This document shows positions 1-64,000 of a DNA stretch of 64,000 nt, one piece after another. A program made the translations under genes and the position numbers. The notes beneath the pieces are model-generated. The model was not told the origin of the DNA. It saw nothing but the letters and a program-made list of their open reading frames with translations, and made no database searches. Numbering within the stretch: position 1 is the first letter of the stretch; each line of letters begins with the position of its first letter. This DNA is from Neophaeotheca triangularis (taxonomy: Eukaryota): assembly GCA_054600435.1 (NCBI GenBank), contig BAAIJX010000047.1, forward strand, positions 62,001 to 126,000, in the 5' to 3' direction.

Positions 1-316
1 ACTCGCGGGCCATGCGGGCATACTGCTCGGCGACGAGATCAGCGTCCCACGATGCAGCCAGTGTTTGCGGTGTCACCCAGCCCGAGACTCCCCTCCCGTT
101 GGAGTACCCGGCAGGCCCATCAGAGAGCGTGTATGGCTCGAAACCAGGAGCAGAACCATCTCGGATCGTGACCTTGGCTTGTTGTTCGATCGTCCATGAT
201 GAAATGAGCTCCTCGGCCTCTGCGTATGCTCGGCCCCAGTCCATGTACGGGCGCTGGCATAGCACTGACGGAAAGAAAGCGAGCGCGGTGGCGCAGGTAG
301 CAGAAGAGGGGAACAT
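1..316 (-). CDS. GH3 beta-glucosidase-like glycoside hydrolase, 5' part (runs off the window edge)
   Basis: Not in the ORF track. Manual minus-strand translation from ATG 316 gives MFPSSATCATALAFFPSVLCQRPYMDWGRAYAEAEELISSWTIEQQAKVT...TLSDGPAGYSNGRGVSGWVTPQTLAASWDADLVAEQYARMARE. This has a signal peptide plus the W..AY..A, DGP.G and LAASWD..L motifs of fungal GH3 N-termini. Confidence 0.85.
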   Translation of the reverse strand, partial: MFPSSATCATALAFFPSVLCQRPYMDWGRAYAEAEELISSWTIEQQAKVTIRDGSAPGFEPYTLSDGPAGYSNGRGVSGWVTPQTLAASWDADLVAEQYARMARE

Positions 317-1815
317 CCCGGATCCTTTGCGTCTCACGAAAAGCTGAATGTATCGCAAAAGAGGAATGATCGATCTGATCAACTCACATTATATCTATGC
401 CAGTTTCGAGGCTCGATCACTGCCTTCGCTTCGGCTTCACATATACCGACTTTGATCAAGACTCATTGCTCTTGTGACTAAGGAGACGACTCTGTTGGAG
501 CACTAGCAGTATTCCTAGCATCAATCCTTCCTTCGTGAAGACCAAGGATGCTCGGGTCCCGCACTCGGCAACCAGATCCAGTGAAGTTGATAGGCATTTG
601 GTGAGTGCGCTTGGGCAGCGATGCAACCAGAAAAACGTTCTATCCCCAGTGAACCCCCGCAGGAAGGCTTGGGGATGCGGAGGATGCATTGCCTCTTGCC
701 TAATAAGGTGGAAAGGAGAGAGAGGAGTGTGGGTGGGACCAAAGGCTAGGGCTCAGGAAAGCCTGGAGAATTGAAGAGTGCTGGTTCGGAGAGAAATGCA
801 CCGAGAAGGCCCTAGCTGATGTCGGCAGATATTGCAGTGTGAGAAATGGTACTTCTTCTTGCAGGTGCTTTGCCATCAAACTGCATCCGAGGTGAGAATT
901 CGTCCATACTCTACTGTATAGACTCTCCACTCTCCCGGGGTAAGTACTGCTTCTAATCAGGCAATGCAGGGATGAGGTACCTTCGGCAGTTCGAGATCGA
1001 CTTAGGGCTTCCTCGGTGTCTCGGATCAGAAGTACCTATGCCCTGTTGGTGCTTTTGCAGTAGGAGGTACCTATGTAGTCAGCCTTGTAGGCTAGAGAGC
1101 GCCCCTTTCTGAATCAGCCTATCAAAGCCGGGCAAGCCAGTATTGAACACGGTTTCCCGCGGTGGCTCTAAGGTCGCGCACTCTCGTTCTCCTCGCTAAC
1201 CTATACCCTGCCGTTCATTGCCATCCTTCGAGACTCCCTCGACATGCGTTGCTTGCTCCCCGCCTCGTGCGGCACCGTGCCCTATCTACCTCGGCCCTCA
1301 GCGCTGCTCCGCCTCCACCTATCTCCTGCCAAACCAGGTGAAGACCACAGTTTCTAGTTCGACAAGTCTATGCTAGACCTCCTTTCACGCGCCATCTGGC
1401 TGGAAGAGTCTGGCTCCATCCTCGGGAAAATTCAGTCCGCTATAGCAGCTAAGCCAACCTTCGAGGCGATTGAACCACTTGAGTTCTGATAGAGCCGAGA
1501 GAACGGGTTATAGTGAGGACTAAATTCCCGGGTTGGCGAAAGGGCGCCGTAGTCTAGATGCTAAGTGGCAGGTGTGTTGATAACAGTCACCTCCTAATAT
1601 TTCTTTCCAGCTAAATCGTGAATAGACAAGCCTAGGAGGTGGTCTTTTGTAAACATGTAGTATCAATGACCTTCGACGGAGGATTCAGAAATGCCGTCTA
1701 CTACCGCCCGCTCTAAAGCTATGCAAATCAGAAAGAAAAACCACCGTCCCGGCTCCTGTAGACGTGACAAACCAGAGCGGGAACACAAAACGTCTCGGCA
1801 GTATCAACACCAACC

Positions 1816-3459
1816 CTAGTCCTTAGCCGGGACTCCATACTCCTCGACGTGGTCTTTGACGCCCAGCTCCTTCTCAGCCGCCTTGGCCGCATCCGGGTCT
1901 TCGAGAGCGTGCGGCACAAGCTGGTCTCCAAAGAGAATATCCATTTGCTCGAGCGTCTTGCCCTTTGTTTCCGGGTAGAAGAGGGTGAAGCAGATGAAGC
2001 CGACGATGTTGAGGGCGAAGAAGACGTAAAAGTAGCCGAATTCGATGTTGGTGAGAGCGGTGGGGCTGAATTGGGCGAAGATGAGATTGATGGTCCAGTT
2101 GGTGAAGGTGGTGATGGCGTTGCCTAGAGCGCGAACCTCGACTGGGAAGATCTCGGCCGGCTGTGGTTGGGGGGAGGTTAGCTGTTCGTCCACTCACGCT
2201 AGAGGGGTGGTTTGTCGGCGGTGCTTACGTAGACCCATGAAATGATGCCGAGGGCTGTGTAGAAGAAGGAAAAAAGGAAATTCATCGCGACCATGGCGCG
2301 AAGCTGGTTGGCATTGTTGAGGTCCAGGTATTGTCCCATGACAGCGTTGGCGAGCAGCGCGCACGCCATGCCAAGTGAAGCACCCATGAGGGGCCTCACA
2401 CGTCCGACCTTGTCGACCAACGCCAAGGCAATGGTCGCATAAACGAGAGCAAGAGCACCGTTGATGCCGACGATCAAAAGCGATTCCTGGGTTTCGATGT
2501 TGAGAATCTCGTAGATGCGAGGTCCGTAGTAGTCTGGTCTGGTTAGCAGTGGCTTTGCGGTGTTGCGTGCGCTGGAGACGTACTGATTACGTTGATTCCT
2601 GACAAAGGACCCAAGGCTTGAACACCGCATCCAAGCAAGAGGCGCTTCCTCCACGTAGGCTTTGTAAAGATGGTCGTCCATGAAGTCTGTTCATTTGCTC
2701 GGTCTGCAGCGACGACATCGCAGATCTCGCGCATCTCAAGCTCGACTTGTGTCTCCGTGTCAGGACTTCCTGAGCGCAATCTCATCAGATTGTGCCGCGC
2801 TTCGGAGATCCGTCCCTTCTCTACCAACCAACGCGGCGACTCGTATAGGAACCAGATACCAATGGCGATGACGAGAGCGGGGACGCATTGGAACTGTCGT
2901 TGCGTAAGTAAGCGCACTCAACTGCGGCGATTGTTCTACTCACGGCCAAGGGAAATCTCCACTGTACTTCGGTCGATGTATGAGACATGCCGTAGCCCAG
3001 CCATTGAGCGACGAGGAAGCCCCAGCTCAACATCCATTGCAGCAGGCCGGATTGTAGACCTCTCCATCTGGGCTCGGAGAGCTCGGCGGCGTACATGGGG
3101 ATAGTCGATGTAAGCTGACCAACAGCAACACCACCGATAAAGCGGCCCACGATCAACATGGCGAGATTCACCGAGCCCGCTTGCAAGGCCGAGCCAAGGA
3201 GGGACACCATGGCTCCGACGAACATGGTCCGTTTCCGACCCAATTTGTTGGCGAACAACATGTTGAAAATGGTCCCGAGCACCGCGCCTCCCTGGAATGA
3301 GGAGACGACACCTCCCACGGCTTGATCGCTCGGTTCATTGAAATAGTCTTGAAAGCCGGAGACTTCGATGGTAGAAGTGATGATACCGGAGTCGTAGCCG
3401 AAGAGGAAACCTCCCACGGCCAAGAAAGTCGCGGAGGCGAAAGTGATGCCTTTGCCCAT
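1816..3459 (-). CDS. MFS sugar porter family transporter (4 exons)
   Basis: Motifs GGFLFGYDSG, LGRK, GRFIGG, YAAELSEPRWRG, ESPRWL, INYYGP, WVYPAEIFP and PETKGKTLE. GT-AG introns at 2894-2943, 2534-2583 and 2161-2228 join the ORF fragments in frame. Confidence 0.93.
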
Positions 3460-3505
3460 GGTCAATGACGGATGAAAGAGTCAGCGCCGGGGATGAGACA
3501 GAGGA

Positions 3506-5695
3506 ATGGGTTGGAACAACGACATGAGATGGTCTCGTCGACTGCCAATACATATATGGCCCCGACCAAGAGTGTGCCAAACCCCAGCAGAGAATGCAAT
3601 CGGTGCTCACATTGGAAATGGTTTCTATGCCGGTGACCAAGCCGATCGTTTCTTCTGGCCCCTATACGAAGACAAGATGTATGTTCGCTTTGGTAATGAG
3701 CTTTGCTTCTTTTGCGAGATCCATCTGATCTACGAAGATGGCAGCCGTCAGACTATCATCTCTGATCCGGACTGGAAGGTCAGGAGTAGCGCCACCCTAC
3801 TCGCCAACATTTATGGATCGGAGACGCATGATAGGAGGTTGTTGCCAGCCGGCTGGGACACACCCTCCTTCGACGATAGCCAATGGCCCACAGCGAAGCC
3901 GCTGACAGGGCCAAAAGGCGAACTCAGATATCAATCACAGCCTCCGATTGTGGCACACCAGACATTCGAGCCCGTCGCTGTGAACACTATCAAACCGGGA
4001 GTAGTGGTCTACGACCTTGGACAAAACGCCTCTACCATGGTTAAAATCTCTGTGTCAGGTGCAGCCGGATCCGAGGTCATCATTCGTCCGATGGAGACTG
4101 TCGACGAGAACGGCGCTGTGGTAATGCCAGATCCCCTCTTCAAGGAATTCGAGACGCATGTCTATAACAAGTTCATACTCGCCGGCACCGGAGAGGCAGA
4201 AGAATGGCAGCCCGACTTCAGCTTCACAAGCGCACGATACATCCAGATCGAAGGCGTTGCGATGCCTTTGGACCAGAACAGCTCTTCCCTCCCCGTAGTG
4301 CACTCGGCCGTGGGACAACATGTCTCTTCAGCATCCCGCCGCCTGGGCAAGGTGAGCACCGACAAAGAAGACGTTAATGCTCTGATCAACGCCTGCTTCT
4401 GGACGTACTCTTCCAACCTGCTGAGCTGGCACACCGACTGTCCGCAGATTGAAAAGTTCCCCTGGCTCGAAGTGACTCATCTTCTTTTCCCGTCCTCCCA
4501 ATACGTTTTCGACATCGAAGCACTTCACTCCAAGATTTTGCGTGATATTGTAGACGCCCAGGAGAAGAGCGGCTTCGTTCCCAATATGTCGCCTGAGATG
4601 AGGTACATGTGCGGACCAATGCGAGATACCATCACCTGGGGATGTGCCATCTGCTTCATTCCGGAAATGCTGAAGCGCTACTACGGCTCCACGCAAATGA
4701 TAGCCGCTTGCTACAAAGCAGCCAAAGCCTACATCGACCACATGCGCACCAAGGAACGAAAAGGCGGCCTGATCGAACACGGTCTGGGAGACTGGGGCCG
4801 GGATATCGCCTTTGGCAATCACCAAACCAACATCGAAAGCGCCGTCTACCACAAATGCCTCAAAAATTGCGAGATGATGGCAGAGGAGCTCGGCTACGAA
4901 AACGAAGCCCAAGACTTCAGAGCCACCGCGGAGAAAGTCTTCGACCTATACAACAAAATCCTCCTCAAGCCCCGCGATGAAAGCGCCGGCCACCCAACAG
5001 CCTTTTACACCTCCCTCGACGAGCCCGAAAAATTGGACAAAACCGCCATCAACCAAGCCGTAGCGCTGCAATTCGGCATGGTCCCGGAATCGCACATCGA
5101 AGACATTCAGCAGACCTTCCTCGCCGACGTCGCCGACTGCCGTATCCGCGCCGGCGAAATCGGCCTCCCGTACCTCTTCGCGACACTCGCGGACCTCCGG
5201 CGCCCGGACATTGTTCTCGCCATGGCGCGGCAGGAAGAGCACCCGAGCTACATGCGCTTCCTGCGACGGGGCGAGACGACGCTGCTCGAGTTCTGGCAGG
5301 ACGAGTGCCGCTCCAAGTGCCACGACATGTTGGGCACGATTTACGAGTGGTTCTACCGCGCGGTGCTGGGGTTGAAATTGACGAGTGATGCTTACAAGAC
5401 TTTTGAAGTGTTTCCGCCGTATGAGAGTGAGTTTGGCCGCGTCGAGGGTAGTGTCGAGTCGCCTTTTGGCGAGATTGCGGTTGAGTTTGAGCGCCGGGGG
5501 GAGGGGGAGAGTGTCGTCACTGTCACGGTTCCCATGAGCACGACGTGCACGCTGAAGGTGCCGAAGGGTGCGAAGGTGGAGGTTTCAAGGTATGGCCAGG
5601 TGACAAGTGCGCCGCAGGGTAAGGCTGGATCGCTGGAGTAGCGGCACGGGCAGTATTCTGTGCAGATTCGCCAAGGGGGTTCGATTTTCTCCTAG
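3506..5695 (+). pseudogene. GH78 alpha-L-rhamnosidase, apparently 5'-truncated with a probable premature TAG at 5639-5641
   Basis: GH78 motifs GNGFY, YDLGQN, TDCPQIEK.PW, GLGDW, TTLLEFW and HDMLG. Recognisable sequence starts only at about 3587 (ENAIGAHIGNG), about 130 bp from the divergent transporter ATG. In-frame RHGQYSVQI follows the TAG. Confidence 0.75.
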
Positions 5696-6772
5696 ATATG
5701 CTAGATGCGATGGCCAAACAAACGCTGTGTAAGATGTGCGTTTCTTCTTTCACTCACTATTGTTCAAATCGAGTTGATCTCCCAGTTAATTCCAGGTCGT
5801 TAAGCGACCAAGGACGTAGGAGGGAGGACGATGCTATTGTCATGCCAATGGTTCTCAGGGTTAGGGTTAGGGTATCATTCATCACGGCCTCGCTCTTGCC
5901 TATCTCTACCTACTATGTATGTACGTCCCCGGAAACAACTTGAATAGTAATCAAGGTCCGCTATCCATGCTCACGACCAAATTGAATCAACATCCCCCCG
6001 GCATAGATGATCAGCTAAGCAGGACAAAGCTCACCACACAAAGAACAAGCAATCATCACCCAAACCCCCTATCCAACCGACCACAAGTCCAAGAAACCAC
6101 CAACGACAACAGCAAACCGCAAAACCCATCCCAACGAGCGCCATCAAGAAACCACCTCAAAGTCCAGACGACGGCAAAAAAGGTCCATTCCTCAAGACAC
6201 CTTGCCCCGATCCACAAAGGTAGGTAGGTACCGATGCAAGTCTTACATACATCCAAGCCAACCCCTTCCATTCCAGCCCGCAGCTTCAGCAAACCAACCC
6301 AAGCCGCTAGCTTCTCCACCGTATAGATCGTCGCGTGGTAGCCAGCGGGAGCACTATCGCGGCGCGGACAGCCAGATTCTTCTCGCTCACAAGGGTCGAG
6401 AGAGCTCGGAGATTCGGTGGCGGATGGCTTTTACTAGGTTGCCCCTATGCGAGATTTCTGTCTGTCTAGTTCCTGTTCTGGCCGGCCTGGGCAGACGGCG
6501 GCAGTATCGGAAAGTGTCTCGGGCTGCGTTTGTTTACGGGTTGAGGGGGAATTTGGAGAGCTGGCGGGGGTAGGTAGGGTGGTTTCTTGATGGGATAGCG
6601 ATTCCCCAAATACCCCGTTGTTATGGTCTTGGTCATAGCCTGTCGGGAATGCAAAGGGTGCTTTGCGATGAGAGGTATGTTCACGTTCATGGGACTCTGT
6701 GAAGGAGATTGTCCCTTCTCGCGCCTTGATCGAGTCTTGTACTACTCGTTTTTTTAGCAGTTTGCCTGCAAG

Positions 6773-8435
6773 ATGTCTAAGGGAAACCGTGGGAAGGGAA
6801 TTCTAGAGGAGGGCTCCGATGAAGCAGAAGGCTTGGAAAGGATCGGAAATGCCTCGAACGAAGGACCGACAACGCCTCGAACGAAACGACTCGATCACCC
6901 GCAACAGGGAGATGTCAAAACCAACGCATGCCAACTTACCTGGCACCGAGGCCGCCGACAGCAGCGGGTACAACGACTTCCAGCAGCCTACTGCTCGCGG
7001 ACCTACAGCTCGCGGACCTACAGCTCGAGGTGGCGCATAGTGCGAGTTCTCGACAGCACCAACATCTCTCAAGCCATGACAAAGGGATTGAACGAGGAGC
7101 TTCAAGCTCGGGGGCGAAGCCTTCAATACCGCCCGCCCCTGGCGATGCTGACAGTCGGGTACATGCTTGCTCAGCTGCTTTCCGAACTTGCTGTTGACTC
7201 GGGTGCGGCCTTCCATCACCCTGCCGATCACCGTGATGGTATTGTCTGCCATCTCGACTTGTACGGGATGTGGGTTCGCTGATTGCGGTTCGTTTCTTCC
7301 TTGGGGTTGGAGAAAGCGCCTTTCATTCCCGGTGTAAGGAATAGTCGGATCTCGACGCAATTATTCTGCAGACGTGCTCTCTAGGCCGTCTATCTCATGT
7401 CGTGCTGGTACAGACGCGAAGAGCTTTCTATGATGTACTCCGGTCTCTGTCGTCGCTCAAGCAGTCTTGGGCTGACTAGCCTACGGCATCTTCGACGACA
7501 TGGAAGGTCTGGCCGGTCTCCGGGGTTGACAAAGGCTTTGCTCTGATGAGCCCGGGCCTGCGCATTGGTGGTGTTTGTCACGTTGCCCGATTTTGCGCAC
7601 TCTCGTGCCGGTGCACAACGCTGGTTCTCGAGCCGTGATGAGCGCCGACGAGCTGAGGCTCGCATGGAAGCTGATCGTGTAACGGGTACGACGGGCCGTG
7701 GCACGATTGTCGACGGCCTCAAGTTGGCCACGAGGGACAAGAAGCTGTACGCTTTTGCGAGCGGTCTATGCTCCCGGTCCTTCATCCCCTTAATCGCTAA
7801 TCGTAGCCTTCCTCCCCCCAGACAATGCTAAACCCCTGCGGCACCACCGCATACGGCTTCAACCCTTACTTCCCTATCCTAGTCACGGGGCTCGGCATCG
7901 TGGAAGACGACACCCTAGCTTTATTCTCCACCTCACCACCCTACGTCCTGGGCGCAATCGTAGCCGCAACCATAGCCTGGAACAGCGACCGCAACCAAGA
8001 ACGCGGCTATCACGTCGCCATCAGCCTGAGTGCAGCCGCCGTCGGCTTCGCCATGTCCGTCTCTAGCAACCGACACAGCTGTCCGCTACGCGTGCTCCTT
8101 TTCCCTCGCGGGCGGGGCGTTTGCGGCCAACGCGCTCATCTACTAGTACTAATGGGCTATGAGCTCGCTGAAGCGCGAGAGGGAGAAACGGGCAGCTGGT
8201 GGCGCGATTGTTAATATTGTCGGACATATTGGGAACACCGGACCGCCGTACTTTTATCCGTGCGCATGAGGGGCCGATATACCGGACGGCGTTTTATCTT
8301 GATGCTTGGCGTTTGCGGTTGTCTCTGCGACAATGGCGGTGGGGACGGAGTGGTATCTCAAGAGGCAGAATGTTGAGATTTGGACTGTGGCTGGTGAGAC
8401 TGGTGTGTTTTACTTACAGCCCTTTTACTACTTGA
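6773..8435 (+). pseudogene. Degraded MFS anion:cation symporter (allantoate/nicotinate permease-like)
   Basis: Fragments in different frames: LDSTNISQA...GLNEEL, VGYMLAQL, LSCWYRREEL, LPDF, YGFNPYFP.LV.GLG, SPPYV, WNSDRNQERGYH, EKRAAGGAIVNIVGHIGN. They are separated by frameshifts and in-frame stops. The 5' limit is uncertain. Confidence 0.8.
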
Positions 8436-11400
8436 TAATTTTTTTTTGCGGGGGGCTTGGACTGCGAGCAGAGTTGGCAATCTTGGTCTGTCGTCGTAAC
8501 CCAAAACCTTGTTGCTTCCGTTGTGAGATGGAACGTGACGCGGGAAAGCAACGTCTTAACTTACCCGTACGCCCCTTCCAAGCAACGTGCTGCCGGCTTC
8601 GCTGCTAGATGGCACGGGACTCACCAGCTGGGTGTGTGCTTCGGGTAGGTGCGAATGTCGTTCAGTAGTGACCGCCACATAACGCGCACAATTGAAGCGT
8701 CGCTTGGACCTTTTCGGACTCCGCTTTGCTAAAAGGTTGGGTTTAACGAAGACATGTGTGAAGCGAGTTATGATCCTATATTTAGCAGTTTGTGCGGCGC
8801 GTTGCCATCCAGCACTCTATGATAGTGCCCTAGACGTAGGTCTGACAAAGGCTGCTTACTATCGCAGGCCACGGAGATAGTACGTGACGGCGTGGGCAGA
8901 ATCCGGCATTTCGCACTGCCGTTATAATTGCACAAACACCCATATAACCAGCTTAGCGAGTGCCAGTTGACTCTTAGCCCATCCGGCAGAAAAGACTGCA
9001 CCATAGAGTCGACCTCCGGCTCTCAAGAATTGAGGACCACTTCGACTTACCATTCTCACCGCCGATTGCGCCACACCTCAGCGGCCACGGACAAAGCACG
9101 CCGTACCGAGCATGGAAAATGCGAGACTTCAAAGGCAAGCCGTCCGCGTGCCTTGCATGTCACCTGTAACGCTGTCGTGACATGTCCATCGCATCGATGA
9201 CATGTTACCTTGGCGGAAGCAGGCACTGTAACGATTTCGTGAATCCCCGGCGGTGGTTTGTGGATACTCTAGCGGGAACTCGAGATGTACGGTAAAGCAC
9301 ATTCGTAAAGAAGAGTTCAGACAACTCGGGTTTGCTGGCAAGATATCAGCGATGTTCCACGCTCGCGATCCACATATTTGCCATGCGCAAGCGACATGGG
9401 GTCCACGAGGGCGCTTTGCGATGATGAGCGCTGAGTGGGAGGGGCTGGGACTAGACAGCCGGTTGTTGCACAAGAAGCTGGAAGCGCGGGTGAGAGGAGG
9501 ATGCGGTGGAACGGGTTCTGGATCATCTGGCATTGAGTCCTGGGGACGGCGGTAATAATAAGACAGTGCCGTTGATGCCATGGCACAGTAGTCTTGGGTG
9601 TGTCAGCCTTTTGAGACCTCGGCCGTTGTAGTACTCGCTCGGTTCTACTTTCGCAAGGTGTGCAATCCCCGTGGCTGGGCTTGCTGCTTTTTGGTGGCTC
9701 CGCGAGAAGACAAAGTGGCATTGTGAAAGGGTAAGGTATTTCACCACCTGTCACGGAGGATGATGATATTATTGTATGAGATCCATGTCGTTGGGGGTAA
9801 GGCAGCAAGGCAGCCAATGAAAAAGACGTCGCAAGCAGAGTTTATTAGAAGCGGGAGGAGCAGGACGGACCCGGGACCTCCGACAGTAGGTAGTCGGAAA
9901 CACGCGGGTGCCAAGCCCAAAGATTAGGCGACGCAGGGGTTGCTGTCGGGTACTGGAGGTACCGTCGGGTGTGTAACGACGGAACGACATGGTTTTTCCT
10001 TCTCGTGGCGACGTGGGTGTACAGTATGGTAGAATGGGTATAGGAGAGGAGTGAGATGACCACGCCCCGCGCACACGGATCTTGGTTGACTTACAGGTAA
10101 TGTCTCGTTATGACTTCCAATTAGAGGTATTGTCGTAATCGAAAATAGAGTAAGGTACCGTAACTTACATTACCCCACGTGACGCACGTGCCAGGCCTGC
10201 ACTTTCTCCTCTTTTCTGAATTCTCGCTGTTCATCCGCCGACCACAGACCATCCTGAACCTCGTCGCGCCTCCAATCACCGCCTTCGAGCCTCTCATTCG
10301 CCAACCCCATCGACCACCCACCAATAGTGAGCCATCCTCTCAGACACCCGCCGTCTCCACGATACACGATATCGATAGACACGCCGCCATTCTAATAAGA
10401 CACGAACACTACCTGCTGTAAGTACCAATTGCCCCTCTCCCCCCCCATCAGGACACGCCGCGCGCGTAACGTGATTGCGAATGGATGCGTGATGAGCGAA
10501 CAAGGAGCGCGACGGCCATAGCAGTGCCGCGTACTGGAGAGAGGCGGACCTTCAAGGCGCAGCTAGCAATATGGAATGACATCGACGACAACGACACAGC
10601 AAGCAAGCAATCTGGAACGCATGGCAGCTCTCACATGCGACCAGATGAATTGCCATTGCCTGTCGCGTCGCAATCGTCGCCACCCATCATCGCACACCGT
10701 GTGTCCTGTCAAAGCTGCCTGCCGCTTTCGACAACATCGACCCAGCAGATGCGCCAACCCGCGTGCGTGGCGAAACCGCCGTCACAGAGCCAGCGCAAAG
10801 GATCGCACGCGTCTAGAATCATGTCGCTGGCAGAAGGAGCAGCTCGCGCAGAGGGACGCCTTTGATCCAGAAAGCCCGTCACTCGATGCGCTGGCCGCCT
10901 CGATCGCGAAGCTGCCGCTGCCGCCGGTGACGGTTTATGCGCTGGCATTGCGCCAATACCTGCGCCTTTCCACCACCACTGCTCCGGGACCCCGCCGCGC
11001 CTCGCCTGCTTCTTCTCATCATGTATTCATTCGCTCGCAAGCACCGCGTGTCTCTCGCCTGTCGTTCTGCCTGTGACCGAGCTAATTGCTTTGTCCAGCT
11101 TTCCTGCTCAGACCGCGAATCAGGCCTCTCGAGCCGGACGAAAGCGTCGTTGAGTGGTACGCCTCTCAGCATTTACCTCATCACCCCTGCCCTGTCCCCT
11201 AGCTTGTCACTGCCACGCGCACTACCTTCTTCAAGTCACGGCCGTCTGCGAGGTACCTCACTTTGTTTGCAAGCTATCGCCGTCAGCTTGCATCCAAAGC
11301 GGTCGAGTAAGGCTCGCTCGCTGTTCACCTACATGCATGGGCGCATTGCTGCTATACTCACTTAGCTGCGCGTATTGGGCCGCAAGAAGCAACGCTAATA

Positions 11401-11512
11401 CTGACTCTAGGTATTCGCTAGCTCCCTATCGACAAACCTTGAGCTCGACGCGACTAGCACCCCCTCGTCGAAAGCGTGACCGCGACCCGACTCGCGTTGA
11501 CCTTACCTCGAG

Positions 11513-12655
11513 ATGGACTCCTACGCGCAATACCACCCACAACAATCGCCTGGATACCCACACGGCCACGGCCAACCTCAACAAAGCCATACTAGCCCCG
11601 TGATGCAGACTCAGCAACAGCCGCAATACGGCCAACAGCAAGGTCAACAAAACAACATGGCGCAACAGCACATGATGCCGCAGATGGGATATCCGAATCC
11701 AGCTTACGGAATGCAACCGCCTTATGGCGTGTCTCCGTCGCAAGCAGCAGCGATGGCAACCGCAGCAGCATCTGGCTACAACCCAACAGGCCCTTATTCG
11801 ATGCCAGAACCACCACTTCAAAGCTCCATGCCGCAGACTTCACCGCGACTACAACAAGTCAAGACCGATGGCTCCGGTATACCTCCACGAAACCCTCAGT
11901 CCCCACGCCAGCATTCAAACAGCATGAGCATACCCAATAGCATGGCAGGACAACTGAGCATGCCCTCGGCACAAAGCCAAGGCATGCCCAACAACATGTC
12001 GCAGATGCAGCAACCAGGCCAACAGATGCCCCAACAACCCCAGTCAAGACGAATGTCGCACTCCATGAACAGTCCAGCCGTGCAACCACCACAACAGCAG
12101 CCCCCTCAGCCGCCTACTCAACAAGCACAACTGGGCCATAATCAACCGCAGCGCCCACCAACAGCGACCCAACAACCACCACCTCCAGCTTCATCCACCC
12201 AAGCTGCGCCACAACCCCACCAACCTTCCCCAGACGTCCCCGGCCCTGCCGGCTCCGCCGAAGAATCACCCCTCTATGTCAACGCAAAACAATTCCACCG
12301 CATCCTTAAACGCCGCATGGCGCGCCAAAAGCTGGAAGAGACTTTGCGTCTCACCAGTAAAGGCCGAAAGCCATACCTGCACGAATCGCGCCACAATCAT
12401 GCTATGCGCAGACCTCGTGGACCCGGTGGTCGCTTTCTCACAGCCGACGAGGTCGCGGCCATGGAAGCGAAAGAGCCTGGAAGCGCTGGCGGACCTTATC
12501 CCACCAATGGCGATGGATTGCAGATCAATGGCGGTGGCAATGGGGTCAAGAGGAAGTCCAACGGAAATGGCAATGCAACGTCGAATAAGCGTCGCAAGGC
12601 CTCCAGTGAGGAGGATGATGGCGATGACGGTGGGAGCGACGACGAGGACTCTTAG
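11513..12655 (+). CDS. hapB: CCAAT-binding complex subunit HapB/Hap2 (NF-YA)
   Basis: Q/P-rich N-terminus followed by the NF-YA core ESPLYVNAKQFHRILKRRMARQKLE...RKPYLHESRHNHAMRRPRGPGGRFLT. Confidence 0.96.
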   Translation: MDSYAQYHPQQSPGYPHGHGQPQQSHTSPVMQTQQQPQYGQQQGQQNNMAQQHMMPQMGYPNPAYGMQPPYGVSPSQAAAMATAAASGYNPTGPYSMPEPPLQSSMPQTSPRLQQVKTDGSGIPPRNPQSPRQHSNSMSIPNSMAGQLSMPSAQSQGMPNNMSQMQQPGQQMPQQPQSRRMSHSMNSPAVQPPQQQPPQPPTQQAQLGHNQPQRPPTATQQPPPPASSTQAAPQPHQPSPDVPGPAGSAEESPLYVNAKQFHRILKRRMARQKLEETLRLTSKGRKPYLHESRHNHAMRRPRGPGGRFLTADEVAAMEAKEPGSAGGPYPTNGDGLQINGGGNGVKRKSNGNGNATSNKRRKASSEEDDGDDGGSDDEDS

Positions 12656-13723
12656 GTGGGCTCTATGTTCTCCCGCTCGCAGTCGTCGCCCTCGCAAGCA
12701 CAGCAGCGCAAGCGAGGCAAGGCCACTGGACGCAGACGCGGGAGCGCGCGAGGAGGTGGGCGTGTAAGGGGCGGGAAGAAAGGTACAAAGCGTATGGATT
12801 CCATGAGTATGGACGAACAGGACTCTTCACTGGAAGCGAGAAGCGAGGCATGAGAAAACTTGGTGCCGGCCCACTTTTCGAAGCTGGCGGAGAGAAGACT
12901 GTACACGACGTTCGACGCTGTTGACGAATGACTCTGCTGCTGCGGAAGCAATGGCGAAGGGCAAGGCGTTGGTTTTTCAAGGGCCTGTAGAAAAGGGGTT
13001 CGGATTCTTTTATTGCTGGAGTGGTGGTGCACCCTCTTCTTCCTAGGTCTGCGAAGAATTTTTTGGGGGAAAGACACACGAATCACTACTCTCGCTATAC
13101 CCGACTGTTGCAATGCTTTGCTGGGGATTGCTATGGATGGTCACTTTATTCTTCTATGGGGTGGATTTTTGAGGATATGAGAAGGGGTTTTGATGGGGGC
13201 CCATAGCATTTTGTCGTGGCCTGGCTGGTAGACACGATGGTGTGGTAGAAGTGGTAACGATTGCTTCTTGCCAGTTTACTTACAATGGTTGTTGGTTTCA
13301 CTATGTACACACATTCGTGATTGAGCATACATCTTCGGGTTCGCACATTTTGTCAGGGCGCAACTGTCGTGCACTCCGTGGCAATAGATCCCGTTTTTAC
13401 TTGCAACCGAAGCGCACTGAAGAGAATGAAACTCTTTGCCTAAAGTCGACAGGAGTACTCTCGCGGCGCGAAAGTGCGCTTGTCTGAAGGCTTGGACGAG
13501 TCTCCGGGCGAGAGTCCGACTCGGAAACCGAGTCGGGATTCCAAATTCATCCAGACGCTAGCGCCATCTTGCACCAGCCAATAAGAAGGCCCGTGACTTT
13601 GCGGGCTTTGACTTCTCCGCCTCGAGCACCCAAAACATACTTATATCCACACTCGTTCGCCCAAGCGCCTCGCCCCGCGCCCAGCAACCACACCAACCTA
13701 TACACCACCCGCCAGCCTTAGCA

Positions 13724-14416
13724 ATGATCTGTCAACGCTGCCTCCGCGCCACGCTGCGCTCCCAAACCGCTCTCCCACGCCCCTCCTTCCGAAGCCTCAC
13801 AACCACCTCCCCCCTCCACCAAGCCACGCCAGTAACAGCAGAAACGACGGAAACCACCAACCCTCGCCCCGAATCCCGCGGCCCAGCCGCAACCGCCACG
13901 CCCGGCGTGACGCAACCCTTCAGCACCCCGCTGGAGCCCGCGCCGAGCAATCTCAAACTCCCGATAGCGGCGAAACAAACCAAAGCCCCGGCGCGCATAG
14001 CCAGCAGCTGCGCGGCCGGCACGGTGCTCAAGGGCCTCAACTTCACCAAAGGCGCGCAAGACCCCGTGGCGAAGAAGGACGACGAGTACCCCGCGTGGCT
14101 GTGGCGGGTTCTGGCGCCGGCGAAGAAGGAAGCCGGGGCCGAGGACAAGGGGGTCGAGGAGGGAGACCTGTTCTCCAAGTCCAAGAAGCAGAGGAGGCTG
14201 GCTGCCAAGGCTTTGCGGAAGCTCGAGGCGCAGAATCCCGGTGCGTTGGTGCCCAAGGTGCCGGTTTTTGAACAGAGTGTTGATTTGTTTGCGGGGGATG
14301 GGAGTTTGGAGGGCAGGAAGCAGGCTGGTGAGGTTAGGGGGGATTTGACTAAGGCGATGAGGGGGGAGAGGAGGAGGAGGATTAAGGAGGCCAATTTCTT
14401 GAAGGCTATGGGTTGA
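13724..14416 (+). CDS. Mitochondrial large ribosomal subunit protein mL54 (YmL37-like)
   Basis: Arg/Ser/Thr-rich presequence, then SSCAAGTVLKGLNFTKGAQDPVAKKDDEYPAWLW and C-terminal RRRIKEANFL. Confidence 0.88.
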   Translation: MICQRCLRATLRSQTALPRPSFRSLTTTSPLHQATPVTAETTETTNPRPESRGPAATATPGVTQPFSTPLEPAPSNLKLPIAAKQTKAPARIASSCAAGTVLKGLNFTKGAQDPVAKKDDEYPAWLWRVLAPAKKEAGAEDKGVEEGDLFSKSKKQRRLAAKALRKLEAQNPGALVPKVPVFEQSVDLFAGDGSLEGRKQAGEVRGDLTKAMRGERRRRIKEANFLKAMG

Positions 14417-15527
14417 GTGATGTTTTGGGTTTGTTGCGGTGGGGGTTTGGCGGGGAGGTTGTTGCGGTTGGTGGTGAGTTGAGGAAATGGGATGATTTGA
14501 GCTGTGGGATCTGAGAGAGAGGCGGCGGGTGAGAGAAAGTTGGCGGCTGTCGTGGACGAGACGGCAATGAGTGGATGGAGCCGCTGTGCTGGCATACGAG
14601 CCCCAAGGCTGACTGAGAGGAAGCGCGCGAGCATCACGGGGACAAGACTACATTGTAAAGAGCTGGTAGACCTTTGTATGATATGTACATCACCACTACA
14701 TTGCATTCCGCTTTCCTCTCATCCGGCACTTGCTCGAGCACTGCGGGTTACCGCGATATGCATCGCGCGCGCAGGATCACGGACTAACTGCTTGGAGTCT
14801 TCGCTCGACGCGGCGTGCGCGCACGATTGGTGCCCTTCTAGAGTCCTGGTCGCTTGCTTTATGTGTCAGACGGACTGAGTCCCGCCGTCACGTTGAAGGC
14901 TGGCTTTACAGTGGGCGAGAGAGAGAAGGGACTCTATGAAGTGGGGATAGATGTGGACGGCGGAAGCACATCACCAGAATCAAAGTATACCTAAGCTAAG
15001 GTACTGTATCTGCAGCCTTAGGCTCAGCATTCAAGCTGCGCTAGCTGAGGGACGATTCTCTGTATCCCGACGATTCTCTTACAATTGCGTTGGTTCGAAA
15101 CACCGACCATACACCTTCCAAGTCGGCATGTTACGGTGGGTGCCCGCTGTTGCTTTTGGCCGTTGAAGTCGTCGATAAGGTAAACATGGAAAATAACTAG
15201 AGGTGACTTCCAATCAGCGCGCCGGTATGCCAAAATCCATCCCTGAGCTAGTGCAAAACCCCCGATTGTCTGAGGCTGAAGACGCAACGGTCCGATACGG
15301 CTTGGCAGCGAGCTCGATGCAGTAGCTTCGGTCATTGCATACGTTAACAGGCGACTACGTCCGTCCACCTGGGCATCCATCTATCCCACCTTACTCACTG
15401 GTACCTCAAGCCACGCTCACCCAGCTTACCCCCGAGCTCCCCACCCCCCTTCCCCGTCCTTCAATGTACACTACGACGACATACTAATACCTAAACCCCC
15501 CTGGCCACAAGACGAAGGGGCGTCACA

Positions 15528-18500
15528 ATGGCTGGATTCCGCCGACTAGGCATCGGCCTCGTCCTTGGCCTCGCATGTCTAACCCAAGCCAAGAAGAACC
15601 AACCCGCAATAGAGGAAACAAAGTTCGACTCCCCACCCTCCAACCTCTTCTACTTTGAGGATTCGGATGTCGTCTTGGTGACCGACTCCGAAAAGCACAC
15701 CACCTACCGATCCGAGGACGCTGGCGTCACATGGAAGCCGCTGCAGGATGTTACCAAAGGGGAGGTGCACCAAGTGTTCAAGCATCCGTTTGACAACCAG
15801 GTGGCGATCGTGGTGGGGATAGAGCGGGAACATTGGATAACAAAGAACCAGGGCGAGAGCTGGACAAGCTTCAAGACTGATGCGGGACCTACTCTTGCGA
15901 GGCCGCCGTTGAGCTTCCATGCTACAGACTCGGATCGGATCTTGTTCCTTTCGGCAGATTGTACCGGCTGGGACTGCGACGACAAAGTCTACTATACCAC
16001 TGACGGGTTCGATACGAAACCAAAGCATTTGCGCGACGATGCCATTTCATGCATCTGGGCCAAGTCGCACGATCTGTTCACTACTGGCGATTCTGAAAAG
16101 GACGACGATCGAACGCTATGCATAGTAAAAGGATCCGAATCCCACTTCTCAGCCAACTACCTTTTGCGAATCTCAGACGACTTTTTCGAGTCCGACGGCG
16201 ACCAACCGAAGATGGAGGAAGGGCAGCCAGTGCAGGGTGTCATCAACATTGCCTCGGTCAAGAACTACCTGGTCGTTGCTGCGAAGAGCGAAGGATCTAG
16301 TGAGATGGCCATGTATGTTACGGATGATTCGGAAACCTGGCACAGGGCGCAATTCGGCGAGCACAAGCTGGAGGAAGATGCATACACGCTGCTGGAAAGT
16401 ACAAACTACAGCATGCAGGTGGATGTAATGACGACCACACCGCACACGCCCATGGGCGTTCTGTTCACGAGTAACAGTAATGGGACTTTCTTCACCAAGA
16501 ACATCGAGCATACCAACCGGAATGAGTACGGTATTGTTGATTTTGAGAAGGTGCAGGGTATACAGGGTATCGTCATGGTGAACACTGTCAAGAACTGGGA
16601 AGAAGTCGAGAACAGCTTGCTTGCGGACAGAGAGCTTATCACGAGGATAAGCTTCGACGATGGTCGTACCTGGTCACCCATGACAGCCGACGGCAAAGAC
16701 CTGCATCTTCATTCTGTTACCGATCAGCGCAATTCTGGGAGAATTTTCTCCAGTCCGGCACCAGGGATTGTGATGGGTGTAGGAAACACGGGAAAGCGCC
16801 TGGGCGAGTTCGATGATGGTGATACTTTCGTTTCCGATGATGCAGGCTTGACATGGAGAAAAACGCTTGACGGACCGCACCTGTACGAGTTTGGCGATCA
16901 AGGTGCAATGCTCATCGCCGTTCCATATGGCGAAACCAAGGAGTTCCAGTGGTCGGTCGATCACGGCCGGAAGTGGAAGAGTGTCGAACTCCCGCATAAA
17001 ATCAGGCCTCTTACGTTAACCACCACGCCTGACTCTACGAGCCTAAAGTTCGTCTTGACTGCGACCTCAGGAAAGGAAGGTGATCCCCAGCACTACATCT
17101 ACAGCCTCGACCTCGAAGGCTTGCACAAACGCACGTGCGTTGAGAGCGATTTTGAGGACTGGTATGCTCGAGTCGATGACGACGGTGAGCCAACTTGCAT
17201 CATGGGCCACACACAAATGTACAGACGTCGTAAGCCTCGGAGGGTCTGCTTCGTTGCGGACGAGTTCAAGGATCCTCTGCCAAAGAGTGAGAATTGCAAG
17301 TGTACAAAAGCTGACTACGAATGCGATTACAACTTCGTGCGGAAAGACGGCAAATGTTTACCGGAGGGCTCGATCAAACCTCCTTCCGGCGCGTGCAAAG
17401 AGGAAGGCGATACTTTCCAAGGCCCTTCCGGCTACCGTTTGATACCCGGTAACACTTGCGTGAAGAAGGATGGAGAGGTTTTGGATGAGCCTGTTGAGCG
17501 AGAGTGCAAAGAGAGCCCTAAGAAGAAACCCGTAGTCGACGGGATTAGCAGTGAAGTGACTAACGACTTCAAGGGCGAGCGATTCCAGGAATACTACTAC
17601 CTCGAGCGTTGCGAAAAGTGCGAAGGCGACGACGAGACTGTGATCATGCGGACGAATGACAAGCAAGTTTACGTCACGAAAGACCACGGGAAGAGCTGGT
17701 TCCAGCCGTCAGCACTCAGGGACGAGAAGATCGTCGCCGTGTACCCTCATCAATACTTCAACGATCGCGTCTATCTTGCCACGCCGAGTAAGAAGGTCTT
17801 CTATTCCACCGACCGGGGAGTGAGCTTTCATCATTTCGAGGCCCCCGAGGCACCGAACCAAGACCGTGTGCAGCTCTTGTCGTTTCATCCCAAGGAAAAA
17901 GATTGGTTGATCTGGACGGGCGGACGCGACTGCAAAGACGACGACAGTACAGATTGTCAGACGATTGCGCACGTCAGCAGGAAGAACGGCGAGGATTGGG
18001 AGACGTTACTGAAGGGCGTACGAAAGTGTCTTTTCGTCTACCGTGAAGATCGGCCCGAGTCTGACCAGTTGGTATACTGCGAACAGCACGAAGAGGAGAA
18101 GCGTGACGGCGGCCTCTCGCTATTCAGCAGTAGCGACTGGTTCAATCATAAAGAGGTCGTCAAGCGCGGCGTCATCAATTTCGCCACTATGGCTGAGTAC
18201 ATTGTCGTAGCCATTCGTGACCAGGAGCAGGAGACCCTAGTCGTAGATACCAGCATTGACGGCGTGGAGTTTGCGGATGCGCAGTTCCCGAGAAACTACG
18301 AGATCAAGCACCAGCAGGCGTATACTGTGCTGGACAGCTCGACGCACTCTGTCTTCTTGCATGTCACTGAGAACAACAAAGAGGACGAGGAATACGGCAG
18401 CATCTTCAAGAGTAACAGCAATGGCACGGATTATGTGCTGTCCATCGGCCAGGTCAACCGGAATCAGCCAGGCTATGTTGACTTCGAAAAGATGCAGGGT

Positions 18501-20024
18501 CTCGAAGGTGTAGCCATTGTCAACGTTGTCGCAAACCAGAAGCAGACCGATAAGGGTAACGGGAAGAAGCTAAAGACCATGATCACCCACAACGACGGCG
18601 CAGAGTGGGCGCCGATCCAACGTCCCGAGGAACCGGAGAATAAAAAGAATAAGAAAAAACTCCACAAGTGGTGCAAAGACAAGAATCCTAACAAGTGCAG
18701 TCTCAACCTCCACGGCTATACCGAACGCAAGGACCCCCGTGATACCTACTCCAGTGCCAGCGCCGTCGGTCTCATGATCGGCGTGGGCAATGTAGGCGAG
18801 TTCCTCAGCCCCAAGAAAGATGCAGACACCTTCATCACCCGCGACGGCGGTATAACGTGGACAGTTGTCATGCCCGGTCTCTGGATGTGGGAGTACGGCG
18901 ATCAAGGCAGCATAATCGTCATTGTCAAAGAGAACGAACCCACCAACTACGTCCTCTACAGCCTGAATGAAGGCCGCGACTGGACCGATTACCAATTCTC
19001 TTCTAAAGAGATGGTCGTCAACGACATCACCACCGTCCCCTCCGACACCTCCCTCAACTTCCTTCTCTGGGGCGGGCTCGATGGGGACATGGCAACGGTA
19101 AACATCGACTTCTCGGGCCTTCGCGAACGCAGCGAGCAATGCTCCCCTGAGCAGCTCTATGACTGGTCCCCCAAACACCCTCTCTCGACCGACGACTGCC
19201 TCTTCGGCCACGTGACAGCCTACCACCGCAAAGAGCCTTCAGCTTCCTGCTACAACGGCCGCCACATCCCCTCGCAACTCTCCACAATCTCCCGCAACTG
19301 CACCTGCACCCGCCGAGACTTCGAATGCGACTACAACTTCGAGCGTCAAGCCGACGGCAGCTGCCGCCTCGTGCCAGGCGAAGCCCTTCCCAACCCCCTC
19401 GACCAGTGCAAAAAGAACCCCGACCGTGAAGAATACTACGACATCACCGGCTACCGGCGCATCCCGCTGACCACTTGCCAAGGTGGTCAGGAACTCGACT
19501 TCACCAGCCGCTCACGACCCTGCCCCGGCCACGAAGAAGGCTTTCGCCGTAAACACGCCATCTCCGGCAGCGGCCTCTTCTTCGCCATCGTCCTACCCAT
19601 TGCGGCCGCCGCCGGCGTTGGCTACTGGGTCTGGCGCAACTGGGACGGCAAATTCGGCCGCATCCAGCTCGGTGCGGCCGACAGCTCTTCCTACAGCCCC
19701 CTCGGCGGCAACGGCGTCTCGCTAGGTAGCTCGGCCTTCGACCGCGACGCGCCCTGGGTCAAGTACCCGGTCCTCGCCATCAGTGGGCTCGTTGCCGTCG
19801 TCGCCGCGCTGCCTATGGTTGCGGGTAGTTTGTGGCGGACTGCTAAGCAGAGACTTGGTCGTAGTGGTGGGGGGCCTTGGTATGGTGACGGAGCGCAGAG
19901 GCCTTTTACTTCTCGCAGTAGTTTTCAAAGGGGTAGGGGCGATTATGCTGTTGTTGATGCTGCGGAGGCGGATGAGGGGCAGTTGTTGGGGGAGGATAGT
20001 GAGGATGAGGAGGCGAGGGCTTGA
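15528..20024 (+). CDS. VPS10: Vacuolar sorting receptor Vps10/Pep1 (sortilin family)
   Basis: 1498 aa with a signal peptide, two Vps10 domains with Asp-box repeats (S.D.G.TW), Cys-rich modules (C..ADYECDYNF, GYR.IP...C), one TM helix and an acidic tail. Confidence 0.96.
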   Translation: MAGFRRLGIGLVLGLACLTQAKKNQPAIEETKFDSPPSNLFYFEDSDVVLVTDSEKHTTYRSEDAGVTWKPLQDVTKGEVHQVFKHPFDNQVAIVVGIEREHWITKNQGESWTSFKTDAGPTLARPPLSFHATDSDRILFLSADCTGWDCDDKVYYTTDGFDTKPKHLRDDAISCIWAKSHDLFTTGDSEKDDDRTLCIVKGSESHFSANYLLRISDDFFESDGDQPKMEEGQPVQGVINIASVKNYLVVAAKSEGSSEMAMYVTDDSETWHRAQFGEHKLEEDAYTLLESTNYSMQVDVMTTTPHTPMGVLFTSNSNGTFFTKNIEHTNRNEYGIVDFEKVQGIQGIVMVNTVKNWEEVENSLLADRELITRISFDDGRTWSPMTADGKDLHLHSVTDQRNSGRIFSSPAPGIVMGVGNTGKRLGEFDDGDTFVSDDAGLTWRKTLDGPHLYEFGDQGAMLIAVPYGETKEFQWSVDHGRKWKSVELPHKIRPLTLTTTPDSTSLKFVLTATSGKEGDPQHYIYSLDLEGLHKRTCVESDFEDWYARVDDDGEPTCIMGHTQMYRRRKPRRVCFVADEFKDPLPKSENCKCTKADYECDYNFVRKDGKCLPEGSIKPPSGACKEEGDTFQGPSGYRLIPGNTCVKKDGEVLDEPVERECKESPKKKPVVDGISSEVTNDFKGERFQEYYYLERCEKCEGDDETVIMRTNDKQVYVTKDHGKSWFQPSALRDEKIVAVYPHQYFNDRVYLATPSKKVFYSTDRGVSFHHFEAPEAPNQDRVQLLSFHPKEKDWLIWTGGRDCKDDDSTDCQTIAHVSRKNGEDWETLLKGVRKCLFVYREDRPESDQLVYCEQHEEEKRDGGLSLFSSSDWFNHKEVVKRGVINFATMAEYIVVAIRDQEQETLVVDTSIDGVEFADAQFPRNYEIKHQQAYTVLDSSTHSVFLHVTENNKEDEEYGSIFKSNSNGTDYVLSIGQVNRNQPGYVDFEKMQGLEGVAIVNVVANQKQTDKGNGKKLKTMITHNDGAEWAPIQRPEEPENKKNKKKLHKWCKDKNPNKCSLNLHGYTERKDPRDTYSSASAVGLMIGVGNVGEFLSPKKDADTFITRDGGITWTVVMPGLWMWEYGDQGSIIVIVKENEPTNYVLYSLNEGRDWTDYQFSSKEMVVNDITTVPSDTSLNFLLWGGLDGDMATVNIDFSGLRERSEQCSPEQLYDWSPKHPLSTDDCLFGHVTAYHRKEPSASCYNGRHIPSQLSTISRNCTCTRRDFECDYNFERQADGSCRLVPGEALPNPLDQCKKNPDREEYYDITGYRRIPLTTCQGGQELDFTSRSRPCPGHEEGFRRKHAISGSGLFFAIVLPIAAAAGVGYWVWRNWDGKFGRIQLGAADSSSYSPLGGNGVSLGSSAFDRDAPWVKYPVLAISGLVAVVAALPMVAGSLWRTAKQRLGRSGGGPWYGDGAQRPFTSRSSFQRGRGDYAVVDAAEADEGQLLGEDSEDEEARA

Positions 20025-20633
20025 GCTTTAAGGTTGGCCCACTCAAGGTGCGAAGGTGCGGTGTCTTGGGATGGGAGTGGTGGTTTGGAATTGGGTGAGT
20101 GAGTGGGCTGGGTTTGGACCGGAGGGTTGGAGGGTCGGTAAGGATGGAAGGGGAGTCTAGTGTGGGATTGTGTATTTTTTTCAAACCCTGTGTAGAATAC
20201 GTTTTTGACCCTTTTCGACAGTCATGAAGAAGGGAGGCTTGACGTGACATGCGGTGATGCATCACCACTTTCAGCCAGGATTGGATTCGTACCTTTCCCG
20301 CAGCAGCCCTTGCAGCATCGTCAGAGTTGATTGATTGGTAAGATTCGTCTTCTAAAGCCACCTCCTATTCCGAGTCATGGTTCTATTCACAAGTCCAATT
20401 TGACTACTACTGTCACAACGATGCTTGGCGCTGTAGCTCCAAGACCGCAGCTCAAAGTTCCGCGGCATGCCTTCCCCATCGAGCGTCTGATATCAGACTT
20501 CATCACCAGCAACGCGGTACCTCACTCGATCCAACAATGATCGCTCTCCAACTAGCACTCTCGTGTCTAGCAGCCTACGGCGCGTACTTGAGGTGAGCTG
20601 CCACTCGCACCAAACAAAAACCACGCGCCCTCC

Positions 20634-21939
20634 ATGCCCTCTCGCAATGCCCTCCTCCTCCATCACGCTCTGAAGCCGCACTACTCCCTCGCCCACTCCC
20701 CAATCTGCCGCGCATCTGTCGCTGGAACTCTCAACAGTTACATGTCGCCCACGCTCTGGAAGACGGGCGCTCTGAGCACGTCGATGCGTTCCTTGTCCTC
20801 CGCCAGCCAGCCCTCCTTCACCTACCGCATAGCAGCCGCTTCGGCGGGGAAAAAGACGCCCGCTCGCCCCCCAAAAGCGGGTAGAGATTTCTGGAACTAC
20901 AGCTCTGTGCACGAAAACCCTACGCCGCCTTATTTGCGCTCGAGCAAGAAGGACTCCGGCGAGGATGCTTTCTTCGCGACGACAGTAGGTGCGAGCAAGA
21001 ATCACGTCGCTTTTGGTCTAGCGGACGGGGTGGGTGGATGGCAGGATTCGGGTGTGGATCCTTCGGATTTTAGTCACGGGTTGTGTGGTTTGATGGCGGG
21101 GACTGCGCAGTTACATGAGGGGTTGGCTGAGGGGAAGAATGTGAGGCCCAGGGAGTTGATGCAGACGGCTTATGATGCTGTGTTGGGGAATCCCAGGATT
21201 TTGGCAGGAGGGAGCACGGCTACGGTGGGTGTGTTGGGGGAGAAGGGGGGTTTGGAAGCTGCCAAGTAGGTGCGCCCGCAAAAATGTTGATGGAGAGCAG
21301 GTTGTACTGACATGGGCCTACAGTTTGGGCGACTCCGGCTTCCTGATCATCGGACCTGGCAAGGTGACTTATCGCAGCGAAGCACAGACACATGCCTTCA
21401 ACACGCCTTACCAACTCTCCAAAGTGCCAGCCAAGATGCAAGCGCAACACGCCATCTTCGGGGGCTCCGCACACTTTAGCGAAACGCCTAAACAAGCTGA
21501 TGTAACGACCCACCAACTCCGCCACGGCGACATCGTCCTCTTTGCAACAGACGGAGTATGGGACAACTTATCTGCGCAAGACACTCTCGGCGTTGTTACG
21601 AAAGTGATGGAAGAGAACGGATACTGGTTCAAGAGCCACAATTTCGCGGGCGCCGAGACTATGCTGAATACTTCTATGATCAACAATATCGCCGGGACTC
21701 TGTCGAAGAAGGGGGAAGAGAGCTTTCTTCCCAGCCAAGTCGCTGCCGCTGTTGCACGAGAAGCTAAGTTGGCTGGCCTGGACCCGAGGCGCGAGGGGCC
21801 TTTTGCAAAGGAGGTGAAGAGGAATTTCCCTGGTGAAGCTTGGGAGGGTGGCAAGCCGGATGATATTGCTGTGGTTGTTTGTGTTGCCGTTGAAGATGGG
21901 CAGGGTGAGTCGGAGAAGCCGATTAAAGCCAAGCTTTGA
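20634..21939 (+). CDS. PTC7: PP2C-family phosphatase, Ptc7-like, probably mitochondrial
   Basis: Motifs GEDAFF, GLADGVGGW, GGSTA, ANLGDSGF (across intron 21266-21323), QTHAFNTPYQL, ATDGVWDNL and GGKPDDI. Confidence 0.92.
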
Positions 21940-22536
21940 GGCATCAAGCTAGAAGGATCTTCGAATCGAATGAACCGCAAGGCTGGTGTGGCCTTGGGCA
22001 TGTTGCGGCGTGCGGACCGTTCTCTGCGGAAGGGGAACAAGGTGTCGGCTCTAAGCTACACATCCTTCTGTGAGCGTGGGTCACGCCCAGCAAGTTCAAG
22101 GCGCGTTGATGATCACGGGTGCGAACCTGACACTTGAGTTAGGAAAGCAGAAACGGCTCGCTCTGTAGGGAGACGGCTGAATGGATAGAACGCAGCGGCG
22201 CAGCGGCTGGGGAGGTTGGACACGGGTTCGGACTTGGCTCTTGGAGATGTCGGAACAGAGCCATGAGAAAGTCAAGGCTAGGTAGCCGAGGGATATACTC
22301 GAGAAAAGGGGTGATTCCCTCTGAAACAACAGTAGAGGCAGGAGCAAAAGGCAAAAAATCAGCTTCGCAATCAACACAGTACCCACGCCCAGTAAACCCC
22401 AGTCCTCACCCAGTCTTAACCAGCTACCAACTTACCAACCCCCTTTCTCCCGTCCCATGAATTTGATTTCAAATAATATATTCAACACCACCACTCGGAA
22501 ACCCATCATCAAACCACTCTTCAGGGTACACGGTCG

Positions 22537-22597
22537 GTACGTGCTTAGACTCCACAATCCCACCGAGTCCACACCGGACACTAACAAATCTCTGAAG
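22537..22597 (+). other. Spliceosomal-type intron 1 of tRNA-Ile (61 nt, acceptor stem between nt 5 and 6)
   Basis: 5' GTACGT, branch site ACTAAC at 22580-22585, 3' AAG at 22595-22597. Confidence 0.82.
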
Positions 22598-22610
22598 GTT
22601 AGCTCAGTTG

Positions 22611-22679
22611 GTTCGTCGTCCGCTCATCGCATAATTGCTCCATCACTTTCGGACTGTGATTTTCTAACAATTGCCAAAG
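22611..22679 (+). other. Spliceosomal-type intron 2 of tRNA-Ile (69 nt, D-loop between G18 and G19)
   Basis: 5' GTTCGT, branch site CTAAC at 22664-22668, 3' AAG at 22677-22679. Confidence 0.87.
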
Positions 22680-22738
22680 GTTAGAGCGTGGTGCTAATAA
22701 CGCCAAGGTCGCGAGTTCGACCCTCGTACTGACCATTG

Positions 22739-22751
22739 TTTTTATGTTTTT
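22739..22751 (+). terminator. RNA polymerase III terminator-like oligo-T tracts
   Basis: TTTTTATGTTTTT begins 4 nt after the tRNA discriminator base. Confidence 0.7.
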
Positions 22752-23164
22752 GCTTGCTTGCGGACGGATTGGTTTTGGTTTTGGTTTTGGTTCGCGTTTT
22801 GTGAGGGGCATGAGGTTTTGTGTTTCGTTTGGTCTTGTGGGCTGCGTTGTGCGGGGGGGGGGTTTTTTTTTTTGTTCTGGCAGAGTGCGTTAGGGGCAAG
22901 TCTCGGATTTAGCCGAGAAGGAGAGTCATGCATGGGGTTCGCGCGAATGGTGCTTTGTGTCGCCAGTGCGGATTGAGGTTGTAATTTGCGTTGTCGTGGA
23001 AGATGAAGCTGGTCTTGAACGTTGATCACTATTTATAAGAGCTAATACCTAGAAAGGGTACCGGCAAGAAATCATCTGAATTTTGTACCGGTATCAGATA
23101 TCCCAAGTCCGACAGACGATGCCAGCCTTGACTAATGCCTTTGCATACACCCGGCACTGCTCAA

Positions 23165-24811
23165 CTATTCGCCGCTCGGAGCACCCTCAGCAGCAGAAAC
23201 GTCATTCCCATACCGCAACGTCAACGTGTGCAGTTTGCTCTTGAAAGGGTCAGAGTCAAGGTAAGCGCCCTTCAACCAGCGCTCCTTGCCAGCGTCGGCG
23301 ACCTCGAAAGCCTTTCTCGCGTGCAGCACTCGCCTGTTGTCGAAAATGACGCATTCGCCGGGCTTCATCATTCTCTCGTAGATGGCTTCCGGTCTTTGGA
23401 TCAGGCGGTTGAAAGCCACTGCAGCACGATGCCAGTTCTCCACATACTGATCGCCGATACCGAGGGGTGCTTGGAAAGGCGGAGACCAGAAGACGTTGTG
23501 GTTAATGTGTCCTGCTTGGGCATCGTGCATTTTATCCATGAGGAATGCTCTGCGGGGCTGTGTTAGGCTATGGTTTGTAGTCAATGGCTCCAAAACGTGC
23601 CTGCGTTGGGTGTACAGGTTAGAGTTCGGATGGTCGTAATGGAAAGCGATCGGCGTTCTTTGGAGATGACCAAATGCTTCTGGGTCTTCTTTGGCTAGCA
23701 GTTGCACTGCTTTCTGGCTGTCCGTGAACAGGCTGGCGCCTCCTGCGCTGGACGATCGAATGCAGTGCAGTAACTGCAGGTGGGGCGGCTGCTCCATATA
23801 CAGCAGATCCATGTGGAAACCGAGGTCTTGCGAGGTGTATGCGACGTTCTTGGCGTCGGGAACCGATCTCACGTCCCAAGTTCGACCGTAGAAGGTGGTT
23901 TTGAGCGGTCCGATCCGTTCAGCGATACGCTCCACACTCTTTTCGTCTTCCGGAACTCCCGTCAGGTATGCGAAACCGTATTTGTGCAAGTGACGGACCG
24001 CTCTGAAGAGCACGCGATCGTCGGCTGAGTACGCATCGTATGCAATATCGGCTACCGATCGCCGGAGTTTGGCAGCATCCCAAGTGGAAGCAGGGCTGAG
24101 TCTAGGCGCACTGCGTTTGACTGATTTGTTCGCATCAAGCAACTGCAAGGCCTCTGAGCCAAGAAACGTAGTGTGATCGTCTCCAAACCCGGCGACGTCG
24201 TTCTCCCAACGAATGGTTACGCCTTCTGAACTCGCTTGCACGTCTTTGGCCTTGATCTCCGCAGGAATATCAAAGCTTGAGATGAGCTTTTGACGAGTTG
24301 ATTGATCAAGGCAACGCTCACAGTTGCACGAGTCTCGGATTTTGATCGGCGAGAAGTCTTGACTGCGTCCATTGATGTCCAGGGTCAGGGCGTTTTTGAT
24401 CCGAAGACTTCGACTATGATCACGAGAGGTGTTCAGATCTATCGCATTTGAATCGAGAGGTGCTGCTTCACGCCTAGTTGCGAAATCAGGCTCGCGACTG
24501 CTGGGTACCTAGTCCTTGTCGATGAGTGGAAACGTCGAGAGCTTGCACAGTTGGGGATACAAACGTACGTGCTGAGTTTGAGAGACTGTTGCATACTTAC
24601 GCTCTCCTTTCGGAGTAGAAGAAGCGAGTCGGTGAGTAGTGACAAAGTTGGCTCTCTGCTGTTGTGATGCAGCAGTCACATGTTTGCCTCGATTCGTCGT
24701 GAGCGAGGCAACACGTTGACCTCGACAACCTCCCGTAATGTTGATCGATGCGAGATTTGCGCCGTAACCACCAGAATGCTTCAAGATTCTGACAATGTTT
24801 CGTTGCGCCAT
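23165..24811 (-). CDS. Gamma-butyrobetaine dioxygenase-like Fe(II)/2OG dioxygenase (TauD/BBOX family), probably mitochondrial
   Basis: N-terminal IRDSCNCERCLDQSTRQK Zn-binding motif, NVAYT..LGFHMDLLY (HxD), FDNRRVLHAR and RWLKGAYLD. A phase-0 intron at 24509-24568 (GTACGT...TAG) joins the presequence exon. Confidence 0.88.
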
Positions 24812-25053
24812 GGTAAGCACGTGAGGGAGTTGGAAGTGAAGATAGAAGTGGCCAACGAGAAGGAAGGGTGAAGTTGGATATAGTGGGGCATCAACAACCC
24901 GAGGGCTCTCGGCTTCGCTTCCTCAGAGCCGAGCGAGCACTTTGGACTACACCTCATACCTCACTACACCTCTGACTTGCTGTTTGTTAGCATTCCCAGC
25001 AAACATACCTCTGGACCCTCCTTCCTCCTTTCCTATCTGGGAAAGTCTGATGG

Positions 25054-26135
25054 ATGTCTACAGCTCCACAAGCACTTCGAGATGAAGTATGACGAGCCAC
25101 TACACCAACACCACAATGGATGAAGCTGACAGAAAAAAGGGCACCCGCTCCCAGGTAGTCGTAGCAGGGGCTATTGCTGGACTGGTATCAAGGTACGAAA
25201 CAAACAATGCCTCTACGGACTAGGGCAAAAGACGAATACTGACACTTTTCAGATTCTGCATAGCTCCTCTCGACGTTGTCAAAATCCGCCTCCAACTCCA
25301 CTACCACTCTCTCTCCGAGCCCCTCTCGCGCAACCCCCAACAGTCCAAAAACGCCGGCGTCTTCACAACCGCCAAAGACATCCTCCGTCATGAGGGTCTC
25401 CCAGGCTTTTGGAAAGGCAACATCCCCGCCGAAGCACTCTACCTAAGCTACGGCGCCGCGCAATTCCTCGCCTACCGCTCCACAACCCAAGCACTGGACA
25501 AACTCGCCGAGACCAGCCAGATACCTATCCCTGCGACCGCAAAATCCTTCACTGCAGGCGCTTTAGCCGGCACCGCTACCACCACCGTCACCTATCCCCT
25601 CGATCTCCTGCGCACTCGCTTCGCCGCCCAGGGCACGGAAAGAGTCTACACCGGGTTGATAGCGAGTGTCCGCGACATCACGCGCACCGAAGGCACCGCG
25701 GGTTTCTTCCGAGGCGTGGGCGCCGGCATCGCGCAGATCGTGCCCTACATGGGCCTCTTCTTCGCGCTGTACGAGGGGCTTAAACCCGTGGCCGCCGACA
25801 TACAGCTCCCGTTTGGGTCCGGGGATGCCGTGGCCGGCGTGACGGCTTCGGTGCTTTCCAAGAGCGCCGTTTATCCGCTGGACACGGTGAGGAAGCGGCT
25901 GCAGGTACAGGGTCCTAGCCGGGCTAGGTATGTGGGTGGTCGCATCCCTGTGTATGGGACTGGGGTTGCGGGGACTTTGGCGATGATTGTTAAGAGAGAG
26001 GGGTTGAGGGGTCTGTACCGGGGGCTTACGGTTGGGCTCATCAAGGCGGCGCCGGCGAGTGCGGTGACTATGTGGTCTTATGAGCGGGCTTTGCTGGTTA
26101 TACGGCGGTTGGCAGACGAGCGGGCTGCGGGTTGA
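25054..26135 (+). CDS. TPC1: Mitochondrial thiamine pyrophosphate carrier (SLC25 family)
   Basis: [44 protein letters not shown], with introns 25087-25139 and 25193-25252. Also [26 protein letters not shown] and [14 protein letters not shown]. Confidence 0.9.
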
Positions 26136-27553
26136 AGGTCGTGGAATAGGCAAAGCTCTTGAGGCTAAGACACCGAGTCCTTCAAAGTGAGAGCCGTATC
26201 ATGGGGTTCATACGGAAGTGCTTTATCAGGCCGATCCGTTCAGGGATGCTGAAAGTCTCCTGAAAGGCGAAGACTTCGCAAACGGCAAACTGAAAGCTCC
26301 AAGGGTCATTGGCGCGAGATGAATGAGCGAGCGTGCACTCGTCTTACTATCCTGGCGAAGATTACACCCGACAGCAAAGACAAGATGCCGATATCATTAG
26401 TCGTGCAAGACCTCGTATTCCAGCAGTTGAAAGTGCGGAAATGCAATCCTCTCGACAGGGAAGCCCACCGGTACAAGGCCTTACGCTCTGGGTGGAGGAT
26501 GGTATTACAAGGAAGGAGGACGTGCTTGAACGCTCCAATGCCCGGGTGTGAACAGCAAGAAATACAACACCAAAACTACCTCACCCGTTCAAATCATAAT
26601 CCCTCCCGTAACTCATCCATCCCGTGCGTCATCCACTATGCATGTGGTGCAGAACACATAACCCCCAAGATACCTTTGCAACGCATCTTTCTCAGATCCT
26701 TCCATTTCCTGCACATGACGCCGTAATCTGCCTGTTACACGCCTGCAACTCCATAGCAATCCTGTCTTCCAGCCCCTCATTCGAAAGTACTATGATACCG
26801 AAATAACCGCAAAACCCACAGAAGCAGCTACGTTCCCCGCCAACGCCTTCACTAGCCCAAGCCTCGAAAATCCATACACCAAAAGCATAACAATCAAGAA
26901 CCCGTTGTAACACGCCAGAACCACAACAACGCCTTCGTCGCAAAATAGCAAGACCCTCTCTCCGCCGCGAGCAGGGCTGTGGAATAAGTGCGAACACTCG
27001 CAGTGCAAAGGCAATTTGCACTAAAGTTCCTTCCGCGTGGGCTCCAGCCCTCCTCCGACTTGAATATCTTGAAGTACGTTTGAGGCGTGGAGTCTCGCAG
27101 CTCTCGGCCTCTGCCTATGGTCTAGCGGCCTACGATGGGTCGCGCATCGTGCTTGGTGACACGGGGGTTTTGCTTCGTTGGTGCGGCGAGGTGTGCGTTG
27201 ACTTGGTGGGTTGTTGCTTTCGGGGGGCGGAACTGCGATGATGTCGGTCTGGCGGAAGTCTTCGTACAAGGGCTGGGCTTTGTCGTTCGGGAGAACGGCG
27301 ACTGTAGGGCTGTCGTTTCGCTTGTTGGTGTTCGTGTCTAACGAGGTGTGGGTTGCTGAAAGTCGGCTCGACGATAGAATTGCGAGAGGCCGCCGGTCCC
27401 ACTCGTTACCCGATCCTGAGCGCTTGACAAGTATCTTGACAGCTGCGGATTTTCACAACATACAATGCTTGCTTGTGGAGACCACGCCGTTCCGGCCAGC
27501 TGCCGGATGGTATTGTCAACAAGCCTACTGCCTCCTTGAGATCCTCACGCCTG

Positions 27554-30500
27554 CTAAGTCTCAAAGCCCATTTCGTCGAAAAGCTCCTCCGCTGAAGCAC
27601 CACCTGTGGCGCCTTCTCCTTCCATGAAATCGAATGGCTGTGAAGTCTCCCATTCTCCATGCTCCGAGGCGAAGTCTGAGAAGTGGCAACCGGAAGAATG
27701 GCCCTCAATCCCGCCGGCGTTCGTCGGCTCATCAAACATACTCAATATATTTGACGCTGTAGTCTGTCTGTCAGGCGCTTGCAACTCCCTAGCAACTCTG
27801 TCCTCCGGCCTATCATCCTCGATGCTTCTTCCCAGTTCTTCTAGCAGGCGTACTACATTGTGTCGGCTAAAATGTTTGGCAGTCGAGAGTGCATTGCCAA
27901 ATAATCCCTGTGCATTAACATTGGCAACCTTCTCGAGTAGCTGTATGACGACCTCGCCATAACCTCCGGCGGAAGCAGCGCAGAGTGCATTGCCAAAGTA
28001 GCCTCCCTGTGCATTAACATTGGCGCCTCTCTCGAGTAGCTGCTTTACAACCTCGCTATGGCCACTATGTGAGGCAGCGCAAAGTGCATTGCCATAGTGG
28101 CCTCCTTGTGTATTGATATTAGCGCCCCTCTCGAGTAGCTGCTTTACAACCTCGCTATAGCCACTATTTGAGGCAGCGCAAAGTGCATTGCCATAGTGGC
28201 CTCCTTGTGTATTGACATTAGCGCCCCTCTCGAGTAGCTGCTTTACAACCTCGCTATAGCCATTATGTGAGGCAACGTAGAGTGCATTGCCAAAGTAGCC
28301 TCCCTGTGCATTAACATCGGCGCCTATCTCGAGTAGCTGCTTTACAATCTCGCGAGAGCCATTTTCGACAGCAATGTGGAGCGCACTACCCTTTGGGCCC
28401 GGTGAGTCAACATTGGCGCCTCTCTCGAGTAGCTGCTTTACGATCTCGCAAGAGCCATTTCCGACAGCAATGTGGAGTGCACTACCATGTGGGCCCGGTG
28501 AATCAACATTGGCGCCTCTCTCGAGTAGCTGCTTTATAACCTCGCGAGAGCCAATTTCGATAGCAATGTGGAGTGCACTACCATATGGGCCCGATGCATT
28601 GACATTAGCGCCACCCTCGAGTAGCTGCTTTATGACCTCGTCGTGGCCATTTTTGATAGCAATGTAGAGTGCACTGCTAGACTTATTTTGCGCATTGACA
28701 TCGACGCCCCTCTCTAGTAACTCCCGTACTAGGGTCGAATCACCCCGACGAGCAGCTTCTACAAGAAATTCTCTCCCTGTTGCCGACTTGCTCACTGAAC
28801 TCAACGGACATAGCTCTTGATTTGGACACGTAGTGATGAGGTATTTGACCAAGGAAACGTTGCCCGCAACCGAACGGAGTATATCTCTCAGACCGCGAAT
28901 CTGTGACGGCTTGCCGAATCCGGAGTCATTTGCGATGTCATCCACGAAATCAGATCCGCTTGGGCCCAAGAGTACCCTCAAGGCGTCTTTGTGCCCGTTT
29001 GAGAACGCGGCAAGTGCAGGAAGTGAATACCTCTCCTTCGGGAGTCGTACCCATGCATCCGAAGTTCCACGTGCTTCAATGAGCCGGGTGCAGCCCTTTT
29101 CCGCTAAGATGTAGAGTAGACTGACGCGAGGACTGTACTGGCGGGTCGCATGGCTTTCGCTTGCGTTGGCAATGTGAACCCATTTGTCGAGTGGAAAATC
29201 GTCCAAGAAGCTGTCCTGGGGAACATGCAGAGCAGCCTTGTCGGCATGGAAAAAAACGTTCTGGAATGCGTATTGCATGAAAGGGTATCGGTCCGAGATC
29301 ATCTTCCGTTGAATTTTCGCTTCGTCTGAGGAAGCTTTGGGAAGCGGCTGAGTGGGATCCGAACAGCTCGATATGTCTGCGGCCAGGTAGGCTTTACAAC
29401 ACTTCTTGAGCTTTTCGTGGCTGGAGCTGATCATCTCACCGCCAAGATCCGGCCAGAGTTCGCGAAGCCCGCCGTCTCGAACCAGAAAATCTCGAACAGA
29501 CTCGTGAATGAATTGTACTGTGGGTGCCTTCTTAGATTTCGTGATCTCTGCCAGCCCTTTTGACGAGCTCTGCGTGAAACGTGCCATGTCTTCAGAGAAA
29601 ACCTCCTCGTGATTCCAGGGTGTTGGCTCCCAATTGGCATGAGTGTCGCGTTCACACTCCAGCCCGGTTTCCATTACGAAATAGAGTTCCTCTGGACTAA
29701 GCGGGCACTTCGCGAATAGTATCCATGTAAGGCAGAGCAGCAGCTCACGCATGTCCTTTTGGTCCCTGTAGATGATGTCTTTGAAAAGATCGTTGAGTGT
29801 CCCTGGCATCTCTCGCAATTTTTTCCTCACGTGCAATAGACGACCGTTCGAGAAATCGTCGCTGAGGATATCAACGACAAGGACGACCCAGAGAAAGACG
29901 CTGTTTGCCTTCTCTTGGACCTCTTGTCGAACATCATCGGCAAGCTTACTTTTTCTTTTGAGGCGGCGCTGTATGTACTTGCCCAAGTCGTTGGCGTGCC
30001 CTGCTTCTTCTTCCAGAACTAGGCGCCAGCCATAGTCAATCTCAATCGTCGGGTAGTGTCGACTTGCAAAGCATACACGAAGCCTGCTACCATGTCCGTT
30101 CTCAGCGTCTCCAAGGTCTTCGAGAAAGTTGACCATGCCCCGCACCTGTTCTACATCGCACTCATCGAGAGCATCGACAAAGATCTTGAGACTTCTGTCA
30201 CCGAGCTCTCCCGCCGCAGTTGACAGAAGGTCTTGCAGCTTCTGGACATCCCACACAAAAGGCCGTGTATCGTTTCTGCGGGGGCTGCCGACACGGTCGA
30301 GAATGCGTTGAAGATCTGGAATCTCATGCAAGAGCTGGTGCAATATCGATCGGTACATACCCAGCGTCGTCTTTTCCAATTCATCCCCTCGTGCGTTGAA
30401 GAAGAAAGAGACAATGATCTCTTTCTCAAGCTTGTTTTCCACGGCGCGTGCGAGGGCGAACTTCATAAGGGTCGATTTCCCGGCTCCTGGCTTTCCAGCA

Positions 30501-31523
30501 ATCCACAAGATGCCGCGCGATGTCGATGACGCCTCAGGATCGATCCATGCTTGGTACTTGGGATGCTTCAATAGCCACTTACATGTGGTTTCCTGCGCAG
30601 TCTTGATAGTGTCGTGGCGAGCGTCTATTTGTTCGAAGTCGAGCGAGGCCAAAAGGTTTCCGCGGCGCTGAGCTACATCTTCAAGCGAGGCTGAGGGGCT
30701 TGCATCATCTTGTCGTGAATCGGATATCCCCGATACTTCATCTTTCAGTCGGTCGTAGGCTTTGGCACCTTCGCCATAGATCGGTGAAAGAAAGACGTCA
30801 AACACGCCAAAAAGACAGTAGGCCTTGTCTTCTCTCTTCGTGGTCTCGCGACCGGCAGCCCATCTGAACCGCTCATTGGTGGAGAAAGAAGACAATTCAG
30901 CCCCAAGAAGAGCGCTGACTGGGATTCCAGTTATTTGATGGACCATATCCCTCAGCGTCTCTTTTGTCCCAAGGAACTTGCCATCCCGAGAGTAGAATTC
31001 AACCACTCTTGGTGCCAGAAGCTCTTGCAGCGTCCCTATAAGCAGAGGTTAGTCGCGAAATTTCGCTCCGCGCTCGATCGCAAAGCCTCTTAAAGTTGTA
31101 CATACAACCACGCTTGAACCATCTGCTCTTTCGAAACGCAGTTTCCCAGCCAGACGACCCTCCGTCGCTGTCGCGTTTCAACGTCGAAACATCTTGGAGG
31201 TATACAAAGCACTTTGCAGCCGCCTTGTACCATCTGAACATCGAGTTGATAGATTCGGAAAGCTGGACACTATTCGACCGATCTATGCAGCACGAGTCAA
31301 TCCAGAAATGCTTCAAGTCGTTCGCTTTGGCCCGCTCCGCACAAAAGTCGATCTTAGCATATCCAGCCTTCTCTTTTCCGACGCCGCGCTTCATATCGTC
31401 GAAGGTGACTTCCTCTTCTGGATGACCCCACGTGTGGGAGAGGATGCCGTACGGGTAAGCTTCATACTCGCTATCTCTCGTAAGGGTGAGCCCGCCTTGA
31501 TCGTTCCGCTGCAAAAGGTGCAT
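27554..31523 (-). CDS. HET-NACHT-ankyrin NLR-like protein (heterokaryon incompatibility type)
   Basis: HET domain (YGILSHTWG, FWIDSCCID, INSMFRWY, RGWTLQEL across intron 31036-31105), NACHT P-loop GKPGAGKST, Walker B IFVDALDEC and a C-terminal ankyrin array. Confidence 0.93.
27860..28720 (-). repeat. Near-identical tandem ankyrin-coding repeats (99-bp and 96-bp units)
   Basis: The anchor CTCGAGTAGCTG occurs at 27932, 28031, 28130, 28229, 28328, 28424, 28520 and 28616 (four 99-bp spacings, then three 96-bp spacings). Confidence 0.95.
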
Positions 31524-32020
31524 TTTGTATGTTGGTTGATACCATATGCCGTTGTGATCTCAACAGATCGAGCTGAACGTGCGAGTCTGCTCTCGAGCCG
31601 CAATCAGGCTGACAGCACAATAGCTGCCTGATATGCTTGGCCCGCATGACAACCAACTAGAGGCGATGCACCCTGGACCTCGCGGACCGCGTCATTTCTC
31701 ATGCACGCGCTTACAAGGAGTGTTCGCTTGTGAAGTAGGTCTTCATGGTGCAGCTGCCAGCAAATCAATACGAAACAATGCACCAGAGCCCACGCTTTGC
31801 CTGTAAATTTCAGCCGCTCAATACGAAACCACCCTAATTCCCGTCTGTCAAACCCCATGCTGAAACGAGAGGGCACCCATGGCGCTAGAGCGGTTGTGAA
31901 TGTCGGTGCTTCGACGACAATACCATAACGTCGGAGCTGAATGCCATTCACACCTCGCCTAACAAGCGTAACCCCACAACCCCACACCCCGCACTCCCAC
32001 GCTCCCACCAAACAGAACCC

Positions 32021-33812
32021 CTACGGCGGCATCTCCCCCCGATACTCCTCATCCTCCTTACACGCTCTCCAAAATTCCCTATACGCTTCCAACCCACTAA
32101 ACCACAATTCACCCACCCCGTCCGACACCCCAACTTCGTCCACCTCAACAAGCTCCTCCAAACCCATATTCCCAATATCCAGATTCAGCCACGCGCTATT
32201 CGCCCCCTGCGGCGTCACAACCCCGTGGTGCCAGCCCAGGCTATCCGCGCTGTGCAAAGCGCGCGTTGTCGAGGAAGTATTGTAGCGGGTCATGTCGAGG
32301 GTGCTTGCGAGTAAAACTTTGGGATTATTGGGATTGAGAATGCGAGTGTCGAGGGCGAGGAAGTGGGGAGGGTAGCTGGAGATGCGGAGGGGCGAGTGAG
32401 GAGAAAAGGTGGGGGATAGGGGGTCGGAGGCCTCGAGCAGAGCAAGTAGGTCTTGGAGTGTTTTTGGCGGGGCGGGGCTTGAGGTGGAGGAATTATAATA
32501 GTTCGGGAACGGCCAGAGGTAGGGTAGGTAAGTGTAGTCTTTGCCCATGTCGTCGTTGTCGGCGAAGCCCGGAGTGCTGAGTTTCGCGCGGATCTGGCGT
32601 TGTTCGGACAGGGAAAAGGGGTGGAGGAGAAAGATGGGACAGCTTTCGGTGGATTCTGGGGCTGGGGGGTTAGTTCGCTGAAGGTCAGAAATGGTAATTC
32701 GACGCTTTGTTTGTACCTAGGTCTAACGGGATGTCTGGGTTTATGACGTTTTCTTCATTCCAGACGTCGATAAATTGCGCTTCTTCGGCCACGTCGCATG
32801 GACGAGGGTGTCTCGCTCGCGGTAGCAGTAGGTTGAGGTCTTTGAGTGGTTTGATTTGGAGGTCGTCGTGCCTTGGTTTATGGCCAGGGTGGGCTTCACG
32901 AAAGCTAGCCACCGACACGACTGGCTCGTCGTTCTCCCGAGTTAAGATGTTGTCGACTATAAAGGTAGGGGAGTACTCGCTCGGGCTCGACCGTAGCTGG
33001 GAGAGTATGCGCCAGAGATCTTCTCTTGACGGTGATTCTCTCTCGGCAGGCCAGTTGTGTATGGTAAGTTTTTCGAATCCCTCGTTTGCTTGCGTTGTGC
33101 TGACACCAGAAGAAATGACGGTACGGAGCCCTTCGATCTGATCTTCGCTCAAGTAGCGAAGCGAGAAGATCCTCAGCTCTGCTGCGCTCTCTATGTCGTT
33201 CATCGGCCAGGCGTCCGGCAGCGCCAAGTCCACCGGCCTTCCAGGCCAGCTCCAATCTGGCTTTTCTGCCCCAATACTGAGGTCGACTTTCGCCGCCGCA
33301 TACTGCTCATCATCAAACACATCTGTAAAGTGACCGAGGCGTCCATGATCAAGCAAAGTCAACAGTCGCTCAGAAATCCCCGTAGGCACTCTTACGGCCT
33401 CAAGTCGGGGTCCTGGCGCCCAGGTGCCTTGCTCTGGCGTTCGATCCCAACGGGCTGCGATAACGCTATCAGCATCCCATCCCGAGTCAACGAAGATGAA
33501 ACTTCTCATATATTGGCCATCAACCTTCATTCGCGGCCCGAACGCTTGTTCCGCGATGGAGACAAGATCACGTGGACTGGGCCAGCGGTCTCGGACCCAG
33601 GGCACTGCATGAAGCTCTCGTGGCCGTGGCGGGTCGGTATCGTACTTGGCTGTCCAGACCTGGTCGACGTCCTCGAGCCTTTTGATGATGTCGCTTCGAG
33701 ACTCTTCCGGAAGCTGCTGAAGGAAGATGACATAGAGTCGTTCGTGTTGATTAGATACCCCCGGTCCAAGCAAATGGGGGACGTGTGATGATACAGGGGG
33801 GTCACCATACAT
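32021..33812 (-). CDS. Uncharacterised protein with three divergent internal repeats (2 exons)
   Basis: ORFs 32685-33827 and 32021-32548 join in frame through an intron at 32662-32716 (GTACAA...CTAAC...CAG). Confidence 0.7.
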
Positions 33813-34120
33813 GGTTCCGTATCTCAATCAGACGACAAGAAGAGTGTGACGGGAAGAAAGTCGACAGACTGGACTTATATTGCACACAGAATCGACTCGA
33901 GCACATATAACTTATATATATATACATATATCGTTGCACGAGAAAGAGTTGGAAGGAACAGGCAGAAGGCAGCAGCCTGGTCTGTGTACCGTGTAGCAAA
34001 GTGCCTTCCTATTCCGGCTAGACTCGGGCACTCCAGACGTCCTTGTACAGGGCAGCACTCACCCCCAACCATCGACAACCCACCATGGGTTGATATAGAT
34101 CTCTCCCCCGCTCGCCTCTC

Positions 34121-35422
34121 ATGCTCTTCCGACTCCTTTCCAGGCCAAGTATACAATCTCGTCTCTTGCACAAGCCTCTCCTTCCCAGCCTCGTCTTCCA
34201 ATCGCTCCAATCGCTCCAAACCTCTGCAACCCCGCCAGCAAGAACAATGACAACAAACGGCACAACCAACACCATGTCCTCCGAAGCCACCCACCTCGCA
34301 CCCCAAACCCCCCAAAAAGCCAACAAGTGGTCCACCCCGGGCCCAGCAGCCTTCGATTTCCGCTCCGATGTCGTAACGACTCCAACAACACGCATGCTCC
34401 ACGCCATAGCCTCGACAACTCTTCTCGACGACGTCTTCCAATCGGACCCAACAACCAACAACCTCGAAAGCTACATCACCGAGATGACAGGCAAGGAAGC
34501 CGGCCTGCTCGTCCTCTCAGGCACAATGGGCAACCAAGTAGCGTTGCGAGCAGCCCTGCACGCACCCCCGCACTCCATCGTCGCAGACCACCGCAGCCAC
34601 ATTTTTGAATGGGAAGCCGGAGGCGTCGCGACGCTTTCAGGAGCCATGACGCGGGAGGTCGTGCCGAAGAATGGTCGCTACGTGACGCTGGAGGACGTGC
34701 AGCAAAAGTGCGACCTCCGCACCGAAGACATTCACGGCTGTCCGACGAAGATTGTGAGTTTGGAGAATACTCTTGCGGGCATTGTGTTGCCTTTGGACGA
34801 GTGCAGGCGGATTAGTGAGTGGTGTCGTAGCAAGGGGATATGGGTGCATTGTGATGGCGCGAGGCTGTGGGAGGCCGTTGCCAGTGGCGCGGGCACGCTC
34901 AAGGAGTATTGTGAGTGTTTTGATAGCTTGAGCTTGTGTTTTAGTAAGGGGTTGGGGGCGCCGATTGGAAGTGTGATTGTTGGGCCTAAGGCTTGGAGGG
35001 AGAAGGCGAGATGGGTAAGGAAAAGTATTGGTGGGGGCTTGAGGCAGGCGGGAGTGGTGACTGCGGCGGCGAGAGTGGCGGTTGAGGATACGTTTTTGGG
35101 AGGTAAGCTGAATGCATGTCACGATCGCGCGAGGGAGATTGCCAAGTTGTGGGAGAGCTATGGCGGGAAGACTACCAATCCGGTTGAGACGAATATGGTG
35201 TGGTTTGATCTTGATGCTGCGGGGGTAGATGCGGAGAAGTTCATTGAGATGGGAGAGAAGGTTGGGTTAAGGCTTATGGGAGGAAGGCTGGTGGTGCATT
35301 ATCAGATTGGTGATGAGGCCGTCGCGAAGCTGAAGGCGCTCATGGAGGCGATATTCAAGGGTAAGGCGCTCAATGGTCAAGTAGAGCATAAGCCTCAGGA
35401 TCTTGAGATGAAGGTTGAGTAG
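34121..35422 (+). CDS. GLY1: Low-specificity L-threonine aldolase
   Basis: Motifs DFRSDVVT.PT, SGTMGNQ, LENTL, HCDGARLW, SLCFSKGLGAPIGS (PLP Lys) and RKSIGGGLRQAG. Confidence 0.95.
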   Translation: MLFRLLSRPSIQSRLLHKPLLPSLVFQSLQSLQTSATPPARTMTTNGTTNTMSSEATHLAPQTPQKANKWSTPGPAAFDFRSDVVTTPTTRMLHAIASTTLLDDVFQSDPTTNNLESYITEMTGKEAGLLVLSGTMGNQVALRAALHAPPHSIVADHRSHIFEWEAGGVATLSGAMTREVVPKNGRYVTLEDVQQKCDLRTEDIHGCPTKIVSLENTLAGIVLPLDECRRISEWCRSKGIWVHCDGARLWEAVASGAGTLKEYCECFDSLSLCFSKGLGAPIGSVIVGPKAWREKARWVRKSIGGGLRQAGVVTAAARVAVEDTFLGGKLNACHDRAREIAKLWESYGGKTTNPVETNMVWFDLDAAGVDAEKFIEMGEKVGLRLMGGRLVVHYQIGDEAVAKLKALMEAIFKGKALNGQVEHKPQDLEMKVE

Positions 35423-36135
35423 ATTTCGTGCAGAGAATACCTAGGCAGATTATATATCGAATCGAAAGTTTTGTTACAGGCAGCCCGTTGCAATGTGAGC
35501 TCTTGGTGGCATTTACGGTGATCTTCTAACTGACTCCTGATACTTCATGGGAGGTAGGTGGGTTAACCACGGCGGTTTCATCTGGATGCAAACGATCTCT
35601 TAGGTCGTAAGGGCTCTTTATCAACGTCTGGGAATGCTTCGGCCAGGAATTGTCAAACCTTCCAACCAGGGCTTAGCGTCTCAGAAGCGCATCCAATCAA
35701 AACAAGAGTGCTCGTTGCCATGACGACCAATCTCCGCGCAAATCGTCCCGTCTGAACTTCCAGACGCGCCGTGAGACCTTCCCACCTCTACTGACTCTCG
35801 ATTCCACAAATACATAGACATCAAACCAAGGAAAACCCACCCGGCAGGCCTCTTTGCTGTATTGCAGCCCATGTAGCGTTTGCGCGCGCGATATGCTTTG
35901 ATCACCCCCCAGCATACTTAGCCCGCGACGCTGATGGCCTGGACTGGTTTCCGCGACAACGACGACCACAACATCGACCCCACGACTTGATAGAGCATCG
36001 GCTTTGGATTGGAATCTGCGAGACAACACCCACTGGACCTCGAAAAACCTCGCTAGGATTTTGGCTACGGGAAGGAGAAGTGATAGGAGAGTGCAGAGAT
36101 AGGGAATACGGCTTTAGGAAGCATACTTGCACGAC

Positions 36136-38886
36136 ATGGCTGCTGTACATCCATCGCGTCCGCATCTCAGGCGCAATTCTCCCCTCTCTGTTTTTCAGCC
36201 ATCTCACGGTTTCTCTGCCGGTGCGCCCGCGATGAAAGGCATAGATGTGGGCGATAGCGATTCGGACGATGAGCCCCCGCCGATGATGTTCAGTAAAGTC
36301 ACACAGGCCTTGCTGAACGACGCTCCAATGCCCTCTTCGCCGCCAAAACAGGAGCAGCCGGCTGAGGCACCGCGTTTCAACCGATCAGTGAGCGCAAATA
36401 ATGCAGGCCTGGACACGCCATCTAGGAGATCCGGAGTCAAGATTGTCCGCAAGTCTTCGCCGTCGGCGCTTGTCGCTGAAGATGCTGAGAGAGGCAGCAC
36501 GCCTCCCAGGATCGTACAGGTTGGCAGCAGCAAACCTGGCTCTGGGAGACGTACCATCAGCATTGGCGGTCCTTACCCGTCGCGCTTAAATTCAAAGCGC
36601 GAGCCGACGCCAACGGCAGAAGGCAATCAGGGTATCGTCACTCCTGCACCGGCGCCGAGGTCGTTTCGGGTTAACATGACACGAGCGAGGGCCGATAGTA
36701 ACGCCTCGCAAGATGAGAAATCGCACCTTCAAGTTTCTTCCAGTAGGCCTGGATCAAGCGACGGCCCGCGACGCACGATCGAATCGGAGGAGAGTAGACC
36801 ACAACCACTAAGCCGTTCAACTTCAACGCACCATCTATCTGAAATCGCATCGAAATACCCACCACCGACAGTGGGAAGGACTAAGAATATCAGCGCAGAT
36901 CCGACACACGCACCAGGATCACAGCGAATAAAACGCGCACCTATCGGCACCGGTTCGTTCTTGAAAAGCGGTCCCGTCAGGCGGGGGTTCCGCAGAAGAG
37001 ACAGCGAGGACAATGTTTCGCCGAATGAAGAATATCATAGCGTTTACAGTTCACACCCGAGTGCCACACCGCAAGATGTGTCTGAAGGCAGTGCTATGCG
37101 CGCAGATTCCGGACTTGGCCGCAGCAGAAGCGGTAGTGTTAACCAAAGAGCGCCCTCTGTCGAACCAGTTTCTGCACACGATTTTGCGCATCCAAAGAGC
37201 CACTTTTCAGCGGAATCGAGACCTTCATCTAGGCAAGCGAGCTCATACCATTCGCGCAGTCAGATGAGTGCTGGCTCGAGACCACCTTCTCGAGAAGCGA
37301 GCCGCGAACCCTTGAGACCAAGGCAGCCGAGCGTTGAGCCTCCGCACAACCGATCGCAATCGGCCGCTCAGCAATCAGACGCCCCAGCACCGTTGAGAGC
37401 GTCTCAAAGGCAAGCGAGTGTCGAGCCTGTTCAACCCAAACCTGCAGCCGACCAACAACACGCGAACCGTCCACCAAGTCTGCAACGAGCGCAGTATCGG
37501 TATGTGCCGCCAAAGATGCACAATGATCCGCACGACGACCAGGAGAATATGCCACCGCCAACATTCAAACGCAACAAAGACCAAGAGTTCAAGTACCTGG
37601 GTAAACCGAGTATATCAGTATTATCCGATGACGAGAAACCTAAACAGCGACAAGTCGAAGAGACGCCAGTCCCCGTGCAGCAGCAAGAAAGAAAGGCGCT
37701 TGGTGCCCTGAGTGGCAACACACCTCACCGACCTGCTCCAGCTCCTCCGCCAAAAATGAACGTTCTCGAAACCGCCACGACAACAGCAGGCGCTAGCACT
37801 ACCAAATCGCGGAAGAAGCGCTCTCACATGGTAATCAATGGCAAAATCTTCAATGCAATGGGCAAAATTGGCAAAGGAGGTTCAAGCGACGTGTACCGTG
37901 TCATGGCCGAGAACTTCAAGATTTTCGCATTGAAAAAAGTCAAACTCGACGGCTGCGACGAGAGCGCAGTAACAGGGTACAAAGGCGAGATTGATTTGCT
38001 CAAAAAGCTCACAGATGTCGAGCGTGTCGTCCGGCTCTACGACTACGAACTCAGCGAAGAGCAAAAAGTGCTCTGGGTGCTGATGGAACCTGGCGAAACG
38101 GACCTCAACCGCGTCCTAACCCTGAAGCTCACCGCTCCAGAAGCTCGCCTAGACACGGTCTTCATCCGCTACCACTGGAAAGAAATGCTCGAATGCGTGC
38201 GCGCCGTCCACGACCACGACATCGTGCACTCGGACCTCAAACCCGCCAATTTCCTCCTAGTCTCGGGCAAGCTCAAACTCATCGACTTCGGCATCGCCAA
38301 CGCCATCGACACCGACAACACGGTAAACGTGCACCGCGACTCACACGTCGGCACGCCCAACTACATGTCCCCGGAAAGCATCACCGACACCAACGCGCCG
38401 CGCCCCGGCGAAAGCTCCCGCTCCCACGTCAAAGACATGCGCATCGGCAAAGCCAGCGACGTCTGGTCCCTCGGCTGCATCTTGTATCAAATGACCTACG
38501 GCCGCCCGCCCTTCGCCCACATCGCCAACCAATACTCCCGCATCGTCGCCATCACGGACCCCAAACACGCCATCGACTTCCCACTGACAGGCGTGGGATC
38601 CGCTCCCGTGCCCGCCTCGCTCCGTCGCACTCTCCGCAAGTGTCTCAACCGCGACCCTGCGCTAAGACCTTCTGTCCACGAATTGCTGGAGCCTATGGAT
38701 CAGTTTCTGTATCCCGAGGGCGATGGCAGGGGAGTGTGGATGAGTGAGGAGATGTTGGGCCAGATTATTGGGAGAGTGGTGGAGAGGTGTAGGGATCCCA
38801 AACGCGGGGTGCCGACGAGTGAGGAGGTGAGGCAGTATCCGGCGAGTTTTGTGGCTAAGATTCAGGAGATGGTGGAGAAGGGGTAG
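36136..38886 (+). CDS. MPS1: Mps1/TTK-family spindle checkpoint kinase
   Basis: Long disordered N-terminus, then IGKGGSSDVY, YKGEI.LL.KL, VHSDLKPANFL, LIDFGIANAI, GTPNYMSPE and SDVWSLGCILYQMTYG.PPF. Confidence 0.93.
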   Translation: MAAVHPSRPHLRRNSPLSVFQPSHGFSAGAPAMKGIDVGDSDSDDEPPPMMFSKVTQALLNDAPMPSSPPKQEQPAEAPRFNRSVSANNAGLDTPSRRSGVKIVRKSSPSALVAEDAERGSTPPRIVQVGSSKPGSGRRTISIGGPYPSRLNSKREPTPTAEGNQGIVTPAPAPRSFRVNMTRARADSNASQDEKSHLQVSSSRPGSSDGPRRTIESEESRPQPLSRSTSTHHLSEIASKYPPPTVGRTKNISADPTHAPGSQRIKRAPIGTGSFLKSGPVRRGFRRRDSEDNVSPNEEYHSVYSSHPSATPQDVSEGSAMRADSGLGRSRSGSVNQRAPSVEPVSAHDFAHPKSHFSAESRPSSRQASSYHSRSQMSAGSRPPSREASREPLRPRQPSVEPPHNRSQSAAQQSDAPAPLRASQRQASVEPVQPKPAADQQHANRPPSLQRAQYRYVPPKMHNDPHDDQENMPPPTFKRNKDQEFKYLGKPSISVLSDDEKPKQRQVEETPVPVQQQERKALGALSGNTPHRPAPAPPPKMNVLETATTTAGASTTKSRKKRSHMVINGKIFNAMGKIGKGGSSDVYRVMAENFKIFALKKVKLDGCDESAVTGYKGEIDLLKKLTDVERVVRLYDYELSEEQKVLWVLMEPGETDLNRVLTLKLTAPEARLDTVFIRYHWKEMLECVRAVHDHDIVHSDLKPANFLLVSGKLKLIDFGIANAIDTDNTVNVHRDSHVGTPNYMSPESITDTNAPRPGESSRSHVKDMRIGKASDVWSLGCILYQMTYGRPPFAHIANQYSRIVAITDPKHAIDFPLTGVGSAPVPASLRRTLRKCLNRDPALRPSVHELLEPMDQFLYPEGDGRGVWMSEEMLGQIIGRVVERCRDPKRGVPTSEEVRQYPASFVAKIQEMVEKG

Positions 38887-39241
38887 GGGGTCGGCTGTCT
38901 TCTGGAGTGGAAGGGGGATGATGGGGAGGCGGCCCAGGGTGAGGGCTTATGCGGAATATTTTACGTTCTCTTTTGGGGGTTTGGGTTTCATCAACGATGT
39001 TGGGTAGCGATGGAGCTTGGGTGTTTTTTGTTTTGGCTTTTGGTTCGTTCTCGAGGGGAGAGCGCGCTCTGGATACCCTCTCTCTCTCTTTCTCGTTTAT
39101 CAACGCTCTTGTACTACTTTTAGTATGCTTCACGAAGAACACCATGTCCACAACAACGCCACTTGCTCTCATTAACCACACTCCTATACTTTGCCACGCT
39201 ATGCAACGACTCCCAAGCCCAATGCACCCTCCCTCCTGCTC

Positions 39242-40025
39242 TTACGTCGCACTCTTCTTCTTCTTATCCTCAACCAACTCGATATTATCCTCCGGCACCT
39301 CTGGATGATGCTCCAGCAACCACTCCTCCACCTCACCCTGGACATCGCCCTGCACGGTAATCTCCTCCCCAGTGCCCGCCGCATTCTTCGTAACACTAGA
39401 CCCGGTGGCGAACTTCTTGCCAAACTCCTTGGCAACCTTCTTCAACTCGAGCCCAAAAGCCTCGAGACCGGAAACCTCGGTGACGTATTTACGCTTGTTG
39501 CGCTCGACGCGTTTGATGATGATTTTGCTCTGCGCTCGCGTCTCGGCGGCTTTGGCTTCGGCGGCCGCGGCTTTGCTGGCCTTTTTCGCCGCGTCTTTGT
39601 CGGCGCGCTTTTGGGCGTCCACGCTGAGTTCCGAGAGCGCGTTGGTGGTGGAGCTTGTGTAGAGTTTTTCGTGCAGGCTCGGGTGGGTTTCTGATAGCCA
39701 GGTGGAGCATTTTTGCGTCGTGCCGCCGTATTCACAGTACTGGAGGGGGTTAGTTTTGGGAAGGGGGTTTGTGAGGGTTTGTGAGGTGCTAGGGATGGCG
39801 AGGGGGTGGAGGAAGGGCGGGGGCGGTTGTCGGTGTCTTAGTTTGAGTTGTCGTCTGGTGAGGTGTCGTACCTACTTCTGGTGGGAGGCTGCAGACTGTG
39901 GTGGGGGAGGGGGTCAGCGGTGGGCGGTGGGTGAGTGCGTGGTGGTGGGGTTTTTTGGTGGACGTACTGCCGCAGTAGATGACCTGCTTTGGAGGCGGCG
40001 CTGTTGCGCTCGCGGTTTCTGCCAT
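39242..40025 (-). CDS. TMA22: Translation machinery-associated protein 22 / DENR (SUI1 domain)
   Basis: VIYCGICSLPPEYCEYG after removing introns 39896-39967 and 39740-39875. Also RVERNKRKYVT, KKFATGSSV and EITVQGD. Confidence 0.94.
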
Positions 40026-41390
40026 GGTTGTTGTTTGGTAGGTGTTGATTTGGTATGTAGGGTCGAAAAATAAGGCTGTTGACTGAGATACTGGACTGTT
40101 TCCCTCTTCCATGTTGGTGGGGTGGAGGGGCAGTGAGGTGACGTGGGGGTAGGGCTGACTCGCTTTCTCGGCTGCTTCCGAAACTTCACTTCACCCCACT
40201 CTAGTACACTCAGACCTTTCATCATTCCTTACCAACACGCAGATTATCTTTTCGATTCATTGACTACTGCTGTCGTCTCGAGTACATCCGGGCTGTTTTG
40301 TCGCTACCATTGCCACCTTGCATTACTAAACGGTGCGGGAAATTCTTCCATATCTTGAATAGACCGACCCAACGGGGTTCTGGAAGCAAGGGGAAAAAGA
40401 AGCGACACGGTGAACGGGAAAACGTACAATATTAATTCAAATTACAGATGCGAAATTGGAAGCAGGTTGGCCAAATGAGGAGGTTGTAGGGCCAAGTCTC
40501 AGCCAAAGAGTCTCCAGCATCAGATCTCCGGGTAGTTCCTATCTCTGAGCCCAGACCATATTCCCACAATGGTCACAAGGGTCGAAAGCTCTCGTGCAAA
40601 TGGCTTCCCACTCGTCGCTAGAGGCTTCTGAGCTCGAACGTAGCGGTGTGTTGGGAAATCTCGAGGCGCAGTGCAGCTCGTGGGGGCGAGGGGTGACAGT
40701 GTCAAAGGGTGTCGCCGGTAAGCAGTCGCTTCCGGTGTTGGTAGGTTCTCGGTGCTTTCGTTGACGGACAAACACTCCTGGACTCAGCCCATTCCACAGC
40801 AAAGCCGAGCAGGGATCTTGTATCCATCTCGTGGAGATTAAAGCTGCGGCCTGAGGGTAAGATGCCTAGCTCTGCGATGGCGGCTCGAGATATGCCATCG
40901 CTTCATGCCTGGTCTCTCCGGTCTAGTCCGAAGACGCTCGTGATGTTGGGATCTGGACCATTTGCTGGTGTCTTTCGCTTCTTAGACGATATGTCCTCCC
41001 TTTTGGTTTTCTGTCACTTAACGCCGACATAACGCCCCACAGCCGCTAGTAGGTGCTACTCTGTTTCGACTCCTCGTTGCCAAGAGATTTCAAGGCGTTT
41101 GAGATCCCAATCATATCCATAGCTGCAACCGTGATTGCGGCAGTGTTTCGGAGAACTGTAGGTATTAAAGAGGCTAAGAAAAATGCGTTATGCTTTTGGA
41201 TTCTAACTGTGCCTCAAGACCTAACTAATGGGGCTAGGCTTCGTCGGAAGCATAAGTGAACTAAACAGCAAAAGAGTGAGGCCGTGACTGAAGCGTCACC
41301 GTCTCTACGAGCTCAGAACCAGAATCCACCGAATATACCCAAAAGTATGTATTCAACCTGCCACCCAACTCTCCAACGAAACCGCCCATT

Positions 41391-41666
41391 CAGCACAATC
41401 GGTAATCCCACCCCTCTACTTGGAAAACCCCCGCTCGAGACCTAACACTGACTAAAGCCTCCAGATTTCCCTCCCTCCTCCTAGGTCCACGGTTCAACTC
41501 CTGTGTCGACCGCCGTCTTCTTCCTTAGTTACGACGTTAAATTAGCGACTAAGGCGTCATCGGTTCAATGACGTTAAGTACAACTGTGTTGAAAGAAAAA
41601 CCAATCCTTCAATTGGACGAGTCTGCTTTCACTCTAGTGCTTAAGTTACTAGAGGCTTTCTTTTTT
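41391..41666 (+). ncRNA. Candidate Pol III transcription unit with A/B boxes, four hairpins and a T6 terminator
   Basis: A-box-like CAGCACAATCGG at 41391-41402, B box GGTTCAACTCC at 41491-41501, short hairpins across 41523-41654, TTTTTT at 41661-41666. No ORF overlaps it. Confidence 0.35.
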
Positions 41667-42027
41667 GCTCATTTGCTGGGATGACGAAGTAGAGAGGTGT
41701 GTTCACTTTCGCTGATTTGTCGAGAGCTGCAGTTTTCTGTAAATAGGCGTGTGCAACTGGGTGAAGGCAGGATGTGCTTCATGTGTGTTTTTCCCCCCCT
41801 TCTCGTAGCCAAATGAAACGATCAGGAGAGCGGTTCGAGATAAACTCATTTTCAATACACCACATTCGGCCCACCATGGGGAGTTTGCCAGACTCCCCAC
41901 AGAGGACACTAAACTACCTATCCACGCTCCCGCCCGCAGGCAGAAGCAAGCAAACAGCAAGAAGTCTTTGGGCAAAAGAGCCTACTCGAGTACAACTCGC
42001 GAGCCGACGGGCCAGAGCAGACCTGCC

Positions 42028-45000
42028 TCACCAGCCACCGCCCCCGACCTGACCGGAGCCCACCTGGTCCCAGCCAGCGCCAAGAGCAGCAGCAGCAGCA
42101 GCAGCGCCACCCCAGCCCGAAGCCCCTCCACCACCTCCTCCCTCCTTCCTCGACCCACTACGAACAGAGCCCGCCTTCACCGACCCCGCCGCAGCACCCT
42201 TCGTCTCCCCCTTCGTCTCCCCCTTCTTCTCCCCCTTCTTCTCCCCCTTCTTCTCCCCCTCCTCCTTCCTCAACATCTCCCTCACCAAATCCTCCCTGCT
42301 CAACCCCCTCAACCTCGCCTCCTCAACCCTCGCCAACGTCCGCTCAAACTCCTTCCCAATATCCTTACCCACAATCTGCTCAATGACCTCCTTGGCGCGG
42401 TACTTGAAGACGAAAACCGCATACGGCGCTTCGAAAGAGTCGAGGTAGTCAGGCGAGCGCGTGCCGTGGTAGTACTCCGCGCCACGGCCGGCTTGAACGC
42501 CGTGGTCGACGCCGGGGGCGACGTTGGAAGAGCGCACGGGAGCCGGGGCGGCGGTGTAGATGTACGGGTCGCGGGGGCCGGGGGTTTGGCGCTGCGTGGA
42601 CGGTGTGGGAGCGGTGGCGGGTTTGGCCCAGTAGGGTTTGGTCATTGGACCGCTGGGGGTCGGTTTGCGGGCCCAGTTTATCTCCGAGGGTGTCGCGAGG
42701 TTGGCGGCTTCGGCTTTGGTGATGAAGGTTCTGGGGCCGGGTTTGCTGATGGAGGGGGCTGGAGTGTTGGGTTTGGCGGCGCCGAGGTTGTCCCAGGCTG
42801 TGTTGCTTGGGGCTTTGGCGCTTTTGTTGTCGGCGTTGCCCCAGCCGGTGTTGCTCGCTGCTTTGGCGCTCTTGTTGTCGGTGTTGCCCCGGTCGTTATT
42901 GCTCGCTGCTTTGGCGCTCTTGTTGTCGGTATTGGCCCAATCAGCGTTGCTAGCAGCTTTGGCGCTCTTGTTATCGTTGCCCCAGTGCTCTTGAACACTG
43001 GCCGCCTTCTTACTGCCCTTGTCCCAAGCGTAGTCAGCCGGAGCATCATTGCCAGCAGCCCAGCCAGCATCACCACCGCCTTGGCTCTTCTTGCTCCCAG
43101 TGTCCCACGCATTGGCAGCAGCGCCGTTGCCGGTATCCCAGCCAGCATTGCCACCGTCGCCCTGACTCTTCTTGCTCTTCGTGTCCCAGGCGTTATCAAC
43201 CGGAGCAGCATCCCACGCTCCAGCAGCACCCTGACTCTTCTTGCTTCCGGCATCCCACGCATTCCCACCAGCGCCCTTGTCGTCGCCGAAAGTAGCACCA
43301 GCCCAAGCATCCGTAGTCGGCTCCGCAGCGTTCGCCCAACCACCAGCAGCGCTCTTGCCAGCTTGACTCTTGTCCCAGCCATCGGGAGCGTTCTGGCTTT
43401 TGCCCGCGTTGCCCCAGCTATGCGTGCCCGCGCCGCCGCGGTATTGGTCGTCGACAGTCTGCCGTTGCGTCTTCTTACCCTGAGCGGGAACGGCCGAGGG
43501 AGCGCGAGGAGTACCTTGGCTGGGCCAGTGGGTGTAGCCTTGCTGCTGACCGCCATCACGGGGACGCTTGGGGTTCGGATCGGCGGGGTAGTGGTGTGGC
43601 GTCGCGTCATAGGGTGAGCCTTTGGGCCTTCGCTCGTCGGGCTCGAGCTCGTCGAGCTTGCGAAGGCATCTTGCGATTCTGGAACCCACGTCTTGGGCGT
43701 CGTGGGGTGTGTTGTAGAGCTGGTGCAGTTCGTTCCTGACGTAGTTGATGCTGTCACTGTAAGCTTTGGTTCGAGTCTCAGCAGTTGGGGCACGAGCATG
43801 ACGATGACGACCTTGAGCCGGAGAGGGGGTCTCGGGGAATTGAGGTTTGGCAGCGTCATTGTAGCGAGCGTCATAAGGCTGTTTGGGCTTGAAGGAGGCG
43901 TGATGATCGTACCCTTCAGTGGTGCCTGGGGCTCGACCGTAATCGCGATGTCCACCATATTGGGGCGGTGGTGGGAGGTCGTAGCCCTGCTCGTTGCCGT
44001 AACCCGTACGAGCCTGATGCTCCGTGCGACCTTGGTGCTGTTGATTGACTGGGTAGTGTTGACCGTAACCGTAGCTCTGCCCGTAACCATGGCCGTAGCC
44101 TTGAGGCTCTGGCTTCTGCTGCGAGCGATTATGGTCAAGATGGTAGTACCGCTCGCCACCCCTGTACTCGTAGTTCCTGGGGGCAAAGGGGGTCTCAGGA
44201 TTGTCAGCAAAAGTTGCTCGGCGACCGTGCTTTTTGTGACCACCTACTGGAGCGTGTTGAGTTGGCATAGCTTGAGACTGCGGCACGGCATCTCCGAACT
44301 CGTTGAAGTAGAGTCTGGGGCTGTTGCCTGGACCGTCAACATGCTTCTCGAAACTGGATTCTCTTCTTAGCCAATCATCGTTGACCTCTGACTGCGCAAA
44401 AGGAGCGTAGAAAGGGTTCTCCAGCGGCGACGGAATGACAAATAGCTCGCTACGGTCATCGTACCCGATGTAGTTTGCATCGTTGACGTACGCTTCTTTT
44501 TCACGGGTCGTGAGCGGGCTCCCTTTGGGATTACCAAAGAAGTCCAGTGGTGACGATCCACCGGCGTGGCTACCCTTAGGAGGAGGGGGAACGAGTCTTG
44601 CTGACTTGGGACGCCAGCAGCCAAGGATCGAGTCCCATACCTGATCATCTGGGATGTCGGTCTGGATGTCTGGTGGAGGGCCGTCAAGCTGATCGGCAAC
44701 GGAGTAGATGTACATCTTGCGGTCGTCGTCAGCGGCACCGTCAAACAACCCTGCGCCGAACATGCCTCCCATCCCGCTTGGAGCTGGTGAGACTGTTGGC
44801 TTGGGCGGTGCTTTGTTTTTGCGGTCGTTGCGGTCACGCTTGGGTTCGTCACCTGCTGGACGAGTTGGATCAGACTTGGGAGTCAGAGCAGAGTCTTTAT
44901 CCGTACTCTTACAACGAAGGATGACGACTTCGATGGTGCCCATAGCACCACGGCGCGAAGATGAGAGCTCAGACCTGCCTGAGCGAATGGTCTTGGCGTC

Positions 45001-45440
45001 GTCTTCGAGACCTGGAGAGACGTTAGTCAAGGCTTAACGTGTGTTGGATCATATTGGGAAGACTCACCTTTCTGCAGAGTAGCAAAAGTCCACTCGCGAC
45101 CAACGAAATGGCCTTCACCTCCTTTGTCGTCGACAATTTCCTCACGTTGGCGGGCGCGGAATGCATGCTCGTACTTGCTTGGCGGCACACCCGGTCCTGG
45201 CTGTTGGAAGTTGCTGCGGTTGCGGTTCCACTGCAGTTCGCCGTCGATATAGACGAAGGCAGCTAGGCCTGGCGCAATGTAGCCTTGGTTCTTCAGGGAA
45301 ATTGTGAAGGGAATCGCTTTGTTGGGGACCGCGATGAAGGTCTCGACGGAGCCATCGCGGTAGTTGGCGCCGTACTCGGTGAGAGGCTCGTCTCCAGGTC
45401 CGAGTTGGACCTCACAGACTAGCTGCTTGAGCGTGGGCAT
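42028..45440 (-). CDS. Uncharacterised protein: globular N-terminal domain plus GW/WG/WD-rich low-complexity region
   Basis: Starts MPTLKQLVCEV...YIAPGLAAFVYIDG. An intron at 45012-45067 (GTGAGT...CTAAC...CAG) joins the 1000-aa ORF, whose C-terminal region includes YLDSFEAPYAVFVFKYR. Confidence 0.82.
42795..42985 (-). repeat. 48-bp tandem repeat, 4 copies (16-aa unit DNKSAKAASNxxWxNx)
   Basis: The anchor CTTTGGCGCT occurs at 42813, 42861, 42909 and 42957. Confidence 0.9.
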
Positions 45441-48021
45441 CTTGATGTAGTACGAAGCGCACGCGAAAATGGAAGGTAGTCGAAATCGGAACGTGTGTAG
45501 TGAAGGATAGAGAGGAACGAAGGTTTCGGTGCGCGTACGGACGTGGACGCGGCAAAATGCCAAAGCACAACGAGATGCTGAAGCTTGGGCGCACTCGGTT
45601 GTGCAGTGCAACCTGCTCGAGCGTCCGACAAAGGGCTGGCTCTGATAGCAGTGACAATTTGCAGTATTTGAGTGAAGGCAGCGATGTGCAGAAGGAGAGG
45701 GTAGTTCGCGACGGAGGCAGGAGCAGAGAAACAAATTCGAGAGGGGCAGAGGTGGCAGAAAGGTGCCAAAGCCCAGTGTGGCGGTTGCTTAGCAACGAGC
45801 TGCAGAGGATAGCGGAGCGGCGGCGAGCTATGACGGCATACAATCAGCAGGTTTCCGCCAGGTCGTCGACTCTGTTGTTTCATAAACTGGAATCAGATAC
45901 CCAACCCGCGTGGGTGGCCTGTTCCACAGCTCAAAGTGGCCTCCCCTGATATGACCGAGCAGTCTTACCCTACGTAGACTGCGGCCATTGCTCTACAGAC
46001 CTTGGCCTTCGCCTTCGCCTCACCAACACTCGATACTTAATACTCGAGCGGACCCTGCGGTGCTCGGGTTGTGAGCACGACACCTCTGCTCACAAGTGTT
46101 CTGCAGCGTGTCAACCTGTCACTTCCGGAACCAATGACATCGAGTATCAGGGCTCAGCCTCCCCAGTTCAGACCAGCTGCCTCCACCCTTGCATCCTTGC
46201 GGCGTTCAGTCTAAGGAGTTCGGAGCATGCGAGTCCAAGGCTCAAGTAAGAAAGCGTGCTTAACGAGCTCCTCGGAACCTGCTACACGGTAGCGAAGCCC
46301 CGACCAACAATGACCTTGACATCACCAAATTTCTCACAACAAACGACGGACTGGATACATTGAGGACCCGTCTACCTCATCAAACTTACTCTGGCTGCGG
46401 AATACTCGTGAGGAAGCCAGGCTCGGTTTCCAGAGAAGCAGTGGATCAAGTGCTTGGCTGTGGATCGTCCATTCAATGTCAGGAGCCAGTAACGTTCCGA
46501 TGGAGCCTTGATTCCGCTTCGGATTGGACTAGGCAAGACCGAAACAGCTAAAGTAGCGACACCAATTACGGCAGACAGAGCAATATTCCTGGGTGCTTCT
46601 TTTGACAAGAAGAACATCACTGGACCCCGTACATCTTGGGCTTTTCAAGGGTAACGCAAGGGACCTCGGGGCCACAGAGGACTGAGCTTGAAGAAAGGAT
46701 TGGAGATGAGACGCCATGAGAGATTTGTACTTGCCAGCCACAGTGCGCGACTTTCAGAGATTCAGGATAGTTTTGAGTGGATACGTACAGGAGCATTCGA
46801 CTACACACGACCCTTAGTAATCATTTTGATCCTGTCGAGCCTAGTGTACGTCTCGGAGGTTGTTTTCATGTCTGCGTCTCGGATTGTAGGTAGACAATCG
46901 TGACAGCGATGGCTCTACGGCGGCCAAGGTCACCGGCTCGTCTCTTCGGCTTCCAAATGATGATTGCGAGGTGTGGCGAAAACAACGACGATAAGTTGAG
47001 CCGGCTGGTAGTAGTTACAGGCTTGTTCATCCGTTGTTTGTATCAATGGCGGCGTTGTAGAGATGGAATGAATAGTGATGGGACGTGGGAAGTAGATGGG
47101 ATGAAGTCGGGATGGAAGGGGTCCACAATACCAGATCGGGCCAATCAAAACTTTACTAGGGGCGGCACGGGCATGAGCTAGACGGTGAAGTACTACAGTA
47201 CTACAGCACCTCCCTACTCGTTCTTATATAGACGAACGACATTAACCATCACTTTCCATGTCCATATCGCCCGTGAAAGTCTGCAAATTGCTTTCTTGCT
47301 CGGTCCGGCTGCTGGAGGTCCGTTGATGGCGTTGTCGGTGCGGCTCCTTGCGGCCTGACCATTCCCTCGTCTGTGACTGGCCTCTCTGACAAAGCAGCAT
47401 TCGACCTACCTTACGGCACCTAACCACCTACCCATACGGCCCCAAAGAACTCCCCCTTACCTCGATATGTGGCCGCCTTTACCAACCTTCCTTGAAGACC
47501 ATGACCATGCTCCTTCCGAGTGGTAAGATGATGCTTCAAGGCCACGTGCGGGGCATCGGCTCCCGCTCTGTGCCAGTCATGTCGCGACAGGACCAATCAC
47601 GTGAGATGACTACTGGGCGCGCCAGTGAAGGCCGGCAGGTCGGCAGGTAGTAGGGCAATGTGTGCCGCCTCCGAAAGGGGACGACGGTCAATGGCTCTGT
47701 ACAAGGACAAGGATGTGAATGGCAGGAGGTGCAAGCCTCCCTATGACGGCACTGATATTGCCAAGCTTGACGTTCCTTCCACTTTTGGTTGCGGCGGGGC
47801 GACGGTAAGGTCAGTCAGGCAGTCAGGCTACATTCTCATCCATTCACACTCTGATTACTCCCAACTTTCCTCACTTGCCCAATTGCACGAACCTCACCCT
47901 ATCTCAACCTCACCTGTCTCGCAGGGCCATACCTTACCCTTTAACCTTTAACCTTGAGCGAATCATCACCACCCAACCCTTTCCCCTTCTCTCAACACAA
48001 CAGAACAACGACACGACAACC

Positions 48022-50524
48022 ATGGCCGACAAGAACAAGGACAAGACGCCAGCACCTGAGCCAATGGTCATGTGCCTCACCTGCGACTTGGAGGCCATCC
48101 GCACAGACTACCGCGACAAGAGGCCCCATGGAGACCGCCACCAAGACGCCCTGGCTCAGGCTCGTCCGCGCCTCAGACTTAAGGGCAGAAACGATGTTTT
48201 GGGTGGCCCGGAGAGGCGCGTTGATCCAATCATGGGTGCAGTCTCAGTCGTGCTCCCGGACCATCACGTAGACCTCACACACTCTTCCCTTTTCGAAGTC
48301 ATCCACAAAATGGGCGTCAAGTCTGCTTTGCCAATCAGCAACGTCATGCGCCATCTCTTCACCGACCGCGAGATTCTGCAGCTCATATCTCCCACCGAGG
48401 CTTTTGATGCCAAAGTGGAGGAGATGGCATCCAAGTCTGGCAAAGTGCAAGCCGACAGGGCGAACGGCGACAACTTGGTTATTGGGCCGCCGACACCTGT
48501 CTCTGAGCAACTCAAGCAGGCCATCGCCGAGGCTCGACTCATCTACATGAAGCTTCTGCTACGCTACAATCTACTGGATTGGGACCTGATCTACCAAAGT
48601 GAAGCTCCGTTGGCGCAGACCAAGATGTACTACGAACAAATGGCCATGCTCAAAGAAGTCGTAAGTGGCGAGTGATATTCCAAGCAATTCGAATGCAAGT
48701 TCTAACTGGATTTTACAGGGAGGCAAAACCTACGACATGACTCGTTACGACCCGCTCACCAAGCAAATGTTCATCAGTGTCCTGGTTCCTCGCGCGACTT
48801 TCGGCAAGAAATTCGATCAAAGGGTTCGCAAAGCCGCCCGTATGGACCTTGCAGTCAACACACCGCAAGCCGGAACCCCTAGGGCGACGGTCCACAAGCG
48901 CACATTGCTCTCCGCATCACCGCCAAGCAGGCATGGGCTTTCTTTCTCAGCTACTGGTAATAAAATCGAGGAGCTGGTGAAGGAGTTCAAAGGCCGTGGC
49001 CGATCCGGCACTCTTGAGCGCTCCGTCAATACTGCCCCTGGTGAATGGTGCCCCGATGGCACTGTCATGAGGCGCTTGGCCGACCTCCAGCCCAATTGGC
49101 CCTCGCAGAGCAATCCAATATCCCGCGCACCCAGTCCCGACGGTCCCAATGACCCCGATCAGGTAGTATCAGACAAGAAACCAGCCAATGTTGACGAAGA
49201 GCCGTCAATCACCAAGTTAATCGTGCGAGAAGTTGAAGAGACCGGGGAGCATGCTTTTGAACCACCTTCTAAAACCAAATCACAGGACAAATGGTGGGAG
49301 CGCGATCTGGCGACTCGCAAGGCGACTCTAGAGGAGTACGACGCCAACAACATCAAGCACGGGTTGCAAGGCTCTCAGCACCACATCTCCAGAACCGGCG
49401 TGAACCCCGAGTTCGCGGTTGAGGGAGTCGACTACCACGCCATACCAAGCATGAGCAACACATACGCTTCCGCATCCGCCGCTGTCTCTAAGCCTCGCCG
49501 CACGCCAGAGATTCCAGTCCCAGTTCAAGAAGCTGCTGTTCCACCACCACGCAACCTCTCCGAGAGGCCCATCGAAGAACAACACGTGCGCGCGACTCAC
49601 GCCCTCAAGCAAGTACAGCAGCACGTCCGACAGATAAGATCCCTGCTGGCCGACGAACCCGAAAGCGAAGACCTCGCAAACCTCGTCGCCGACGCCGAAA
49701 AGGACGAAGAGGCCGCCCGCCAACGCTACGCCGAAACGGCGCGAGCCATGCGCGCCAAAGGCCTCGCGCAACGCGCTCTCCACGTTCGCGAGCAAAAATC
49801 CGAAGCCCTGCGCCAACGCAAGGCCGAGATCGAAGGCATGCTCGACCGTCAACGCGAATCGCTCGCCTTGACCCTATCGGACTCGAACGAAAGCAGCTAC
49901 ATCTCCGACGCCTCCTCCTCTATCCACCAACCCCGCTGGACCGCCGAACCCGCCACCCGCAGCGCTCCCGCCCGCCTCACAACAGCCAATCTCCAGCACC
50001 ACCAAACCGCCACCCGTGTCTCCACCAGCAGCTCCCGCGCCGAGCCCGCCAACACTAACACCGCCTTCCCCAGCTACGTCGACCCCTTCGCCACCTCCGC
50101 GCCGCAAAATCACCCAATGCCAACCCGCGCCTCTCCCTCCCCGGTCCGCGCAATCTCTCCGACCGCTTCCGCTCGCGCGAGCCCGCCAGCGCCTCGCTAC
50201 TTCGGCCCCGTGCCTCCACCCGCTCCACCAACTGCTCCCCGCGGCTCCACAGCTTCCGCTCTCAGCGCTTCTATCGCGCGTATCCGTGGCCGTGAGGCTG
50301 CTGGATTGCCACCGGTGGGGATGGCGGAATTGAGTGGGATTTCAGCGACGAGGGGGGATGTTGCTGGGGGTTCTGGTGCTGGGGGTTCTGGTGCTGGGGG
50401 TTCTAGTGCTGGGTCTGGGCTTGGTGCTCGTGGTTCTCGTACCGAGGGTAATGAAGGTCAGGGCAAGGGAAAGGCGAAGAAGGATAGCGTGGCTGTTGAT
50501 AAGGAGGATGGGGGCAAGAAGTGA
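48022..50524 (+). CDS. Uncharacterised protein with coiled-coil and low-complexity C-terminus (2 exons)
   Basis: ATG in CAACCATGG context. A phase-0 intron at 48661-48718 (GTAAGT...CTAAC...CAG) joins the two long ORFs. Confidence 0.75.
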
Positions 50525-51645
50525 TAGGGCAGAAGAGTGAGGAAATGGGAGCTGCGTTCATTCACGGGTCGGGCGTTATGATAGGGCGTTGAGGGTATGG
50601 GTCTGGGCTAGGGGGTTTGCTGTGTTTTCCTTTCTCCTCATTTTTTCCCAGGGTCCCGGGCGTTTGTCAAAGGGCGTTGGGAGGAGACTATGGGATGGGA
50701 AACTACGTAAAGGGAGGGCAATGATGAACAGCCCAGCCCCTCGCCATCACGGTAAAATGGGCAGCTAGCTGCTAGTTGCCCGGGCGGAGAGAACGAGATC
50801 TAAATCACGAATGTAACGCTTTGCCACCACTGCGCTCTTCCCTTCCCTTCCACAACCACAAAACACTCCCCAGTCCTCCGCCTCCGTGCATTACCTTAGT
50901 CATGCAAACCCTCTTCACCGACGGCACAATACAGAGTCACGACCCCTTCCAGCCCTCCCATTTCGACTAGTCTAGTACCCCCCTCCCCCCCTTCGTCAAA
51001 ACTCCCAACAGTAGACGCTAAGCGCGCAGGTGCTCGCGGTCAGTGGACGGCTAGCTTGGCGAGGTTGAGAAGCCAGGTGCCCGATGAAAAGCTGGAGTTC
51101 GTCAAGGTCCGGGTAAGGCTTGGTTTGCCGGGGGAGGGGGAGCGCCGAATGGGTTAGTAGGCACCTAGGTAGCTAGCTGGCTAGTTGGCTAGACTAACTG
51201 CTTACCCGGGTACTTTGCTGTAGCTACTACCCAGGTTCTTCTAAGTTGTGAGAGTATCAGGTGCTTTGTGTCGATCCTTGGGTATCGCGGCTGGAATGTG
51301 TTGTTGGAGGTTCGAGTGCCAAGGTCGTGGCACTTGTGAAGGGCGCAGCACGTGTCTCGCTAGATGGTTTTTTCCGCGGCATCCTTCTTGCTCCACACGT
51401 ATTAGAAGTTTGGTCCGAGACTTTGATGATGGTGTCAGGGATGGGAGGTCGTACGTACGGCATCCTTTACGACCTTAGCACGGTACACACTACAGGTGAC
51501 TGCTTCTTGGGATCTTGGGAGTATGTAGTATAAAAGAGCCCTCAAAACTGCCACGTTCGAATGGAGGAGGGTTCTACTTCCACAATCCAATAAGACGCAG
51601 TATCACCACGAAACAAAACCATCACCACCGCTACTACTAACCACA

Positions 51646-52488
51646 ATGTCCACCATTACAGCTTTGGCCGCGCTAGCCACAGCAACCCTCCTGACCAGCC
51701 AAGTCTCAGCCCAGGGCTGCTCCGAATTCAACTTGCAAGTCCTCGATCGAAACGGCAACATCACCTTCCCAAGCCAACACACCCGCGTCTCCGACGCAGT
51801 CCTATGCACAACCGACACGGAAGACTCCGAACGCTATTCCAACGGCCGCTGCCCCGTCCAAGCCCAAGGCTACGCGACCTACGCAATCCAGATCAACAAC
51901 ACGGCCTTCCACGCCAACCAAACCGACGGCGACGGCGACATCGAAGCCATTCGCGCCAGCCTCGATGCTTTCTTCGAAACCGTCGGTGTTCCCGCCGACC
52001 GTGCGAATATCAGCGGCATTGCTACCGACCAGACTCTCGCCGCCGATCCGCAACCTGCCGATCAGCCGGATGGTCGTCCTCTCTACTCTTACGCTATGTT
52101 CACGCCGGTTTTCGATTGTTATCTAGGCTTGTTTCATGATTGTGAGGCTGGATTTTTGGATGAGAGTGATGTCGTGCGGCTGTGCTTGCCGCGGTTTGAG
52201 GAGAGAGAGTTTGACGGGATCCCGAGTTTTGAGGGTAATGTGTGGATTGCTGTGACGGATGCGCTGGAGGAGGGTGATGATGAGTTGGCAAATCCTAATG
52301 CTGAAATGGACGACGATTGGGAGGCTGGGTTTTCGAGGTTCATGGAGGGCGGCAGCGGCGGCGACGATGGTGGTGGCGATGATGGTGACGACGGGGACCA
52401 AGATTCCAGCGGGTCGGCACTGGGATTCAAGCCTTCGGGTTTGCTTTCCCTTGGAGTCGCATGGCTTCTGGTTGTTAGCATGGCTTAG
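51646..52488 (+). CDS. Secreted, Cys-containing, acidic, probably GPI-anchored protein (paralog A)
   Basis: Signal peptide ending VSA|QGC, six Cys, Asp-rich spacer, SSGSA omega-like site and a hydrophobic C-terminus. Confidence 0.85.
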   Translation: MSTITALAALATATLLTSQVSAQGCSEFNLQVLDRNGNITFPSQHTRVSDAVLCTTDTEDSERYSNGRCPVQAQGYATYAIQINNTAFHANQTDGDGDIEAIRASLDAFFETVGVPADRANISGIATDQTLAADPQPADQPDGRPLYSYAMFTPVFDCYLGLFHDCEAGFLDESDVVRLCLPRFEEREFDGIPSFEGNVWIAVTDALEEGDDELANPNAEMDDDWEAGFSRFMEGGSGGDDGGGDDGDDGDQDSSGSALGFKPSGLLSLGVAWLLVVSMA

Positions 52489-53826
52489 GCTGTGATCTGT
52501 ACTCGCAGTTTGCATCTACGGTCGGGACGTCGCTTTGCTGGCTTCTCGGAGTGCAATTGGAAGTACTTACTAATGGCAGCAGCCATTCTACTGCGTTTGT
52601 TGGCATACAGCACCTTATCGCTAACCTGGCCCCATCTAGCAATGACATGACCAGACACATCCCCTGGCAAAAGACCAATCTTGAATCCTCTGTTAATGCG
52701 CTCGCGATAATCAGACTCTGCAATCAGAAGTCTACGGAAATTGCAAAAGCCAAGGTAGACGAGTATTCGGACCGTGGCTGAGGATGGACGTTTGTTGTAC
52801 CTGTGTGACAAAGCGTTAGATATCCGACCGTGCCTTCTGTGATGGACGGGCATCCTCACTCGTCTCTTTCCAATTGTGCACGCGTCCACCTATTGGTCAT
52901 CGCAACAGCGATCCAGATGGCCATGTAGGCCCAAGGCGCGTGGGGACTGTATGCGTATTGCATTGCAACCAAAGCGGAGATGCCAATGGCAACGGTGTAC
53001 ACCTCGGGCTTGTTTGCATTCTCAAGCAGGGCCGAGGACTCGCCCGTGATTCCGCCAAGCGCGACAAACAGTCGTGCCCATATGAAAGCATGTATGGGGA
53101 CCAAGGCATCGTGGTAGGCTGCATCTTCGCCGACGTGAACAGCATAGAGCATGGCCAGCGGTCGCAGGATGGCGCCTGTCTGATAGAACGGTCCTGTCTG
53201 TGAGTCAGAATGAAGCATTGGAATTAATAATCTAAGACTGCTTTCAGGAGTAGTGACGAGCGAGAACACGTACGGACGAGTACCGGATGGCCCATGCGGA
53301 GGTTTTTTACCATGGCGAGATTCGTCAGGGATTGGACCATGCAGAGGAAGAGGGCAAGGTGTGACGCGGCTGACGAGCCGATGCCCTGACATGCCCGGTA
53401 GTGCGACACATAGAAGAGAATGATTTCACTGACGGAGGCGGATACGTGCGTCGGTAGCGCTAGGTGTTGAGGATGTATGTTAGTAGTTGGTTGATGAAAT
53501 GGGCTAGATGGTATTGTATTCAAAGGCTTACTCAATCGTTGTAGAAGGGTGCGGCGGCGGCCCGGAAGCCCCTTCAGACGGAGAGGATTGTTGTACGACT
53601 CCATTCGGTTATAAAAGGCATACGTGATCATCATACAGTAGCATATTGCCAGATATTGCCATCCTTCTCGCAAAGGGAGGCAGGTCTGTGAGGCTTCGGG
53701 CGTATCAACAGGCCGAAAACTTGGGTCACCTACAACATGGATTCTCTTTAGTCTCTGTTACGTTTATGGAAAGGCTGCTCGAGGTCTTGACTTACAGATA
53801 GCGCTGCGTTGGGCGTTGAAGTCCAT
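52485..53826 (-). CDS. Uncharacterised multi-pass membrane protein (about 5 exons)
   Basis: Four GT-AG introns join MDFNAQRSAI|CDPSF...WQYLAICYCMMITYAFY...|TLPTHVSASVSEIILFY...GHPVLVR|PFYQTGAILRP...HAFIWARLF...|YNKRPSSATVRILVYLGF. Several hydrophobic segments are present. Confidence 0.65.
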
Positions 53827-55639
53827 GATTAGAGAGGCGGGGGGAGAGGGGGGGGATTGCATATCAAAAAAGGGGAGAAATCATAAATTCATGGATTGTT
53901 AAAGGACAAGAAGCAGACACGATATTTGGGGAGAAAATCACGTAGTAGTACTTCCAAACAATTAGCACGGCAAGCGATAGCGTGCAGCCGAATAGGGTGA
54001 GCACCTATGTCAGGCTCCAGTGGAATCGGGCATAGAATACTCTTTGACGCGAAAAGTGCAGTGCTTACATGGTATTTATCAGTATACGTGGCAGGTCTGA
54101 TAGCACCGCGTCAAAGTCCAATGGTATTGCACCCGCAAAAGCAATCACAGGTCGCTTAGCTAGCAGGTCGAGGCTGTCACTTTTAGGGGGTCTGGTATCT
54201 AGACATGCTCAAGGAGGCTGAGGCTCTCGGAGCTGGGGGAATCCCTTGCTTTGAAGGTGGCGGGAACCAACCAGTTGGACCATTCGCGCACTCATGCAGT
54301 CTCCTCAAGGCGTTAATCGCGCAGTTGCGTGTGTTCTAGACCTTTTTCAGACTTCAGCCTTGTTTTGCTGGCGCTCGCTGTCGCTATGCCTGGTCAGCTG
54401 AGAGTCCGTGAAAGGCTGAGAGGCGCCGTTCTCCACTACAACGGCTGCGGCCTACTTGCTGTGCCAGAGATACGTGAGATTTTGCACTGGGCCCACGGCC
54501 AGCCTCGCCGGCCACGCTCAAGCGACGATCCGGATTCAGCGACAATCAGGCACGTTGTCCGATGCGCCTTTTGGGCCACGTTGCAATCAGCTGGTACTGA
54601 AATAGCGCGTCCGCTTCCGAGGACAGGAAGATGAGCCAAACGCTTACCCATCACCCAGATATGTTGATGATACACGTATTGACGGCGGTGTAAGGTTCTC
54701 TCTCCCGACGAGTTTGCAGCCACCTATACCTTATTTCCTACGAGGGTGGAGTTGCCCTGACAGTAGCATGTGACAGCCAAGCCAAGACGACGATTGGGTA
54801 AGAATAGCAGGCGCTAGCGGAAGGATTCTGCAAAGGATGAGCGCGAGGAGGTATTCAGAGTGGTAAAGTCGAACACCTCGAGTAGGGTACGGGTTGAAGC
54901 ATACCCATTCCGGTTTGAGTGGACCTCTAGTCCTCTAAAGGTACAGAAGGAAAAGAAGCCGCTAAGAGATGCTTGGCGTATCTAGTGGCGGAGTACTTAG
55001 GTAGGTTCATGGGTGAGTAGTAGTTATTGCTTATAGGACTGGCGAATGGTAGAAGTACCTTAGTGCTTCCCACTCCAACACGATAGGGATGTTATACTAT
55101 TGTAGAGCTCCTAGCAGCAACTTCACCCGAGATTCCGCTAATCAGCATTTCCGTCAGGATTGCCTATCAAATCCCGTCCTCGCCACGGCCGTCGTTGTCG
55201 TCGTGAAGTGATGTCTATGGAACATCGGGGACTCCGCACTTTAAATCGTGGGGAAAGGCAAATCTAAAAACGCCAAAGTGAAGCTTGGCAGCCAGCCGGT
55301 GGTGCCGGAAACCAGCCCTCCGGTCGATCACCTACTTGCTCATCCAATGATTTTTAACAAAAGAAAAATAGAGGTAGCGCACGTGTTGTTCAGTTAAATC
55401 CTTCGCGCGGCACTTAACATCAGCCCAGCCCTTTATGACGGCGCCAGGCTTGTGGCAGTCATGTGGAATGTCCTATGGAGGGTTGCACAGTTGCTTTGGG
55501 GTGGTGGAAGGATGTGCTGCGGCTAACGTTTTAACATGGAAGAAGCTGCTGCTTCTTGCTTCTGCGTAGTCAAGACCGATACGGAATCGTCTGTTCGTCA
55601 GGTTTCGACACAGCATTTTCCTCAATACCAGTCACCATC

Positions 55640-56413
55640 ATGCCTTCATTCACAAGTGTTGTGGCCCTGGTCACGGCGATTTTCTTTGCCAGCCAAGCCT
55701 CGGCCCAAGGCTGTTCGACTTTCACGGCAGTAGGGAGATATCACAACGCCGCGGGAATTGGCATCGCAAACGACACCATCTCAGAGACCCAGATATGTAC
55801 GCCCACTTCCGACAATTACGATCAAGATACCGAGAGCTGCAGACTCGAATCCTGGGGCTTTCTCACCCATTCCATGTGGATCAACAGCACGGAATTCAAC
55901 GACCCAGACGCCAACTCGACCGCTATCGAGGCAAGTCTGGACACCTTTTTCAATTCGACCGATTTCTCACCAGACCGCGCGATCGTCAATGGCATCGCCC
56001 GAAACCGAACATTTTCCATCCCCGCAAGCGGAAACGAAAGCACCGCTAGTTTTGTGAGGTTCACGCCGGACTATAATTGCTATCTTGGGTTTTTCAGCGA
56101 TTGCGAGGACAACTTTCAAGAGGAGAGCCCGAATTTCACGCTGTGTATCCCGGATGTGGACGGTTTGGACGACGAGGGGCGGCCCGTGATCCACGGTCGA
56201 AGGGAGGTAGTCACCACCGACGCGGAGTCTGCGGTAGAAGCTCCATCGAACCCGAATGCTATGCCAGCTGAGGGTTGGGAGGCTGGGTTTTCGAATTTTA
56301 GGGACGACGATGACGATGGCGACGACGACGAAAGCGGATCCGCATATGGCTTCGAGCCTCCAGCTTTAGCCGCCGTGGGAATTGCCTGGCTTTTGGCTTT
56401 TGGCATGGTTTAA
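55640..56413 (+). CDS. Secreted, Cys-containing, acidic, probably GPI-anchored protein (paralog B)
   Basis: Signal peptide MPSFTSVVALVTAIFFASQASA|QGC. Shares ASLD.FF, DRA...GIA, FTP...CYLG.F.DCE, NPNA....WEAGFS.F and SGSA.GF.P with 51646-52488. Confidence 0.87.
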   Translation: MPSFTSVVALVTAIFFASQASAQGCSTFTAVGRYHNAAGIGIANDTISETQICTPTSDNYDQDTESCRLESWGFLTHSMWINSTEFNDPDANSTAIEASLDTFFNSTDFSPDRAIVNGIARNRTFSIPASGNESTASFVRFTPDYNCYLGFFSDCEDNFQEESPNFTLCIPDVDGLDDEGRPVIHGRREVVTTDAESAVEAPSNPNAMPAEGWEAGFSNFRDDDDDGDDDESGSAYGFEPPALAAVGIAWLLAFGMV

Positions 56414-56582
56414 ATTGAGGCCAACATGGTTCAGAAAGCTTGTAGCATCTAATGGGATATCTGATGATTCTGATCCAAACTGCAAGACATTCTGCCAACC
56501 TTCCACATGCAGAAAAGGCGTTCAAGACTCGCTGCGGTCCGTTCTGTTGGCGGGTGGCATGGCGGTAAGAGCAGGCGCCGGC

Positions 56583-58700
56583 TCATGTGAGCCAGAACAA
56601 ACGAGGCTTCTCCGCGTTGTAAACTTTGTTGAACTTCCCCCATTCCCACGCGTCCCAACGAAATGCTTCACTTTTGGGAGATATGTCGAACACTCCAATG
56701 CGACGATACGAAAGATTTTCTTGCCGAATCAAGACAAGACCTTGAACCCAATCCATAGCTTCGTCAGGAGCTGCTCGATAGATTGCAAGACCGACAAAGT
56801 CAGACGCGGTATCTAGATCTGCTTCACCTCCAGACACAGCCATTGTTGATGTATCGAGTTCGCTTACTCTGCCATCATATCCGTTGTCTAGCGTTAAGAG
56901 GAGGTCAAAGTGCGTTTCCAGCTCGGACGCTAACCGCGGTAACTTCCAAGACTTCCCTATAACGAACATATCATCGGATGAATCCGGCCAGACGCATACG
57001 GCGTACCTCTCTCCCGGCCCACTTCGTCGTACTGAGGGCCCAGCGTTAAGATGACCGTCCACCGACAGCCAACTCCACGAGGGCGCTCGCCAGGCCTGGC
57101 TTTGCAAACGATGTTTTTCCTTTGGCTCGTACATCTTTGACCAGCAGAGTCCTCTTGGTAGGTTTTGCAAGAAAAATCCATTGACATATCGACAATTGGA
57201 TTTTTTCGCCATTCGCTCGGCCACACTTTGTATGGCGACAGCTTTGTCAGTGGCGTGACTTAATACCGCTCCAGTGTAATCTGTAAAGACATAGTTCCAT
57301 ATCGACTCGAGCTGGATGATCGCTTCCACAGATGACTTTGATACCGTCCCACTGGAGCTCAAGCATCCAGGGCCTGCATCGGGGTATCGGCCTTCTAGAT
57401 ATCGTCCCCTGACTGGTCGAGAGTCGGTGAGGATCTTGGCAGTTGAACATTCCCAGCGCATTCCAATGCTAGTGAAATGTAGCATGCGAGGGGATAGTAA
57501 GCGCTCCTGTACCACCCATGCCCGGCTAAAGATGGTCTCTTTGCGGAGCTCATCGTCAAAGTAGTCTGGAGAGCTAACGGCGAACTTCATTGGGGGCAGG
57601 GTACTTCTCGCCCTCCATTCAACAAAGACTGGTCGCGGCGCTGACTGCGAAAATTTGGCAAAGCACCCCTCTGAGGGCTGCCTGGCGTGGGTGGCCCCAA
57701 TGTTGAGTATTGCATTCGAGTAGACTTGTTGCATCCGAGGTGCCTCCAAGTCCCAATCTTCTGTCTTCTGTATAATGCAAAAGCAGTCGATCCAGATGTA
57801 TCGGATCGATAGACGGACCGTCGTTAAGAAAGCATCTTGAAAGGTTCTTGGGAACTTGGAAAAGGCGACGCCAGAGAGAAAGCTAGGATAAGATTCCAGG
57901 CTGAGGACTGTGAAAGGCTCATTGCCCCAGCAGTGACTGAGCGTCGCGTAGGCCCCGTCCGGAGGCTCCACTGCACACTCTATGAGCCTAGCTTGCGATG
58001 CTTCGAGTGCGAGCAGCCTTGTCGGGTAAAAACGTATCGATGATGCCATTTTGGGGCAGCTCGTGTGATGGTCGAGACAGGTCTGAAACCACACATCGGC
58101 GAGCGCAAGAGACTCTGCGCTTCCTGTTGACCCAGATCTTGAAGATGCGGCAGCTGCGTCCCATTCGTGTAGGTGTTCGGATAGATCGAAGTCAATCGAG
58201 AAGAGCTGACTTGGAAAGCTGAACGTCAACTGATCTAACAAACGGAAACGACCCGTCGAAGAATTAGAAAGCGAGTATCTGGAAATCGAGTAGCACGTTT
58301 TTGATGTTGGACAGTCCTCATCCGGGAACTGGACTGAGAATCTTCCTAGTATTTGCAGACACAGTGTACATCCTGCTAGTACTGCTTCACGCAAACCGTC
58401 TTTGACGTGGTGCGCATACCAACAGCGATCGGCTTCGAAGCCCAAACACTCAGAGCGAGCCGAATGTTTTTCGAGTCGGCACGCACAAGGCCAAGCTTCC
58501 TTGATCTGAATTGCCTCTGTTCTAGAAGCCAGACCTTCGTCATACCAGTCGATGCTGCGGTTGAATATAGACCGGCATGCCGGACACAATGCAGGGAACG
58601 GCCCCACAGGAGAGTGAGGGCGGCCTTGCATCAATTTGCTGGAGACGCGGGATCCGGTTGAGAACGTCTCACTTCCTCCCAGACTGTCCGGAGTCGTCAT
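56583..58700 (-). CDS. HET-domain (heterokaryon incompatibility) protein
   Basis: Motifs PTRLL, YATLSHCWG, PRTFQDA, YIWIDCFCIIQ, M.QVYSNA..NIGA, RAWVVQERLLSPRMLHF and RAPSWSW. Confidence 0.92.
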   Translation of the reverse strand: MTTPDSLGGSETFSTGSRVSSKLMQGRPHSPVGPFPALCPACRSIFNRSIDWYDEGLASRTEAIQIKEAWPCACRLEKHSARSECLGFEADRCWYAHHVKDGLREAVLAGCTLCLQILGRFSVQFPDEDCPTSKTCYSISRYSLSNSSTGRFRLLDQLTFSFPSQLFSIDFDLSEHLHEWDAAAASSRSGSTGSAESLALADVWFQTCLDHHTSCPKMASSIRFYPTRLLALEASQARLIECAVEPPDGAYATLSHCWGNEPFTVLSLESYPSFLSGVAFSKFPRTFQDAFLTTVRLSIRYIWIDCFCIIQKTEDWDLEAPRMQQVYSNAILNIGATHARQPSEGCFAKFSQSAPRPVFVEWRARSTLPPMKFAVSSPDYFDDELRKETIFSRAWVVQERLLSPRMLHFTSIGMRWECSTAKILTDSRPVRGRYLEGRYPDAGPGCLSSSGTVSKSSVEAIIQLESIWNYVFTDYTGAVLSHATDKAVAIQSVAERMAKKSNCRYVNGFFLQNLPRGLCWSKMYEPKEKHRLQSQAWRAPSWSWLSVDGHLNAGPSVRRSGPGERYAVCVWPDSSDDMFVIGKSWKLPRLASELETHFDLLLTLDNGYDGRVSELDTSTMAVSGGEADLDTASDFVGLAIYRAAPDEAMDWVQGLVLIRQENLSYRRIGVFDISPKSEAFRWDAWEWGKFNKVYNAEKPRLFWLT

Positions 58701-59933
58701 TACGCCGGGTAATCAAGATTCAGGGGTCAAGGTCCAAGCGGCAAGGGCAAGAAGTTGAAGCGTTAAGACGGGGCGTGTAAAATAATACTTACTTCTTCTC
58801 AGCAGCATTGCCAAGTGGGCACCCCGCCCTTACCAACTCCCCTCAGTGCCTACCTCTTCAGCCTTGCTCACACCACGACAAAAAGAGCACACGGCGATGC
58901 CAAGCTACCTGTATACTCACCCAGCACATCAGCAGCAGCCCAAGCAAGCGACGAGGCCGTATTGGTCGAGCCGTGCATAGGTATTTCGCCCTAACTCCTA
59001 CCAGCAGTAGGCGCAAGACGGGTGAAGGATCGAGCTCGCGAGAACAGCTCGGGCTGCAGTTCGGAATACAGTTCGTCGCGGTCTTAACGAACGGGGCGCA
59101 ACAAGCGGTACGGAAGTGGAGGAGTAGAAAGGTCTGCAGGCAAGGTGCAGGCTGTGGTACAGCTGCTTCTATACCACCGGAGCCGGAGCTCGTCGGCGTT
59201 TTCCAGCCAGCCGTTAGCGCCAGCTGCTCACAACCAACGAGAACTGGTAGCGCTCAAACTCTGACCCTGATGACTCTTGTGAGGCGGCGATGAGGGCGGT
59301 TCTACATGTGGCAATATTCTTTAGCCAGCTTAAAAGACTAGCAGGGGTAGAAATAATGGAAAAAACCTTACATGCCGCCAAAACGAGCTATCATGAAGAC
59401 TCTGGGATCTCTAGAATTTTGGTCCAGTATTTGCAGTCGTGTTTATAAGTCCACAGACTTTCGATGAGCAGCTATCGCGCTCCGACTTCTGACTGCGCAA
59501 GTACATTAGACTTGGACGGTTGTCAGGAGGGCGAAGTGGGAGCGGGCTACGGAACGACACTGCCGCGGCGAGTGCGAATGATCATCCCAAAGGAGTTGAG
59601 ATTGCGAACTTTAAGGGATTTCAAACCAAGACCACAGCTTCCGAGAGGTTCTTGGTGTAGAAGCGGGCCATTAGCCAAGATGATTTTGTCGACCGAGGAA
59701 GGCGTAGAAGCATGAGTTTGCACTACTATACCATCGCTTTAGCTGTGAATCGTACCTATGCATAGTTCTGAATCCAAGCAGAAGCAAGACCCAAACACCC
59801 TCGCTAACGACGGCGTCCATCGCCAAAACGCCTAACACGATGAAGTCGCCCATTCATCGCACCGCCAACGAGAAGAACGGCGCAATTGCTGCACCCAAGA
59901 ACCCTATCAAAGCATCAGCTCAGTTTCCACGAC

Positions 59934-61085
59934 TCATCCACCACCCTTCCCCTCCCCCTCTTCGCTCTCCCTCCTAACCCTCTCAACCCCCATGACCCAC
60001 CTCATCTCCCCAACCACGCGATCCATCTCACAACTCAGCTTCCTAACCCGCTCGTTCTCCCTCTCACCCTCGGCCCTAAGCGTCCCCAACACCTCCCCAC
60101 TCTCTCCCCTGTAAGCCTCCCAAGCCCCCACAACCTCCTCAGTCAACCTGCGATTCCGCTCAACCTCTTTCCGCATCAATTCACCCACAACCTCCAAACG
60201 CTCCAACTTGCCCCTATCTTCCCTCCTCTCAACCTCCACAACCTCCAGATCCTTCCGCCACTTGACAGCCCGGGCCTCATACTCGGCGCGCAACTGACGA
60301 TGGCTCGTCTCCAAAATCCCCGCATGCAGACCGGCATGTCTAGCCTCCTCCTCCAACCTCCTACCCTCCCTCCGCCGCTCCTCCTCTCTGCTCTCCCCCT
60401 CAGCCTCCACAGCCCTAGCCCTCCGCTCCGCAGCCTCCCTTCTCGCCCGCTCACTCGCGACCTCCGCTTTCAAATCCTCGATCCGGCGATCCCGCCTACC
60501 GAGCAAACTCTCCTCAACGCCTCGCACATGTTTCAAATTATCATTCTCCGTCCGTAAGGCTTCGAGTTGCGGTTTGTAGGTTTGTAAGTTACGTTGCAAT
60601 TCTTCGGCTTTTTGGGCCGAGGCGGTGAGGTCGCGTTTTATGCGGTCGTTTTCGGCCATTAGGCGTTCGATGACGCGGCCGGATTTGCCCGAGGTGGCTG
60701 CGTGCCCGATTGCGCTAGACCATTGGGGGGCGGGGGAGGAGGAGAGGGGGTCGTCTGCGGCGGGGGTCGAGCGGATGTTGGGTTCGGTGGTGGTTGAGGA
60801 GCTTAGGTGAGGTTGGTTTTCTTCGGTTGTGGAGGAGAGGCGGCGGGGGCCGTTGGGGAGCGGTGTAAGGAGGCTGGAGGGCTGTTTGTTGGGTGAAGAG
60901 AGGCTGTCCATTTGCGGAGCGGGGGAAGAGTCGTAGTAGTCATTGGAGGGAGCCATTGGTGGCGGCATCTCTTCGAATTTGAGACTAGGGAGTCGGCCGG
61001 AAGCTCGTCGTCGCGAGGGGGAGGGCGTGTTGCCTGATGGTTGCGAACAGTCGCGATCGTCAGCGCGATCCTTTTTCCAGAACAT
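59934..61085 (-). CDS. Coiled-coil protein (start codon uncertain)
   Basis: Ser/Pro-rich N-terminal half, then WSSAIGHAATSGKSGRVIERLMAENDRIKRDL and a long heptad-rich region. Confidence 0.75.
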   Translation of the reverse strand: MFWKKDRADDRDCSQPSGNTPSPSRRRASGRLPSLKFEEMPPPMAPSNDYYDSSPAPQMDSLSSPNKQPSSLLTPLPNGPRRLSSTTEENQPHLSSSTTTEPNIRSTPAADDPLSSSPAPQWSSAIGHAATSGKSGRVIERLMAENDRIKRDLTASAQKAEELQRNLQTYKPQLEALRTENDNLKHVRGVEESLLGRRDRRIEDLKAEVASERARREAAERRARAVEAEGESREEERRREGRRLEEEARHAGLHAGILETSHRQLRAEYEARAVKWRKDLEVVEVERREDRGKLERLEVVGELMRKEVERNRRLTEEVVGAWEAYRGESGEVLGTLRAEGERENERVRKLSCEMDRVVGEMRWVMGVERVRRESEEGEGKGGG

Positions 61086-61806
61086 CTGCACTGCTTGTCT
61101 CATCCAAGTCTCGAAGCGATTGATGTGCTTCTCAAACAATGGAACAAAGCCGACGCTTTCGGGGGGTAGAATGTCTTTTGTTCTTGGGGTTCTACGTACC
61201 ACTTGCTCCCGCACTGTCGACGCGGTATCTCCTGACTATGGTGGGTTCGGCTTGGGGAGACGAGGTTCGGGACTTCATCGCTATGCAGGTTGCTGCTGCC
61301 CTGGGTTTGGGATGCTGTGGCTGCCTTTTGATGTGTCGTTGCCAGCCGCCGGTAGATTACGCCGGTTTCGGAAGGACTGATTCAATTCACGTGCAAGTTG
61401 ATAGCGAGAAAAATTAGCGGTTGTGATGCTGAAGCGACAGTAATGTGAGTATCGAACAATATTTACAATTGTTTGGACTGACGTCGTCGTAAGAAGGTAC
61501 AATGGACGGTCGGTAGTTTGGTAGCTTACGGACCGCGCCTCTGGCAGTTGGTAGGGCGACGGGCGCCGTTTGTGTGGGGTACGTCACGCAAAGTATAAAA
61601 AGGGGCCCGGGGACGTTCGTGCACAAGCGTGGACAAGTTTAGATGTGATATTTCAAGTCAGAACCGTGGTGGAAATTTGAAAGATGCATGCCATTCTTGA
61701 TACCCTTGGCATACAAGATGCTCGATGATATGAACCAACTGTAGGCGACGTTATTGGAAACGCACCACAACAAAAAGCTATTCCCTCCCCCTCCCAACCT
61801 CAAGAA

Positions 61807-63697
61807 TTACCTCCGACCCCTCCCCCTCCCCCTAAGAGGACTAACTACACTCTCCCTTCCCGTCAACCCAGGCCGTCCAGGCGTAGGCGGACTAAGCGGA
61901 ACTCTCTGCCCCGGCGGTGTCCTAGGCGAAGCTCCCCTCATGGTCCCCTCAACCCCATCGTCCCCAGCTTCCATCTCGTGCGCACCCGGGTAGTTGTTCC
62001 AGCTCATCAGATGCTGCTTCCTGCGCACCTGATCGGCGAGTGTTGGAGGCCCGACGGGACCTACGGCTTCACGGCCGAGAGTAGGTGAGTCCGTGTCGAT
62101 GGGGGTCTGCGCCGCGCGGGGCGAGGTGTCGGCCATTTCGTACGAGTTGGCTTGTAGGTGTTCGCGGAAGCGGCTGCTGCCGGTGCTCGAGTGCTGGCTT
62201 GTGGGGCGCGGGGAATTGTTTGGGTGCGGCGGTCGAGGTGTCACGGGTCTGGAGTCGAGCATGGCGACTTTGTCGGCGGAGCGTGCGGCTGCAGGGCGTT
62301 GGTAGAGGGTCGGGGGCAGAAAACCGCTCTTCTCGCTGCCGGTTGTGGTTGGGTGCGCTTGCGCTACGCCTTCATGGTGCATGGCGTCAGCTTTGCGATC
62401 GTTGTCGGTGTATTGCGTGCCGCGGTAGAAACCTGCGATGTTCACATACCTGTCAGACCCATTGTTCCTCGCGGGGGGTGTAGATGGAGCGCTGCCGCGT
62501 GTGTAGCGGTGGGGTATACGCACCTCCATACGGAGCGAAGACGTCGTTGGCGACGGCCGTTGAGCCCTGTCGGCCGCGACCTACCGCGTAGCTGCTGCCG
62601 TCATGTTGCGCGTATGACTGGTTGTTAGTCCCCCCTGGCGAATAGTCGTTCAGCCGTTGGGTCTCGATTGGTCCGCCCATTGCGCTATGGGTAGTGACTG
62701 TTGCTGAGCGACGTTCTTCTATCTTCTTTCTGCGACGACGCGCGCAAATGGCGATGAGGAGCAGCAGGAGCAAGAGACCGGCGATGGCCCCTAGAACTCC
62801 CCCAACGATCGCACCTATGTTCGTGCCGCCTCCGCCTCCGCCTCCGCGATTGGCGGGTGAGCTTTGCGAAGTTTGAGGATCCGCAACCGCGTCGGGATTC
62901 GTCTTGCTCGCGGATATGAAATTAGGGGTAAGACCCCGTACGAACGAATCTGGACCAATGTCGCTCTTATAGTAACATGTCCCTCCTCCCAAACCCGAGA
63001 ATGTAAAACCGGCGCAATCCGATCGGGTGCTACATGCAGCAAAGCACTCGCCATAACCGCCAGAATTGATGTCGACAGAGTTGAAAGCATCCGTGGTGCT
63101 GTCGGTATTGCAATGGACGGTATAGGATATTCTCAAGCGGTCGGCAAAAACCGTGTTGTTACCATTCGGGCAGTCAGGCGCATCAGGCTCTGTGGGCGCC
63201 GAGGCGGATGTGGTAGACGGTGATGCTCGAGTTGTCGTTGACATGCGTGAGTTGCCGCTCGTTGTCGCACCAGTTGCTGTGTTCGATATTGAAGTAGTCG
63301 TTTGCGTCCCGCTGGATGTCGTTGAGGATCCGCTAGCGAAGTCGGGGCATCCGCCGCTGAGATTGCAAGGCTCGAATGAACAGCATCCGCGGTAGCCGTT
63401 GGGACAGCTGTAGAAACTAGTACCACTGGGACAATCCTGTCTTTCCTGCAGCACAGGCAACGATGCTGCTCCTTCGGCAGTCCCGGACTTTTGCTGCTCT
63501 GTCATGTTGAGTGTCTCGACTATCAGCTTTCCGATCCGGCCAAAACTCTTTGCTTTTCGTGTGGGCTCTGCTGCGTCACTGCTCAGGGTGGTCAAAAGAT
63601 CGAGTGAAGCTGTTTCCTCTGGCACAGCACTGAGCCTCTCGGGCGCATTTTGGACGCTAGTTAGGTCTGGGACGATCATCCTGTTACAGCTTCGCAA
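61807..63697 (-). CDS. Single-pass membrane protein with Cys-rich motif, Ser/Thr stalk and PAN/apple-like domain (5' end uncertain)
   Basis: RQDCPSGTSFYSCPNGYRGCCSFEPC, a Ser/Thr-rich stalk, C...C.....CAGFTF....CYYK, TM IGAIVGGVLGAIAGLLLLLLLIAIC followed by RRRRKK. An intron at 62433-62523 links to the distal ORF. Confidence 0.8.
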
Positions 63698-64000
63698 TCG
63701 CGCGACAATGTTGTGTTGTACGCAAGACTCAGAATATCAGGAGAGGAGCGGAAAAGCAAGAGGAGGTAGGGGGTTAGGCCGTACATCGCCGGGTGGCGTC
63801 AAGGGACAAAGGCCGCATCCGGTCAGAATTGAATTTGTTTGCGGACAAAGGGGTGAACATCCTTCGAGACACACCCGGGAGTCATTCGCATCGAGTGGAA
63901 GTCGACCGCAGACATGGCTATCTTGGACAACTCATGTTTGGGCCTTTCGGATACGAAACCGCCACGCTTGGGATCGGTCTGCATTGTGCTCGTCGACTAT

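Follow-up and report, generated by a model that had tools for sequence, protein, structure and literature searches.

Can a nuclear tRNA gene be interrupted by introns of the spliceosomal type, and could such a gene still supply a working tRNA? The question is raised by a locus in the window, the 64-kb stretch of DNA analysed here, where the letters of a tRNA-Ile(AAU) lie in three pieces separated by two inserts (Table 1). The initial annotation of this DNA had assigned coordinates and letters to the exons and inserts, and had claimed that cutting at the GT and AG ends leaves a 74-nt tRNA with four stems and the invariant bases. The former match the sequence exactly, and the latter is borne out both by ARAGORN and by our reading by eye. 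When the three exons are joined by script, the resulting 74 nt are called by ARAGORN as tRNA-Ile(aat) over positions 1-74, with all four stems paired throughout. In this cloverleaf exon 1 finds its partner in 22729-22733, G-U pairs account for 3 of the 21 stem pairs, and U8, A14, G18, G19, A21, U33, G53, T54, T55, C56, A58 and C61 are all present by eye; the exons of the split gene carry no damage in any of the 21 stem pairs or at any invariant base. CCA is absent from the encoded 3' end. The joined tRNA is identical at 63 of 74 positions to a eukaryote-type tRNA-Ile(aat) in a metagenome locus (L039), which itself scores 59.9 bits against the Rfam tRNA model, and comparison of the two sequences by eye reveals two-sided, pair-preserving differences in the T stem and the anticodon stem. 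Together, these observations support the conclusion that the locus is a tRNA-Ile(AAU) gene split between tRNA nucleotides 5 and 6 and between 18 and 19 by two inserts with full spliceosomal-type signals.

Table 1. Features of the interrupted tRNA-Ile(AAU) locus, in window coordinates
Feature	Position	Strand	Details
AT-rich TATA-like element AAATAATATATT	22471-22482	+	50-61 nt upstream of exon 1; C/A-rich leader after
tRNA-Ile(AAU) gene, interrupted	22532-22735	+	pieces of 5 nt, 13 nt and 56 nt; two inserts
Exon 1, GGTCG	22532-22536	+	tRNA nt 1-5, acceptor stem 5' strand; read in sequence
Intron 1	22537-22597	+	61 nt; acceptor stem, between tRNA nt 5 and 6; donor GTACGT, acceptor AAG
Intron 1 branch site ACTAAC	22580-22585	+	branch A 22584, 13 nt from intron end
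Exon 2, 13-nt micro-exon	22598-22610	+	tRNA nt 6-18, contains whole A box; read in sequence, ARAGORN
A box TAGCTCAGTTG, in exon 2	22600-22610	+	11/11 against TRGYNNARNNG (consensus as given in PMC7954030)
Intron 2	22611-22679	+	69 nt; D loop, between G18 and G19; donor GTTCGT, acceptor AAG
Intron 2 branch site TCTAAC	22663-22668	+	branch A 22667, 12 nt from intron end
Exon 3	22680-22735	+	56 nt; tRNA nt 19-73, last base is discriminator A; sequence, ARAGORN, Rfam
Anticodon AAT, in exon 3	22696-22698	+
B box AGTTCGACCCT, in exon 3	22714-22724	+	9/11 against RGTTCRANTCC (consensus as given in PMC7954030)
Two T5 runs	22739-22743, 22747-22751	+	begin 4 nt past tRNA end; Pol III terminator form

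As had been thought probable, a gene in this state escapes standard finders applied to genomic DNA. ARAGORN reports no tRNA in the unspliced stretch 22500-22760 and no gene in the whole 64-kb window, and Rfam at its gathering score has no match anywhere in the window. With the Rfam threshold relaxed, the locus yields a partial tRNA match at 22673-22727, whose 23.9 bits fall short of the cut-off of 29, and no other tRNA fragments are found in the window; an FMN-riboswitch match from the same relaxed search of the whole window (19.7 bits against a cut-off of 66.2) was taken as chance. The control consisted of 412 deletions of single intron-like segments and 75 of pairs, made in silico across the whole window and on both strands. 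ARAGORN found tRNAs after 5 of these 487 deletions, all of them at the split tRNA-Ile locus, and the 74-nt form arose solely from the pair 22537-22597 and 22611-22679. Two other calls at the locus were set aside as artefacts with poor splice sites, namely a 143-nt 'tRNA-Ala(cgc)' with a 51-nt intron, obtained in ARAGORN's intron mode when intron 1 alone was removed, and a 72-nt tRNA-Ile with a makeshift acceptor stem, obtained when only 22618-22679 was removed. A chance origin of the split tRNA pattern is excluded. The locus is known from a single assembly, which leaves room for the wider suspicion of a chance resemblance or an assembly artefact, and to this we give hardly any credence: the missing pieces are present as exact stretches of 13 nt and 5 nt, in the right order and with complete splice signals alongside, every tRNA recovered in the removal control sits here, and a chimeric assembly would be unable to produce two clean introns.

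The signals within the inserts point to the spliceosome. Both donors conform to the pattern GTNNGT, with G at +5, which occurs at 478 of 127,800 window positions, and in both inserts the terminal AG is the first AG past the branch site; the 3' motif, defined as CTAAC 9-25 nt before the first following AG, occurs at 31 of 127,800 window positions. The joint frequency of donor and 3' motif is 9e-7 (about 1e-6) per defined insert. On the basis of donor, branch site and length, the assignment of both inserts as U2-type GT-AG spliceosomal introns is supported, with their removal as lariats being putative. Because GGT and GGTT repeats stand at the insert ends, each insert can be drawn in 4 or 5 equivalent registers, and the insertion hexamer, G^GTTAG, is identical for both. 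Multiple and ectopic tRNA introns are known in red algae and archaea (described in PMC3978253), and the inserts might by analogy be ectopic tRNA introns cut by the tRNA splicing endonuclease and sealed by a ligase, as in Cyanidioschyzon merolae and archaea, with the GT-AG ends being incidental. This we regard as very improbable. The inserts lie at 5/6 and 18/19, not at 37/38, and their donor, branch and first-AG signals are complete, with the chance of about 1e-6 each noted above. The junctions form no bulge-helix-bulge (BHB) either: intron 1 scores at best 7/10, near the mode of its random background, where 35% reach 7 or more, and intron 2 scores 6/10, at the mode of its own, where 67% reach 6 or more; each background comprised 20,000 random pairs spaced like the insert. 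An endonuclease-type tRNA intron, whether canonical or ectopic, was accordingly rejected, there being neither position 37/38 nor a BHB at the junctions.

How far the two introns resemble the mRNA introns of the window was assessed against seven introns, six of them frame-restoring candidates and one of 138 nt mapped from protein P0001. The initial annotation had described size, donors and branch spacing as matching; length and branch spacing do, whereas the donors do so only in part. The introns are 61 and 69 nt long, compared with 56-70 nt in the six candidate mRNA introns (138 nt in the intron mapped from P0001), and their branch-to-end spacings of 13 and 12 nt compare with 11-17 nt in the six candidates. 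Both, however, have C at donor +4, which none of the seven comparison introns has, and both end in the acceptor AAG, which is likewise seen in none of the seven, all of them ending in CAG or TAG. The two introns show no particular kinship to one another. When they were aligned, 101 of 500 shuffles scored as high, and the likeness of their 3' ends ranks 19th among 36 pairs; a common origin of the two finds no support in either measure. Their predicted folds are ordinary (z-scores of -0.14 for intron 1 and +0.44 for intron 2, from 200 shuffles each), and no second copy of either was found in the 64-kb window, where the best other matches are 11-13 nt. Since the introns are unrelated and not hairpin-rich, they are not two fresh copies of one element.

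The promoter elements bear directly on how such a gene could be expressed. Type 2 Pol III promoters set the start of transcription roughly 10-20 bp upstream of the A box; in the split gene, an A-box-directed Pol III start would fall at about 22580-22590, within intron 1, and would give an RNA without exon 1, a point that the initial annotation had passed over. For the gene to work, transcription must therefore begin upstream of exon 1, and we assume that a new upstream promoter serves the split gene, with the TATA-like element as a candidate upstream start site for Pol II or for a TATA-directed polymerase. Intron 2 widens the spacing between the A box and the B box and contains a run of four T (22660-22663). 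Pol III termination occurs at T runs (PMC7954030, in the text available), and with both boxes intact and the T5 terminators kept, the locus looks like a former Pol III gene. The TATA-like element with its C/A-rich leader, the position of a same-strand gene (20592-21939) that ends 590 nt upstream of the split gene, and the complete splice signals would also suit a former tRNA that has been exonised, its pieces now being exons in a non-coding or untranslated RNA that Pol II makes and that is spliced but releases no tRNA. On the other side of the split gene lies a dioxygenase gene, at 23165-24811. We consider the exonised reading unlikely. RNase P and RNase Z have a natural substrate in any spliced RNA with a perfect cloverleaf fold, and we know of no reason for the exons of an exonised transcript to retain every tRNA invariant. 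None of the five open frames tested across the locus matches Pfam at E up to 0.1, which counts against this reading as well as against a protein-coding one, which was rejected.

The explanation that we prefer, with a confidence that stops just short of even, is that this is a functional, spliceosome-dependent nuclear tRNA-Ile(AAU) gene of a Dothideomycete close to Neophaeotheca triangularis, which has gained two U2-type GT-AG introns at G^GTTAG. Pol II would most likely transcribe the locus, starting upstream of exon 1; alternatively, the TATA-like element at 22471-22482 would position a polymerase there. Both introns, being short, would then be recognised by intron definition and excised by the spliceosome, with lariats formed at A22584 and A22667, and the cloverleaf could fold only once both introns are out. 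The ends would be trimmed by RNase P and RNase Z, CCA would be added, and A34 would become inosine by deamination, as it does in the tRNA-Ile(AAU) of other eukaryotes. We infer transcription, splicing, processing and translational use of the split tRNA from the sequence. A more far-reaching form of this proposal, which we put forward tentatively and as something short of probable, is that an essential tRNA-Ile(AAU) has exchanged Pol III and maturation of the endonuclease type for transcription from an upstream promoter, probably by Pol II, with obligatory spliceosomal removal of two introns and inclusion of a 13-nt micro-exon. Two separate gains in a 74-nt gene with intact exons would be easier to explain under continued selection. 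Precedents for the proposed route exist in the U6 introns of fungi and the Pol II-made tRNA-Sec discussed below, and the host's class, with its described introner-like elements and repeated intron gains, also speaks for the functional reading. Intron-free tRNA-Ile(AAU) copies elsewhere in the genome may, for their part, meet all demand. The absence of defects at about 57 constrained positions translates into an estimated neutral divergence of roughly under 7%; with the bound as loose as this, a recent pseudogene is compatible with the intact exons.

It is quite possible, though in our judgement less likely than a functional gene, that the locus is a disabled copy among several tRNA-Ile(AAU) genes, hit by recent intron gain in a lineage where introns are actively acquired and yielding no working tRNA, with splicing of stray transcripts being conceivable; the exons would then be flawless merely on account of how young the gains are. 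The introns could have arrived by reverse splicing into a transcript that was then reverse-transcribed and recombined, or as introner-like elements. tRNA genes are normally multi-copy, and the loss of one among multiple copies would be cheap. The A-box-directed start within intron 1 and the consequent loss of exon 1, as deduced from the general promoter geometry, would fit a dead gene; the shared hexamer G^GTTAG at both targets suggests a site-specific insertion process rather than selection, and the splice sites are atypical in their AAG acceptor and donor +4 C. The host, moreover, belongs to the Dothideomycetes, a class from which introner-like elements are described, as are genes that have recently gained introns more than once (PMC4457414, the available text of which, like that of PMC11146597, cites van der Burgt 2012 on introner-like elements). 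The resemblance extends to the supply of new spliceosomal introns in the same fungal class and to the multiple hits taken by some genes (PMC4457414); the difference is that introner-like elements exist as numerous almost identical copies in genes that are unrelated, whereas the tRNA introns are single-copy in the 64-kb window and of ordinary length and fold. Against a disabled copy stands the finding that two mutually unrelated introns entered a 74-nt gene and yet left its stem pairs and invariants undamaged, as a second neutral hit in so small a dead target before any point mutation appears improbable. Introner-like elements, as van der Burgt reportedly described them in 2012, are longer than regular introns and fold unusually stably; at 61 and 69 nt, with z-scores of -0.14 and +0.44, the tRNA introns have neither feature. 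Neither intron, then, has the stable fold of young introner-like elements or a second copy in the 64-kb window.

Relatives of the split gene were also sought in metagenomes. A permissive pattern made of exon 2 and the donor matched at least 119 loci, consisting of SINE-like repeats, a repeat family, ordinary tRNAs with variant D loops and chance matches. BLAST of the locus, of exon 3 and of both introns against the matches listed returned only a 16-18-nt seed and ordinary tRNAs in L039, and no orthologous split locus was found among those matches. A stricter pattern with both splice sites had one match in genome contigs, which lies inside a Dehalococcoidia MAG and was rejected as chance, and none in viral contigs.

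If the favored reading of a functional gene is true, the locus represents a new route of tRNA biogenesis that breaks the textbook divide between spliceosomal and tRNA introns. Current reviews, PMC12530127 (in its available text) among them, treat the nuclear intron classes as unrelated and with separate substrates, and in the available portion of a broad 2020 tRNA review the spliceosome is named only in connection with U6 (PMC7954030). The supply of a major isoleucine decoder would depend on splicing capacity, and probably also on how Pol II is regulated. Because both introns occupy an identical site, G^GTTAG, the gene would also be a natural test case for the entry of introns into highly structured, non-Pol II RNAs. 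The split gene was missed by ARAGORN and Rfam, and the tRNA gene sets of such fungi may therefore be incomplete; Neophaeothecales or other Dothideomycetes may commonly have such hidden split-tRNA genes, with tRNA finders silently under-counting them. Should the locus instead prove to be a dead copy, it would still document cleanly how introns are gained by genes that do not code for proteins, in a class from which introner-like elements are known.

Spliceosomal introns in tRNA genes had been thought to be undescribed, and we likewise found no report of them in the literature searched, in which coverage of subscription journals is thin. In an experiment reportedly published by Koehrer, Vogel and Domdey in EMBO J in 1990, an engineered yeast tRNA gene with a pre-mRNA intron was spliced by the spliceosome; the construct would share with our proposal a pre-tRNA, there made by Pol III, with an mRNA-type intron as spliceosome substrate, and would differ from the split gene in being artificial and in having a single intron at the natural intron position.

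Among natural tRNA genes, those of archaea, Cyanidioschyzon merolae and nucleomorphs include split and permuted tRNAs and ectopic or multiple BHB introns (PMC3978253, in the text available). Like the split tRNA-Ile, these disrupted tRNAs are hidden from standard finders and have introns outside 37/38, including in the D arm and acceptor stem; unlike it, their introns are BHB-defined and cut by the tRNA endonuclease, whereas the split tRNA-Ile has no BHB and its signals are spliceosomal. That a functional tRNA can come from a Pol II transcript is illustrated by the tRNA-Sec of Trypanosoma brucei, which is made by Pol II (as described in PMC2943599 and PMC7954030), in a different organism, by polycistronic transcription and with no introns. 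Ascomycete rRNA genes contain spliceosomal introns (Bhattacharya et al. 2000, as cited in PMC5855946) and thus provide GT-AG introns in a Pezizomycotina gene for an abundant non-coding RNA that Pol II does not transcribe, with the differences that the polymerase is Pol I and the RNA another one.

The snRNA genes of fungi offer a further parallel, for which we draw on the available text of PMC5855946. Fungal U6 genes carry up to four mRNA-type introns, introns are also present in U1, U2 and U5, and in the Pol III-transcribed U6 gene of S. pombe the intron is removed by the spliceosome (PMC5855946). Reverse splicing followed by reverse transcription is the proposed origin of these introns (PMC5855946). 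A tRNA has no place in the spliceosome, so proximity to the catalytic centre cannot explain the gain, and splicing of the tRNA is here predicted; furthermore, the start of the S. pombe U6 gene lies upstream of its intron, whereas the A box of the split tRNA would set the start inside intron 1. Nevertheless, the two cases have in common a small, structured non-coding RNA gene of Pol III type with internal promoter elements and one to several short introns, which in the snRNA genes have canonical splice sites at the 5' and 3' ends and a canonical branch site but no conservation beyond these (PMC5855946).

The tRNA-Ile(AAU) gene is divided into three exons by two inserts, whose letters and coordinates, re-read from the sequence with the borders cut by script, had been given correctly in the initial annotation. 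When the exons are joined, ARAGORN reports a tRNA-Ile(aat) over positions 1-74 of the 74-nt product, with an acceptor stem of 7 bp, a D stem of 4 bp and anticodon and T stems of 5 bp each. Three G-U pairs occur among the stems and all of the usual invariant bases are present, in agreement with the 74-nt, four-stem tRNA first proposed. The 3' part of the tRNA lacks precisely the 13-nt and 5-nt pieces, which lie in the correct order, and the spliced form is identical at 63 of 74 positions to a eukaryote-type tRNA-Ile(aat) in metagenome locus L039, which scores 59.9 bits on the Rfam tRNA model. As had been anticipated for standard tRNA finders, the unspliced DNA is invisible to these tools: ARAGORN reports 0 genes in the whole window and none in 22500-22760, Rfam at gathering score returns no matches across the window, and at a relaxed threshold the sole tRNA match is partial (22673-22727; 23.9 bits against a cut-off of 29).

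Features of the split tRNA-Ile(AAU) locus (window numbering)
Feature	Position	Strand	Description
TATA-like element	22471-22482	+	putative promoter element; C/A-rich leader also upstream
Exon 1	22532-22536	+	5 nt
Intron 1	22537-22597	+	61 nt; between tRNA nt 5 and 6, acceptor stem
Exon 2	22598-22610	+	13 nt
A box	22600-22610	+	intact, wholly inside exon 2
Intron 2	22611-22679	+	69 nt; between G18 and G19, D loop
Exon 3	22680-22735	+	56 nt
B box	22714-22724	+	intact, in exon 3

Both inserts begin with GTNCGT, carry CTAAC with the branch A 13 nt (intron 1) or 12 nt (intron 2) from the end, and terminate at the first AG after the branch. GTNNGT occurs at 478 and the 3' motif (CTAAC plus first AG) at 31 of 127,800 positions in the window, a joint frequency of 9e-7 per defined insert; the repeats GGT and GGTT at the two ends of the inserts allow 4 or 5 equivalent registers per insert, which raises the chance to a few in a million apiece. 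In an in silico control, every loosely intron-like segment on either strand of the whole window was excised; of the 412 single and 75 paired removals, 5 led ARAGORN to call a tRNA, each time at this locus, and the 74-nt form arose only from the paired removal of 22537-22597 and 22611-22679. That the inserts are introns of the tRNA splicing endonuclease, or that the split gene is an artefact, is very improbable even with the two taken jointly. The bulge-helix-bulge motif by which that enzyme acts at ectopic positions, scored out of 10 pairs, reached at best 7/10 in intron 1 and 6/10 in intron 2, scores attained by 35% and 67%, respectively, of 20,000 randomly placed pairs of positions with equal spacing; the motif is thus absent from both, and we reject endonuclease introns.

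By sequence, both inserts are ordinary-looking spliceosomal introns. The initial annotation held that they match the mRNA introns of the window, and this stands for length and branch spacing, which fall within the ranges (56-70 nt and 11-17 nt) of six frame-restoring candidate mRNA introns. For the donors it holds only in part: with a 138-nt intron mapped using the protein P0001 added (n=7), C at donor +4 is found in both tRNA introns vs 0/7 comparison introns, and the AAG acceptor is likewise in both vs 0/7. The two introns are, judged from their sequences, dissimilar to each other (global alignment 5.5 against 2.8 +/- 2.8 for shuffles, as high in 101/500; similarity of the 3' ends ranked 19th of 36 pairs). 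Neither has a further copy within the 64-kb window, and neither folds unusually well (z-scores -0.14 and +0.44 for introns 1 and 2), on which grounds young introner copies seem unlikely.

Both introns interrupt an identical hexamer, G^GTTAG (22536/22537 and 22610/22611), and GGTTAG occurs in the tRNA only at these two sites. G|GTTAG resembles a weak 5' splice site. GTTAG is also the exact complement of the branch motif CTAAC, so each branch site can pair with the start of the following exon, over 6 bp (TCTAAC/GTTAGA) for intron 2 and 5 bp for intron 1.

Immediately downstream are two runs of five T; the consensus sequences of the A and B boxes and the role of T runs are described in PMC7954030. 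Judged by these sequence elements, the locus was seemingly once an ordinary Pol III gene. Promoters of this type set the transcription start roughly 10-20 bp 5' of the A box, so that here it is expected inside intron 1, at about 22580-22590; the resulting RNA would lack exon 1 and be unable to give the tRNA, and for the gene to work transcription must begin upstream of 22532. This would fit a disabled gene copy, a reading that we consider distinctly possible, as would the atypical AAG acceptors and C at donor +4, the shared hexamer, suggestive of site-specific insertion, and the usual multi-copy nature of tRNA genes; undamaged exons limit neutral divergence only to roughly <7% by our own estimate. 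A functional, spliceosome-dependent tRNA gene is nonetheless the reading to which we tentatively lean, at a little short of even confidence, since two mutually unrelated introns lie in a 74-nt gene and yet the stem pairs and invariant bases are undamaged, the splice signals are complete, and both introns keep the first-AG rule.

The gene sits between two convergent genes: 590 nt separate it from the end, at 21939, of the upstream gene on its own strand, and ~430 nt from the 3' end of a dioxygenase gene on the opposite strand (23165-24811 region). Five open frames tested across the locus matched no Pfam family, and it seems improbable that the tRNA pieces are spliced within a host RNA from which no tRNA is released. 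A protein named for Neophaeotheca triangularis shares 99% identity with the dioxygenase ORF, and the next relatives (Cercospora, Dothistroma, Zymoseptoria, Hortaea) share <=53%, which places the host among the Dothideomycetes, in the order Neophaeothecales; it was in this class that introner-like elements, and genes that had recently gained several introns, were described (PMC4457414). The only intron of the dioxygenase gene (24463-24600, - strand, 138 nt, mapped with P0001) has its frame-keeping end at a CAG 11 nt past an earlier TAG, so either this genome does not always follow the first-AG rule, or the branch site or gene model is a different one. Downstream of the tRNA, the spacer that leads to the 3' end of this gene contains a short microsatellite, (GGTTTT)n, and ten G immediately followed by eleven T (22770-22793 and 22853-22873). 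Elsewhere, a weak FMN-riboswitch-like match at 3751-3881 (-; E 4.2; 19.7 bits, the gathering score being 66.2) is most likely chance.

No orthologous locus was found among the metagenome matches listed, for which the pattern (exon 2 plus donor) was too loose; a stricter pattern gave 1 match in the prokaryote collection, taken as chance, and 0 in the viral collection. Many listed contigs (L008, L009, L011, L020, L024, L026, L031, L033, L038, L041 and others) share an element, with the match at ~1501 in most, in which a conserved block precedes the exon-2 13-mer and AT-rich, TAGG-rich sequence follows. Rfam found no tRNA in the three such loci tested (L009, L033, L011), and the element resembles a dispersed repeat from a eukaryote present in the samples. 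In locus L039 (1-820, -), eukaryote-type tRNA genes are tightly clustered; ARAGORN lists three tRNA-Ile(aat) copies among them, and in one the anticodon-arm region is duplicated internally.

The initial annotation knew of no spliceosomal intron in a tRNA gene, and the literature searched gave no report of one either; PMC12530127 (2025) presents the intron classes as separate, which is the standard view. If splicing and use were confirmed, the result would be highly surprising. A yeast pre-tRNA engineered with a pre-mRNA intron was reportedly spliced by the spliceosome in 1990. Both halves of the expression model have precedents: S. pombe U6 RNA is made by Pol III and spliced by the spliceosome, fungal U6 genes having up to four such introns (PMC5855946), and trypanosome tRNA-Sec is made by Pol II (PMC2943599, PMC7954030). 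The non-coding RNA genes with spliceosomal introns listed in the U6 review are U1, U2, U5, U6 and rRNA, with tRNA not included (PMC5855946). Introns of the mRNA type are already known from small non-coding RNA genes, and here the host RNA is a tRNA.

Follow-up and report, generated by a model that had tools for sequence, protein, structure and literature searches.

According to the textbook account, tRNA genes carry an internal promoter that measures the start site of transcription, and the excision of their introns falls to a dedicated endonuclease and ligase rather than to the spliceosome. The occurrence of mRNA-type introns in RNA genes that are not transcribed by Pol II is already known, the best-known instance being fungal U6. 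Such introns have been described in the U6 snRNA genes of S. pombe and other fungi (Tani and Ohshima 1989, 1991; Canzler et al. 2016; all as quoted in extracts from PMC5855946), and the U6 RNA of S. pombe is spliced by the spliceosome after its 3' end has been processed (PMC5855946; bioRxiv 10.1101/2023.01.27.525755). Ascomycete rRNA genes, too, have been described as containing spliceosomal introns (Bhattacharya et al. 2000, as quoted in extracts from PMC5855946). Here we describe a nuclear tRNA-Ile(AAU) gene of an ascomycete, Neophaeotheca triangularis, which is split by two spliceosomal-type introns with GT-AG ends and CTAAC branch boxes. Like the fungal U6 genes, it encodes a small RNA and possesses both an A box and a B box, an upstream TATA-like element, and canonical introns (one to four in U6); unlike them, it has a tRNA as its product, and one of its introns lies between the 5' end of the RNA and the A box. 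As a tRNA is no component of the spliceosome, the introns here cannot be accounted for by reverse splicing at the catalytic centre. With the ascomycete rRNA genes it shares the presence of mRNA-type introns in a structural RNA gene of a class not made by Pol II; the rRNA genes, however, are transcribed by Pol I from a promoter that is external, and they are therefore free of any conflict between the placement of introns and the geometry of the promoter.

The nature of this conflict follows from the layout of the internal promoter. The consensus sequences given in extracts from PMC7279448 are TRGYnnARBGG for the A box and GGTTCRAnYCY for the B box, and the same extracts put the A box at positions of about +12 to +22 relative to the start of transcription. 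The A box at this fixed distance sets the start site by way of the tauA ruler, and the natural spacers between the A and B boxes in yeast range from 31 to 93 bp (PMC11724288). Some Pol III genes combine the internal boxes with a TATA box at about -30. In S. pombe and plants these are tRNA and 5S genes, the element being located at -30/-24 in the tRNA genes (Hamada et al. 2001, in extracts from PMC7279448), and the 5S genes of Neurospora are likewise reported to need it (Tyler 1987). The locus described here combines internal boxes with a candidate TATA-like element; however, in those TATA-dependent genes, as far as these extracts describe them, the A box is at its normal distance, whereas here the AT-rich element is about 120 bp upstream of it. 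The vertebrate selenocysteine tRNA gene, as far as it is covered by extracts from PMC7279448, has its start fixed by an upstream TATA box instead of the A-box ruler, but it is devoid of introns and uses a type 3 promoter that lies wholly upstream, with PSE and DSE elements bound by SNAPc. A start fixed by an upstream TATA-like element is likewise what we propose for the present locus. To our knowledge, PSE and DSE elements bound by SNAPc are not known in fungi.

Two further systems offer partial parallels. The tRNA genes of Cyanidioschyzon, nucleomorphs, and archaea, including permuted ones, have introns outside position 37/38, among other places in the D arm and the acceptor stem, and are missed by gene finders; however, in the extracts of PMC3978253 that describe them, those introns are cut by the tRNA endonuclease at bulge-helix-bulge (BHB) motifs, whereas the introns considered here show no BHB and bear spliceosomal signals. 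The RNase P RNA of insects and crustaceans is a precedent for a Pol III RNA changing its polymerase; as described in extracts from PMC6797745, that RNA resides inside an intron of a Pol II gene, in contrast to the tRNA described here, which would be assembled from exons. The tRNA introns described in a preprint on Mesodinium are non-spliceosomal. A full-text literature search, with a coverage lying mostly outside the subscription journals, returned no report of spliceosomal introns in tRNA genes.

Structure and detection of the split gene

The window, i.e., the whole stretch of DNA that was analysed, comprises 64,000 nt of the N. triangularis assembly (GCA_054600435.1 BAAIJX010000047.1:62001-126000), and all coordinates are counted from its first letter. 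Reading of the sequence in combination with ARAGORN resolves the gene into three exons of 5, 13, and 56 nt at 22532-22735 on the plus strand (Table 1). When both introns are deleted, ARAGORN calls a single perfect 74-nt tRNA-Ile(aat) with all 74 tRNA positions intact and a cloverleaf whose acceptor stem has 7 bp, one of them a G-U pair. On the unspliced genomic DNA of the 64-kb window, the same program reports no tRNA, with its intron option either on or off. Rfam likewise yields no match at gathering score anywhere in the window, the tRNA model giving only a partial match at 22673-22727 with 23.9 bits, which is below its gathering score of 29. No further tRNA genes, split or whole, and no other Pol III genes were found in the window with ARAGORN and with Rfam at E up to 5. 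A match to the FMN riboswitch at 3751-3881 on the minus strand (Rfam, E = 4.2, with 19.7 bits where the gathering score is 66.2) was discarded as most likely due to chance.

The introns fall at tRNA positions 5/6, in the acceptor stem, and 18/19. Exon 1 together with the two bases that follow it is complementary to the 3' acceptor strand; 7-mers that can pair with this strand, G-U pairs allowed, occur 14 times on the plus strand of the window. Exon 2 is a micro-exon whose extent is nearly that of the A box; the two introns bracket this box and neither of them cuts it. With only two introns such bracketing is not statistically meaningful, since by our estimate it has about a one-in-two chance of arising anyway.

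The gene occupies a 1.2-kb spacer between two convergent genes. The upstream neighbour (20592-21939, plus strand) consists of two ORF pieces that are probably joined by a 58-nt intron at 21266-21323; neither piece matches a Pfam family at E up to 0.001, and motifs recognized by eye are reminiscent of the PTC7-type PP2C phosphatases. The downstream neighbour, on the minus strand and ending at about 23165, is a TauD-family gene coding for a TauD/GBBH-like protein, whose nearest atlas clusters are mostly found in Ascomycota.

Table 1. Features of the split tRNA-Ile(AAU) locus, numbered from the first letter of the window
Feature	Coordinates	Strand	Description
A/T-only 12-mer AAATAATATATT with TATA-like TATATT	22471-22482	+	candidate core element; 50-61 nt upstream of the mature 5' end
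Expected TATA-directed start zone	22500-22512	+	would lie about 25-35 nt past the TATA-like element, as predicted from the -30/-24 TATA position in extracts from PMC7279448; several CA dinucleotides; predicted leader of about 20-32 nt
Exon 1	22532-22536	+	5 nt; tRNA positions 1-5; 5' strand of acceptor stem
Intron 1	22537-22597	+	61 nt; GTACGT 5' site; ACTAAC branch box at 22580-22585; 3' end AAG
Expected A-box-measured Pol III start zone	22580-22590	+	within intron 1, from the branch box onward; predicted from PMC11724288 and extracts from PMC7279448
Exon 2	22598-22610	+	13-nt micro-exon; tRNA positions 6-18, i.e., 2 nt plus the A box minus its last base
A box TAGCTCAGTTGG	22600-22611	+	contiguous in genomic DNA; matches TRGYnnARBGG
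Intron 2	22611-22679	+	69 nt; GTTCGT 5' site; CTAAC branch box at 22664-22668; 3' end AAG
Exon 3	22680-22735	+	56 nt; remainder of D arm, anticodon arm (AAT), T arm, 3' acceptor strand, discriminator A
B box AGTTCGACCCT	22714-22724	+	10 of 11 positions of GGTTCRAnYCY
T5 run	22739-22743	+	candidate Pol III terminator; begins 4 nt past discriminator base 22735
Second T5 run	22747-22751	+	candidate back-up terminator
T11 run	22863-22873	+	follows G9; possible fail-safe terminator

Spliceosomal signals in both introns

All six splice signals are intact across the two introns, and the distance remaining from the branch box to the 3' end is nearly the same in both (12 nt in intron 1 and 11 nt in intron 2). 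We counted, on both strands of the window and with the two introns included, the segments that start with GTNNGT, have AG as their last two bases, and contain a CTRAY motif at 5-30 nt before the end: this combination is found in 3 of 127,878 61-mers and in 1 of 127,862 69-mers, the latter being intron 2 alone. Candidate introns elsewhere in the window are of the same kind, e.g., 58-70 nt in length with a GTAAGT, GTATGT, or GTACGT start and a branch box 8-15 nt from the end, where the candidates compared are those that join two ORFs of at least 60 codons and were called from the sequence independently of homology. Judged by these signals, both inserts are spliceosomal in type (U2-type GT-AG), and we infer that they would be excised in the RNA.

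Direct repeats flank both introns, namely GGT at 22536-22538 and 22597-22599 for intron 1 and GGTT at 22610-22613 and 22679-22682 for intron 2. As these repeats are present at both junctions, the intron boundaries can slide by 2-4 nt (up to 2 nt in intron 1) and leave the spliced product unchanged; to the same repeats the gene owes the fact that both the A box and the acceptor stem are whole in genomic DNA. The junction repeats are compatible with introns that entered at G|GT proto-splice sites, or else with a target-site duplication of small size. There is no likeness between intron 1 and intron 2, and neither of them has a second copy in the 64-kb window, which is too small for excluding a genome-wide family. 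Their mutual dissimilarity and the lack of another copy in the window speak against a fresh origin of both from the same mobile element.

The longest T run in the introns is a T4 at 22660-22663 in intron 2. We considered the absence of T5 from the introns as possible evidence for Pol III transcription and rejected it, as only 2 of 30 candidate intron 5' sites elsewhere had a T5.

Displacement of the A-box-measured start

The A box is contiguous in the DNA because its last G is at the same time the first base of intron 2 (22611). At 102 nt, the spacer between the two boxes slightly exceeds the 31-93 bp that occur naturally in yeast. The fact that the introns leave the A box uncut and the B box whole speaks for a Pol III gene; the presence of the two boxes as such is silent on the polymerase, since the structure of the tRNA requires both of them anyway. 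Intron 1 separates the mature 5' end (22532) from the beginning of the A box (22600) by 68 nt, and a start measured from the A box in the usual way would thus fall within the intron, downstream of exon 1. Exon 1 would therefore be left untranscribed and the acceptor stem could not form. Judged from the sequence, the promoter paradox is thus real: the usual A-box-measured start cannot give a working tRNA here. No substitute A box is present between 22440 and 22599, and a loose pseudo-A-box motif, TNGNNNANNNG, searched over 22440-22611, matches only the real A box. An earlier sequence-only reading of this DNA had drawn attention to much of this geometry, viz., an A box surviving in the genome by virtue of the G with which intron 2 starts, a mature 5' end about 68 nt before the A box, and a usual start landing in intron 1, as well as to the B box, the T5 terminator, introns free of any run of five or more T, and an AT-rich stretch near 22471-22482; our analysis recovers each of these elements where it had placed them, the AT-rich stretch at exactly these coordinates. 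The two ways out of the paradox that it had named, a TATA-directed upstream start of Pol III and a Pol II precursor, are both retained below as candidate explanations.

The upstream AT-rich element and the downstream T runs

The AT-rich stretch upstream of exon 1 is a candidate core element for TBP/TFIIIB, or alternatively for Pol II. It is not a canonical TATAAA. A/T-only runs of at least 12 nt occur at 3 loci in the 64 kb, this being one of them, and runs of at least 10 nt at 8 loci, of which 2 flank the tRNA gene. The other two runs of at least 12 nt, at 33912-33924 and 8435-8447, are a (TA)n run and an ATAAT9 tract. The rarity of the 12-mer and the lack of a substitute A box both speak for an upstream start. 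Its position 50-61 nt ahead of exon 1 would suit an element bound by TBP that directs a start some 20-30 nt upstream of the mature 5' end. Since the gap of about 120 bp between this element and the A box is far greater than the tauA distance, a placement assisted by TFIIIC would need looping of the DNA or would not apply.

At the other end of the gene, no T5 occurs between 22483 and 22738, the longest T run there being a T4, and the first T5 follows almost directly upon the discriminator base. On the plus strand of the window, 0.75% of the positions have a run of at least five T starting within the next 10 nt. However, the downstream flank is T-rich overall (34% T and 31% G), because of which the terminator statistic weakens to an estimated few per cent. 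This G/T-rich flank also contains a (GGTTTT)n-like microsatellite at 22771-22795 and the G9T11 tract at 22854-22873. A T5 terminator is meaningful only for Pol III, and its presence therefore favours transcription by Pol III from an upstream element. Taken together, the rare AT-only element and the T5-T5-T11 series would lean toward Pol III.

Proposed transcription by Pol III from an upstream start

We tentatively propose, at a probability that approaches but does not reach an even one, that this is still a Pol III gene, whose start would be set by the upstream AT-rich TATA-like element instead of the A-box ruler of TFIIIC. In this proposal, TBP-Brf1 (TFIIIB) would bind the AT-rich element and fix the start, while TFIIIC on the B box, and perhaps on the A box, would help only in recruitment, comparable to promoters of the U6 type or the fission yeast type. 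Transcription would start in the zone predicted from the TATA-like element, cross both T5-free introns, and stop at the T5 runs (22739-22751) to give a precursor of about 240 nt. The spliceosome would then remove both introns, as it does with the Pol III-made U6 of fission yeast, and RNase P and RNase Z would trim the ends. Against this proposal, Pol III transcripts have been reported to be poor splicing substrates in animal cells. We infer the polymerase, the start site, and the occurrence of splicing alike.

A search of RNA runs for words of the locus found them in two marine metatranscriptomes only, with small shares of 0.07 and 0.06.

Predicted fold of the unspliced precursor

The sequence-only reading had further held that splicing is needed before RNase P/Z can see an acceptor stem, and on the need of splicing for such a stem the predicted fold of the unspliced RNA does not support it. 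The first two bases of intron 1 (GT) repeat tRNA positions 6-7 and thereby complete the acceptor stem even in the unspliced state, 22532-22538 pairing with 22728-22734 at a predicted probability of 1.0. In the same fold, three more intron bases are paired with the 3' strand of the T stem (probabilities of 1.0, 1.0, and 0.68). The 5' splice site of intron 1 thus falls within a predicted 10-bp helix, 22532-22541/22725-22734, formed with the 3' side of the acceptor stem together with a portion of the T stem. Folding of the precursor and binding of U1 would, on this model, compete for the 5' splice site of intron 1.

Alternative explanations

Among the alternatives to Pol III transcription from an upstream start, the one that survives best is a Pol II precursor, which we regard as unlikely though by no means negligible. 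Here, the AT-rich element would be the Pol II TATA box of a small non-coding gene, the transcript would be capped and spliced co-transcriptionally, and RNase P and RNase Z would cut the tRNA from the spliced exons, with the degradation of the downstream piece ending transcription. The full complement of spliceosomal signals in both introns, the position of the first intron near the 5' end, where a cap would aid its recognition, and the spacing of the TATA-like element ahead of exon 1 are consistent with such a gene. The predicted fold points in the same direction: as completion of the 3' end would hide the intron 1 5' splice site in a helix, early co-transcriptional loading of the spliceosome would be favoured, which is a trait of Pol II. 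Yet the spliceosome can work without Pol II, as the U6 of S. pombe illustrates, and the T5 located 4 nt past the end of the tRNA, the second T5, and the T11 would have no role in a Pol II gene. Precedents exist in part: in insects, RNase P RNA, which is classically a product of Pol III, has come to be made by Pol II (PMC6797745, in the extracts used above), and tRNAs have been processed from engineered Pol II transcripts (as described in extracts from PMC6445147); however, our literature search found no natural cytoplasmic tRNA that is made by Pol II.

A second alternative, which we judge distinctly improbable, is that the gene is dead or silent, with an A-box-ruled Pol III start in intron 1 giving a useless 5'-truncated RNA, or with no transcription at all. 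It would then have been recently disabled by intron-like insertions, and other copies would supply tRNA-Ile(AAU). The start expected from the tauA ruler, at about 22580-22590, is as this explanation would have it, and the GGT/GGTT junction repeats would fit a recent insertion at the DNA level. Scans of metagenome contigs also yielded no relatives that could support purifying selection or a conservation of the AT element, the introns, or the T runs: a pattern for an Ile(AAU) gene in which the A box is followed by an intron of 44-74 nt had no match, and a second pattern, requiring a branch box and a 3' site immediately ahead of the A-box region, was matched at 5 loci. We rejected these as relatives, since all 5 are tRNA genes of the ordinary, unsplit kind in which a CTAAC lies upstream by chance. 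Against a dead gene stand the integrity of all six splice signals and all 74 tRNA positions, the dissimilarity of the introns to each other and their single occurrence in the window, which set them apart from fresh copies of one mobile element, and the occurrence of a rare AT-only element and a T5 terminator at fitting places.

It is very improbable that the tRNA lies in a long 3' extension of the upstream plus-strand gene and is released from that Pol II transcript by read-through: the two are indeed on the same strand, with the tRNA 593 nt past the stop of the upstream ORF and no gene between them, but 593 nt is long for a fungal 3' UTR, and the rare AT-only element and the T runs suggest an independent unit.

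Finally, the inserts could be non-spliceosomal and be removed by the tRNA splicing endonuclease at BHB motifs, as in the tRNA genes of red algae, nucleomorphs, and archaea, where endonuclease-type introns at non-canonical positions such as 5/6 and 18/19 are known (extracts from PMC3978253), but this is scarcely credible given the complete GT, CTAAC, and AG signals at fungal spacing in both inserts and the fact that no BHB was found at the junctions, the cut sites that restore the tRNA scoring only 8/12 and 9/12 pairs, i.e., at the level of chance (among 5000 random sites per test, 21% and 7.6%, respectively, scored at least as high), with the central helix of the intron 2 candidate consisting of four G-U pairs. 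When scored without constraint on the cut sites, both introns reach 10/12, but those cuts cannot restore the tRNA.

Implications

Whichever polymerase is involved, we see the balance as even on the broader proposition that this tRNA gene has been rewired twice, with a spliceosomal intron in the acceptor stem uncoupling the 5' end from the A-box ruler, and an external TATA-like promoter, at which Pol III or conceivably even Pol II would act, driving the synthesis of a tRNA that would come into being only if the spliceosome joined its three exons, the 13-nt micro-exon among them. What this locus adds is the intron upstream of the A box, which turns the relationship between introns and internal promoters into a concrete promoter problem. 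The locus breaks the geometry of the internal-promoter rule and, if it is expressed, the rule that tRNA introns belong to the endonuclease as well. If Pol II makes it, it would be the first natural cytoplasmic tRNA made by this polymerase, as far as our literature search reaches. The locus provides a test case for how far the placement of TFIIIB can be uncoupled from the A box, for whether the spliceosome serves Pol III transcripts besides U6, and for the order of splicing and end-trimming in a precursor where the 5' splice site is one half of the acceptor stem. As standard tRNA finders miss split genes of this kind, the tRNA gene sets of fungi may be undercounted.
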